A stretch of DNA of 64,000 bases from Lepidodermella squamata (lineage: Eukaryota; Animalia; Gastrotricha), in NCBI GenBank assembly GCA_047495785.1, contig JBLDXI010000055.1, positions 1,550,001-1,614,000 on the forward strand. The letters are read 5' to 3'. The notes below the pieces were generated by a model, which did not search any database, was not told where the DNA came from, and saw nothing but the letters and a program-made list of their open reading frames with translations. Both the position numbers and the translations under genes were made by a program. The first letter of the stretch is position 1. Every line of letters starts with the position of its first letter. This document shows positions 1 through 64,000 of this stretch, one piece after another.

Positions 1-562
1 GGAAAGTCTCTTTATTGCCACGTGGTATAAACTACGCCCAAGCAAAGATTCGGCTTGCAGCAATACTTTCCAGACGATTCTAGCCACAGACAACACGTTC
101 ACTTTCGCCATTGTCAACTACGCTGACATGGAATGGCCAGGTGAGAGGGTCTGCACAGACACGCCAAAAGAGGTCCGAGTCGGCTACGACAATCGTGAAC
201 ACGACCACGGGCGCCGCCACGAAGAGTCGCTATCTTGCCAGGCTAACGTAACTGAAGTCCGTAGAAATTCTAATGTCAACGTTCCAGGAACTTACATCTT
301 CCGCCTGGACAACGCTGGTCTGAATTATCTTGATAATGTTTACTACTACGTCAAGGACTTGTGGAGTGTTTGGGTGTGGTCTAGCCTATTCCTGTCCTTC
401 TCAGTCGGCATGTTGTTCAGCCTGTGCTGTGTTGCCTGCTGCTCGTGCTGCTGTGGCGGGAAAAGCAAGAAGAATAAGATGACACGAGCGAAACACTATC
501 GCCGCTTCGATGTTCGCCCATCTCCGCCAATCTATTCTGTGTACCCTGATGATTTGATGTAG
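1..562 (+). CDS. NIDO-domain single-pass membrane protein, paralogue 1 (5' end outside window)
   Basis: The frame is open from the window start (..FIATWYKLRP..NTFQTILATDNTFTFAIVNY, a NIDO signature). It continues into a TM helix, a Cys-rich juxtamembrane stretch and a PPIY tail, and is clearly paralogous to 790-1788. Confidence 0.85.
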   Translation, partial: ESLFIATWYKLRPSKDSACSNTFQTILATDNTFTFAIVNYADMEWPGERVCTDTPKEVRVGYDNREHDHGRRHEESLSCQANVTEVRRNSNVNVPGTYIFRLDNAGLNYLDNVYYYVKDLWSVWVWSSLFLSFSVGMLFSLCCVACCSCCCGGKSKKNKMTRAKHYRRFDVRPSPPIYSVYPDDLM

Positions 563-789
563 GTTTTTAGCAGAGAGTAAACATGAACCATTACGACTTA
601 TTTTGCAGCCCTTCAAAGTATTAATGGCCGCTCCCAATCCCCATGCCGTGACCCGGTGATTCAGCTGATCGCAATTTGCAATGAACAAACCAGGACTTTT
701 TGATTACCTGCGCTTAAGCTTGCTTTAAAACTGTTTTAGAAAAAATTGAATGATACCTTCTTTGTTTTCAATTTTAGAATTTGAAAACT

Positions 790-1788
790 ATGAAAACAGC
801 ATTGGTTTTCCTTGCTGGTGTTTTGGCCGTGCAAGCCAACAACGGTATTCTCAATCACCTCTTTCCATGGCCTCTAAGCCAAGACGACTTGCATTTGGAG
901 TTTGACCCGACTAAAGACGTCGTGTCGAAATACATTCCGCTTGAGTCGGCATATCTTGTAGGCAAACATGGAGAGAAAGGCCTTTACCTGCACAGCTCAG
1001 GAGCTATCTCTTTCCGCAACGACAGCGTTCCGCAGAATTCAGCCGGCATTTGTGGGCCTCAGAACGTGACCTTCCGCGGCATTGCGCCATTCTTGGCTCT
1101 CACCCGCTTCAACCAAGACAGCCGGGTAACTTATCGCGAAACCAACGACAAAGCACTGCTTCAACAAGCTGAATCTGAAATTGTTACATCGTACCCGATT
1201 TTCGAAGGTCTCAGGCTAGAGCGCATTTTCATTGCAACGTGGTTCAACCTACGACCGAGTGAAAATTACGCGTGCGAAAACACCTTCCAAACCGTTCTCG
1301 CCACAGACGGCACCTTCACCTTCGCCATCGTCAACTACATTCAAATGCAGTGGCCGGGTGAAAATCGTTGCAACGACGCGCCGTTAGAGGTTCGGGTCGG
1401 CTACGACAATCGCGAACACGGCCACGGCCATCGCCACGATATTCCTCTCTCCTGCCTGGCGAACGTCACCCTGGTGCAAACATCGTCGAACGTCAACATC
1501 CCCGGCAAGTACATTTACCGCTTGGATAACGCTGGCTTGAACTATCTTTCCTGGGCCTACCACTACATTCGAGATGTTTGGAGCATCTGGATGTGGTCTG
1601 GCTTGTTTTTGTCCTTCTCTTTTGGTATGCTCGTGAGCCTGTGCTGCGCTGCCTGTTGCTCGTGCTGCCTTGGCAGCTCGAAGAAAAAGCAGATGCGCCG
1701 TAAGTACCGTCGTCAAGCTAACGATTGCAACGTTAGCAGCATTCATCCTCCTGGCTACTCGGTTTACAACCCAGATGATTTTCTGTAA
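790..1788 (+). CDS. NIDO-domain single-pass membrane protein, paralogue 2 (intronless)
   Basis: ATG at 790 starts a signal peptide (MKTALVFLAGVLAVQA). NIDO motifs IAPF..VTYRE, FIATW and NTFQTVLATDG follow, then a TM helix, CCAACCSCC and a PPGY tail. Confidence 0.85.
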   Translation: MKTALVFLAGVLAVQANNGILNHLFPWPLSQDDLHLEFDPTKDVVSKYIPLESAYLVGKHGEKGLYLHSSGAISFRNDSVPQNSAGICGPQNVTFRGIAPFLALTRFNQDSRVTYRETNDKALLQQAESEIVTSYPIFEGLRLERIFIATWFNLRPSENYACENTFQTVLATDGTFTFAIVNYIQMQWPGENRCNDAPLEVRVGYDNREHGHGHRHDIPLSCLANVTLVQTSSNVNIPGKYIYRLDNAGLNYLSWAYHYIRDVWSIWMWSGLFLSFSFGMLVSLCCAACCSCCLGSSKKKQMRRKYRRQANDCNVSSIHPPGYSVYNPDDFL

Positions 1789-2545
1789 GTTCATATGTTT
1801 GTTTATATGCCCGTATTTTTTAATTCGTTCTTATGTGCTTTAACAGCCCACCCAAGTATTGAAGTGTGGTCCATATCGTAAATTGAATTCGTGACTTTTA
1901 CCGTGCTGCTTAAAATTTGATTGAGAAAAGCTTGCATTTCGTCAATTTAAATAAAACATCGTAATTGCCGATGCACCTACAAGGCTTTTTATTATATGCC
2001 TGTGGCCTGTGGTTTTAAAATTATCGCATAAAACAGTGCTGTTCAGTGTTCAGTGAATCGGTCCTCGAGTCATCTGCAGTCCTCTACTTCATTTAGGCAA
2101 GGCGAGGGCTAACAGGTAATGGACGACGGGCGCGTGGCCAAAATTTGGTGGAAGGCGAGCTTCCTCGGTGTTTCTATGCTTTCTGATTTATGGCATCAAA
2201 AGCTGGCCATCTCAAAGGTAGGCTCAAAACTGCGGGAGTCCACATTTAAGATTTAGCTTTTATGGTTACTTGGTGGGGTTTAGTTGGGGTTTATCTTGGT
2301 GGGGTTAGGGTTCAGTCCACCGAGTCGTCAACTTCACACATGTCTGAAAAGTGTTGTCTCTTCATAAAACGAATGAAAATTATGTTGACTTCATAAAATG
2401 AATTCTTATGCTAGGGCCAAAGAGAAATAATAAACATATATTCTATATCGACTTCTTGATTCTTTTTTTACGGTTATATCATCACAAGCAATTAATCAAA
2501 TAAAGCGAGTTCAGTCTGCTGAATCTATCACTCAGCGTGCAGCGG

Positions 2546-3685
2546 CTAAAATGGCGGCACCAAAGCTGCAAAAAAAACTAGATGAGTAATTAACTGGTTG
2601 AAATTATTATTTTTACGTTGTCGCAATGAGGCCAAATCCAAGCGTGCAATCTCGGGTAGAGCGCGAACCACGGTGCCCATGAATAGCGGACTGTACTTCA
2701 AAATGTGCTTTAGAACACTGTCGCTCAGTCCGCAAAAATATTCTCGGTCCTCGTCTTCGCTCTTTTCAACGCCAGGCTCCAACTCTTTTGGGACGGCCTC
2801 AGCCACAAATCCCAGCACTGCGTATGGAACACCAAGTTCCTGGAAGGCAACGACAAATCACAAATACACTTCAAAACGCGCGAAAAACCTTTGCTAAGAT
2901 AACTTCAGGAACTGTTGTTTGATCCATAACGTCTCCGCCGTATCCTCGGAACATTCGCAGTTCAGCTGGTGACGGCAGTCGAGGACCTTCGAAAGTTATG
3001 CAAATAGCTTTCTCGTGAACCTTAACAGCTGGGTCGGCATGAGCTGCCCGAGCCAAACATTCCCTTAGTTGTTTATTGAACGCCTGGCTCATTGGCGCAT
3101 GAAGAATTCCCTATTAGTCATTTTTACCGCGATATTGGTTACCTAAGCAAATCGCAGACTCTTTACCTTCAAGTGCTTACGATCTCCATCATAGAAAGTG
3201 TACGGGCCACGAGTTCCGCCGCGTGCGGTTTGATCAATGAAATCCGTCAGAATACACAGTTCGCCGACTTTAATATTCTCACCTCGAATAGAGAAGCTTG
3301 TCGACGAAGAAATGATAGCATCGCACTTGAGTTTATTCACAAGCGCGAAAATGTTAGCACGATAGTTAACCTGGGAAGGGCCTAACGGCAACATGCGAGT
3401 AGATATTACGATATTCTTATGACGAATTTAGCTGACCTACCCACAGCATGATGCTGGCCGTGCCTTGCTAGGAGTACCACTTCGACACCGTTCAGCGTTG
3501 TCCCGACAATAAGGTCAGATGACATGCCATATTTAGTGTCAATCGGGCCAAGCAGCTTTAGGTTCGGGTTCGGGCCAAACGGAAAACCTAGGCCGTCCAA
3601 GCCTGTCCCACAAATTATGCCGATCTAATGTTGAACGTTAACACGACTTGGGAAATTCGAATGGGTCTCATTTTACCTTCACCAT
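2546..3685 (-). CDS. MTAP: Divergent methylthioadenosine phosphorylase (PNP/MTAP family) paralogue, ~6 exons
   Basis: Spliced exons give MVK-IGIICGTG..LARHG..PSQVNYRANIFAL..DFIDQT..EGPRLPS..TTVPE..LAKELGVPYA. The last-exon boundary is approximate. Confidence 0.85.
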
Positions 3686-4661
3686 TGTCCCTTCAAACAG
3701 CAGACGAGAGAAAGAGTAAACGAAAATAAATTAGAACTGCAGAGTATGCTATTCTGCTCACCACACGTAATCTTGTTTCCTTTTATTAATTTTATCTCAA
3801 CGGAAACCGGATAACGCTTTTCAAGTTTTAATCACCGGGTAATTTTTAGCAAGCAGACTCGGTGATAAAATCAAATGATAAAACTGTGGACAAGTTGACA
3901 CCAAAGACAAGTCACGCCGAAATTCGATCAATTTACACTGGGATGAACTACACTGTCATGCCTTGTATAGAAGGTTGTAAAGCCTCAAGCTGCTGATGGT
4001 GAAAGGAGGAAGGCCAACGGTGTGGAGAGCAAGCCAGTCCAGAAGTCCAGATCGCTATTCGGTAACTCGAGGCCGGTGACTACCGTCTAGTCGAACTGTG
4101 TAGCCGAGTGGGATGTCTGCCCGACAAAGGTCCACCTCAACCGGCGAATCGCCTGTCGAGCCAAACGGCTGCGCCAGCCGTAAAGCGCGAATTGCCCTCG
4201 TCCCGCTCGGCGTCTTCCTTATCGATGCTACTTCATTTCTCTGAATACCCCATTGACATTTTAGCTTAAGTTGGAACAACAGACGAAGTGAAAAAAAATT
4301 AATTTATTTTCATCTCTCGTAATCGTCAAGAATGTTAGTAAATAACAGTCGAAAATCGATGCGGGAAAAATTGCGAAGTTGACGAAACAAAAACAGTGAT
4401 AACAAGTTAAACACCGACTAGTGAAAGCTGGAAAAATTCTAAAAATATATTGCGTGTGTGTAAAATATTGCACGGTGAATAAAATTTGTACCACCCTTGT
4501 GATTAGACGACACATCAAAATGGAGGTCTTTAGTAATATTATTATTATTAGGCACCGACAGCAAGCGGCAAAATGTATAGATGGATCGCAATTGGAATAA
4601 CAATTTTTTGCGTGCATAAATAGGTCACTATAATTGCATAATTAGCTAATTTTGAGCGGTG

Positions 4662-7600
4662 TTAGTCACCCCAATCGTCGAGGGCTAGGGTTGACAAAGC
4701 TCGGCGTTTCAACGCATCGTCGACCTGCCGCGTCTGAGAAAGTCGTCTCGCCATGCCGGATTGAGCTCGTCGCCCCGAAGCCGCGGCAGCTTTCAAATCT
4801 TGTTGCGAACTCGAGCCGAAAAACGTATCATCAGTTATACTCTCCCGTTTGCCCGTTGAACCAGGCGATGTTGGCGCGTTCGGGAAAAGTTGCACGTCCA
4901 GCTTCAGAATCACGACACCTTTCTGCCCAGGTGCCTGGTACAGCGGCAGCCTTTTGACTAGCGGCTGATGGCCAGCCCTAGAGCGGAATAGCGAAAATTT
5001 TTGCTGACTGCCAGTTTTTGTCAGCGTTTCATGCTCAGTGAGCAATTCTTTAATGCGAACTTCGGTTCCGCCGAGGAATGCTGCAAAAATCAACAATGCA
5101 AAAAGAATACTATCTGATTTAGTCACTTACAATTAGGACTAAATAGATCGCGGTCGTATACAGTAATGCATAGTACATCTTCGTCAGCATTTTTAAGCAT
5201 AAATTGAGCCGAATCGTTCCATTCAGGATTGCAATTCGAGTTGACAACCTTTGTTCGATGCTCTTGCTCGCCCAAAGTGAGTAAACAAAAGGCATCTGGT
5301 TTGCCCTTTGGCGGCCTGGCAAGCGGTAAATCTTTCGCCCCAACCACATTCAAACGAAGCCTGCCTATCGCAGTAGTCTTGTAAACTGTAAAAATATTAC
5401 GTCAAAATCCAACTTGAACAACAAAAAGTATTCGAAACTCACGAGACATCGACCTTTTAACCCGGGATTGCGCTTGCTTCGGCAAATATTGGGCGATAGC
5501 TTCGTTGATATTTTTTACCCAATTATTGCGATCAACGCCGGTTCTACCACGAAATTCGTAGAGCGTTTTCAAAACATCATTGTTGTCTTTCAGGAAAATG
5601 ACCAGATCGGTCAAGGACTCGGTGCTACTGCTGCTATTATTTGTCTCAACAGCTCTGGCATTGATTGAATCAAGCAAATAAGGTTGGCCATCGACTTTCA
5701 GCCTCAAATCACTGATTTTAGGATCGTCGGTGAAGAGGAGAGAATCATAGATTGCGCCCTTTACGACTTTCGTAACAAGCAAAATGTCGTTGAATAAAAA
5801 CACCCAAAGCGGCTTGGAAGGCGATTTTGTTTTCGCTAAGCTGCCGTGGAAAAGCAGCCGTCTTGGTCCAACGCAATTAGTCAGAGAGTTGAAGGTCAAT
5901 TTCTGTAAGCAAACTCCAATTCAATGAATGAATCAAAATAATAACGGAAGCTAGAACCTCGCATAAACCGGGAACAGTTGTATCAACGTGATTTTGAAGC
6001 CATTCGAGGCGGTGAGAATTCTCGCGTTGTTCGACACCCTGGTTTACCTGCTCGCACAGTTGCATAGCCTTTGCATGCGCTTCTTGCAAGTCATCGAAAT
6101 CGAAATTATCTGGCGAAGTGTAATCCAAGATCTGCAATAGGCTAGCGATGAATTTACAAATTCAGCATGCTCCTTATAATCAGACCTTTTTAACGAGCAG
6201 ATGATACTTGGTAACTCGTTGAACCGGTTTTAAAAGAAAAGAAGACAAAGGCAGGCCACCAGACCGGGAATCTCGCATGCATGCCTATTTAGAAAAATTA
6301 AGCTGGCTTTTTGCTGAAATCAGTTACTAACCTGATGAATCGGTTTGAACTTTTTCTCCGACTCAGACACACGCTGTAATAATGCAGATGCATTGTGATG
6401 GGCCGCGCAATATCGAATATAAGGTGTGAAATGAGGTAGCTGTTATAAATAGTTGAATTTCGGTGAAAATTGAGCAAAAATGAAACGCAGCTCACAGCGC
6501 TCGAAATAATGTCTGCAATACTGCTGAGGGGTTGATCATCACCGGACATCTGCCTGCGAACTCGAAGTGATCTGTTAAAATAGCCGATATGATAGCAACG
6601 TGGCTTTTATCAATGCATTTGAATTACTTGACAAGAGCGGAATTGCAAGAAATCAACTCGTCCCAGTTAATGAAAATCTTTTTGGCAAGGTCATCTGTGA
6701 AAGCGCCTCCGGCAACCAACGGTTTATGGAATACCTGTTAATAGAAAATCGTGTATCTAGTGTCAGCGCATGTCTATAAAAATCAATGCATCGGTGCCAC
6801 TATATCAGACGAAACAACTCAAGGCAAGTATTCGATTTTTGTGACAACACCTTTGAACGACTACGATGTGCGAATCGATTACTTCACAATGCAACGAAAC
6901 TGTGTAAAAACAGCCGGAAGCAAACTACTGACATGCGACACGTAGAGTGATTACGATCAAACCAAAAACTGGTGCATATGTGAACATGAATGCGTATCTA
7001 CTAACTTCGATTGCGGTCTGCAGGTCATGAACGTAATCCTCCTCTGATTTGATGAATTCCTCAATCGCGGCTTGTCTCTTTCGCTCTCGCCTCTCCTCGT
7101 CCATCTCCTCGCCCCAGTCGCCGGGCGAGGGCGAGTCGATCGCATAGCTGGGCGAGGCTGGGTTAGCTTGGTATGCAGCCGGCTCCTGGCTCATAACATT
7201 ATATTCCGACCAGGACGCGTAGGTCTCTTCCGCCGGGAATTCCTCGTTGTAAAATTGCGATTGGTCAACGACTAAAAATTTGTTCAAAAATGAACAAAAA
7301 CAGTTAGAATATTTCCCCGCTAACATGTGGCTATTTCATGGAAAGCAAGCAAGTTAGAAAAAACGATCTAAAACAAGGCTGCTGATGACACGTTTTACTT
7401 ACGTATTACCGCACATTTATGATTTAAATTTCTGATATGTAATAATTGATATATTAATAATCCGATAGAACGAATGATTGAGGCTTGACAAGCACGTTGT
7501 AATATTATCGATATTTTTTCGCCCAGGTATCTCTAGACATTCGTAGTAAACACACAGTAGAAGTAAATTGACGCAACGATCGGCCGCGAAATATAATTTC

Positions 7601-10600
7601 ATCTGCAGGACAAATAACGCAAATAGCACGAGATAGAATGAAAATGAAAACAAATGTAGAATATAATGATAACTACTATCATACATATATCGGCCGCTCA
7701 ATTTTTTGTTAAAAGCTTCGGTCACTGTTATTTCTGTTCTGTTTATCATTAGTAAGCACATTTTATCACAGACGGAAAATAAATTTTCACTCAACTATAC
7801 ATTTAGGTATATTATATAGTAAAGATTTCATCCTATACAAAGTGTTTTCAAAATTAATTTTGGGATTGGTAATTTGAATAATAATATTGGCAGGTAATAG
7901 GTGCAAAAAGCGGCTTTGGTCACGACAAAAAGACAATAAGGGAGGTTGAACCACCATGAAATTATTAAATCAACAGATGCCTTGCGACGCTAATTTTGAA
8001 CCACCGCAAGGCCATGTAGCAACAATTAAAATGGGTCCTGAACAAAAAAGGCCGCATTTATAGTTGAAAAATTCGCTTTAGTATAAAGAGGCAACCGACA
8101 CCAAATATGGTGTCGATAATTACGGTATATACTCAGAATTTGAAAGTTTCTCGGTGCAAATTTAGCCTAGAAGTTATCAACGTGCATGAATTTCACCTGC
8201 GAATCACAAACATAAAATAGACCACCAAGTTCGAGAACGAACAAAACAGAATGAGCACCCGAAAATACGGTTAAGAACTGCACTTTTTGCTATAAATTTT
8301 GCAGAATTTTCGTACGGTTATTAGATTATACATCGCCAGTATCGTCACTAAATTATATGCAAGCAAGCATGCGCGATGGCTTTTAGCATTTTAGAAATAC
8401 ACCAGTAATTTTCATGTAAGACCGTATGTTATCGCGATAGTGCAGAGTAAGACAGATAACCAGATAGGATAATACTGTGACGTCAGTGATGTTCATCTCT
8501 ATTTTTTGAAATACGCTGAGTGAAACGTGTCAAATAAAGGGAATTTCACAGTAATAACGATAAATATAGAAGCAAAAAATGAACGCAGATTTGATTGGAT
8601 TTTGGAAAACTCAATGCAGGGTAGTTTCAGTTAATAACAAAGCCGGTGAGAGACATGCAGTGTTTTTGTTCGTGTGATGGTAGTATAAAAAGGGCACACG
8701 TGATAGAAATAGCTCAAAGCAAAGAGGATCATGTAAGGGATTGTTCTTCAGCTCGAATCGCCTGTTGTTTTTTCCGGCTACGGGTACCGCCTCCAACGCT
8801 TTGTTCCTGGATGAAAAGGAGGAAAGTTGAAAGATGATCTGTTACTACGATTTTTCGAGTATCATGCGTTTTAATCGAGTGGGGATGGGGCCACTAAATT
8901 ATTCAGCGACCTATTGATATAGCAAGCTTGGCAAGCGACCAGGGATTAACCCGCTAGCTTCAGATATAGCTCTAATAATAGCCCGATATTTACAAGTACT
9001 TAAACTTACAAGGCTTTGGCTGTAGAGACGATTGGATGATTGGCTTCACGTAGTTTGAAGGGAACATGCCGACAATGCCGTTGAGTTCCCCGCGCCACCA
9101 ATCCGGATCGTCCTTGTTGATCACATTAATAATCTCGTCTTTCTTGAATGTGAGCTCATCGTCGTGGTTGGCAGCATACGGGTACATTGTAATCACTTTT
9201 TCTATACACGAATTAACGAACTTAGTTACCAAAAAAAGTCCGCCTTAATTATATTCCCACCTCTCTCAGCTTCGATATCGGACACAGGCGTTGTTCGAGA
9301 GCTTTGCCTCGACCCACCAGGGCCACCAGTCCAAGGCCGGACGTAGTTGGCCGGGAACCAACCGACCTGACGGGCCTTCCCTCTGGCGTGAAGTTCGCCC
9401 TGCCACCAACCGGAATCACTTTTCTTTTTGATGTAAATGAGGTTGCCAGGCTCAAGGGTCAACTGCTCAGCGCCAGTGGCTCGATATTCCGCGATCACAG
9501 TCACGATTTCCGGCTTCTTTCCACCGCCTTGCTTGCCCGACTGTTGAAAATAAAAACAACATGTTAACAAAAATTCGAGAAAACGGGTAATGGTCAAGCG
9601 TGCAATAAGGTGGAGAGAAAATTAGTAGAGGCATGCAATTAGTAAAAATAAAATCCCGCGAAACAATAGAACGAGACAACAGCCAGTATAATTACTTTTG
9701 GCGGAGGCTGATTCGACGAAGCAAGCTTAGTTTCGAGCTCAGCGCGGAGTCGCTCAGTAGCGCTCCCCTGGCTCGATGGAAGAAGGCTGGCAGGCTTAGT
9801 AGGATGCTGTGGCGAAGCGGGTGACATGACAGCACCCACCTCTGCGTCTTCTCCATACGTTACCTGTCCATCGGCCGAATTGTTAGTATCCAGGACAGGA
9901 GGGCTGAACGAGGGTGGGGCGGCATCCGACTATAGATGGAATGTTAGTATAATGAGGATTGATTGTTGAACCAAAAAATTATTATGTTGTTATTCGATAA
10001 ATTAATGTAGCTATGAAGAGCGGGGTATTTCTAATCACTATCAACCAACCGCCAATCTCGGAGCTGGGCGGTGAACACGATGCAACGTGTTAGCCACCTA
10101 CAATCATCCCGCAAAATGAAAAATATATTTCAAATATCCCATGCCATCCGAAAGAGAGTTAAGAATCGCTGGTTGCCATCATCATTTTTCAAAGCAAAAG
10201 TTTGGCGATTTTTTTTAGATCACAGCAATCGTGTTATGTGTATGTTTCAAACGAAGAACTTTGTTCAAATCAACTCACCGAAAACGCTTGTCTAACCACC
10301 TGTAATCACGCAAAATATGATGTATTCATAAATTCATGTAATGCCGGACTTCGAATACAATCAAGTTTCTCTCTCCGGAACTCTTTGATTTGGCTAGTTG
10401 ATCACTTAACGGTCTGTTTCTTTCTTCCACTAAATTTAATTATTCATACATCCACACGGCTCGTCAAGTTATCGATTTTTTTCTGCTCATTGGAGCATAT
10501 CTATAGCGTCACTAATTAGTATAAATTAGAGAACTTTTTTTTATTTTCCTCTAGTATATTAAAGGACTGGATTATTTTAAGGGCTCACCTCAGCATCAAG

Positions 10601-13600
10601 CGGCTTGACGAAGGTAGCAGGGAAGATGCCTTGCCGGCCGTTGAGCTGACCTGTCCACCACTCACCGTCACGAGTGACGACCTGGATGATATCACCCTGA
10701 TTGAAGTTCAAGTCACCAGATTCGGGCGACTCGTAGTTGTACAGCGCTACACACAGGTCGCCGTTATTCTGCGGCGCGGCCTTTGCGCTGGAAAACGAGG
10801 CGTTAGCGAAATCAGCAGGCTGAGCTGACGGGACGGCAGCGGCAGGAAGGACCGAAGGGCTGAACGCATCCGGCTCAGTCTCGAGCCGTTGGATGTAGTT
10901 TTCAGGCACCATGCCCCACCGCCCGTCGATTTCACCGTACACCCAGCCAGGCTCGGCAGTGCTTTGATCGGCAGGCACGTTTATCACGTCACCCTCTACC
11001 AAGTTCAACTCGTCCTCGTTTCGAGCAACAAAGTTGTAAATCACGCGATACCGAGTAGTAGAAGCTGTTAGTTTGAAAAATTCATGTTAGAAAATGTGAA
11101 ATTCAGAAAAAACATCAAATTCGACATCTAACAAGTAACATAGACTAAAAAACAGGGAAGCAAACATTTAGCGTGAGGTGCAGTGAAGGAGCCGGAAAAC
11201 GAATTATTTCCATTCGATTTCGACGCAGGCGAGCTGGTTCCAAAAGCATCGAAAGCAGCATGGTGACCATTGCCGTTAACGTGATACCCATTGCCATTTG
11301 TTTTCGTAGCACTAGCCCAACCGTTACCGTTACTTTTCGACGAGGTATCAAACGCCGAATCGAAAGCATCGTGCGCTTTAGCAACTGACGACGCACTGAA
11401 TGCGCCAAACGCGTCCCATTTATCAGCAGGGTTGCTGCTGTTGTTTAAAACAGGTGCAGCAGTCGTTGCAGATGAAGGGAAAGCGGCTGCGAACGGGTCA
11501 ACCGGGGGCGATGAAATTGCTGGTTTGGTATTGTTCAGCGACAGGGAACCGAAAGCAGCTAACGTGAAAATTAAGGTGGAAACACAACACAACATAAATT
11601 TTACATCACGAAACGAAACAGACGAAACGGATGACAAGACTAGGTACAATTTCGTTAATAAACTGACCTCCAAGAGCAGATCCTGATTCCTCCCTGAGAA
11701 AAATAATAATTTAAATATTTGAGGAGGATTCTTTAATCAATGTAACTACCATCCATTTGTGAGTGATTGCTGTTTCGGCATCGATACTGATTTTTTCGAT
11801 CGATATCTCGCACGTCGCTCACTGACGGCTTGCCGGGCGCTTTCGACGTTGGCTTCTGCGGCTTGAACGCTGCTTTTAACCTCTTCTAGGGTCGACCGCG
11901 CGGAGTTGAGATTGGCTTGTCGCGACGCAGCCGCCTCAGCCATCTGATCAATTTCACTTTTAAGGCGGTCCAAGGCATTTTGCCGCTGCGATAATTGCTG
12001 CCGCAGTTGGTTCATCTCATCGGCAATCGGGTCACCCAACGTCATTTGCTGATACCGCGCACGCATCTGATCCCTCTCCACGTGGACTTTTGAGTACTCC
12101 GCATTTGCTTCCTGTTTACGGTAAAAATAATCAATACTATACAAACTTATGGCTGAGTGGGCGTTGAACTGACCATATATTGGCCTTTCATGGATTCAAT
12201 TCCTTGGATTTTTAGGTCTCGCGTTTGTTTCATCGCGTCAATCGCAGCTGTCACCATTGCAATATTTTCCTTCAAACGCGAGACTTTTTCATTCAATTCC
12301 GTCTGCTTCGACTCGACTGAACTTTTCTCGAATTTCAAATCGGTGATTCGAGAACGACGTAGTTCTAGCTGGTTCTTCTCGCGTTGTTTCTCCTGATTGA
12401 GTTGCTCTCGCCTTTGCCTCTCCCATTCAGCCTGTCTTTGCCGCTCGAGTTGTAACCGAGCCGCTTCTCGTTGTTCAATCGCCTTATTTCGTTGTTCTTG
12501 ACGCTCTCTTTCAAGAGCTTGTTGTCTTTCGAGTTGCTTTTGCAATTCCTCCTGTCGTTTCCTTTCAGCTTCAAGACGCTGCTGTTCGCGTTTCTCCGCC
12601 TCAGCTCGCTCAGCTGCTAAACGAGCATCCTCTTCCGCCTTCAATTGCTCCTGTAACATAAGACGCCGCCTCTCCAATTCAGCCTCGCCTTTTTTGAAAT
12701 TCTCCTGTCGTTTGTCCTCAAAAGATTTTGCCTCCTCGAGTTCAGCCGCCTTAAACGCGTTAGCATCGATAATAGAAGACGAGCCTGATAGCGTTTGCCC
12801 TGACACTGCAGGCGCTACAGAAGTAGGCGGTGAAATTACAGGTGCTACCAACATCGCAGGAGGCAGTTGCGCCGGAAGGGGTTGGCCTGTTCTGGCTATT
12901 TCCGACAGATACATCGCGACGCAGAATTCATTTTTACTCAAATTCCCATCACAATCCGCGTCAGATAAGTTCCAGATTTGCGCGAGTAAATTAGTCTGAA
13001 GTCCTGATTGCATGAGGACGTTGCGAGCCTCAGCACCGGTCAAAAATCCCTTCTTTTGCACATCGTATTGAGTCATCAGTTGGGCGTATTTTTGCCAGGT
13101 TGCGGGGGGAATTCCGTTGGCAAGGCCTCCAACTGTTCCATAAGGCAGCGAGGTCACGACAGGGGAAGCTACCGAGCTAGTTTGCACGGTTCCATATGTC
13201 GGGGTCGGCACGGCCGGGCGGAGGGGTAAGGCAGCATATGAACTGACAATCGGCGCTTGTGGCACTTGGCCGTACATGGGAGCTTGGGCTAAATAAACAA
13301 AATTTGCATTTAAAATCGAACTCAACTTGATATCACATGTTCAGGAATTTTCTAGAAATTCGACAATAACTAACAAAATACATGACGTGAACTAAAGGAG
13401 GAAAAGCAAAATTACCACGAGGTAAAGTATTAGAAAAAGAGGATCCACCAACGACACCTAAACCATCAAAAGCCGAGGCGAACGAATTCTGCATCGGTGG
13501 TACAGCGGGGCGCATCGGCAGTGTCCCGTAGGCAGCAGGCGGTGACGCCATAACAGAAGGTGTGATTTGGTCTGAAGAAATACGATAATGCAAAACGTAA

Positions 13601-14465
13601 ACAAAAAGCCACGAAACAAAAAACGACAACAAGATGAGAAAAAAATAGAAAACAGAATTCACAAGACAACATACACATAGGTCTAGCAACCATACTTGAA
13701 CCGCCATTAGCAGACGCATCGCGCTTGAGGGATTCGGGGAGTATCGAGGGTAATTCTCGGCCTTGTAATTTCGATTTGATGAAAAACATAGCGATCGAGA
13801 ACTCGCGAGCATCGAGCCTTCCATCTTTGTTGATATCCGACAGCTCCCAAATTTGCCCCAGCACCATAGGTGGGAGACCGGACTTGAGAAAAAAGCCTCG
13901 GGCAGCATCGCCAGTTAGAAAGCCATTTGCAGGGTTGAGTTGCATGAATTGTGCATCGTGTTTTGCCCTTTCGTCTGGAGTGATGACCCACTCACCAGCT
14001 GAAATTAGCACGGAGATAAACAATAATCAACAAAATCAATTAAGCTTATTATGAAGTTATCGTTTCATCAACACATAGTGCGTGCGCGCGAAGTCATAAA
14101 CATCCGAATGTATGAAAAATTGATCGGCGCACTCGCTAAATCGATATTTCTACTAAGACTTTCGCTATACGATGTGTCACAGCTTTAAAATCGCACATAA
14201 AACAGCGAAACGCCGGTCCACTACGCGATATTTCGGAACATGCTTGAGAACAGCTCGCCAATGAATACTAATGAAGTGCAGCTTTTCGATTTCTCAACAT
14301 GGCAGTTATTGTTGTCATTATTGCAGCTCTTATAAATATAATAAGAGAAGTGAGACGAAAATATCGCAATGTGGTTATATCAGAAAGCCCTCTGTTTTGA
14401 ATAAGTCGGAGAGACCAACAGCTTCAAATGCCAGTGAGTAAACACCACGTACCTGAGACGTTCAT
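4662..14465 (-). CDS. ITSN1: Intersectin, long form (EH-EH-coiled coil-4xSH3-DH-PH-C2), multi-exon
   Basis: Two EH domains (13700-14000; 12880-13100), a KELRQ-rich coiled coil, SH3s at ~10890-11060, 10600-10755, 9320-9510 and 9040-9200, DH ([30 protein letters not shown]), PH and C2. The start exon is MNVS at 14465. Confidence 0.92.
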
Positions 14466-14660
14466 AGTGGCCCAATATCACTGCCAGTCAACGATGAAAA
14501 ATTCAAATATATAAAAATCTAAAACAAAACAAACGCGTGAATGAGCTCGAAGTTGCGTAATTTGGAAGCCATTCATTCTTTTTACTCCACATCTTTCTTT
14601 GTAAACCTATATTTTTAGACTGCCCATCTTTCTCGAAACTCAACGTCAAAATATTGGGTT

Positions 14661-15765
14661 TCACACAGCAGCGGAAACGGCGACAGCAGCACCACCCTTG
14701 GAGGCAATACGACGATCGCGCTCCTCGGCAATCGACAATTTAACACCCTTGCCGCGGGGTAGAGACACGAGCGACTTGTTGCCGCGACCGATGATGAAGA
14801 CGTTATTGACACGGGTAGCGAAGGTGTGACCGAGAGAATCCTTAACGTGGACAATTTCGAAAGATCCCGGGTGCTTTTCACGGCTTTGGATGACACCAAC
14901 ACGACCAATGTTACGACCACCAGTGATCATGCACAAGTTGTTCTGTTCGAACTTAACGAAGTCCTGGATCTTTCCAGTGGCAATGTTGTAAACGATGGTG
15001 TCGTTACGCTTGATAAGAGGGTCGGGGTAACGAATGGTGCGACCATCGAAGGTAACAATGAAAGGAATGCCCTTCGGTCCGACCATCACGTGCTTGACCT
15101 TGCACAGCTTGAACTGTTAAATAGCGAAACTACTGTTATAGTAACTTTATCGTTGGTGCAGCTAACAAACCTTAGCTTCATCGTTATCAACACGATGCAC
15201 AACAAATCGACCCTTGTTGTCGTAAAGCATGCGGAAGTTCTCGCCGGTCTTCTCGATGGTGAGGATGTCTAAAATGTAAAACGCATTTTGCAGAGAAACA
15301 CAGCAGAAAAGTGGTTTCCATATCAATTAACGACGTTTAATTAAATATGGGCCAATTTTTGACTAGTAGAATCAATAAAATCCGACGCTACCAGCTTCGA
15401 TATAGCCGCTAAGCTAAAAACGAGAGTTATGTGCTACTTACCCATGAAGCCGACGGGATACTTGTGATCGCTGCGGATCTTGCCGTCGATCTTGATCAAC
15501 CGCTGCTTAACGATCTTCTTGCATTCAACATAGGTGAGCGCATACTTCAGACGGTTTCGGAGGAAAACCATGAGAGGCATGCATTCACGCATCTTGTGAG
15601 GGCCAGTGCTAGGACGAGGAGCCTATGAATCGCGACATGCATTCAGTTTGAACAAACAGCATTTATATCGTAACGACTTACAAAGACACCAGAGAGTTTG
15701 TCCAACATCCAAGACTTCGGGGCGCATACGCGCTTTAAATGATGCTTCGGTCCACGGCGACCCAT
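14661..15765 (-). CDS. RPS4: 40S ribosomal protein S4 (eS4), 4 coding exons
   Basis: [63 protein letters not shown]. Confidence 0.97.
15350..15407 (-). ncRNA. Intronic H/ACA-type snoRNA hairpin (RPS4 intron), predicted guide for the 28S pseudouridine equivalent to yeast 25S U2865 (snR46/SNORA16-like)
   Basis: Hairpin with lower stem GGCUA/UGGCC, upper stem CUGGUAG/CUACUAG and pocket strands UAUCGAAG / UCAAAAA. These are complementary to conserved 28S UUUUUGA-[U]C-CUUCGAUG. An AUA box lies 14 nt after the pocket top. Confidence 0.72.
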
Positions 15766-16053
15766 GTTTGAGACTTAAATAGTGCCTATTAACACAAAAT
15801 ACTGAATTATAACTTAGGATAAGCTAGAAACTAGACGACCGAAAACAGATGAAATCTAAATAGAAAGGGTTACTGAAGCAGTATCATTCTCTAAAAAAAC
15901 CAGAAATTATCCGCGGTGGCGATGTTCCAGTGTTACAGGTGTTGCATGCTCCGACCATACCTGAAAAATGTTAAGTGCACTAGTATTGAAACATAATGAG
16001 ACAGAAAGTTACATTAGATTTCTAATCATTAAATGACACATCAGAATATTATA

Positions 16054-16110
16054 GGCCAATTTTTGACTAATAGTGTCACGATAACTGACGCTAACAGCTT
16101 CGATATAGCC
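16054..16110 (-). ncRNA. Second copy of the same H/ACA-type guide hairpin, in an intron between apparently non-coding exons upstream of RPS4
   Basis: The pocket strands are identical, the apical stem differs but still pairs (GUCA/UGAC), and AUAAUA sits 14 nt after the pocket. It lies in a GT-AG intron at ~15962-16152. Confidence 0.72.
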
Positions 16111-17142
16111 ACCCTACTTCGCTAAAAACTGATTTGACCCCTGAATACTCACCTGTGAATCACATAATTTGCATTACGCCACCGCGAACGGGACAGCAGA
16201 AATCTGCATCAATCAGCTTGAAGCATGGGAGCAAGAAACTTATCAGCCACGCAAAGCCGCAGGGTCTCCAGAACTTATCGTAGAAGTTTAAGAGAAAACT
16301 TGAGCGGCGTGACTTGTGAGGTCATCAATCAACCGAAAACACCACACGTCCAGCGCGCCGAACGCGGCGAAATTGATAACTTTCATCTGATTTCAACTTA
16401 TATAATTATAAAATTATACACAACGTATTTGCATATTATTTGAACTATAAATAGTCGAGTACAAAATTTAATTTTAGAAATTGGTGCTTGCAAGGTTTTT
16501 CAAGCGGGGCAACTTTTTTCAAAATCTAGTTGTCCCTCGCAGATTTTTACCTTGTGTACTCTGCCTCAATCAGTCTCAAGCTTCTAAATAAAGAGGTTAT
16601 TATCTCCTGGCGCTTGCTGCCAAATTTTATCTTCGCAATCATCACATTCTCTGTAAACAGCAGTTTTTGCAGATACTGAAAATGATTTCCAACCGCGGGA
16701 AAGACAGAATGTCTAATGGGCGTATTCCGCCCAGTTTGATCCTTGGGGTGACATCGATATCCAGAGAACGCAGGGCATGCGTGCCGTTACTGTATGTTCT
16801 TGATGATTAATCTGTTTTACTTGAGTTTTTGTTACCACGCTTGTGAGTTTAGAGCAAAAGCGAAAACGAATCCGGAAGCAAGATGATGCTTGATACTTAT
16901 AATCAGTAACTAATTTGTTGAGCGTACTTCTGGTAAGATTTTAGCCACATTTTATGTATGCTTACCATCCCATGGCACTTTTCAAGGTGATTTGCATTGT
17001 ATCGCTCCGAAATTTTCTTCTAATCGAGCGCATTATTTTCAGCAGAAATACGAACTTGTATGTTTTATTTTAGATTTGACTCTTCATTTGCTCTAGGTGC
17101 TTTTGTAAAACTTCTTGGCTCCTGTTTTTAACATTTCAGAAA

Positions 17143-18147
17143 ATGTCTGCAACTGATCAAATAAGAGCTCAGCTTGCAGAGTTGATGGGCTCATCGTTTC
17201 TGGATGCGGATGACAAGGGGAAAATTCGATTCGATGATTTGTCTGTATGCAAGCCGTTTTTGCTTTCATGTTGTCCGCATGAAATTTTGACCAGCACAAA
17301 GCTTGACATTGGAGAATGTCCGAAAATGCACGAACTGGCATTGAGAGCTGATTATGAGGCAGCTGCCAAGGAACGCGAGTACGATTACGAGCTCGATGCC
17401 TACGACTCACTTAAGCGTGTCATTGATGATTGTGACAGAAGAGTTGAGAATGGCCGGAGAAAGGTCAAGGAAATGCAAGCAGCTGAGGAAAACACTGCCG
17501 AAACCCAAGTTCTTGTTGACAGAATGCACGAATTGGGAGAACAGATCGGTACTAAGTTGGCGAAGGCTGAACAGCTCGGAATGGAGGGACAAGTTGCAGA
17601 CTCATTGAAACTAATGGAAGATGTTGAGTTACTGAAACAAGAGCGAAACCAAGTTGAGATGCAATATAAATCTGCGATTCCGGCAACTGCTTATCAGCAA
17701 CAGAAACTTCGAGTTTGTGAAGTTTGTTCTGCTTTTCTCGGTATTCATGACAACGACAGACGTTTGGCTGACCATTTTGGTGGGAGGTTGCATCTAGGAT
17801 TTATTAGAATGCGCGAAAAGCTGGAGGATTTGCGAGTTATTGTTGCTCAGAAGCGAGAGAAACGCGAGGCTTCTCGAGAAGACAGACGCCGGTCTGATCG
17901 TGAAAAAGAGCGAGAACGATCTCCTAAATCTTCCCGCCGTAGTAGCCGTAGCAGCAGTCGCGGACGAGATAGAGACCGTGACCGTAAGGAGCGTGATCGC
18001 GACCGTCGGAGGTCTCGTAGCAGGTCACGTTCACGAAGCCGCAGGGACCGTTCACGCTCTCGTGATCGCAAGTCGTCGTCATCAAGTAGGAAGCGATCAA
18101 AGCACTCGCGCCGATCGCGTTCCCGGTCCAGAACCCGCTCGCCTTAA
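17143..18147 (+). CDS. LUC7L: LUC7-like U1 snRNP-associated protein (LUC7L/LUC7L2 type)
   Basis: ZnF1 VCKPFLLSCCPHEIL..ECPKMH, ZnF2 VCEVCSAFL..DHFGGRLH and an RS-rich tail. Confidence 0.93.
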   Translation: MSATDQIRAQLAELMGSSFLDADDKGKIRFDDLSVCKPFLLSCCPHEILTSTKLDIGECPKMHELALRADYEAAAKEREYDYELDAYDSLKRVIDDCDRRVENGRRKVKEMQAAEENTAETQVLVDRMHELGEQIGTKLAKAEQLGMEGQVADSLKLMEDVELLKQERNQVEMQYKSAIPATAYQQQKLRVCEVCSAFLGIHDNDRRLADHFGGRLHLGFIRMREKLEDLRVIVAQKREKREASREDRRRSDREKERERSPKSSRRSSRSSSRGRDRDRDRKERDRDRRRSRSRSRSRSRRDRSRSRDRKSSSSSRKRSKHSRRSRSRSRTRSP

Positions 18148-18548
18148 ATCGAAGACTTTCATTCACGCACTACATAATTATTGCCTTCGCTGCTACATCA
18201 TTGTTTTGTAAAAAAAAATCTTTCTGAGCCAACTATTCCGGACAATTCTTCGCCGATGCACTTCTGTTCTGAATAAAGCAACATCGAACTAACTCTCATA
18301 TAAATACTACAGGCGCGGCGGCTCGCGTTTGTTGATGAAAAATGTGGTAATAATTGTGAAACCGGAAGAAAGTAGTAGTTGATTTCTGTTTGAATAGTCT
18401 GAACACTGTTCTGCCTTGCAGCAATATTAGCTGTACGTCATATTATCTTATTATAATTAATGTCTGGTTGTAAAATGAGTAAAGGTGGTATGAAGTTCTA
18501 TAATGTTTTTGTTATCATTTTTAGATACTTATTTAATAATTAGACATA

Positions 18549-19436
18549 ATGAATGCGCCAGTTCCGACTGGCTTTGTCCCTCCTTCTCATCCTCCGCCGT
18601 TTGCAATTCCACCACCTATCGTCTACCCGCCACCACCTCCGGTATTAAAAGATGGCAAACCACTGCCGACTCCGCCGTTTTCGGTGCCTCCGCCTGGTTT
18701 CACCTTCCCACCGCCGACTTCAATGCCCCCGCCGATGATGCTTCATCCCAGCTCTTTACCTCTACCTCCCATGCCCTCGAGTTTCCCGATGCCGCCACCT
18801 GCAGTCGATTTCCCTCACATGTATGGAAATGATATTTTGGAAAAATTGAAAGCGAATGGGACATTTGACAAACTCAGGCGAGATTGCATCGCTGACATCG
18901 ATACAAAACCAGCATTCCAGAATTTGTTAAACAGAGTGGAAAAACGGACCACGGAATGGCTGGACAATCGCGGCTGGCCTCCCGGGGAATCGAAGGCGCA
19001 GTTAAGGGAGGCTCTCCGCGTAGAACTAATGGGAACTCAAGGATCTCCTTCGTCGTTGAGCGACGGCGTCGAGCGGGCACTGGACCAGGCTCTGAACGCA
19101 AACGCCATTTCTCGACTGCTCGGGCCGGCGGTTGAATCCGCGGTCGCCGAAGCGCTTTGTCTTTCATTCAGCGGCGGCAATAAACAAAGTGCGGAGCAGC
19201 ACTTGTATTTTGCCGATTTTATGCCGAAAGTTCTCGCCAATGCTGCTCAATCTTCGCCGTTTTCGTCGCCGACAAAACCGACGAGTAGAAATGAGCCGCC
19301 GAAACAGCAATCATCCCCGCAAAACCATCGCAGGGAGCCATCTAGTAGTGACTCTTCAAGGCGGAATAATCATAGCAATCAACATCATCGCTCTTCCGAT
19401 TCAAAATCATCGGAGTCGCACCACCGACGTCATTGA
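18549..19436 (+). CDS. BOD1: BOD1/Shg1-family protein with Pro-rich N-terminus
   Basis: ILEKLKANGTFDKLRRDCIADIDTKPAFQNLLNRVE is the BOD1/COMPASS-Shg1 signature. Confidence 0.85.
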   Translation: MNAPVPTGFVPPSHPPPFAIPPPIVYPPPPPVLKDGKPLPTPPFSVPPPGFTFPPPTSMPPPMMLHPSSLPLPPMPSSFPMPPPAVDFPHMYGNDILEKLKANGTFDKLRRDCIADIDTKPAFQNLLNRVEKRTTEWLDNRGWPPGESKAQLREALRVELMGTQGSPSSLSDGVERALDQALNANAISRLLGPAVESAVAEALCLSFSGGNKQSAEQHLYFADFMPKVLANAAQSSPFSSPTKPTSRNEPPKQQSSPQNHRREPSSSDSSRRNNHSNQHHRSSDSKSSESHHRRH

Positions 19437-19555
19437 TGATACATAATATTGTAATCTTTTTACGCTCTTTTTATTAAATAAATGAACAAATCACGGAATG
19501 AATGCTGAAATCCATTTAACTTTTTTTCTTATTTAATTTCTTAGGTTTTATTGAA

Positions 19556-21051
19556 ATGAATGAGTTCAAACCTGGACAAGAAGTACTGGCTACATTTGAT
19601 TTCATCGGCAAAACGCCCCACGATCTATCATTTCAAAAAGGCGATATTTTAACCATAGTCAACGCAACGAGTGATCCGAATTATTTACTGGCGAAGAAAT
19701 TTGGCGTTCGAAATCCGGGTATTATTCCAGTTTCTTATATCATCAAACGAGGGACAGGCGACATGACTCACAATCACCATCATAGCCACTCGCATCAGAA
19801 AGAACTGATAGCGAAATCGACGGCGTTATCGTGGTTTCATGGCAAAATCTCGCGGGAAGTTTCAGAGCAGCTACTTCTATCTTCCCACCCGCTTGAAGAC
19901 GGCGTCTTTCTTGTCCGCGATTCGACGAATTACCCCGGAGATTTCACACTATCGGTTCTATGCAATTCAAAAATCGAACATTATCGAATTATTGTGAGCA
20001 ACGATAAGCGGTACACAATCGATGAGGAAAGTTGGTTCGATTCACTGGGTAGTCTTATCGATCACTACCTTAAAGATGCAGACGGTTTATGCTGTACCCT
20101 ATTACGAGGCGTGAAGAGGAAGTCACCGCAAAATGGCAATGGAAATATGAAAATTTCACCCGACTTCGAACAGCGGAAAAAAGTTGTCGATGAATTACCT
20201 CCCCATAATTGGCTGATAAACATGGATGACGTTCAATTATTCGAGTTGATTGGCCAGGGTGAATTTGCTGGGGTAAAGCGCGGGACTTATCTCGGTAACG
20301 CCGTTGCGGTGAAAACTGTGAAAGACCCATTGGCAGCTCAGCAGTTATTGGCAGAGGCAAAAATTATGATAGGGCTCAAACATCAAAATTTGGTGCAATT
20401 GATCGGGTACGGTTATCGCGACTCGACAACTTACATAGTGACAGAATACCTGCCGAAGGGGAATCTCGTCGATTATCTGCGGTCACGTGGTCGTCAAGCG
20501 ATTTCACGCCGCGACCAGCTCAATTTCGCTTATGATATTTGCTCGGCCATGACATATCTAGAGAGCAAGCGAATTGTCCACCGCGATCTGGCGGCGAGAA
20601 ATGTTCTACTCGCCGATGACCTCACGGCGAAAGTGAGTATTTTTCCGTATTATATCCTGCTTAATTTATTATATTTTTTCCCTAGGTTTCTGATTTTGGT
20701 CTTGCCAGCGCAATGGGTGCTGCATCGTCTGGTAGCATGAAATTTCCGATAAAGTGGACGGCCCCTGAGTGTCTTGAGGAGCCGAATCGATTCGGCAACA
20801 AATCTGACGTTTGGTCGTTTGGTGTGTTACTGTGGGAAATCTACAGCTTCGGCAGAGTGCCTTATCCACGCATCCCTCTCGATGACGTTGTTCGTTTCGT
20901 ATCAGATGGCTATCGGATGGAAGCCCCCGAGGGATGCCCGGCCGACTCTTACGAGCTGATGAAAGCTTGCTGGCGGAGAAATCCGGACGAGCGGCCGTCG
21001 TTTGCAGAAATTCTGAAAAAACTCGATTCACAAAGAGCCGTTCTTGTTTGA
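19556..21051 (+). CDS. CSK: C-terminal Src kinase (SH3-SH2-tyrosine kinase), 1 intron at ~20633-20686
   Basis: SH3, SH2 (WFHGKISRE, FLVRDSTNYPGDFTL), HRDLAARN, DFG and FPIKWTAPE. There is no activation-loop Tyr and no C-terminal regulatory tail. Confidence 0.93.
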
Positions 21052-23014
21052 TACCTTTTAACACCCGCCGACATGGTAGATTCTGCCTGTTAATTACGGG
21101 CTACCTACTTTTTGTTATTTGCAGCAACAAATTTACTAACCCTGGTTTTGGTTGTGAGCGCGTTTTATTGTTCCTTCAATTAAATGGTTGTTGAAGTGTG
21201 CATAAATATATAGAGTTATTTATGATGTACTATAGCGGCTAGAGTAAATATTTTCCTCGGGAACTTGGCGGTGTTAACACGCAGTCTTCCTGCGATGCCT
21301 TTTTGTTCCACTGTTAACTCTTACTATTCCTACTCCTACTCTTCCATTGTTACACGAAACTATGCATGACATTCATTCATTCATTCATTCTCTGCGAATC
21401 CGTTCCGTCCCGCGGGTGTTTGTGTTGTACTGCTATTTATTACATGCAACACCTAATTTACGTGTTCCAACATTCGCCGCCGCCTCATGGTGTGTCCTCT
21501 CTGGTGGTTTTTTTCTTTCGCGGTTTGTCACCCCCTGAGTTTTTACTAAACTTTCATTCATCATCGCGTGTTTTTCGTTTTAACAACAACAATGATTTGC
21601 CAACATTTTTTCACTAGTAATTTCAGCGTTACTAGATCCCGGTAGTAGCTTTAGATATTCTTCGCCTTTAAGGTGGCTCGTTTTTGAATGGCGTTTTTAT
21701 TGTTTGTAGCCTCCGTAGTCGTTTTTTTTTGGCTGATAATTATGAAGACGGATTCATCGACCTCGCATTTTGTTCTCGTCACTACTTTCTTGATTTCATT
21801 CAACTTTTTCTAACTTTTGTTTGATGCATTTTACCACACTACTCCTACTCCCTTTTGTTATTTGTTACCTACCAATTATTACACTGCGGCATTTATTGTT
21901 GAAGAACGGCGCATTTCTGTGAGTTCTGATAAATCGACTTTTCATCCTTCATGGTTGAATGAGGTGCTCGACGCGTTTCGGCGTATAGATAATATATATA
22001 TAATATAATATAATATATTTATTGTACCGTGGGTTCTGGCATTTTTCCATTTTCACCTGCTCATCAGAAACCGTGTCTATAAAACCGAATCGTGCGTACT
22101 ACTTGAGAAAATTCATATATGTGTTATACCATTTTATTCCAGGTCTCATGTTGACGATTTTTCTTTCCCATGACTGCAAAAAAAGGAGTGAGATGATAAT
22201 ATAGTTATATTAAGGCGGATTAATCATGTTGTTATTTGCGTTATTTGCGAGTTGATAAAAGTGTAATGTGTTATCGAAATCCTACCTTTCCTCAGCCTGC
22301 TACTACCAAGTGGGAACATGCTGTTTCCTCTTCCATGTCGATAATTTGTATGTATGCACAACTATGCGAAAAATGCAACTATTTACTCCGATATATGATT
22401 AACATTTAACCTATCAGATACTTTCACCTTAAATATATATGCGAAGATATGTCATGGCAATCAGTTATTTAGTAAAAATGTTGATTTTTCATATCGGGCA
22501 GTTGATCAACCGTTTTACCTAAATAGAGCTATACCTGTATCTCAAATTGATTACTTCCTATGTTGTTGTATCAATTATTTACATTTTGGACAAGAAAAAA
22601 ACAATATCACAATGCGAATTTATATCAAGGCAAACAAATGCATTTATTCGGAAACTAATTATTATTGATGACGGCAACATTGTTCTGCGACAACATCGCG
22701 TGCTTATATTCTCTTGAGCTTTTGTATTGTTGTCATTGTTATTTTTGTTTGCGAGCGCCAGAACGAGTTCCACCGCAATCCAATCGATTCTATATATAGC
22801 ATATATTTACTTCTCTATTGAAGCGCGTTAGTATCGACGCTTATGATGATGATGACGATGATGAAACAAAGCAGCTGGAACCGTGACGCACGCTTTTCAA
22901 AATAATAAAAAGTTCTCAACAACGTTTCTGATCAGTTTTTTGAATGTTGACTTGGTTGACTTGGAAAATTTGAAGCGGAAAGACGAAAATTGCAATTTTA
23001 TTTGTGGAAAATAG

Positions 23015-25904
23015 CTATGAGCTTTCGTTATCGCTTGAAACCTCGGCAATAGTATGAGGCCTTGGAACAGCGGCACTTCGGCGATATTGAGGCGGAGGTA
23101 TATGGTACTCGGAGTGAACAATGCGAGTTCGAACACTTCGCTTGTGACCCTGACCCGGGGCTCGCCTTGTATTTCTGATCACTAGATCTTGACCTAGCGG
23201 GCTATCAGTGCCAGACGAAGCTGCATTAGGTATCTGGTCACTGTCCGGTTCAAAGTTTTGCGCTAGGAAATTCTGCAGCTCAGCCATGGAGAGATTTTCT
23301 CGTTTGTTCGTTCCCAATCGATTCCTCACGCTTCGGATGGTGTCACCGATAGATCGAGCGGGTGGCAGCCGGCGGCTGTCGGTTTTCGTGTGAACTGAGC
23401 AAACTTTGACGAATCCGATCGATAACGCAATGGCCGCAACGCAAATCAATGCGACTATCCACCAGTTTAACTCTACCCAAGCGCGAACAGAATTGACAGT
23501 TTTTTCGGAGAGCAGCAACCCTGCAAGACGCGCTAGGGGACCCTCGGAATTTATCGGCCGACATCGGCGAAGGGCGTCGCAGTAGCCGCGGTAGTTGTCA
23601 CAAGGCGACCCAGGGTTCAGCTGAATCGGCAGGCCACTGTTATTCGACAGGAGGAAAGTTCGAAAATCAGGATGAAAATTTTCAGTGCCTAAATAGGCTG
23701 AATTGATGCACTCGTTTGTAAGGGCGGAGCGGCATGCTAGATAGCATAACTCAGATCTATTGTATCTGATGTGAGGTATATTAGGTCTTTCGATTTGGCA
23801 GCTCGTGAAGTTGTCAGATGAGCTTCGGATAAGTTGGCAAACGGATCCAGAGCACTCGCCAGATTGACAAATTTGCGTCTTGCTGTTGCAAAATTTGCCA
23901 TCTTCAACCGCCTTGCCATCAGGACAGAGGGCCGTCGTTCCACTGTTTAAAAGAAAATAGTTATCTCAGAAAAAATATGGCTAAATAAGCAATAAGCAAA
24001 CTTGCAAAAAGCTGTCTGGCGACACTCCTCAGCTTCCCGGCAACCGATTTTAGCAGACAACGGGAAAAATTTGCAGATATTTGCGTCGCAACATTCGCCA
24101 TTGCTGGCGCTACATTCAACCTTCTCATTAGATCCTGGCGAAAATCTGAGACGGCATCGCGAAGCTGGATCTGGATCATCTGCCGGGCCACAGCACTTCG
24201 CATCGCTGCCGCAGTCTTCAGCAAACCCGCAGTCACATTCTTCACCTGGGTCCACAACGGAATTACCGCAGAAATGCGTTGCGTCTGAATAAAAAAGTTG
24301 AAGGAAATTTGTGAATGAACAGTCTGCTTGCTACCTTTCAGGCAGTTTGAAGCTTGTGAGCTTTGCATTAAAACGTTAAGACTGGATGCGATTGAACTCC
24401 GGCTGCATTCCGAAAACTGGCGGTTGTTCGGTTTATCACCAGAAGTCGCCGATGCGAACATTATGTAATTGCCATTGGCTCCACCAGGCGAGCAGGTGGG
24501 ATCCGAAGCTTCGTCTATGTTATCATGTTGAGCTCCAAAATTATGACCTGAAATAGCCAAATAAAATAAAAATTTCAATGAAATCAGTTTTCATACCGAG
24601 TTCATGTGCAAAAGTGACTGCAGTAACCGGAAGGGTAATTCTTTGCCCATAGTTGACTAGCGTGACTATGCCCGAATTTTGCGATTTCAAAAACGGCCGA
24701 ATGTGAGAATTTGTACGCGTGTATTTCGCGCAGACGCCGGCGCTAATATGAAAGGGTGTTCCCGAGAAAACCCACGCCAAACCAAGAATTCCGTCGAAAT
24801 AGCGATAGGTGAATACGTAAGATGCGCAGTATAGGTCGTAATTAGCGCCTGAGATCATATTGAGGAAGGTTACAGCGTCCATACTTTGGTTCAACTCTGC
24901 AGAGGAAACACCGAACGCCTCAGCGAATTCTTGGGCTGTTCGATAAATCTAAACAATTTAAAAATGAAATATATTTTATTGTTTTGAATGATTGCCAACC
25001 TTAGTTCGGCTGATCGTTATTTGCATTTCAAGAAATGGCCCAAATCGACCATCTTTCGAAATGAAGGTACTTGTTGAGAAAATATGGTTGACTGTCTTGA
25101 CTGCGAAATGAATCATTGCCAATATTCGCTTGACAGCTAATGAGTGCTACAAGGGAAGGACATATGTATGGCGGCTGCAAAGCATTCAAACTTACATCGT
25201 TATGCGCTTCCTTCAGGTATTCTTCATACAATATATAATCGACTTGAATAAAGAGACCACAGACTTTTCCTGAGACTGGCTTTCCAGCAGTCCCCTCTCT
25301 TTTCGACCGCTGCAGCAGTGAGAAAATATTTCCCACCGAGGCGTCGACATTTTTTTGCGACCAGCCGCAAAATCTCGTTTCATTTGAGCCAAATTTCAAA
25401 TCGGAAGGTCTGTAGGCCACGGAGAGTTTCTTCCGACCAGGCCGTTTCAAACCGAAATTTTCAGCATCTTCGACAAATAGCATTTCTTGGCCTTCAATCG
25501 AAATTCCTCCTTGAAAACGTCCATCAATTATTGCACCATGAACATTGGACAAGTTTTCGAAGTTTTTAACATAACCGGAAAATAGAAATGCCAAATTTTC
25601 CGAAGAATTGGTTGTGCCGCTGATTTCTAATAAATGATCATATCGGAAGGAAGACTCGTCTCTTGTCAGGACTAGTTCGTAATTTATGGTGAAAATATTT
25701 AGTGAAAGCTCTTCAGAAAAGGCCACATCTCGACGATATCGCCCGTGGTCTTGATCGATGACGTCATAATTCTCAAAGACATTTTCCAGACCTTGGAATG
25801 CAAGTGATGAAAGTGAAATCTTGATTGGACTTAGCGTAATTGTTACCTGAAAGATGTCCCGCGACTAGAGTTATTAGTATCAAAATTATTTGAATAATTC
25901 TCAT
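23015..25904 (-). CDS. ADAM10: ADAM10/Kuzbanian-like metalloprotease, multi-exon
   Basis: Signal peptide, prodomain, furin site RSKR, HELGHNFGAQHD zinc motif, Met-turn (YIMFASATSGDKPNN), disintegrin (EECDCG), Cys-rich domain, TM helix and tail. Confidence 0.9.
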
Positions 25905-26632
25905 TTTTTTATGTTCGTGTAAATGAGCAAAAATGAACTCAGCGCGTAATAAATACCGCAGTGCGACAAAAGACGATAACCAAGTGAGAATTGAATGTAT
26001 GATTACGTGTTCCCCAGGTGTCGGAGGCAGCAGTTTTTTTTACACTACATGAGTTACACTCGTGCGAGTTATGTTGCAACTACGAAAAAAACACAAAAGA
26101 CTATAGCTCATTATAACAAGTTTATACTTTCGGCTGAAAGTGGTGATGCGTTTAGTTTTAAGGCGTGCGCGCGCATGTCATTTTATCCAAATGAAGTATA
26201 ATATAAGTCTTTTTTCTCCGTTGCGTTTTACACGAAAGTACGAAATTCATGGCAGAGACATTATTTTTTTGAATAAATTCTGATCTTATCAGAGTCATTA
26301 CCTACCTATGCGGCACATCAAAGGATTCATACAAAAAACTGCAGCAAATCCACGCTTTTTTACGGCGTTTAATAACCAAATCGAGGATGGTAACATTGCT
26401 GTTGATATTAAGCAATTACGACACCCATGAATCATCGCTTTCCCACCTATGGGACGAAAACGAACCTAGTTTAGCGAAAACAATCATTGCATATATCGAA
26501 ATTTATTTCATTAATTCTAATAACACAATCAAGGAAATGACACGTGAAATAGGTACAACTAATACTGTATAATTGATGTATTACAGTTTGCTGGGAATTG
26601 AAACACATTAATTTCACGAAAATGAAAAAATT

Positions 26633-27834
26633 CTATAGGAATGTTTCTTCACAATTGCAATTGAAATTCGGTTTGCCGTTAACGATAGAAGACCTCGTTA
26701 GGAAACGGTTGCAAATCGCCTCGAATGGCGCTAAAATCGCCCTTCGAAATTCAGGAAAAAATGCAAAATAAAATGGCAGGTCGAGTCCCAACTCGGCTAT
26801 GATCAATATTACACCGGCTTGTTTAACACCTCGCTTGAAGCCGATGCTCCAGTCACCGAACCGGCGCCACAACACCTCGACGAGAACCGGATTCATTATC
26901 AGGCAGATTATTTCGATGAAGCAAGATAAGAATAGAGGGCCTAATAGCGTCAGCGTCATTGGGCGTTCTCGCTTTTTCTTCGCCTCAAGAGCCCATGAAA
27001 CAGCACTGCGTCGAGATGGCTCGCCAGCCCGGCTGTTGTAGACAGTTTTTGTCAGCAGGATAGCGAACGTGATAAGAACTACAACCGAACCTATAAAACA
27101 ATCGATGAGACTGAAAGATTCTTTGGCCAGGTGTTGTGTTACCGAAGTGAAAGATAATAAATCTGAAGTAGGTGTAGAAGGCGAACCAATTGAAATTCGA
27201 GTACATTATCGACCAGCGAGTTCGCCGACAGCCCGTGTTGAGATCCAAAGTATAGCCGAATATCTTAGGGATGTGTAAAATGCCTACAAGCAGCGCTGTG
27301 CAGCCGAAAATGAGCCATTTTCGATATTTCTTCTCGGGGTGATCGAAATTAGCCGCTCGCAAGTAAACATATCTGAAATATATTTTCAGAGCGATTTTTG
27401 ATTGAAAATCGAAGAGTATTCATGGGTGCCTACCTTTCGACAACAATTGTAACTAAAAATGCCAGAGGCAAGGCACCGGTGAAAACAAATGCAGGCCACA
27501 CGATGTAGGTATACAGAAATTCAGCCCAGAAAATGTCGCTGAAATGATGATAGATTACCATAGCCGCAGCCATAGAGAACAATGCCGCCGCGTGAACACC
27601 AGCTAAGATAGAGACGTAAGTACTCGTCGATCTTTGGAATCTTTTAACATCTCGCAAAATGCAGATAACAATCATATCGCCGATGAAACCGATCATGCAC
27701 ATTATCGGGACGATGGTGCCTAGAAACTCCACGTCATCGGTATCGATCGGTTTCTTGTTAAGACAGTCGATTTTGTAGCTTAGTTTCGGTGGTTTCAAGC
27801 GAACATGCGAAGTAGTTGTATTGTTGAAGCGCAT
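26633..27834 (-). CDS. Class A (rhodopsin-like) peptide-type GPCR, divergent, ~3 exons
   Basis: Hydrophobic TM segments, TM3 end TIVVER|Y across an intron, and TM7 DLPFYFAFFPEFRRA with a helix-8-like segment. The style resembles FMRFamide-receptor-like GPCRs. Confidence 0.7.
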
Positions 27835-28895
27835 TTCCGCCCGAGTGTCAGTAATCCTTTTACGTGTTGTAGTATTGAGATAGTAGAACGTGACTTTTTA
27901 CTTTCATCACCTGCGCTTGCCTTTAATTTTCGTGAAATTGTTTATATGGCAAACCATATACACATAAAAATCAAGATAAAATGAACTGCGTGGTTCAATG
28001 CCGCCAGATAATATTTGCTATAAAACAGCTATATACAGCGGTCGATCTTTCAGCACCTTTTTTGCCGCCAAGCAAGTAAAGCCGCGATCGATAGCGCAAC
28101 TCAATCAACGTTTCCATGAATGAGTTGGGAACCGCAAAACCCACATTTCAGCTAATTTCTGCATATATAACCAAGTAGCTAACAGACTTCTGACTTCGCC
28201 ATTTATTGCCAGTGTCGTAATAAGCGCATTAAATTTAAATAAATCCTCAAATTCCGTTAATTTAAAAAAAAATCCGCCTTAAAAAAAGAAGCACAACTAA
28301 AATGAAAAAACCAGTATCGAAGAAAAATTGCTATGAATATTAATGCGAAACTCATTGCGTGGACACGCATAAGTGAAGCCGAATTTTCAAGCTGTAAATT
28401 TGTCGCGTCACCAACGGACCAAATCGAATTGAAAATAACTGCAGAATGGTCGTCACATGATCTGCCTTATGTCATCGAAATTTCGCATCCTTTGGGAAAT
28501 CCACTCACATTTTATTTGACTTTCGATCCGCCTAATATGGCTGCTGCTTTGACGTCAATCAAGATGGTATTATCAGTGTTGAGTGCTGCTATCTGTTGCT
28601 GGATGAACCTTCAAGCGAAGCGATGATAACTTCGTTGGTAATGAGTTTCCCGACTTTGAAGTGGCGCTGGCTACGTTATACTTGTGAGTAATAATTACTC
28701 ACTTAGTGGAACCAGTGAATCCACAATTTTTCTATTGGCTGGTATTTTTAGTTACAGGCGCGCTCCTTAATGCTGTTGGTGGGTTTAAAAGGCACGCGAA
28801 TTTTCCATTTTTTTCAGTTTTATCTCACATTTTTCATCTGAACATTTCAACTCACATATTTTTTAATTTTTAATTAATTTTTTTAATTTATAATA

Positions 28896-29653
28896 ATGCT
28901 CGTCCGAATGACCGTCGTCGAGAGCGAAGGGTGGCACAAACTTGTTGTCAGCGAAATCCCATCTTTCGACGAACTACGATTCTCTGCGATGGAGGAACTT
29001 CATCTGGGTGAAGTTTACGGCTTCAACTATATGGATGCTAATGGTGAAAAAGTAATATTTTTTTATTTTTATGAATCATGCCTTGTATTGAGATTGCTTT
29101 CTAGGCCTGCTTCGCCACCGAGAAAAGCCTCAAAATTGCGCTTGCCGAATTGGGAGGAAAGCTCGACAAGCTGTGGGTGTTGCCGGCGGCTCCGGAAAGC
29201 CGATCAAGGGCTGGGTCTGTGAGCTCTTGCTCCAGTCGCCGATCAGCGTTCAAGTCAGTGGCGTTCTCATCACCGACGGCAAGTATTTCCTCGATCAGCG
29301 TTTCGCTTCCGAAAACTGCCTCGAAGCCAGATTCGACGCTCAAAGCGGCTTCTTCAACCATCACCCAGACGCCGAAGAAGCACAAGTCGAGGCGCTCGAA
29401 AGTCCGGAAAGGCGGCCGGCCTTACGCTCCGTACGACACCCCGGAGAAAGAAAGTATCAAAGCCCTCCTCGATTTCGGGCAAGAAAACGATTTTCCCGAA
29501 ACAATCGAATATAGCCCGCACATCAAGAGCTATAAAGCCGCTCAAGACCCCGATTTTATGGCTGTTTTCGGATCTCGCTCCAAGACCGCGGTGATGGACA
29601 AAATCAACGCGGAATGGAAGAAACTCATGGACACTGATACTGATTCCGAATAA
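28896..29653 (+). CDS. Transposon accessory protein (~234 aa): PB1-like N-terminus, Ser/Lys linker with KGGRP, Myb/SANT-like C-terminus
   Basis: The GT-AG intron at 29052-29104 joins two in-frame exons, and AATAAA follows at ~29742. Domain calls are by eye (PSFDELR..FNYMDANGEK..TEKSLKIAL; RSKTAVMDKINAEWKKL). Confidence 0.65.
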
Positions 29654-29851
29654 CTTTTCCACATATCTCATACTTTTGTTTTAATTCATTTTTTCAATTT
29701 TAAACCTGTTTTATGAGGCCAATAACATGAAGTTTTGATAAAATAAAGCCTTATCAATTTCTATTTTGACTTCTTAGTTCAATAATACCGTTCAAAAAAT
29801 TAAAAACTTGAAAATTTGACTTTTCACCCTATTTTCACTTTTCTCAACAAT

Positions 29852-30004
29852 CAGGGTTGTGATCGAAGAAAAAGTGTAAATTTGCAATTTTTATTACGCA
29901 ACATTGACCTTACCGATAAGAGCCAAATTTTACCCAGCGTTAGTCATACCCAAGAGCTACCTGTGATAGAAAAGGTTTGATTTTTTCTTTCGATCACAAC
30001 CCTG
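29852..30004. mobile_element. ~153-bp MITE-like element nested in the transposon
   Basis: Inverted ends CAGGGTTGTGATCGAAGAAAAA / TTTTTTCTTTCGATCACAACCCTG; no clear TSD. Confidence 0.6.
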
Positions 30005-31630
30005 GTATGCCATATATTATAGCCTGTTTCCAGCAATCATGCTTTTCAAAAATTAAACTAAAAGGGCCGATGTAATAGGTATGTAATATTTTTTAGGCTT
30101 AGCGTCTCATTAAATTTTGCCGGATTTGATTGCGGAAAATTATTCAATGTACCTAATTTCGATGATAGCTCAATTTTCGAACTAAACTTCGTGAAAAAAA
30201 GAAAGAAACCTGAAAATCCCGTGTTAATTGTTGATTGTTGGCGAAGATTAATTTCGAAAATTAATGTCCAAACACGTTATTTTTGTGTATAACTGACTTC
30301 AGTGAAAATTTAATAATTTCAGCAGCCATTGAGCCTATTCGATGCATGAGAAAGGTTAAGTTTAAGATTTTGAGTCCTAAGAAATGTCTTTCTTGATTAT
30401 AACACATCTTATGAAGAATAGATCTCGGTATTTTTATTTATTATAACTACTATCACTTAATTTGACGAGGATTATTGAAAATCATTCGAGATTAAAGTAA
30501 AACGTAAACACGAAGTTGATTATTCCGATTACAACATTAAACATAGAACGCGTTCGTCGTCAATCGCGAAACTGGCTGTCAGGAATTCAAGTTTCAAGTC
30601 CAGCCCTGCTCAGGATCAATTGGTATCGATTGGCGGAAAGCATGTTCACGCTCTGCTCGAGTAAGACTGATCCCTAATCGGCATTTTCGTACCACATGCT
30701 CTTCAAGCACGCTGATTTGGAATAGCACATCGCAAAAAGGACAGAATAAAAATATTCTGATTTTTGCGATATCATAAAAATATCGGTAAAATCTTCCTCG
30801 CTTGTATAAAAAAACTGAATTATCCATTCTACAAAAAATGCCAGCATTGAAGATAACTGATGAACAGGAATTTTATTGAAATTTTAAAACAAGAAAAAAG
30901 TTTAAAACAGGGTCAATTTTCAAATCAGAAAGTTCGACGATTGTTATTTCCGACGTATGTAAAACATTTTCAACCACAGCTGGCCAAGATCATCATCCCT
31001 GGAAAAGAGGTGGAATAAATACATTTTCACCAAATTACATATATTTACAAGCAGTGCCAAGAAGCCGTCATCTGAAAATTTAAGCAGATCACAAATTTCC
31101 CATTTTCAACATCTTGCTTATCCAAAGTAAGGGATTTCAAAAATTCTCGGCATGTTATTTTGATCGGCCTCTTCAGCGACCCAAACCTTGACCAAAAATG
31201 ACATTTTTTGTTGAATACCTTGGCATTTATTCTTACTTGCCGAAAGCGCCGCGGAACTGCCCAATGAAGCATGGCACATTCAACGTAAATTTACGCGGAA
31301 AGAAATGGGACCGCTTTGTTACCCGTTTCGATCTCAAAAGATGTTGAATGGCAGCACCTACTACTCTGCCGAGCGATCGCGCGTGATTAGCTCTAGACAG
31401 ATTAATCAATGAAACGTGGAAATGAATCGATTAAAAAAACGTACTTCGTGATTTTACGGCGAGAGCTCATATCAATGTAGTATTTCGATTTTTTCGATAA
31501 ATATTATTTTTTTGAAAATTTTAGCACAATCCTATTATGAAAATAAAGCGCAATAAAAACGACTAGCCTAAGATAAGAAGCTCTTATTTTTAGGAAATAA
31601 CGTAGACTTTTAATAATTTAGCCCAGCAAA

Positions 31631-34088
31631 ATGGCCCCGGTTCGGGCATTGAACTGCCCGGTTCGACATCCACCCCATTTACGATTGGTAAATTTATTCT
31701 TTAATTTTTCAAGTGACATACATATCTGATTTGCCAGCTCTGCGCGACTTGTAAAGCGGCAGCTAAAGCCGATGGGCGACGTGGGCCGAAATCTGTGCGT
31801 TTGTTGTTATGATTTAGATAATTCAGCCCTTAAATGATAGCGATTATCAGTCTAATCCTTCTGGCTTGCCTTACCATCAAATTCAAACAAAATCGGGGCG
31901 AAAAAAACGCATCGAAACGGTTTTAGCTGAGCATCTTAGTTCACTAACTAACAGCGAATTGTGGCGAGAGAAGATTGGCGATAAAAAGGTCGCGGAATGC
32001 GGTTTATTCATTCGTTTCGAAGGTTCGAAAAATGTCGTAAGGGTTGAGATGCCCCTAAAATCATCTGAAGAGCGCGATGAAATGCAAACAAAAGAAGCTG
32101 AGAGGTTATTTACTACTCATTATTTTATCTTCGCTTGCAATGAATTTTTTAGAGCTGTCAAGTTGCGGATGAGGCACGCGGTCTCAGGGCGGACATTTTT
32201 TAAACTCGCTAGGGCCCAAAATCCCAACCATCCTTCGCGCAGAAGACTGGTCAAAGCTCGCCGACGGCTTGCTAATTTTTTCCATATCACGACCCATAAG
32301 GAGCTTGAACACCGTGAGTATTTTTTTTAATTTGCCTCAAATATGATACTTTTAAAATAAAAAAATCAGGTAAACATAGAAGCGACGATTCGCCCAGAGA
32401 AAAAGGTGCCACGATTTCCCCGAAAGAAATTTTCGAGCACTGGGCAAATGCTAATATGCTGAAGCGTTACCCCGAAATTAATAAAATTAGGGTTCAAATC
32501 GACGGCATGGGGTCTCGATCAAATGTTGCCCAAGGCATTGTTTCATTTATTATTTGTCTTGAAGACAGGAAGAAGACAGCTGGAATTGATAATGAGTACC
32601 AAGTTGGTTTATACCAGGGCGAAGAAGATTCTGAGAATCTTCGACATTATTTTGCCGAAGTCTGTAGAGAGCTTGAGCAAATGTGTCGTGAAACCGTGAC
32701 AGATCGGCATAAAGGGCGAAAATACAAATTTTCGTTGATTTTATGTTGCGACTATATGATGCTAACAAAGGTAAAAGCACTGTATAAGCTACGAAATTCG
32801 AGTTTTCTGCCAACATTGCAATTTTAAGATTTTGGCCTGCGGCTCTCCAGGTAGCGACCACTCATGTGTCTTCTGTGTCGGCAATGTTGGGAACGGAGCT
32901 GGGAATGAGGGCCCTGCTCGCGACTTTGCCGAGCAATTTCGACTTCGCAGCAATGAGCAAGGCTGGTCTCTAGAATATTTGCCGCTTTTCGATCTGCCTC
33001 GCGAAATGCTAACAATTCTGCCATGCTGCCTACATATGTTTTCGGCCATAGCGCTTTCAATCTTGAATTCGGTAAGCTATGCAATAGGTTGGGAAGCAAT
33101 GAAAATAGGCTAAATAAATTATTGCAGCTGTTAACATTTATGCTGAGTAACAAGCTGAAAACGGCTTTTAGCAATGCGAAAGGGTTTTTAGAGCGTTCTT
33201 TGTTCAATTTGCGCGTGGATCCGTCGAACGACCCCAATGCAACAAAGCTGAAGCGGTACACACATAGTGGTATCGTCAAGGTTCGAATTTGATTCAAAAT
33301 TAATGTTATCGCTGATTTAAAATTTTTAAGGCCCTGCGCTGCTTGCATGAGAATACAACGCTGATGACTTTTTTGGAAGAAAACTGGCAAAGCAAATTGC
33401 TCGAGTCCAGATTTACTCTCGATATATTTGTCAGATTTTTGGATGAAAATAATGTCTCTCATCGTCGCAAATTACAGTCACCTGAAGCGAAAATTAAGAA
33501 GTGCTTGCAATTGCGCATGCCGGAGGCGGAAGAAGTGAGTTTCGTAAACAGAAATCTGGCCTTTTACACATGGATTTTACTATAAGCTTTCGTCATCATA
33601 CTAATTGTTTTACAGGTTATCGCGGGAGTGCTGTCTAAGTTCCGAGAATTCGATATTCTCATTGCGAGAACTATCGAGTTACTCGATCTCGTCGAATCTA
33701 ATGAGGTTCCCGAGAGCGATTTTGCGTTTCGCGAGTTCGAATTTTATTTTCAAGCTGCGATAGGAAATGTAACGCCCTATTCCCATGGTAAAGCTTTTTT
33801 GACCGATGGGTGATTTGCTAAAGGTTTAATATCTTAGTCTTGGCCAGCCATGTTTATTCCCTGATGAGGGCAGGCTACGACCTTCGAGCTTTGAGCGGCA
33901 TCTCAATTGAGTTGCGTATCAAAGCTCTCCGAAAGCTTTTATCTAGCACCGTTTTTTTCGGTGATCCGGTTTGCCGGCAACTAATGGAAAACCTGGTGAT
34001 TTCAGCAAATAATGATGAGTCCCCCTGCTACAGCTCAGAAGAAAGTGATGGCGAATTGAGTGAGATAGAAGAACTGGAATTTTCTTGA
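31631..34088 (+). CDS. RAG1/Transib-like DDE transposase, ~10 exons, ~650 aa, reading frame intact after splicing
   Basis: QIDGMG (D at 32501), CCDYMM (D at 32750), CVFC, PCCLH, TPYSHVLASH and GISIE (E at 33909) correspond to RAG1 D600, D708, C727/C730, H795, H937/H942 and E962. Confidence 0.85.
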
Positions 34089-34311
34089 AGAACTAGCGTG
34101 GTTGCAATCGGTAAAAATGAGTTAAAATGAAAATGTGACGTGAAAGAACCGAAATTAACAAGAAGTAAAATATTTAATGAAACATTTATTGAAACGTGTG
34201 ATCACGGGAAAAAAAATAAAATGGCGCGTGGCGCGCTTTTTGATCCAACCAATCAGCTTTTAAACCAGCCAGCCAATCAGGAAATTGTGGATTCACTGGT
34301 TCCACTAAGCA

Positions 34312-34623
34312 CTAGAAAATATACGCAGAGTGAAAGGATTCATATAGGCCCCCGGTTTGAAGAGCAGAACTGCTTTAAAAGACAGTTCAATGAAAACGTA
34401 ATTAAACGCCGTTTGCATGAATTGTTGAATATCCATATATTTTCATATTTTTCATTTTATGTTGAGTATTGCATTGATTTCGATGCTGATCGTCATCAGT
34501 CTACTTTTGTGCTATTTCGATTTTCAATTTTGTTGTTTTCTTTACTTTTTCTATTGACCACTTGTCTGAGCTGTCCTCTTCTGGGCGTTATGGCTCTTTA
34601 AATAAATAAATAAATAAATAAAT
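34312..34623 (+). repeat. Possible 3' remnant of a non-LTR retroelement ending in an (AATA)n tail
   Basis: There is an (AAAT)6 tract at ~34600-34623 preceded by a T-rich UTR-like segment. No RT motif is recognisable. Confidence 0.35.
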
Positions 34624-35269
34624 GTACTTGGGAATAATGGGTCATCAAGACCAGTGCCACCGACAGAGCGATCTAGAATTTTTAGACATATAGATTCTAA
34701 ACCGCAACCCCAAAAATTATGCGTTGACAATTTTTCGAGTTGTTTGCTATAATATATTACTAGGTTCTGATAATTTCAATGACACAGCGGTCATGCATGC
34801 AAGTATAAAACTTACTGTTAATATCGCCACATTCAGGTGGCCTCGGGGTCGGTGAAAAAAACGCCACAGTCATTACCTATCACTTATTCTACCATGCTTT
34901 TCCCCGCCAAAACAATCAACGGCAAGTATACGTCACTAACAGATAAGATAAAAAACGCAGTCAGACGAAGAGACGTCACAGTTATGATTCAGGCCGGCGT
35001 GTGACGAGACAACGCGTTGGCATGGTTCCCAAGTTTCCGGACCGAAAATACCCTGACTGATCAAAGAAAAGATGCCAAAAGGAAACGCCAAACTATAATT
35101 ATCTGACAAGTACAGACAAAAACAACGATAATCACCATTTGAATGTTTATTCACCGGTTATATTCATTTCGAAAGAGCAAAAACAACATAAATTGAGCCA
35201 GCTATAGATCTATATTCAAGTTTTAGTCGTTCGTTTCTTGTCAACAACAACTTCAAGCACAACGACTGC

Positions 35270-37095
35270 TTAGAAAACGTTCGGCGCTGAAACAAAGATT
35301 AAATTTGACGTAGTTACGGAAAGATTAGCAGGAAATGTGAGCTTACGATTGCGGAGAGCTTTCAAGTTGAGGCGGGCGATATCTTGAACAGCTCTTGCGA
35401 TTGTTCGAGCTGCACCCGGCGCAAAAGTTTTCATGTTTTCAAGAACAAGATCGTGGCTGACAGCCTCGGCTTCGTGCGAATGGCCGTTCGTGCAATCGTC
35501 AGCACCCGAGTCTAGATCCGTGATGAGCGCAAGAGTCGCATAGGGCACCCCCATTTCGTTGGCCAGACACACCTCAGGAACGGAGGTCATGCCAATCACA
35601 TGGCCGCCGAGCTGTGTGTGACAAAAAGCAGGTAATATCGAAAGAAGAAGAATCTCAATTGATCACCATTCGGAACATGTTGTGCTCAGCCTTCGAAGAA
35701 AAACGAGGGCCTTCTACGACAACAATTGTTCCACCGTCGTGAGCAATAATGCCTTCAGTTCGAGCTGCCCCGAGGAGAGCGCCTCTGAGCGGCTTCGAAA
35801 ACGGTTCAGCCATAGGACAATGCATCACTCCCTAATAAAACAAGACATTTTGGTTTATTAAATGGACGAGGCTATTCGGAAATAGCGAAACGTGTGTCAC
35901 GCTAATCGGAACGTGTGATTGGCTACTCGAACACAACCCTTCAAGTCAAGGAATACCGCTAATAGACTAGTGATAAGGCGATAATTGACCGGATTTAAGA
36001 CAGATTTAGCGGTTGTAGCATATTTACAAAGACTATATCTGATATTGTCTTGTATTCTTGATTTTAAACTCATCCTCACCGCCCCCGCCTCCAATGGTAT
36101 CAAGGGGTCTCACCTCTCACCTCGCCGCACGCTGTTAAGACGGGCCGGCACGCCGCGGGTTGAAATAAAACCGAAAGCTGACGTCCGGTGGCGTCAAGTT
36201 CGAGCTATCAAATCGCTAATTATCAGTTGCAATCCCGCCGCGCAGTAGCCTCTTGCCGGAATATTGGTTAAACTCGATGGTGGCCGTGCCTCAAAATCAA
36301 TGAGAGCGCCTTTATTGCTCATGATGATGATGCGCACTGTAATTTTGGACTAGGTATCATCCTGTTATGCTGGCATTTCGAATTTTCGCAGGTTCAACAT
36401 TTTCCGAACTAACAAAAAGTTGTTAAAATCCGAATTTCGATTATTAACAGGTGACTTAAGATGCTGTGTTCGGTGTTCGAATAGCCGAATGCGCGTACAC
36501 ACCACTTCACATCCACTTGTGTTCGAGTAGCCAGTCACGCACACACACTGTGTTCGAATCTTGGAGGAATAGACATTACTAGTACTATTACTCCAAGGTT
36601 CGAATAGCCATTAAATTTGAACATCTACGCTCTAACTTTCAAATGACCAGCTTCGCCATCATAGAAAGTCTGGGCCCCACGCTGGCCACCGCCACGGCTT
36701 GTGAAATCTAGAAACTGGTCAACAATGACGAGATCGCCGACACGATGAAGATCACTGCGTAGAGAACCAACGGCATTAGTCGCAATGATAGCATCGCAGT
36801 TCAAAATATCCGGGCTGCACATTGCAAAAATGTTGGCTCGGTAATTTACAGCTGACGGCGGCTTGCGATGATTTTTGCCGTGACGACCGATAAGAACAAC
36901 GTCGATGCCGTTCAAAACACCCTGTACCATCATGTCGGAGGTGAGGCCGTACGGGGTTTCGTACGGTGCCGGCAGTGGTTTCAAGTTGGAGATGAAAGCA
37001 GGGTCATCGAGACCGGTTCCTCCGATTATTGCAATCTTAACCCAACCGAATTTCAGTGACTACAAAAAATAGGCACCGGCACTTACCTTGACCAT
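35270..37095 (-). CDS. MTAP: S-methyl-5'-thioadenosine phosphorylase (canonical-looking copy), ~5 exons
   Basis: MVK-IAIIGGTG..GRHG..PPSAVNYRANIFA..DQFLDFT..EGPRFSSKAE..VIGMTSVPE..LITDLD. Confidence 0.9.
35870..36610. mobile_element. MITE/foldback-like insertion inflating an MTAP intron
   Basis: GGCTATTCG at ~35870 pairs with CGAATAGCC at ~36601-36609 and ~36478-36487. GTGATTGGCTACTCGAACACAA (~35915-35936) pairs with TTGTGTTCGAGTAGCCAGTCAC (~36517-36538). Confidence 0.6.
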
Positions 37096-37955
37096 TTTAC
37101 GAAATGATAGAAACCCAACAATAAAATGTGATCTAAACCAAGGTAAAAATGATGTAAGAAAAAGACCCATGAAAATCAAATCTAACATTTTATTACTTGC
37201 GTGTCACACGTTACTCGTTTTACAAAGACTATAAATTCAAAATCAAGCTATATGTTACATCAAGTGATATGGTATGCACTTTCGCAACGAAGTCATCATC
37301 ACTGGCAGACGCTCTTGTTCATATTTTACTAAACGATAATAATGAGAGCGATTGATTTCTCACAAAAGTAACACACGGGCTGCGATGACAAGATTGACGT
37401 TGATAGCAATAATTTTCATCAACATTTGCGTTAATATAACAGGTTCAATCATTTCCGCAAGAAATGAATTATAGCGCTAGACGCTGTATCTCTAAATAAG
37501 CGTGATCACATTTTCTAGACTATAAGTTAAATCTGTGTTTCTTTGTAGTAGTAATAATATCTCACAGTCAACTAGCATTCGATCTGTACAGTAACTTTTT
37601 TGTGCAAATTTGCAGAAACAATACAAAAAATGAATGACACGCGCACATCAATTTGTAAACCCAATGGGGAAATTTATTCTTCTTCATTAAGAGCAATAAA
37701 AGCGCTGATATCATTTACGTAATTAGAATAAGTAAGACGAATATGTGGGTTTCCGCTCTAGCATAATCATGCACATGAAACACCGAAGACGAAATGATGT
37801 TGATGATAATGCCAACCAATAAGCGGTAGTTATGAGACGAGTTTAGATTTTATAAACAGTAGATTATAAGATCACCAACAGCTTCAATTTACGTAGTTTC
37901 CACAAAAGTTCAAAGAATAAACCTGATGATCATGAAGACGCCAGACTCCGCCGCT

Positions 37956-40379
<2,424 letters not shown>

Positions 40380-42170
40380 CTCGACAAGTCAACTTTAAGA
40401 ATCTAGAAAAAATCCAGGTAACTTCAATGATGAACAAATTTCAATCTAGCAGGCCTCGCGTAGCACTTCAGTCTTCAGGTCATAGGCGGCAAACGTCGGA
40501 TTACATCAAAATGGGAATGCTCTTATTCGACCATCACGTGGGGATTAAACAGTCCAGAATGGAATATGTATCCTTAGCCAGGCTGATCTAATGGCTAAAG
40601 GCTAAACCACGCAAAACTGGGCTTTGTCTAGATGAACTTGACATGAACGGACGTGCTTCGAACTATTTTCAAGTAAAAAAGGTGGGTCAAATACTAAATG
40701 AACACCAGAAGACGGGGAACACAGCGGCGCTGTTACCCCTCACCATCGGCCATAGGAGAAGGAGATTTTTAGTTGAGCAGCCGTAAGCTGTAGTGTTTTT
40801 GGCCTTGAGCAAATCACAGATCACCGAACACCGAACCCTTCCTCGACATTCAAAGCCAAACGCATAAAGTCAAAGCGAGATGGATTGCCTGAAAAACTTC
40901 GATTTAAATAGTTTCTAATACCCCCAAAGATTGAGATACGACAAAACACTAACCTAACGAACTTTAATTTATGGTTTGAAAATGGATAGACTTATCAGCC
41001 CAACTGACCGCTGCCCGACGATATGCTTGGGCGTCAGCTTGAAAATTATAACCTGAGTGACGAGTCACCGCGGTAGCAGTGTTTTACCTACCTTAAACAA
41101 TCACCTCGTCACCTGAAATAGCCCAAAAGTTTCCAACATCAGCTAAAAACAAAAACAAGCATATTTCAAAATTTAATAACACTTTTTGTTTTTGAAGGAA
41201 AATAATTACCTTTGAAAAATTTCCAAGAAATTTAGGAATTAATGCAAATCAAGTAATTAAGAAAAAGTCAGCTGATAACTGATAATTTCACAAGTCACGT
41301 GAACCCGGCATCCCTTGCGAAAGAGAGCCAAGCTGGTCAAAGTGTGGCCGAGCCAAGGCAAGAGTGTAGAGTGTACTGGTATCTTATACTGAGGTCAGAG
41401 GTCAGAGGTCGGAAGTCTTTCCTTTTTCTCGAGGATTTGAGTCGAGGATTTCAAATCTTGTATGGAGAAATGGAGACATCATGACCTGCTTTTCTCTGAT
41501 TGTTACTTATTTCTAGTAGCCAAAGACAAGTCAGAGTTTGTCCAGCCGCTAAGGGAAATTTACGAGAGCAAGAGTAAGTATTTCCACGGTGGGGTTAATG
41601 TTCGGAACAAGGTGATCAGCCTCTGAATCCTTTGTTTTGTTTGTTTATTCTGTGCCGATTTTGGCCAACATTACCGCCGCGGTGACTCGGTTTCCAAACT
41701 TTAACACAAAGCCCTAGCATATCGTCAAGAAATCAGCTTGCCCATCCATCAATCCCTAAGCAAAGGAGCCAAGCATTTATTATTTGAATGCCGCTTAACT
41801 CTTTGTTAGCAACATACATTACCCGAATTAAAAAACTTTTCTTTTTTTTATATTGTTGGAACCGGTGAGGTTACCCAGCATCATGGCTCTTTTCGCCCAT
41901 GTCGCTCATTTCGGATTATACGATAAAGTCATCAGTGGCTTACGAATTGCTGTAAATTGCGTGTGATTTAAATGCTTATCGATATCAAATTACACAAAGT
42001 TCTGTTTCTTTTAAACTTTACCGTATTGCTACTGAATGGAACAACCGCTGGTGCGGTCCCTTGCATTTCTTTAACCTTGCTTTCGCAATCAGTTTAGCTG
42101 CTATCACTAACTATAGCATATATCAATTGTTGTTGGATATAAAACAAAGATCTGGTTAATAGCCCTTATC

Positions 42171-43484
42171 ATGTTACTGCTAACCAAAGGTATGCCGCTC
42201 ACTGTAATTCTCCTTTTGAACGAATTCACTGTTTCAACTAGCCAAAAACTTGGTCAAAACTGTCACGAGGCATAGCTCTAATTTGCGATCCTGGCCAAAA
42301 TACGCACGAGGAAACTGGACACCGAAAGTGCCGAAAGCACCGAAACTTGACCATGCGGGTGACATTAGCCTAGCTCTTAAACCTGTCGATTTGTCACTGC
42401 CTCGTCCGTCGATAATGCTGTCAAAATTAATCACTGAGTAGGCGCATCATCCTATCTACCTAGCGTAAACTCACAATTATCTAACATAGAGCAGATTCGA
42501 CTACTCAACGCATTTGCAGTTTGGAATATGCCCCGGCGGTAAATTACATCTAGCTTGGAAATATTGCTTGTTTTAAATTGCCCGTGATTTAGAAATTATC
42601 AGCGGAGTATGTACGAGAAGACACCGTGAAAAGGTTTGAGCGGTATCCCGGCGACGAATGTTCTCTTGAAGTCAAAAGTGAGCTTGATTAGCACTCTTAT
42701 TTAATAATATTTGTTAATTCGACTGTAAAATTTAGTCGCCAAGGCTACTGTCTTCATTCGTAAATACGCTGAACTCTGCAACAAAAATACATCGGTAAGG
42801 AATCAACTGTATAATGTTAGCAATTCTAGCTCCCTATTTAGGATAAAGTTGCCAAAGTGAAGCTCCTGCAAGCTATTGGGCGGCGTCACAACCTTCTGGG
42901 AACATTACGGAGAGAAAACTACGATCGCTTTCAATACTGCTTGAAGGAGCTGGGAATCAAATGGTACCCCAAGCCTGAGACTATCGAAGAAAGAAGGTTT
43001 TTTTTACGAGTGCTCGTCACTTCGGTTTCGATTTAACTTGTTTAATCACAGAAAGCCTACGAAACGAGAGCTTCGAGTCAAAGAAGTTCAGGATAAGAGT
43101 GATGCAGCAAAGAACGAAAAACTCGCTGAAGTACAAGTTCGGTACGTTTTTTTATTTTTGATTGAGTCGCGTAATGATCTCTCCAATTACAGTTACTCCA
43201 AAGAAATCGATTTGTTGAAGAAAGAGAAAGACGACATTCTGCGAGGCGTTGCTGAGTCGATGAAAACTTTCGCTATTTCTGAGAGCGACATTTTCCACGA
43301 TGACGGTTCCATCAAACCGGTCGATTTGGAAGCGAAAATTGCATCTGAGCAACAAGCTAAACTGAACGAAGCAGAAAAGAAGAACCTAGTCAGGTGGATT
43401 CGCGTGTTGCGGCGTCCTACACCAAAATTCGCATTTTTAACTGCTGAGTTGTTGCGTGCGCCTGAATCGAAAATTTCAACTTGA
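42171..43484 (+). CDS. MRPS15: Mitochondrial ribosomal protein S15 (uS15m), multi-exon
   Basis: Spliced exons give ..YPGDECSLEVKVAKAT..DKVAKVKLLQAIGRRHNLLGTLRRENYDRFQYCLKELGI. The 3' end is approximate. Confidence 0.75.
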
Positions 43485-43512
43485 TAAGTTGGGAATGAAC
43501 ATTAGCTCAGCT

Positions 43513-44096
43513 GATATTTTTAAATAAAGTCAACGCCGGTCTTGCGGCAGATACTACGATCTTTGTTTTCTATCAGTCAAATTCTGCAGTTTTTTATTCA
43601 TCAACGCTAGCCAAATGAAATTCCACAACGCGTTGACAAACGAATACATGCACATACCCAGCCAGAAAAATTATATTAACTGTTGCATCATCAAATGAAG
43701 GCGTCGCTGTTTGTAGCATTGGGGCCACATCGCTTCACGTAAGCTGTTGACAGAGCGCTGCCGTTTTGCAACTCAAAATATCTCCCATTGCCGCTAAATC
43801 GTTAACCGGCGGCTTGAGTAGAAGCGGCGGCGGTATCCTGTATTGCGTGGGATGTAGCTTTGTCTTTCTGAATCTTTAATTTTCATTCAATTTGACGGTA
43901 ACTTGACACAGACTTCAAATTTGGTTGTTCACATCCGGTTTATTACTTTTTTACTCGTGAATAATACCTGCATACAATACATGTGAATATTTTTAAATAA
44001 AGTCAACGCCGGTCTTGCGGCAGATACTACGATCTTTGTTTTCTATCAGTCAAATTCTGCAGTTTTTTATTCATCAACGCTAGCCAAATGAAATTC
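43513..44096 (+). repeat. Near-exact ~110-bp direct repeat (43513-43623 and ~43986-44096)
   Basis: ATATTTTTAAATAAAGTCAACGCCGGTC...GCCAAATGAAATTCC occurs twice. Confidence 0.9.
43690..43867 (-). pseudogene. Decayed duplicate of the ARL13B terminal exon
   Basis: Translates DKATSHAIQDTAAASTQAAG*RFSG..ALSTAYVKRCGPNATNSDAFI*, versus DKATPRVIQDT..ALSTAYVKQGGPNVTSSDAFI* at 45649-45830. There is an in-frame TAA at 43802-43804. Confidence 0.8.
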
Positions 44097-44813
44097 CTGT
44101 ATTAGAAATGTTAGGTTACAATCGAAATTTGTAGCGTTTCATCAGGGCAGGCGGAAGGGCTCTTCCTAATAAAACTGCCCGGTTATTTGCGAAAGCTTCA
44201 AAATTATACGACTGGACAGATATAGTTTCATCTAGCCTAATGAAACCAGGTAGGTATGACATAAACCTGAAAATATCTCCAAAAAGGCAGTTTTATTGTT
44301 TTCGAAAAAAATAAGCCACGATCTAAAATAACAACGCCATCTCAGCAGAAACGCAACAAATTATTGAATAGAAATGTGAAACCACAATGTCATCATTAGT
44401 TGCTTTGCGTAAAGCCATACTTTCTCTCCAGCAGTTCGATATATTTCTCGGCATTTCTAAAATAAAACAATTCAAAATATTAGCATAATCAATCAGGGTA
44501 AAACTGACATTCCATGTCGAATTATAGAAAATGTTCCCAGATTGCACAGATCAATGACCGTCGACCCACTGCGTTGTTTATCGCAACTATCGGCAATAGC
44601 TACTATTTCACCACCGTCAACGACTAGATCAATTTTCGGCTAGAGATGTGCGAATTCATTGATGCTGAGCGCGAATAGGATCACCGCCGCTATTCGCAGA
44701 TGTCAGTGCCAATGGAACGCCGCCTGGAATGGCAGCGGCTAGTTTGATTGCGAATTCGCAACCCGGAACCCTAACGCCGAGCCGAGTAAGACCAGGAACG
44801 CCAGGTGTAATGG

Positions 44814-45340
44814 TTAAATTTTCCAATAATTCAAGTACAAGTGTGATAGGTCCAGGTAGAACTTCCTCGAGGAGACCGTCTGGTAAATGATTAACTTTAA
44901 CCTCGGAGCTAATGATGGCTGATCATTTTTTCTAGTCTTTGACGTGCGATATTCACAGACTTGAGCTACACTTGGGATGGTGAGAGAACGAGGGCGTTTC
45001 AGGAGGCTCATCAACTTGTCCATCGCATCCGCAGAAATAACCCACATTACTAAAGAGATGTTAAGTACCTACTAACATACTTAAAATCTCTTGACATTAC
45101 TTTCTTTTTTTAACAATCAATTTCAACACATTTTTGGGAAAATTCGAGCATTCTGAGCGGACTCTGCTGCCACATAGCCGACATGCGATAACCGATTCAG
45201 AGGATTTGATCTCACAGTCACATTCAACACACATAGTTTTGTTTTGGTTGTCTTCAGGGTTGTCGCGGCATATTCCTCTAGTTTTCTTCACAAAAACAAT
45301 GGCAAGTAGATAAAGCAGTCGGACGAGAAGACGTCACATT
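44814..45340 (-). mobile_element. Degenerate PHD-finger ORF, probably the 5' ORF1 remnant of a CR1/L2-type LINE
   Basis: CVECDCEI....IACRLC..RVRSEC followed by WVISAD: a PHD with lost His/Cys ligands and broken frames. Confidence 0.5.
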
Positions 45341-45648
45341 TACAGGAGACAGGACAACGGCTTGCCATCGTTATTGTTTGCACTTTTGAATGGAAAATAT
45401 CAACTTGATTACGGCTGGAAATGAACATCAGCTCACCTCAAGACTCAAGTATAGCCAACACCTATCTTGTGTTCGGCTGGTTCTGAGACCTTCAGCTTAA
45501 ACTATCGAATTGTGCCGTTTATTTATTCATCAGCATCAGCCAGAATTTCGAGCGATTTTCGCTCCAAGCATAAAATACCACAACACTTTGACAATCGAAC
45601 ACATAAATTATATAACCAGCCAGAAAAATAATAGTAATTATTGTAGCA

Positions 45649-47639
45649 TCAAATGAAGGCGTCGCTGCTTGTAACATTGGGACCACCTTGCTTCACGTAA
45701 GCTGTTGACAGAGCGGTGCTGTTTTGTTGCTCTATAGCACCCGCATTGCCGCTCAATCTCAAACTAGCGGCTATTGGATTAGAAGCGGTGGCTGTATCCT
45801 GTATTACGCGGGGTGTAGCTTTGTCACTCCGACTCATTCTTGGCGATTGGCTGCTTAGCGCTGGCTGAGGGGATGTTCCTGAAAACCACAGTATGTTTGA
45901 TAAAACGAGTGGGCACAATGCCTAGAAAGTAATTTTGTTTATAAAACCTAAAATCTACCACAAACTTCATATTTCTTTGTTTTGACCCGGTATTTATAAC
46001 GGTGAATCAAAGTGATAGGAAATAAAGCAACGATTAGCTAGATTCATAAGTCCTATAATTTCATCAGAGCAGGCGGAGTAACTGCTTAGTACTTTTTTGT
46101 AAAAATTCCAAGTTTCTGTAAATATTCAAAATACTAGTGCTAGACAACTTGATTACTTTTTGCCAAGGGAAACCACGTTATGGCCGGTAATAACTGAAAT
46201 ATCGTTTCGCAAGGTACGAAACATATTTACCTTCCTCCATTAAATCACTCATGGCTCTGACTGCGTTGCTATCATTTACTTCCAGATTACTGGAGGATCC
46301 GTTGGGTGGGCGCGGTCGACGTCGGCGTCGACGCTGGTCGCTTGAAGCTGATATCGAATCGGAAGTATCACCGAATGCTCCGTTGTCACTTACTAAAAAA
46401 ATTCAGTAGGAATTTTTGAAGCTGGGAAGTGCGAGGAAACCCACGTGATAATTGCTCTCTCTCAGACAGCTTGGGATCACTAGATTCAGGAGAAATATCT
46501 CCTGTTGGTTTAACGGCAGCAACTGGAGTTTGCTTAGAATCGCGCCCTTTATTCGAGCTTGCTGTTCCAGAATTCTTTTCGGCATCTTTTACGGCTTGAT
46601 CAATTGGCTTGAAAGGGTCGACGACGTCCCCGGCCAAGTTGTCATCTTTCTCTGCGCTATTCTCAGCCTTCGCTCTGAATTTTAATTATAACTTCTGCTC
46701 AAAAGTGAATTAAATTTTACAAACGAATTACCGCTCTTCCCTTGCTTTGAGAACTTGTAATCGCTTCTCTTTAGCCTGCTCTTTCTCGATACGCTGAGCC
46801 TCTTGAGTGTCCATCTGCACTCTTTGTTCAAGACCGGCTGTCTCGCGTAATACGTCTACGATTCGAAGAAGCCACTTTAGGCCAGCACGAATGGGCGGAT
46901 CGAGCTTTTTTCCTATGCCAATGTTCGCCGAGCACAGCTCCTGAACAAGTCAATTACAAAATTATATGCGTTATGCGCTCAGTTAAAAATTGTGTTAGAC
47001 ATACCAGACGACAGTGACATTTGTTTTGGGTTACAATATCTTCGAGGTTGATCCGGGATACAATTTCTTTGTCATCCATCGCGGTTCCTTTGTCCTGTTT
47101 GTTAGCTAATCTAGAATATATGTTTCGTAAGTCAGCGAAATGGGAAGTGGATAAATTTATTCGCTTACAACAAAATCGGTTTTCCTTGCACCCTTGGATT
47201 AGACAACAGCTTTTGAAGCTCCTCCTTACATTCAGTCAGTCTTTCGCTCTCAGATGAATCAACCACATATATTAAACCGTAAACTTCAGCGAGGTAGTGC
47301 TTCCATATATCTCGAACTCGTTTTCCTCCTCCCAGGTCGTAGAAAGTGACATCGTGCTGACCAATTATTTTTTTGTAAGAGGAGTAGCCAACAGTCGGTA
47401 CTACAGATTCCAAACTTTCTGCAATCGATGTTTAATTACTTGAGCAATAATTTGCGCCAAGGGTAATTACCTCCTATAATCGCCTTCGTAGCTGTGGTTT
47501 TCCCTGCATTGTCCAAACCGAAAATTCCGATTTTTACAGACCTGTGGAATTATGATGAGTTGATACCATATTGGCTATGAAATAATTTTACTTACTTGGT
47601 TTTCAATTTTCCATTTTGCAAAGCGTTGCAACACATCAT
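45649..47639 (-). CDS. ARL13B: ARL13B ciliary GTPase, multi-exon
   Basis: MMCCN (palmitoylation Cys pair), GLDNAGKTT, PTVG, DLGGG (G replacing the catalytic Q), NKQD, a coiled coil, DPFKPI and a disordered tail. Confidence 0.9.
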
Positions 47640-48801
47640 CTTGCTAATGCATTCTAGTAAATCATACAGGGGAAAGAAAAAAGCCTTAGCCGCCATAAAA
47701 CGTAGGGAGAGCTTGTGCAATTCTATCCAAGATGCTGCCGAAAGAATTGGCGAAAAATAGCCGATTGGCTAAAGCCACGATCAAACCTACAGTCACATTT
47801 CGGTCATCGTTTGGCCTTTGAATCGTTGAGGCACTTCTTATCTTCATAGATCTTCCAACTCACAGAGGAAAGCCTACGTACCTCGATTCATCGGAAAATA
47901 TTCTGTCCCCTATTATATTTGCTTGCTCTCTTACATGTTACACCCCTCATTAGAGAATCTCTAACCCGCTGCGACAAGAAAAAGAGAAAAGTGAAGAAGC
48001 TAAAAGACACAACGATAGGTAATAAGTAACCGAATCGCAGCATTTGATATCAGAAAGCACCACTTACAAAACAGTTCATCGATTTATGCACGTTTACTAA
48101 ATCGTGATCGTCGACTGACAATTAGCTGACCGACTGAGCTGAACAAGTTGAGTTGAAGCCCAGTCAGAATTTCTGGTAATATTCTTGAGTTGAATGTTGA
48201 GGTAATAAAGCATCCCGTCCATCACTAGTGATGTTTTTTACAGATGCTCTCAGTTCATGACGGCATTCACGACTGTCCTTGATACCGAGATTCCGGTAGT
48301 AAAGGCCAAATGCCGAGTTTTCCAGCAACTTTATGTCAGGTCTAAGGTCTTGAGGACTTCTCGGCGAGTCAGATGGTCGAGCTCCAGGTCCTTCGCGCTA
48401 GGCGGGTTGCAGGCAAAAACTAATGACGCGTCGCGCAATAATTTAATGTCATCACAATACAATACAATAATAAATTTTGTTCATTTCAGAATTATATTGC
48501 ATTATAATATGTGAATAACAAAATACTAAAGATTTTTTTGCGCGGAAAAATGCAAAAAAGCGGCCGCGGTTTATACCCGCACCTTCTTGTGCAATGTCGG
48601 AGATCCTCTGAAGTCCCTCGTCAATCGTCGAGTCTAGAGTCCTCGTCGAGCTGCAGCCTTGAGTTGAAATTCAGCTATTTCCTGCTTAGCTCACTTTTCT
48701 ACTTGCTCAAAGTGGAGACCGTCGCTCGTGTTGAGCGGGATGCCCTAACATTTATAATTGACTGATAGGCGATAAGCGATAAGCGGATGTAAAATTATCT
48801 A

Positions 48802-51107
48802 ATGGTTGGTCCGATTTTGCGGCATTTTACTGCTCTGAATGGATGGGATGGTGTGCAAATTGATATTCCTTCTTCTGTTTTAGATCAAATGCACGTTTTG
48901 AACGGTTCCGATAATAAAACCAATGAACTCCCCGTGAAAGCTGTTCGACGTCAATTGGTTAGATACTTGAGTGACAACGCTATATCTACTCTGGTCATTT
49001 TGGGAGAGACCGCCTCTGGAAAGTCCACCCAAATTCCTCAAATCATTTACGAAAGCCATTTAAATCATGGCCGTTTAATTGGTTGTACTCAGCCTCGGCG
49101 CGTTGCAGCTGTATCGATTGCAACGTTTGTAGCTCAAGAAAGACATTGCTCTGTTGGTGATCTCGTGGGTTACAATGTGCGATTTGAAAATGTGACGAGC
49201 GGTAAAACCAAAATCAAGTACCTCACTGATGGCATGTTGCTGCGAGAAGCTTTGCTCGATCCGTTATTACGAGATTATGGCTGGGTCATCTTGGACGAAG
49301 TGCATGAAAGGACAATTCATACCGACGTATTGCTAGGCGTGGTTAAAAGCGCACAAAAAATCAGAAACAAGACGGATCGTCCGTTAAAATTGATTTTGAT
49401 GTCAGCTACGATGGACGTGGACAAATTTTCTGCTTATTTCAACAACGCCCCAGTGTTATACGTTGAAGGTCGGATGTATCCTGTTGACATGTTTTATGCC
49501 CCAGAAAATTACGAAGATTACGCTTTTAATGCCATGGTTACTGTTTGCCAGCTTAACAGTGAAAGACCGCCTGCAGATAGCTTCCTTGTATTTTTGACTG
49601 GACAAGATGAAATTGGTGAGTTAAATTGCTAAGTTCTATGGGGTCTACTTTTGCTATTATGAATCTTGTACACAACAGATGGATTTTGCTCCACGTTAAA
49701 AGCTCTTTCGAAATCAGCTTCCGATGAAGAAATGCCGCAAAAGTTGCATGTAGTACCTCTCTATGCGCATTTGCCGATTGACCAGCAGATGCATGCTATG
49801 CGTGATCCCCCAGCCGGGCATCGAAAAATTGTTGTTGCTACAAACATAGCCGAAACTTCTATAACTATACCTGGCATAAATGTTGTGATAGACAGTGGTC
49901 GTATCAAAGTCAAGTTTGTTTGATTAATTCCTCCTATATTTCACTAACTTGGTTTCGAATCTCAGGCAATTCGTTGCGAATAGTCAGCTTGACATGCTGA
50001 AAGTCCAATTCATCAGCCAAGCCCAAGCTGTTCAAAGGGCTGGCCGGGCTGGCCGCCAGCAAGCTGGTGCTTGTTATCGTCTTTTTACCGAGCAGAAGTT
50101 CACTAATTTGCCCGCGATTCAGCGACCTGAAATCTTGCGCTGCAATTTATTAGCCGTCTGCCTGGAACTTTTGGCAATGGGCATCAAAGATATTGATAAA
50201 TTCGATTTTGTTGATAAGCCCTCTGAGGAAAACTTCAAATCCGCTTTGGACCAGTTGGTTTGGTTGGGTGCCATTTCGGAAAGCAATCGGAACGAGCTTA
50301 CGGATGATGGAAAAATTATGGCACGCTTCCCCGTGGATCCGACGTTGTCTAAAGCGTTGATTTCTGCTCACGCCCTCGGGTGCTTGAAGGACACCATCAT
50401 TGTTGTTAGTATGCTATCGATCGATTCAGTTTTCCATCAAACAACTACTCCCGAACAAGAAATTCGACAAGCTATTTTCCGGTTCGTTGTACAGGAGAAA
50501 TTTTTCTCTTAATTTGACATTTTGTTGTGCTTAGATCTGACGATGGCGATCACGTTACTTTGTTGAATGTTTATAACGCTTTCATCAATAATGGATCTAA
50601 GAAAACTTGGTGTATCGACCATCGTGTTGATTACAAAAATCTTTGTCAGGCTGAAAAAATCGTCACACAGCTGAGTGAAATCGCGACTGACTTGGACTGG
50701 AAAATGGAGACATATGGAGAGGACACTGAACCCATGCGGTCAAGCCTCGCCTCTGGACTTTTCTTCAAAGCGGCCACTCTACAGCCCGATCAGACGTATA
50801 AAGTTGTTTTTTCTAGTCGTACTGTTCACATTCACCCGTCTTCATCGTTGTTTGTTCACAAAAATGCGTCGAAATCTCAGCCAGCTTGTGTTATTTACAC
50901 TGAGTTGGTTCAATCCTCAAAAAGTTATATGAGGTAGGTGATTTACTTCTCCGGTGGATATCTAAACCCAGGTTTCTTTATAGATTGGTTAGTGTTGTTG
51001 AGTACAATGACTTGATTCAAATTGTTCCGAGCGATTTGCGCTGGCGCTTCGCCGATTCCTCGACATCGAACGGCGTCTCTAATGGAAACGGCCTGCCACA
51101 CAAATAA
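48802..51107 (+). CDS. DHX33: DEAH-box RNA helicase, DHX33-like (true start may be the ATG at 48889)
   Basis: GETASGKST, TQPRRVAA, DEVH, MSAT, ATNIAETSITI, QRAGRAGR, then HA2 and OB-fold exons. Confidence 0.85.
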
Positions 51108-51244
51108 TCTAGTGAACTAGCCAGCAGCGAAGAGGATATTTTTATGTGCTTCAATCTTCATTGTGCCTTTACTCTTTTTAATCGGACGAAGTCAGAATCT
51201 TCACACTATCGTTTTTGTAATAGGTAGATTTTTAAATTTGAAGT

Positions 51245-51743
51245 ATGACTGGAGGACCTGCCAATGATAACCACGACAACCACAGCGGCGTCGACCGGCA
51301 AAAAGTTTGCCCCATGCTGATTCGTGTTTTCAGCAACAGCTCAGGCCGTCACAACAATCTTGGCGAGTACGGTCGAAACCGGACTCCGAACAACGAATTG
51401 CACATCTACAGTTGGCTCGACGCATCATTCAAGGAATTGACGAATCTGCTCAAACAAGTCAACCCTGACCTCAGACAACGCGGTACTCAAGTCGAATTTG
51501 CTGCAGTATTTCCGAATAACCTGTCGCCAAACTTCCGCACTCGAGTTTTGGCCCAGACAACCATCGGGCAGAAAGGCCCAGATGATAACATTGTAAGTTC
51601 TAACTTACGCAAACTTTCATAATTAATTGGGCAACCTTGGCAAATTTCAGACATTGGCTCAAAAGAAATTCCAGATTGGCGACTACTTGGACGTAGCGAT
51701 CACAATGCCCCGTCAAGGCCAACGACACGCTCGACAGCTATGA
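51245..51743 (+). CDS. SAP18: Sin3-associated protein SAP18, 2 exons
   Basis: VDRQKVCPMLIRVF..ELHIYSWLDASFKEL..TLAQKKFQIGDYLDVAI. Confidence 0.93.
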
Positions 51744-51912
51744 GCATGAACAGTGTGGTGTGATATCTTGTCTAGCGATTCAATTTGTCGCCTAGTGAAT
51801 ACTGAATGTCATTTCTCGTTTTTTAATCTGTGTAATAAAACAGCAATATTTGCAGTGAGCTAACGGCGTGTTTTTGCATTTAATCAATAGATATTTGTAT
51901 TAAATTTCGCTG

Positions 51913-54900
51913 ATGGAACAACAAAAGGTGACACCGCCCATGAGTCTCGGGTCGGTGCCACCCAGACCTGACGAAAGCGCAACACCTACCACTCAGAACA
52001 CACCCACCAATGTCGTACATCTGCCATCCCAACTTGCCAGCCACTCACCGCCGACACAAACTCATCACCCCTGCCCAGCTGCGGCCGCAGCGAAACACCC
52101 TCAAGTTGCGACTTTGACCAAGGCTCAACTAGGTGCCTCTAATCGCTTAGCATCCTCCTTTGGCCGAACCCCCGGCGAATCTCTGCAGCATCTGAAATTT
52201 CGCATGTCTGAGGGATGTTTCATTCTTGTCGGAGTTTGCGCTATGGGCAAAAAAGTAAGTACAGTAGCTTCGAATTTTCTTTGCAAGTTACTTATAATTC
52301 TACTTGTTTTCAGTCTCGGTCCAAGTACATGCTTGAGATATTGGAACGTCTAGAACGATTCCAGTACATCAGAACGTTCGTGTTCGACGATTCGATAATT
52401 CTGCAGGAACCTGTCGAACAATGGCCTCTATGCGATGCCATGATTGCGTTTTATTCGAAGGGTTTCCCACTCGACAAGGCCATAAAATATCAACAGTTGC
52501 GATCACCGTTGATTTTCAACGATTTGGAAATGCAGTATTGCCTAACAGATCGGCGGAAGGTGTACAAAATGCTCGGCGACCACGGCATTCACCACCCTCG
52601 ATATTGCGTTGTTAACCGAGAAAGCAACAATCCTCAAGAACGTGAGTTCAAAACCCGTTTTCATCATTCGATGACTGTTTGCATACCTTTTACAGATGAT
52701 GCTCTGGTGGAAACCGATGATCAGCTGACGATTAATGGTGCTGAAACGTTTGTCAAGCCTTTTGTCGAAAAACCAGTATCTGCTGAGGATCACGACATCT
52801 ACATATATTTCCCTTCAAGCGCAGGTGGAGGCAGTCAGCGCTTGTTTAGGAAGGTTAGTGTTAGAAGTCCCTCTTTCTAAAATCGGGAATGACGGTTTTT
52901 TCTTCTTAGATTGGAACGAGAAGTTCTATATACGCGAACACTAGCAAAGTTCGCAAAACCGGTAGCTACATTTATGAGGAATTTATTCCTACTGACGGCT
53001 GTGACATCAAAGTCTACACCCTTGGGCCAGATTATGCCCACGCAGAGGCTCGTAAATCGCCCGCCCTGGACGGCAAGGTTGAACGGGATAAAGACGGCAA
53101 AGAAGTGCGATTTCCAGTTATTCTAACCGCTACTGAGAAAATGATCGCTCGGAGAATTGTTGAAATTTACAAGCAATTCATTTGTGGCTTTGATTTGCTT
53201 CGAACTGCCAATAACCGCTCATATGTCTGTGATGTGAATGGCTTTAGTTTTGTCAAAACCTCAGTCAAGTACTACGACGACTCGGCGAAAATTCTTGGCA
53301 CTGAGATTTTAAACGCTCTGGCGCCGAAAATTCTCAAAATCGCGTGGCCAATTGCGCCTGCTGTCGATCAGTTGGACAGTGCGCCGAATATGAAAACAAC
53401 ATACGGCCGGCAGATGGAACTACGCTGCGTGATCGGCATCATGCGACACGGTGATCGAACGCCGAAGCAGAAGATGAAAATGGAGGCGAAGCATTCTCGA
53501 TTTGTCGATCTTTTTAAGCGTTACAACGGATTCAAAAACGGCACAGTGAAATTGAAACGGCCTAAACAGTTGCAAGAGGTCTTAGACATCGCCCGGTTTC
53601 TTCTCAGCGAGCATCGAAATCCTAACGCCGCGGAACCTGTGACTGAGGAGCGGTACAAACTCGAGCAAATCAAATGCGTCCTTGAAATGTATGGCCGCTT
53701 CATGGGGATCAACCGCAAGGTGCAAATCAAATACCAGCCGCGAGGTCATGATCCTGACCCGAATTTGCTGGCAGTTGTTGACGATTCGATTCCGAAAAGT
53801 CCTTCTCTGTTATTTATTCTGAAATGGGGCGGCGAGTTGACACCGGCTGGCCACGTGCAAGCCCAGGAGCAGGGCACGTTATTCCGGCGGATGTACCCTG
53901 GAGGCCAGGGTGATTACAAAGTTCCCGGGCTCGGTCTTCTGCGACTTCATTCCACTTTCCGACACGATCTGAAAATCTATGCATCGGATGAAGGTCGAGT
54001 CCAGCTGACCGCTGCTGCATTTGCGAAAGGTTTCCTAGCCTTGGAAAACGAACTAGCTCCGATTTTAGTTCAAATGGTAAAATCTGCTAATACGCAGGGT
54101 TTGCTCGATTTCAAAGAATTGACAAAAAGCCCTGTTTACAAGTCGGTCCGAGATCGGTTGCAACGGCTGCTGAACCTTGACCGAGAATTCGATTCTGAGC
54201 TGAAGTCTGAGCTAATACCGACTGGGTCGAAATCAATGCTATCTGCTATAAATTACATCAAAAACCCTCGCCGTGCTTGCGAAAGGATTCAGCACCTGAT
54301 TCAAGAGCTGCTGACTCGGATCAAAGAGCTTGAAGGCCAGGCGAAGTCGCAAGAGGCAACGCTATACAGCCACGAATCCTGGGAACTGTTAGTGCGTAGG
54401 TGGTCTAAATTGGCCAAAGATTTCTACGTCTCGCCATCTGAAGACGAAGAACTCGGAAGCTTCGACATTGCTAAGATTCCTGACATTTACGATTGCATAA
54501 AATATGACTGGCAGTACAATCAGGATTTCTTGCAGTTCCCTCGCGCTGATGAGTTGTACATTCTAGCGAAAGCGATGGCTGATATCGTCATTCCGCAGGA
54601 ATATGGCATGACAGCGAGTGAAAAAATGCAGATTGGTACGGATATCTGCACTCCACTGCTGCGGAAAATAATTGCAGATTTGACGAATACAATGGCCGAG
54701 GAAGGGGTGACAATGCTGGATACAAAACATTCGCATGGCGTGTTAACTCCGGAAAGGCACGTTCGAACGCGGCTGTACTTTACTTCGGAGAGTCACGTCC
54801 ACTCGCTGGGAAATGTTTTGCTGCACGGTCATCTGGCAAATCCGCAAACAGATCTGCAGTGGCGGCGTGCGCTCGATTACATGAGCGCTGTTAGCGAGTT

Positions 54901-56490
54901 GAATTACATGACCCAGATTATAATCATGTTGTACGAAAATACGACAAAAGACGCAACCTCGGACGATCGGTTTCATGTAGAAATTCACTTTTCTCCCGGT
55001 GCTTACTGCTTAGAGCGAAATTACCCAGCCGGTCGAGGTTTGCGCTCTGCTAGCCAGCTGCTCGAGTCCGCGTTAACAACGAGTACTGGGTCGATTGCCG
55101 GATCGAGGACATTAATGCCAATCGAAGAGATTGCCGCGCCTGCTGAGCTTTCTAGTTCTGGGTCTCGGCTGAAGCGGTTTTCATCCGATGACAGTGTGAT
55201 AAATGGTAGAATTGCCAATTATTTGAATATTGCATCCAATTTAATTCATTCTTATTATGCAGAAAAGCAACGAGTTGCCGCAACACCGACCCTTCCTACC
55301 TTGGACTCATTTGCTTTCATGGCTAACCAAACGTCGGAGATGGGGCTTCAAATGCGACCCGTCAGCTCGTCTTCAGCAATGGATACATGCGATATTCCAG
55401 ATTTTGTGCACAGAGAAACCTCTTCAACATTCGATGCCTACGCTCCTCCGCAAAAAGTTCGCTCGTTAACCGATCAGTTGGAAGAGAGTGGAAATATTTC
55501 AAGTAAAGATTTTATTTCTGTTGCTTAAATTATCATATTGCTGTTTCTTATTTAAAGCCCTATCGCAACCTATTTCGATGCCGAATCCTTCTCAGAGCTC
55601 AGCTACGCAAACTCTGTCGACTAGTTTGCCCAATCTGTCCATTGAAGTCCTGAGCGGATCGAGTAAGTTTCAATTAGCAACTCAAATTATCATTGATTAA
55701 TTGCTTCCTCTTCATCTTTTAGTGCCTGCTAGCCTGATGAAAGACCGCGTTCCAGAGATTCGGCCGTGCGAGACACTGCACAATGCGCTAACTCTGAACC
55801 AGCTGCGCAACTTTATCTCGCGCACCATCAACGAAACGCCGGGTTCACACCATCACCATCACCACCGGCATCATCACAGACACTCGCATGTACCTCACAA
55901 CTCTGAATCTGACCCGGCACTGACGCAGCGCTGCGAAGGTTATTTTTCAGGGTATTTTCGAATGCAATCAATCTAAATTGTTCTAATATGCAGAAAGTCA
56001 GCTGACGTCAACCAAGTCTGAGCCAGGTATTTCAGAAACGCCGGCTCACCCGACTTCGGTCCCACTACGCCTGTCATTGACCGGTATGAGTGATCTTGGC
56101 AGCATGGCTAACATGGAGGGCTTCTGCAGTTCGCCGCGGAACAGTTGTGTTTCCGGTGGTGGAATCGATTCGCCGTCGAATCAAGGCAGCGGGCCGTCGT
56201 TCCGCCCGACCTTCAGCACACAGACCAGCCTAGGCCCTTCTACCTCCAGCATGCTTGGTGCTCCCGTGCTGCCTTTCGACAAGGACAGTTTACGCCCTCT
56301 TAGTACCGATGATGATCAGATGACTCGATTGCTTACGTTGGCTATTGGCAACACAAGTAGCAGCACAGATACGGCTAGTGCAACGAATACGGCCAATAAT
56401 TCGTGTGATTGTTCATCTGCCTCTCCCACGCCGCCGATTTCAGGAAACAGTGCGGCTAATAGAAGTTCCTCCCATATGATGTGTGAATGA
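51913..56490 (+). CDS. PPIP5K: Diphosphoinositol pentakisphosphate kinase (VIP1/PPIP5K): ATP-grasp kinase + histidine acid phosphatase + IDR
   Basis: [65 protein letters not shown] and ETLHN. Confidence 0.95.
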
Positions 56491-58232
56491 AAGATTGATG
56501 TTTAATACACCGAATCACCCTCTTTATTTTATTACTGCATGATGAATCGAGCTTTCCTTTGACTAGTTACACTAGAGAATTGATGGTCAATCGAATAAAG
56601 AAAACATTTCATTTCACTTTTCAAAAACCGTGCTGCATTACAAACCAGGAACGCCATCAGCATTTGAATAACCTTGCTAATTAAGGAGCTCATGCGGAGT
56701 TTGCGGTCTGAAATGGTTGTATCCGCATGACTTAGTTCGTTGTTGTTGTTTTCATAGCTGCGATGTCTGTGTCACACTATACGTTAGTCAACTTGGGACG
56801 ACAGTCGGTAGATCACCGCTACTCTTGTGACTTACATCCTAGTAATCATTGCCATCGTTTTTAAACGATTTTCAAGAAAAAATAAAACACAACTTTCATG
56901 AATTCTCTTATTGTTTGCAAGTGAGTTCCTGGACGCAGAGTTGGCGAATGTATGAGAAAACAACTTGCTTCCCAGCAACGCCGATTTATTGACTCATGTT
57001 ACGAAAATGACGCCATAAGCAGGTAGATCGCATTATAGCGGCGCATGTAATATAATAAATTTTATGCCCAAAGTTATCGTTCATTATAACATTATTCATA
57101 CTTAAGCATGATAATATAATATTAAAATTGTGCAAGTGTTTACGAGGCATCCTAGATTTGAAAATTCAGCCTGAAATTTCAGGTGCATTAAGCTTGTGAT
57201 GATGGCAGTTCTCGGAAGCAACAGTGGCGGCTATAATTCTAGCAGTTACATCAATGCACACGCGTAGGAAATAAGCGCCCGCACTTACTAGGTTATGCTA
57301 GTAAGTGAGGTGATAAAAGAACAACGCATGTGAAACATGCTGCAATATTTCGGCTTCAAATTTGCAATAATGGGATGTGTGTTAAGCAGGAAAATGGAGA
57401 AGTTTCTCTCGCGGCGAAAAGAACTCGAAATAAATAAACAAGCGGCACGGAGTGCCAAGAGATAAAAGATAGCATCTTCATTATCGTCAGCTATAAACAA
57501 AGTTAGTGCACAACCGTACTTTTGCCTCGGTGCACGTTGTTGTTATTATTTACACATACCTAGCTTGCATCCCTAATCAAATGGTCAGTTGGTGTGCATC
57601 AAGTATAATTAGACACCCACCATTCTTAAAGGCGACAATTTTTAGAGAATGTTTGATAAAAGCACTCAGGAATCATTTTTCATAATTTCATTGTGCAAGC
57701 GATTTTTCTCAATCGAAGATGGAGCAATTAGTTTTCTTATCATCATTAATTAATTCAGATAATCTGCTCAAAATAAGTAACTCGATTATACAACATGCAT
57801 GTAGATCGTATAAAACAATTATTAACAATTGTATTCAGTATAAAAATGTGTAGCAACAGCAATATAATATGATAAAAGAGCTCGCGGCTCGTGACTATAA
57901 TGGATGGTTTCGTATGCAGGTAATTGAGGAGCAAGGTAAAAACACAACCTCAACAAAGATGAAATGAAAAAATGTATCAGCAAACTATTAGTGCACAACC
58001 AACAGAACGGAACAGAACCTTGGGTTTCATCTGATCAGCAGAATACCACCATATAAGATGGGGATGGCGCATGCATTTCCGTATTCAAAAGAAGCAACAG
58101 AAGTATAGCGGCTAAAACGAAAACAACTTCACTAATTTCATTAGTACGAGGCCAGCATTGTGACAAAGCTCATAGTTATAGCAATAACGGCTATAATTCA
58201 GAACAGAAGTAATTTCATGGCGGAGGTGACAG

Positions 58233-60263
58233 CTAATAGATCCATTGAATTGGTACCCATTGCGGCTTCGTTGACAAGGCATCGACAATATCCAGCAGGC
58301 GGTCGAATGCCGCAGCCATGTTGTCGTTGATGATAACTTCGTCGAAGTATTGGCGGTATTGCCGCTCAAGCTTGGCACTTTCTTGCACCGTCCTGTAAAA
58401 GTCGTCCTCAGTTCGATCACGATCTGTGCTGCCATCAAGTCGTGCCTGTTCGTGCATATTTCTCAAAATTTCAGCCGACGGTGCAGCGACAAACACGACG
58501 TAAGGCAGAAATTCCGCTGTACGCACAGCCTTCAAGGCTTGTGGGTTGAGGTCGACAACGCAGGTTTTTCCGCTATCCATCACATGGCGAATAGATTCAA
58601 GTGATACGCCGTATAAATGACCGCGATATTCGCCCCATTCAGCGTAACGATTCTGCACGATATCGGCCTCCATTTCCGCACGAGTAGTGAAACGGAACTC
58701 TGCGTCAGGAGAATTAGGGTCGCGGACTTCGTCCGGCTCGGGTGGGCGGCTGGTCGAGGGTAAAGCCAGCGCAAATCTCGACGGCTGAGCTTCGACTAGC
58801 CTGTTTTTCAAAGTGCGCTTCCCAACACCTGACGCGCCTACTAGAACCAGAAGCTTTCGATGGAATGGAGGCAAACACGCGACTTCTTCGTAAATTGGAA
58901 TGTCTGTCGGCTCTAAATCGGCATTTCGACGAACGACAAACATCAACTTCTTTTTACGACGGCGGGTCGCGAGACCGCACAACCAAGATGACTTGGTCAT
59001 ATCCCATTCGGGTTTTACCCAAGCTTTACGGCGCTCCTCCAGCTGTTGAGACGGCACAACCCCCACATTTTCCGGTTCTCCGACTTTCCGGGCTTGCCAC
59101 CAGTTCGGGTCTTCTTTATTCATAATTTCCAGAATGTCTCCGTCGCGAAACTCTAATCCGACATTCTGACAGGGCAATAAATGATCTCTAGCCGGCGAAT
59201 ATGTGAAATGAGCTCGAACGAAAGCAGCACCATTAGAAACGCTATTTTGACCGACGCTATCAGTTACCGAAGCGTCAACAGGCTTGTTTGGATTTGAAGG
59301 ACGAGGATTCAGTGTAGTGGATCGATCACTAATAGCCACTTTGAATAGCAGGTCACTGCCTTTCGCAGCGGCCTCACGAACAAGAGCTTCCAGTTGACTT
59401 GGAGTTTCGACAGGCTGGCCATTTAGTTCTAAAATTGCATCCCCTACCTGCAGGATACCCTATAAAATTACGAATATAGTCTTTAGTTAAATGGCAGATT
59501 ATAACTCAATTTACCTGTTTGTGAACCAGACTGCCCGCAATAACTCGGGCCACTAGAAGCTGTCCACCTTCTCTTTTAACAGTCAAGCCAAGGCGCTCAT
59601 CAGGAGAGCCCCTTCTGATAGAGACCATTCGAATGTCGAGCTCCTACATCGGCGCAAAAATAAGTTTGAAATGCATTAGAAAATTAGGTAAATACCTTGG
59701 AAGGGCCATATAGGAGAGTACCAGTTCCGCCAGTACTTTGTTTTGGTGCATTTCCCGACATTCCGACATTTGATGTTTCTGTAACTCCACTCACGGTGCG
59801 TTCGTTTATTATTGCATCTTTCGGGCCGTATTTCCCCGTGGCAATGGCGTCATGGGCCTCCAATATGCCCCCAATATTCTTTTGGCGTAGAATTTCCAGT
59901 AAATCATTAGCCGCAGCGACATACTCGGGCTGGGAAGACCTCCGGCTTCCCGTACCAGTGGCGACCGGATAAAGTGCATCAGACACATCGCGCATCAATT
60001 TTAAAGCCTCATGATCATAGGCCTTCGAGCGAGCCGAAACTGGAGTCGATGTGAGCTCATCATGCACTCGCAGCAGCGAAGTTAGAGCTCCCAGTGAAAG
60101 AACGGATTGCAAATAATTTGCTTCATCAGGTTCTACTATGTCACCAACATGGCCGATTTCTTGTCTGACTTGGTCAAGAGCATCTGTTAAGGCATTAAAT
60201 ACATCATGGCAACCTTAGATGTACTGAATGTTTACCGAATATCGCGCTATCTCGAACTGACAT
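58233..60263 (-). CDS. MPP6: p55-subfamily MAGUK (L27-PDZ-SH3-GUK), MPP2/MPP6 (PALS2/Varicose)-like
   Basis: L27 (LLRVHDEL; LEAHDAIA), PDZ (LGLTVKR), SH3 (GDILEIMNKEDPNWWQA), GUK (GASGVGK; YGVS) and C-terminal PQWVPIQWIY. Confidence 0.85.
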
Positions 60264-62459
60264 GGAAGAAATTCAATCAGTTCTACAATAAACAAGTAAA
60301 AATTATAGGACAGTTTTGGATAAACGTCGTCTGACGCAAAAAAAATCTTCAAAGGTTACAAGACAATATAAGTAGATGAGTATTTGGAAGTGGCAAAGAT
60401 CGCAAAAATGCTGTCATCATCAACAAGCATTGCGAACCTAGTTTCTAGTTTTCACCTCCAAGAGGTGGCCAAGTTTTTAATGCGAACACAGTCGGACCTT
60501 CGCTATTATGTAAGCCAATATTGCTATTTCATAGGTTCACGTATTGAGTTTTGAGTTTTGCTCACTAACTACAGGTCAGGAACAAATTGGCATCACCCAG
60601 CCCTCTCGACCTACAGCTGGATATACGACGACAAACGAAGACAGACGCAAATCAATCTTTAAATAATATTCTAGAACGCCTTATTTTCGATCGGACTAAA
60701 GCGGTTAGCTGGTTATCGGGCGACAGCACTTCAGGGGAACTGTCACGAATGGTGAGAATTTGCGGGGCGCGGGGCGCGGCAAGGTAGAAAAACCAGCAAG
60801 GCGTCAATTAATCCTACCAGAAGCAGGAAAAGGTGACCAGTGAAATAGTCACGGGTTAAATATTCCGTCCGTCGTCCGTGTTACCCGGTGACCGGTGCGC
60901 GTCAGTGCGTTGTCGGCTGCCAGGAGCAGATCATCAAAGTCGCCGATGAGAAGTGCTAATGCCAAGAATCACATTAGTCAAGGACAAATAATACTTTGCA
61001 GATTTAGCATTAAAACTATATTTTTAATAAATTGTATAAATAATCAATTGTGTTAGCATTTATGTTTAATCGCAGTAAACGAGCGTTAAGTTCTCCCGTT
61101 CACGAGGAGCAGTGCTTTCTTTATCTTTTTCATGGTTTTCATGCCTTAATGATCATTCGATTATGGGTAAAGAGGGTTTTGGTTTATGACTAAGGGAAAA
61201 CGTGGGCTCGTTAATGTCGAACTGGACGAAATGGTTCGACTGTACCATGAGTCTATCGGAAATCTGAACAAAACAGAAGAGCGAGGCTCCAACGAGGCGA
61301 CATCACGAGGCTAGATGAAAGCACAACATGTTCCTAGAAAGAGTTCAACTTGACTACAGAAAATGAAGGCACTGGAACACGATCAGGTCCAGAATATCGT
61401 GATGTAGATCGGCGGAATGATCGGCGTGATGCAGTTGCAGCCGCACTTCAGGCGCAGGTTCGATATGTCCCTCGCATGTGGCTTTATCCCGATGAGCTGG
61501 AAAAGGGCCCTCTAAATATATCAACGACCGAAACACAGCATGTTTCTAGGCTTAAATAGTGGCCGTAGACCGTTTTGCTGCCAGCAACAGCTAAGCTGAT
61601 AGAATTGTGCATGGCAGTCTTACAGTGCGGTTTACAGTGCCGTTTTCCCAAGCGGTCAGCGGTTGTATGGCGGTTGAGATCGGCATACGATCACGCTTTC
61701 ATATATCCCAGCTGGCTTCTATGACAAGAACGAGGAAAATCTTGTTAGGAGCCTTTGTTAGTTGTTACTTCGGTTGATTGGTGGCAGATTGTCGAACGAG
61801 CTTGTCCGGCAGTTGGTGACATGCCGCTTTGCAAGGCGAACACCACCTTGAGAGTGAAAATTAGGCAATTCGGTGACTGTTTTTATATGAGTAATATTGA
61901 GCAAAGTATTGTCTGCTTTCGAGATTTCGAGATTCGATATTTTCTAGCAGGTACTATCTATCTGCGTAATAATAAATAAAATGTACAATAACATCTCGAG
62001 CTGAACTGAGTGCGCCCAAATTTCTTTATTCTCGCGTTGCTCTGAGTAGAACTAAACAACTCCGTACTACTTTATTGTCATGTTTATGTCGTATAGTGCA
62101 TAAAACCAGCCACTCTCCACTTCGGTAAAAAATCAGGAGCTCCCTGAGCGGGCGCGAATCTTGACTATCCAGTTTTATGCCTTTCAAGTTAGATCTTTCA
62201 ATGCGGCTAATGTCAAAAATAAACACAAATCCGTTCAAAATCAATGCATTATTTATTTTTATCCCTCATCACATCCTTGTGATTGTAGTTCATCACGAAT
62301 TCAGTCCAAAAGATAAGATACATGTATATATAAGCAAAACGAGTTCAATTATCGGCGCCAAGTGATTTATAACTAAAACAAGTTCGGATACTTGACGCCA
62401 GTCAGCAAACTTTTACGAACCAAAGAGACCACCGTAGATAGCACATTGCACGAAGCGAA

Positions 62460-64000
62460 TTACACAGAATCGCCAGAGCGAGAGCGGTTGCTAAGGAAAT
62501 TGCTGATGTCAGGGTGATGAACGGGATCGAAGTTGGGATCAGTAGCAAGGCGAGAGCGTAACAGACGAATCACCTCGCCTTCAAATAGGCTACCTAGCTC
62601 AGCACTGGTTGATGCTTCCTCTAGCAGGGAAGGCGCGACTGCGGTCGGCACGCCGGCACTTCGCACGGCTTGTCCTAGCAGATCGTTTAAACTGCGATTG
62701 ATTTGCCCTTGAACCAGCGGGTCCGTAGCACGCTGTTCCATGGCCATGCGACGACGTTTAGCAGGCAGACCGGAAATGTAGGCATCGCTGAAAGGAGGCT
62801 GAACCGCGGTTTCAGAGGTACGCTGTTTGGCGACGTCTTGTTCGACGACCGGAATCCAATCGGCAGGGATAACCGTTCGCCAATTATTTTCGGACTGTAC
62901 TTGGCCGTTCGCAGCAGGAACGGCATTTGTCATGAGAACAGCAGTTCGCGCACGATCTTGAGAATCTGGCTGAACCCAAGAGGTGTCACCCGGAGATCGA
63001 TTAGCATTAGAGTTGACGCTTGTGGCTGCAGCGGGCCGAGGAGTAGGCGCAGCTGGTGAAGCCTGCGGCTGTGGTGCCTGAGCCTGGGCAACAGCGGCAC
63101 CACGTCGAACAATGAATCCCTCAATTCTACTGCGGGGAACGCGTTGGGGCGACTCAGTCACCAATCTGTTGGCAAATTCGGACAACGCAGAAACAACGAA
63201 TGTGGACTGCGACTCGGGGCTACCTGGTTCCATGTTCGCAATGGCGCGTTGCACCAACTGCCGCATCGTCGGTCTGGCATTATCCGGGCCGATGGCGGTA
63301 ACAATCAGAACTACTGCCTCGTGAGCGGCGTTGAGAATGGAATCGTAAATGCGACGATAAAGACCCGCATTATTAGCTTCCAATGGCCCAACAGCTGGTT
63401 CAGTGTCCAAGACCAATCTCGTTACTTGAGTCAGCCAATTGCGATCGTGAGCGAGAAGAGAAGCGACCAAATCAATATTGTCCCGAGTCTCGGTACCAGC
63501 AAATACAACTTCGTACATGGAACGTAATTCAGCAACAATTGGTTCGACGAAAGGCGTTATGTCGCTTGGCGAACCGCTGATTGAGAGAATGTGTTGCCTG
63601 AGTGGTCCATGAACACGTGCTAGCGGAGCAATATTGCCCATGATGAGTGTGATAAAATCTGTCATCGGTAGCGCTCTCATCACCACTTCAATCAGATTAT
63701 TGACAGGCGAAGGTGTCATCGGAGGCTGAAAATCGTTAATTGTATTAATTATTCTTTATTCGAAAGTTAATAACTTACCACGTTTCCAAGGCCTTGGATG
63801 AAGTCGTACGCAGTTGTGCGATTCGCAGTGCCGCTAGGATCCGTGAGTAGTTGTCCTAGGCTATTTATGATTTGCCCAAAAGGTTCAGTTGCCGGGACAT
63901 TGTTAGCCATTTGCTGCATTGAAGCCACGAAATCCGGAGGAACGCCCGATCGATTCGCCTGATTAGCTTGCGGTTGACCGCCTGCCTGAACGATGGCCTG
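62460..64000 (-). CDS. BAG6: BAG6/BAT3/Scythe, C-terminal part (5' end outside window)
   Basis: IPADWIPVVEQD..PPFSDAYISGLPAKRRR (NLS) and a BAG-similar tail, RLATDPNFDPVHHP. Confidence 0.85.

Follow-up and report, generated by a model that had tools for sequence, protein, structure and literature searches.

The locus holds a 5,608-bp element, at 28702-34309 of the window (the whole 64,000-nucleotide stretch of DNA that was analysed), which is bounded by terminal inverted repeats (TIRs) and carries a transposase gene, an accessory gene and possibly a third gene. Its features, in order of position, are as follows.

28700-28701, no strand: left copy of a putative 2-bp target-site duplication (TSD), CA, matching 34310-34311
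28702-28742, plus strand: left TIR, perfect over the 28 bp at 28702-28729, starting CTTAGTGG; 41 nt at 90%
28896-29653, plus strand: accessory gene of two exons (28896-29051, 29105-29653), 234 aa, from splicing and translation
29852-30004, no strand: palindromic unit of 153 bp, its arms 22 nt long (91%), either MITE-like or a hairpin, within the spacer of the element
30594-31470, minus strand: candidate third gene, oriented divergently to the transposase gene; putative model, the best spliced chain giving 195 aa
31631-34088, plus strand: transposase gene of 10 exons, 650 aa, from splicing and translation and from homology to the metagenome contigs L006 and L001
31631-31687, 31738-31794, 31851-32104, 32153-32313 and 32370-32770, plus strand: transposase exons 1-5
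32829-33071, 33128-33280, 33331-33534, 33616-33787 and 33838-34088, plus strand: transposase exons 6-10
32501-32752, plus strand: codons of the predicted catalytic residues D221 (32501-32503) and D304 (32750-32752), both in exon 5
32865-33035, plus strand: codons of C323/C326 (C(2)C) and H379, exon 6, invariant in relatives
33784-33911, plus strand: codons of H567/H572 (H(4)H) and E592, exons 9-10, invariant in relatives
34269-34309, minus strand: right TIR, perfect over the 28 bp at 34282-34309
34310-34311, no strand: right copy of the putative 2-bp TSD, CA, matching 28700-28701

The two 28-bp repeats are perfectly complementary, with 90% agreement over 41 nt, and the 28-mer occurs just twice in the window, 0.00 occurrences being expected from shuffles. 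Congruent with an earlier note on this DNA, which had proposed a TIR-bounded and intact-looking DNA transposon, the repeats enclose a spliced open reading frame (ORF) that is free of stops. The termini are CTTAG...CTAAG, with tips reading CTTAGTG. The CAC-starting, RSS-like heptamer of Transib and RAG1L is absent from the tips, as the same note had recognised in describing non-RSS ends, and the heptamer-like strings CAGTG and CACAAT are confined to the TIR interior. Nor do the ends show the 5'-CA..TG-3' termini of CACTA-like elements. Immediately outside, the flanks of this single copy share 2 bp only (CA), for which the chance expectation is 1/16; such a length falls within the 2-4 bp found for CMC elements overall (bioRxiv 10.64898/2026.08.26.747230). 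At 3, 4 and 5 bp the flanks of the one copy in the window do not match (the 5-bp flanks being ACTCA vs CACTA), and the 5-bp TSD of Transib/RAG1L is hence not seen here. Of the duplications put forward previously, the 2-bp CA is kept as putative, whereas the offset 4-bp CACT was rejected because it would require asymmetric ends. We also discarded CTTAG/CTAAG as an imperfect 5-bp TSD, this being merely the palindromic tip. Formally, the TIRs could also be taken to begin at GTGG, with CTTAAG as the target and TA as the duplication, which likewise yields 2 bp. Inside the element, a 1.9-kb spacer houses the nested palindromic unit, and 193 bp separate the stop codon of the transposase from the right TIR, in line with the earlier estimate of about 190 bp.

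The transposase ORF comprises 1,953 nt, joined across GT-AG introns of 48-81 nt, and splicing and translation indeed returned the stop-free protein of about 650 aa from 10 exons that had been predicted. Two of the splice junctions are confirmed at the level of sequence homology: exon 5/6 (aa 310/311) and exon 9/10 (aa 568) both align without gaps to stretches of L006 that are uninterrupted ORFs. An automatic search for the fewest introns returned a 7-intron chain, which we consider implausible, and we preferred the model whose nine introns have consensus splice sites. Exons 1 and 2 encode 19 aa each, and the relatives show no conservation of the N-terminal region. All motifs of the RAG1 type listed previously were recovered in the order given, namely QIDGMG (D221), CCDYM (D304), CVFC (C323/C326), CCLHM (H379), TPYSHVLASH (H567/H572) and GISIE (E592). 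Across the aligned window protein, L006 and L001, the D, DY, C..C, HM, Y.H.LA.H and IE positions are invariant. A DDE triad with C323-x2-C326 and H567-x4-H572 between D304 and E592 is the signature of the CMCT clade (CACTA/EnSpm-Mirage-Chapaev-Transib), which is defined by C(2)C and H(3-4)H motifs and by TSDs of 2-5 bp (PMC12730594).

The accessory gene, claimed earlier as the element's own, is real as an ORF. Its product combines an N-terminal beta-rich part, split by the intron of the gene, with a Ser-rich linker, an AT-hook-like RKGGRP motif and a C-terminal helical part. It belongs to no Pfam family, a search of 5.8 billion proteins at E<=1 yielded no homologue, and it has no counterpart in the loci of the relatives, where the partner ORFs of L006 and L001 do not resemble it. 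For the candidate third gene, the last exon (30856-30594) encodes a C-x2-C-x11-H-x5-C zinc finger, an AATAAA lies downstream of the stop, and Pfam returned sub-threshold zinc-finger matches only (CEP104_ZnF 0.018, XAF1_C 0.053, zf-Di19 0.063). No RAG2-like gene is present, as had been stated before: Pfam detects neither Kelch nor any other family in the ORFs of the element, and the gap between stop and TIR is short.

The transposase belongs to an extremely rare protein family, represented by just five clusters, all of them metagenome fragments without a name, among 1.8 to 5.8 billion proteins. A search with representative sequences gave 4 matches only, profile-based word-index searches extended the set by P0006, P0007 and P0008 only, and scans of metagenome contigs found no further relatives. 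L006 aligns to aa 214-397 of the transposase at 32% identity (E 5e-21) and to aa 559-617 at 41% (E 7e-9), while L001 matches at E 1e-20. The relative on L006 is itself a TIR-bounded element, of 3.25 kb, with the termini CATTAT...ATAATG (CA...TG) and a second gene. Alignment by hhalign of the family profile with a CMC-looking 644-aa ORF of L001 gave a probability of 0.6%, the aligned stretch being sensible and not significant. None of the protein resources searched has a name for the family, which agrees with its earlier description as possibly undescribed.

At the sequence level, neither the exon query nor three family profiles retrieved a RAG1 or Transib chain from the PDB at E<=10, and no RAG1 Pfam family appeared at E<=10. 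Pfam families for the groups in question are DUF1280 for Chapaev, DUF1258 for Mirage and Transposase_21 for CACTA (PMC3985635). DUF1280 (PF06918) matches exon 5 of the window at E=8e-4 and 19.5 bits, below the 25-bit cut-off, and L001 at E 0.042 and 13.9 bits, the two matches covering identical structural elements at one and the same end of the model; just 2 of about 6 family members give this match. Transposase_21 reaches E=0.23 (11.1 bits) in one relative only, and DUF1258 is not matched. The sole sequence-level affinity is thus a weak, sub-threshold one to Chapaev.

To represent the fold we exploited an AF2 model of the catalytic half of P0006, the closest relative (28-32% identical), which stands in for the protein of the window. 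In its RNase H core (pLDDT 80-93), D109 is located in strand beta1 and D194 just after beta4, equivalent to D221 and D304. The C-terminal half modelled poorly (pLDDT 51.9, pTM 0.37), and the position of E592 is for that reason taken from motif conservation only. Foldseek against the PDB placed HzTransib, RAG1 or BbRAGL at all of the best 43 matches (best E 3.7e-5), and VIA-align gave Z scores of 9.7 for RAG1, 8.3 for BbRAGL, 7.4 for HzTransib and 5.2 for the P element. A Foldseek-independent search of 48,161 chains put the same six families on top, with the next Z at 5.8. Among solved structures, RAG1, BbRAGL and HzTransib are consequently the only ones to match (Z 7.1-9.7; next family 5.2-5.8), and the structures compared include no solved CMC transposase. 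Predicted structures and embeddings, on the other hand, place Chapaev (DUF1280), CACTA (Transposase_21) and RAG1 about equal: their Atlas clusters are level at TM 0.49-0.58 and 0.69-0.75 and embedding 0.89-0.98, Transposase_21 clusters lying at TM 0.51-0.58. Since no solved CMC structure exists in the comparison and the predicted CMC, DUF1280 and RAG1 models perform alike, the RAG1 match cannot separate RAG1/Transib from CMC. Judging from the model, a RAG1-type RNase H core with ZnC2 module is present and is not exclusive to RAG1/Transib. The superposition on RAG1, BbRAGL and HzTransib that the earlier note had put forward as a check thus holds for the catalytic half of the relative, and together with the motifs it agrees with the proposed DDE transposase of the RAG1/Transib/CMC radiation, whereas a RAG1-specific placement is not supported, predicted CMC models fitting equally.

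Membership in Transib/RAG1L, or a sister position closer to RAG1 than any CMC group, with ends and stagger changed, nevertheless has to be weighed. Transib, RAG1 and RAG1L share with the element the order D, D, C(2)C, H, H(4)H, E and the TIR-bounded cut-and-paste organisation. Beyond the monopoly among solved structures, this reading draws on the C-terminal half, whose only named embedding neighbours are RAG1_ZnH2 clusters (0.92). The spacings D304-C323 (19) and H572-E592 (20) moreover equal those implied by the residue numbers of mouse RAG1 (D708/C727, H942/E962). A parallel for altered ends is found in Nozomi-related Transib elements, whose TIRs start with G and whose duplications are of 3 bp or TA; TSD length and TIR tips do vary within Transib (bioRxiv 10.64898/2026.08.26.747230), and Majorek et al. 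grouped RAG1 with DUF1280 (PMC3985635). Against it, the family profiles find neither RAG1 nor Transib sequences, and RAG1 Pfam domains are lacking, while the divergent Nozomi lineage reportedly reaches 100% HHpred probability to HzTransib and RAG1. The RAG1_ZnH2 neighbours share just 148-160 features, low by the guide of the search tool, predicted CMC and DUF1280 models fit as well as RAG1, and the element has neither a CACAATG-like heptamer at its tips nor a 5-bp TSD. RAG1L (ProtoRAG) also carries a convergent Kelch/RAG2-like gene, where the element instead has an upstream tandem orphan gene. We therefore regard this placement as unlikely. It is also unlikely that the family forms a deep separate branch between Chapaev and Transib/RAG1, one closer to the ancestor of RAG1 than the named CMC groups are, with partner proteins in a RAG2-like role; if true, it would be an independent example of a RAG1-fold transposase recruiting an accessory subunit.

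Instead, we consider it probable that the element is a CMCT-clade DNA transposon, autonomous and of the cut-and-paste type, from a rare, unnamed lineage assignable neither to Transib/RAG1L nor to a named CMC superfamily, and possibly Chapaev-like. A counterpoint is that its termini differ from the 5'-CA..TG-3' of most CMCT elements. Chapaev transposases likewise are DDE enzymes with C(2)C and H(3-4)H motifs, and the family is animal-hosted, as the element is; DUF1280 is the only Pfam signal of the window protein and of L001, and DUF1280-labelled clusters are top or near-top neighbours by embedding and structure. The element differs from Chapaev in its tips, its 2-bp duplication and its extra genes. 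Chapaev TSDs are longer than 2 bp in Repbase, where Mirage is classified as making a 2-bp TSD. The 2-4-bp duplications of CMC accommodate the element alongside Mirage and EnSpm/CACTA, and a second gene is common in EnSpm-type elements as well; yet the Transposase_21 similarity is structural, the sequence match being confined to one relative, and both a DUF1258 match and CACTA termini are missing. Comparable unplaced CMCT lineages are ESTA, Plavaka, Lanisha and CNEST of Cryptococcus, likewise divergent with DDE, C(2)C and H(3-4)H; TSD length and cargo genes are particular to each, and remote homology is the only means of recognising them (PMC12730594; bioRxiv 10.1101/2025.05.19.654958). By description, these are mainly fungal or plant lineages, whereas the family of the element derives from a small-intron animal genome and metagenome eukaryotes.

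A special relationship to the antibody-gene recombinase is not supported: the RAG1/Transib-like fold and the zinc motifs are common to the whole CMCT group and therefore establish no particular tie. The headline "RAG1-like" of the earlier note falls with the lack of a RAG1/Transib sequence match and of a RAG1 Pfam family, and with a fold that also fits CMC; its suggested relevance to the origin of V(D)J recombination is equally unsustained, and the element alone has no bearing on that origin.

For the CMCT transposon favoured here, we infer a conventional route of movement. The 650-aa transposase would fold into an RNase H-type DDE core (D221, D304, E592), with the zinc site C323/C326 and H567/H572 acting as a brace, bind the 28-bp TIRs and then excise the element, and integration by a 2-bp staggered cut would leave the CA duplication. 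The 234-aa protein, and possibly the third, small zinc-finger protein, may serve as element-specific helpers, most likely as partners in DNA binding or assembly, and would not be homologues of RAG2. It is plausible that the element is potentially active. With it, the CMCT clade, the source group of RAG1 and so far thinly sampled, gains a multi-gene family that is intact and probably young. According to a recent view, the RAG1-type core is kept constant and ends, stagger and cargo are free to change around it; the CTTAG ends of the element, its 2-bp duplication and its one or more orphan partner genes fit this view. The intact copy with perfect TIRs offers a practical start for a transposition assay of a non-Transib enzyme of RAG1 fold.

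That the locus is rather an immobile relic, or a domesticated host gene set keeping its TIRs, with accessory ORFs that are fortuitous or captured host fragments, would fit the single copy in the window, the accessory protein without homologue in any search or in the elements of the relatives, and the spacer with its nested palindrome, but appears improbable, as TIRs that are identical over 28 bp, together with three reading frames free of interruptions, speak for a young insertion and all predicted catalytic residues and zinc ligands are intact.

The element at 28702-34309 is best read as an autonomous cut-and-paste transposon of the CMCT clade (CACTA/EnSpm-Mirage-Chapaev plus Transib), belonging to a rare lineage that is unplaced and has a weak Chapaev affinity. 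It measures 5,608 bp and is bordered on both sides by inverted repeats, whose arms match perfectly for 28 bp and with 90% complementarity across 41 nt. The 28-mer occurs twice in the window, in the two TIRs only, against 0.00 occurrences expected from shuffles. The flanks of this one copy match in CA and nothing longer, and 193 bp separate the stop codon of the transposase gene from the right TIR. The following features are found inside.

Features within the element
28896-29051 + 29105-29653: accessory gene at the left end, two exons, 234 aa
29852-30004: palindromic unit of 153 bp in the spacer, with 22-nt arms (CAGGGTTGTGATCGAAGAAAAA) that are 91% complementary
30594-31470 (-): putative third gene in the spacer, model only, an ORF chain spliceable to about 195 aa
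31631-34088: transposase gene, 10 exons and nine GT-AG introns of 48-81 nt, from splicing and translation

Joined, the transposase exons give an open reading frame 1,953 nt long, with 650 codons and no internal stop. Both the TIR-enclosed element and the 10-exon open frame described in the earlier note are recovered. An automatic fewest-introns path through the same gene gave an implausible chain and was dropped. Two splice junctions, 5/6 (…CCDYMMLTK/ILACGSPG…) and 9/10 (…TPYSH/VLASH…), align gap-free to uninterrupted ORFs of a metagenome relative and are confirmed via homology. The catalytic and zinc motifs previously listed are all present in the protein, as D221 (QIDGMG), D304 (CCDYM), C323/C326, H379 (CCLHM), H567/H572 (YSHVLASH) and E592 (GISIE).

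Members of the transposase family are extremely rare. With exon 5 as query, a full HMMER scan across 1.84 billion representative proteins yielded four matches at E<=1e-3, all short unnamed ENA metagenome fragments, while profile searches of a 5.8-billion protein collection added only the metagenome proteins P0006, P0007 and P0008, and two scans of JGI metagenome contigs recovered no family member. The contigs behind the protein matches encode homologues spread over multiple ORFs. Of these contigs, L006 aligns to the window protein at aa 214-397 (32% identity, E 5e-21) and again at aa 559-617 (41%, E 7e-9), and L001 at aa 125-392 (E 1e-20) and at aa 550-618. When the three proteins are aligned together, the window protein has 28% identity to L006 and 26.5% to L001. 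Invariant in that alignment are, among other positions, the two aspartates, C..C, HM, an NW motif, G..T.Y.H.LA.H.Y and IE, a pattern indicating that the residues for catalysis and zinc binding are under selection.

L006 carries, at 264-3511, a complete 3.25-kb element with termini CATTATAAC…GTTATAATG and TIRs CATTATAACTCGGTTTT/AAAATCAAGTTATAATG; ATG is common to its flanks, an apparent 3-bp duplication, and the element is found in three ENA samples (L006-L008).

Genes of the L006 element
830-1714 + 1759-2367: transposase, two ORFs
3381-2663 (-): partner gene, two exons, convergent

As this is a complete TIR element with its own partner gene, the family as a whole is mobile-element borne; its ends and partner genes vary between branches. 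Similar-looking small convergent ORFs lie 3' of the transposase at L001 6859-7095 (-) and L006 2663-2950 (-) (IHHQIKAGLYNF / IHNEIVAGLFTF), and their resemblance points to a partner gene conserved within that branch. A convergent partner of this type is absent from the window element. L001, a 7.1-kb contig, also holds an uninterrupted 644-aa ORF at 1233-3167 (-), head-to-head with the family member. The motifs of this ORF (GMDGVRCF, DLPAAAMAKNMKPSGYYACGKC, EALHSCF) resemble those of CACTA/Mirage, Pfam gave no match to it, and it may represent another, distinct CMCT transposase.

Since the window protein is spliced and lacks a single reference, a 294-aa protein, P0006, which corresponds to the N-terminal catalytic half of L006, was modelled in its place, using a family alignment that includes window exons 5 and 6. 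The model has a mean pLDDT of 68.8, with 80-93 in the core. Its secondary structure follows the RNase H order beta1-beta2-beta3-alpha1-beta4-alpha2; D109 lies in beta1, and D194 comes immediately after beta4. Three structure searches agree. In Foldseek against the PDB the 43 consecutive best matches are HzTransib (the solved Transib), RAG1 or the RAG1-like BbRAGL (best E 3.7e-5); VIA-align gives RAG1 Z 9.7, BbRAGL 8.3, HzTransib 7.4 and the P element 5.2; and when 48,161 chains were searched independently of Foldseek, the same six families led (Z 7.1-8.9), followed by an unrelated one at Z 5.8. Model residues 32-294 align to RAG1 460-820, compatible with the first-half motif correspondences drawn earlier. 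For the C-terminal half the model was poor (pLDDT 51.9) and was left out of the structure searches, and hence E592 and H567/H572 are assigned from motif conservation.

These fold matches do not support the RAG1-like label of the earlier note beyond membership of the clade. No CMC transposase structure was among the matches in any structure search, and therefore RAG1/Transib offered the only solved structures that any member of the clade could match. Among predicted structures the groups match equally well: DUF1280, Transposase_21, unnamed fungal and arthropod, and RAG1 clusters all score TM 0.49-0.58 with the P0006 model, and the same groups TM 0.69-0.75 with the Atlas model of P0002, another metagenome relative. 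Embedding neighbours behave likewise (for P0002, DUF1280 0.98, RAG1 0.96-0.97 and Transposase_21 0.93; for window exon 5, DUF1280 0.93, RAG1_RNase_H 0.92 and Transposase_21 0.89). At the sequence level, PDB searches with the exon query or three family profiles returned no RAG1/Transib chain at E<=10, and RAG1 Pfam families gave no match. The only Pfam signal is DUF1280 (window exon 5, E=8e-4, 19.5 bits, cut-off 25; L001, 0.042), in both cases on the beta3-alpha1 stretch at the same model end; Transposase_21 scored E 0.23. Majorek et al. assigned DUF1280 to Chapaev, DUF1258 to Mirage and Transposase_21 to CACTA, and placed DUF1280 in one group with RAG1 (PMC3985635). The CMCT clade is described as sharing the C(2)C and H(3-4)H motifs, with duplications of 2-5 bp and tips mostly CA..TG (PMC12730594), and the RAG1 core motifs listed in the earlier note are therefore clade-wide. 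Even Transib elements differ among themselves in the length of the TSD (5 bp, 3 bp or TA) and in the first base of the TIR, and the divergent ones are reported still to match HzTransib and RAG1 with an HHpred probability of 100% (bioRxiv 10.64898/2026.08.26.747230); hmmsearch of the window family gave no hint of a comparable match. The observation is confirmed, and its interpretation is supported in part: the element represents a new family within the known CMCT clade.

By analogy with that clade, the protein would act as a DDE transposase with a stabilising Cys2-His2 zinc site, binding the TIRs and excising the element, which would integrate through a 2-bp staggered cut. One or more accessory proteins would serve as lineage-specific helpers. 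Judged from its perfect TIRs and three open frames, the copy is suggested to be young.

The element has its own accessory gene, as proposed, and no ORF matches a Kelch or RAG2-like family. The accessory protein has no homologue in the search of the 5.8-billion protein collection (E<=1), nor does it resemble the partner ORFs found in L006 and L001. The AT-rich leader directly 5' of its ATG includes 28856-28895, 40 bases that the later searches left out. In the 1.9-kb spacer between accessory and transposase genes, the palindromic unit, with no second copy within the window, could be either a MITE nested in the element or a structural hairpin. The putative third gene is divergent from the transposase gene (start-to-start ~160 bp), with AATAAA 3' of its stop and, in its last exon, a UBZ-like C-x2-C-x11-H-x5-C zinc finger (FCPFCDVLFQISVLEEHVVRKC) that matched Pfam zinc-finger families below threshold only.

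The inner half of the TIR at 28702-28729 contains heptamer-like strings (CCAGTG, CACAAT), which the cleavage tip lacks, and CCAGCCAAT/CCAATCAG and GGCGCGC motifs common to both subterminal regions are candidate transposase-binding sites. A 7-TM receptor-like gene lies upstream at 27430-27834 (-) and a methylthioadenosine phosphorylase-like gene downstream at 35270-36984 (-); the insertion site appears to be between host genes.
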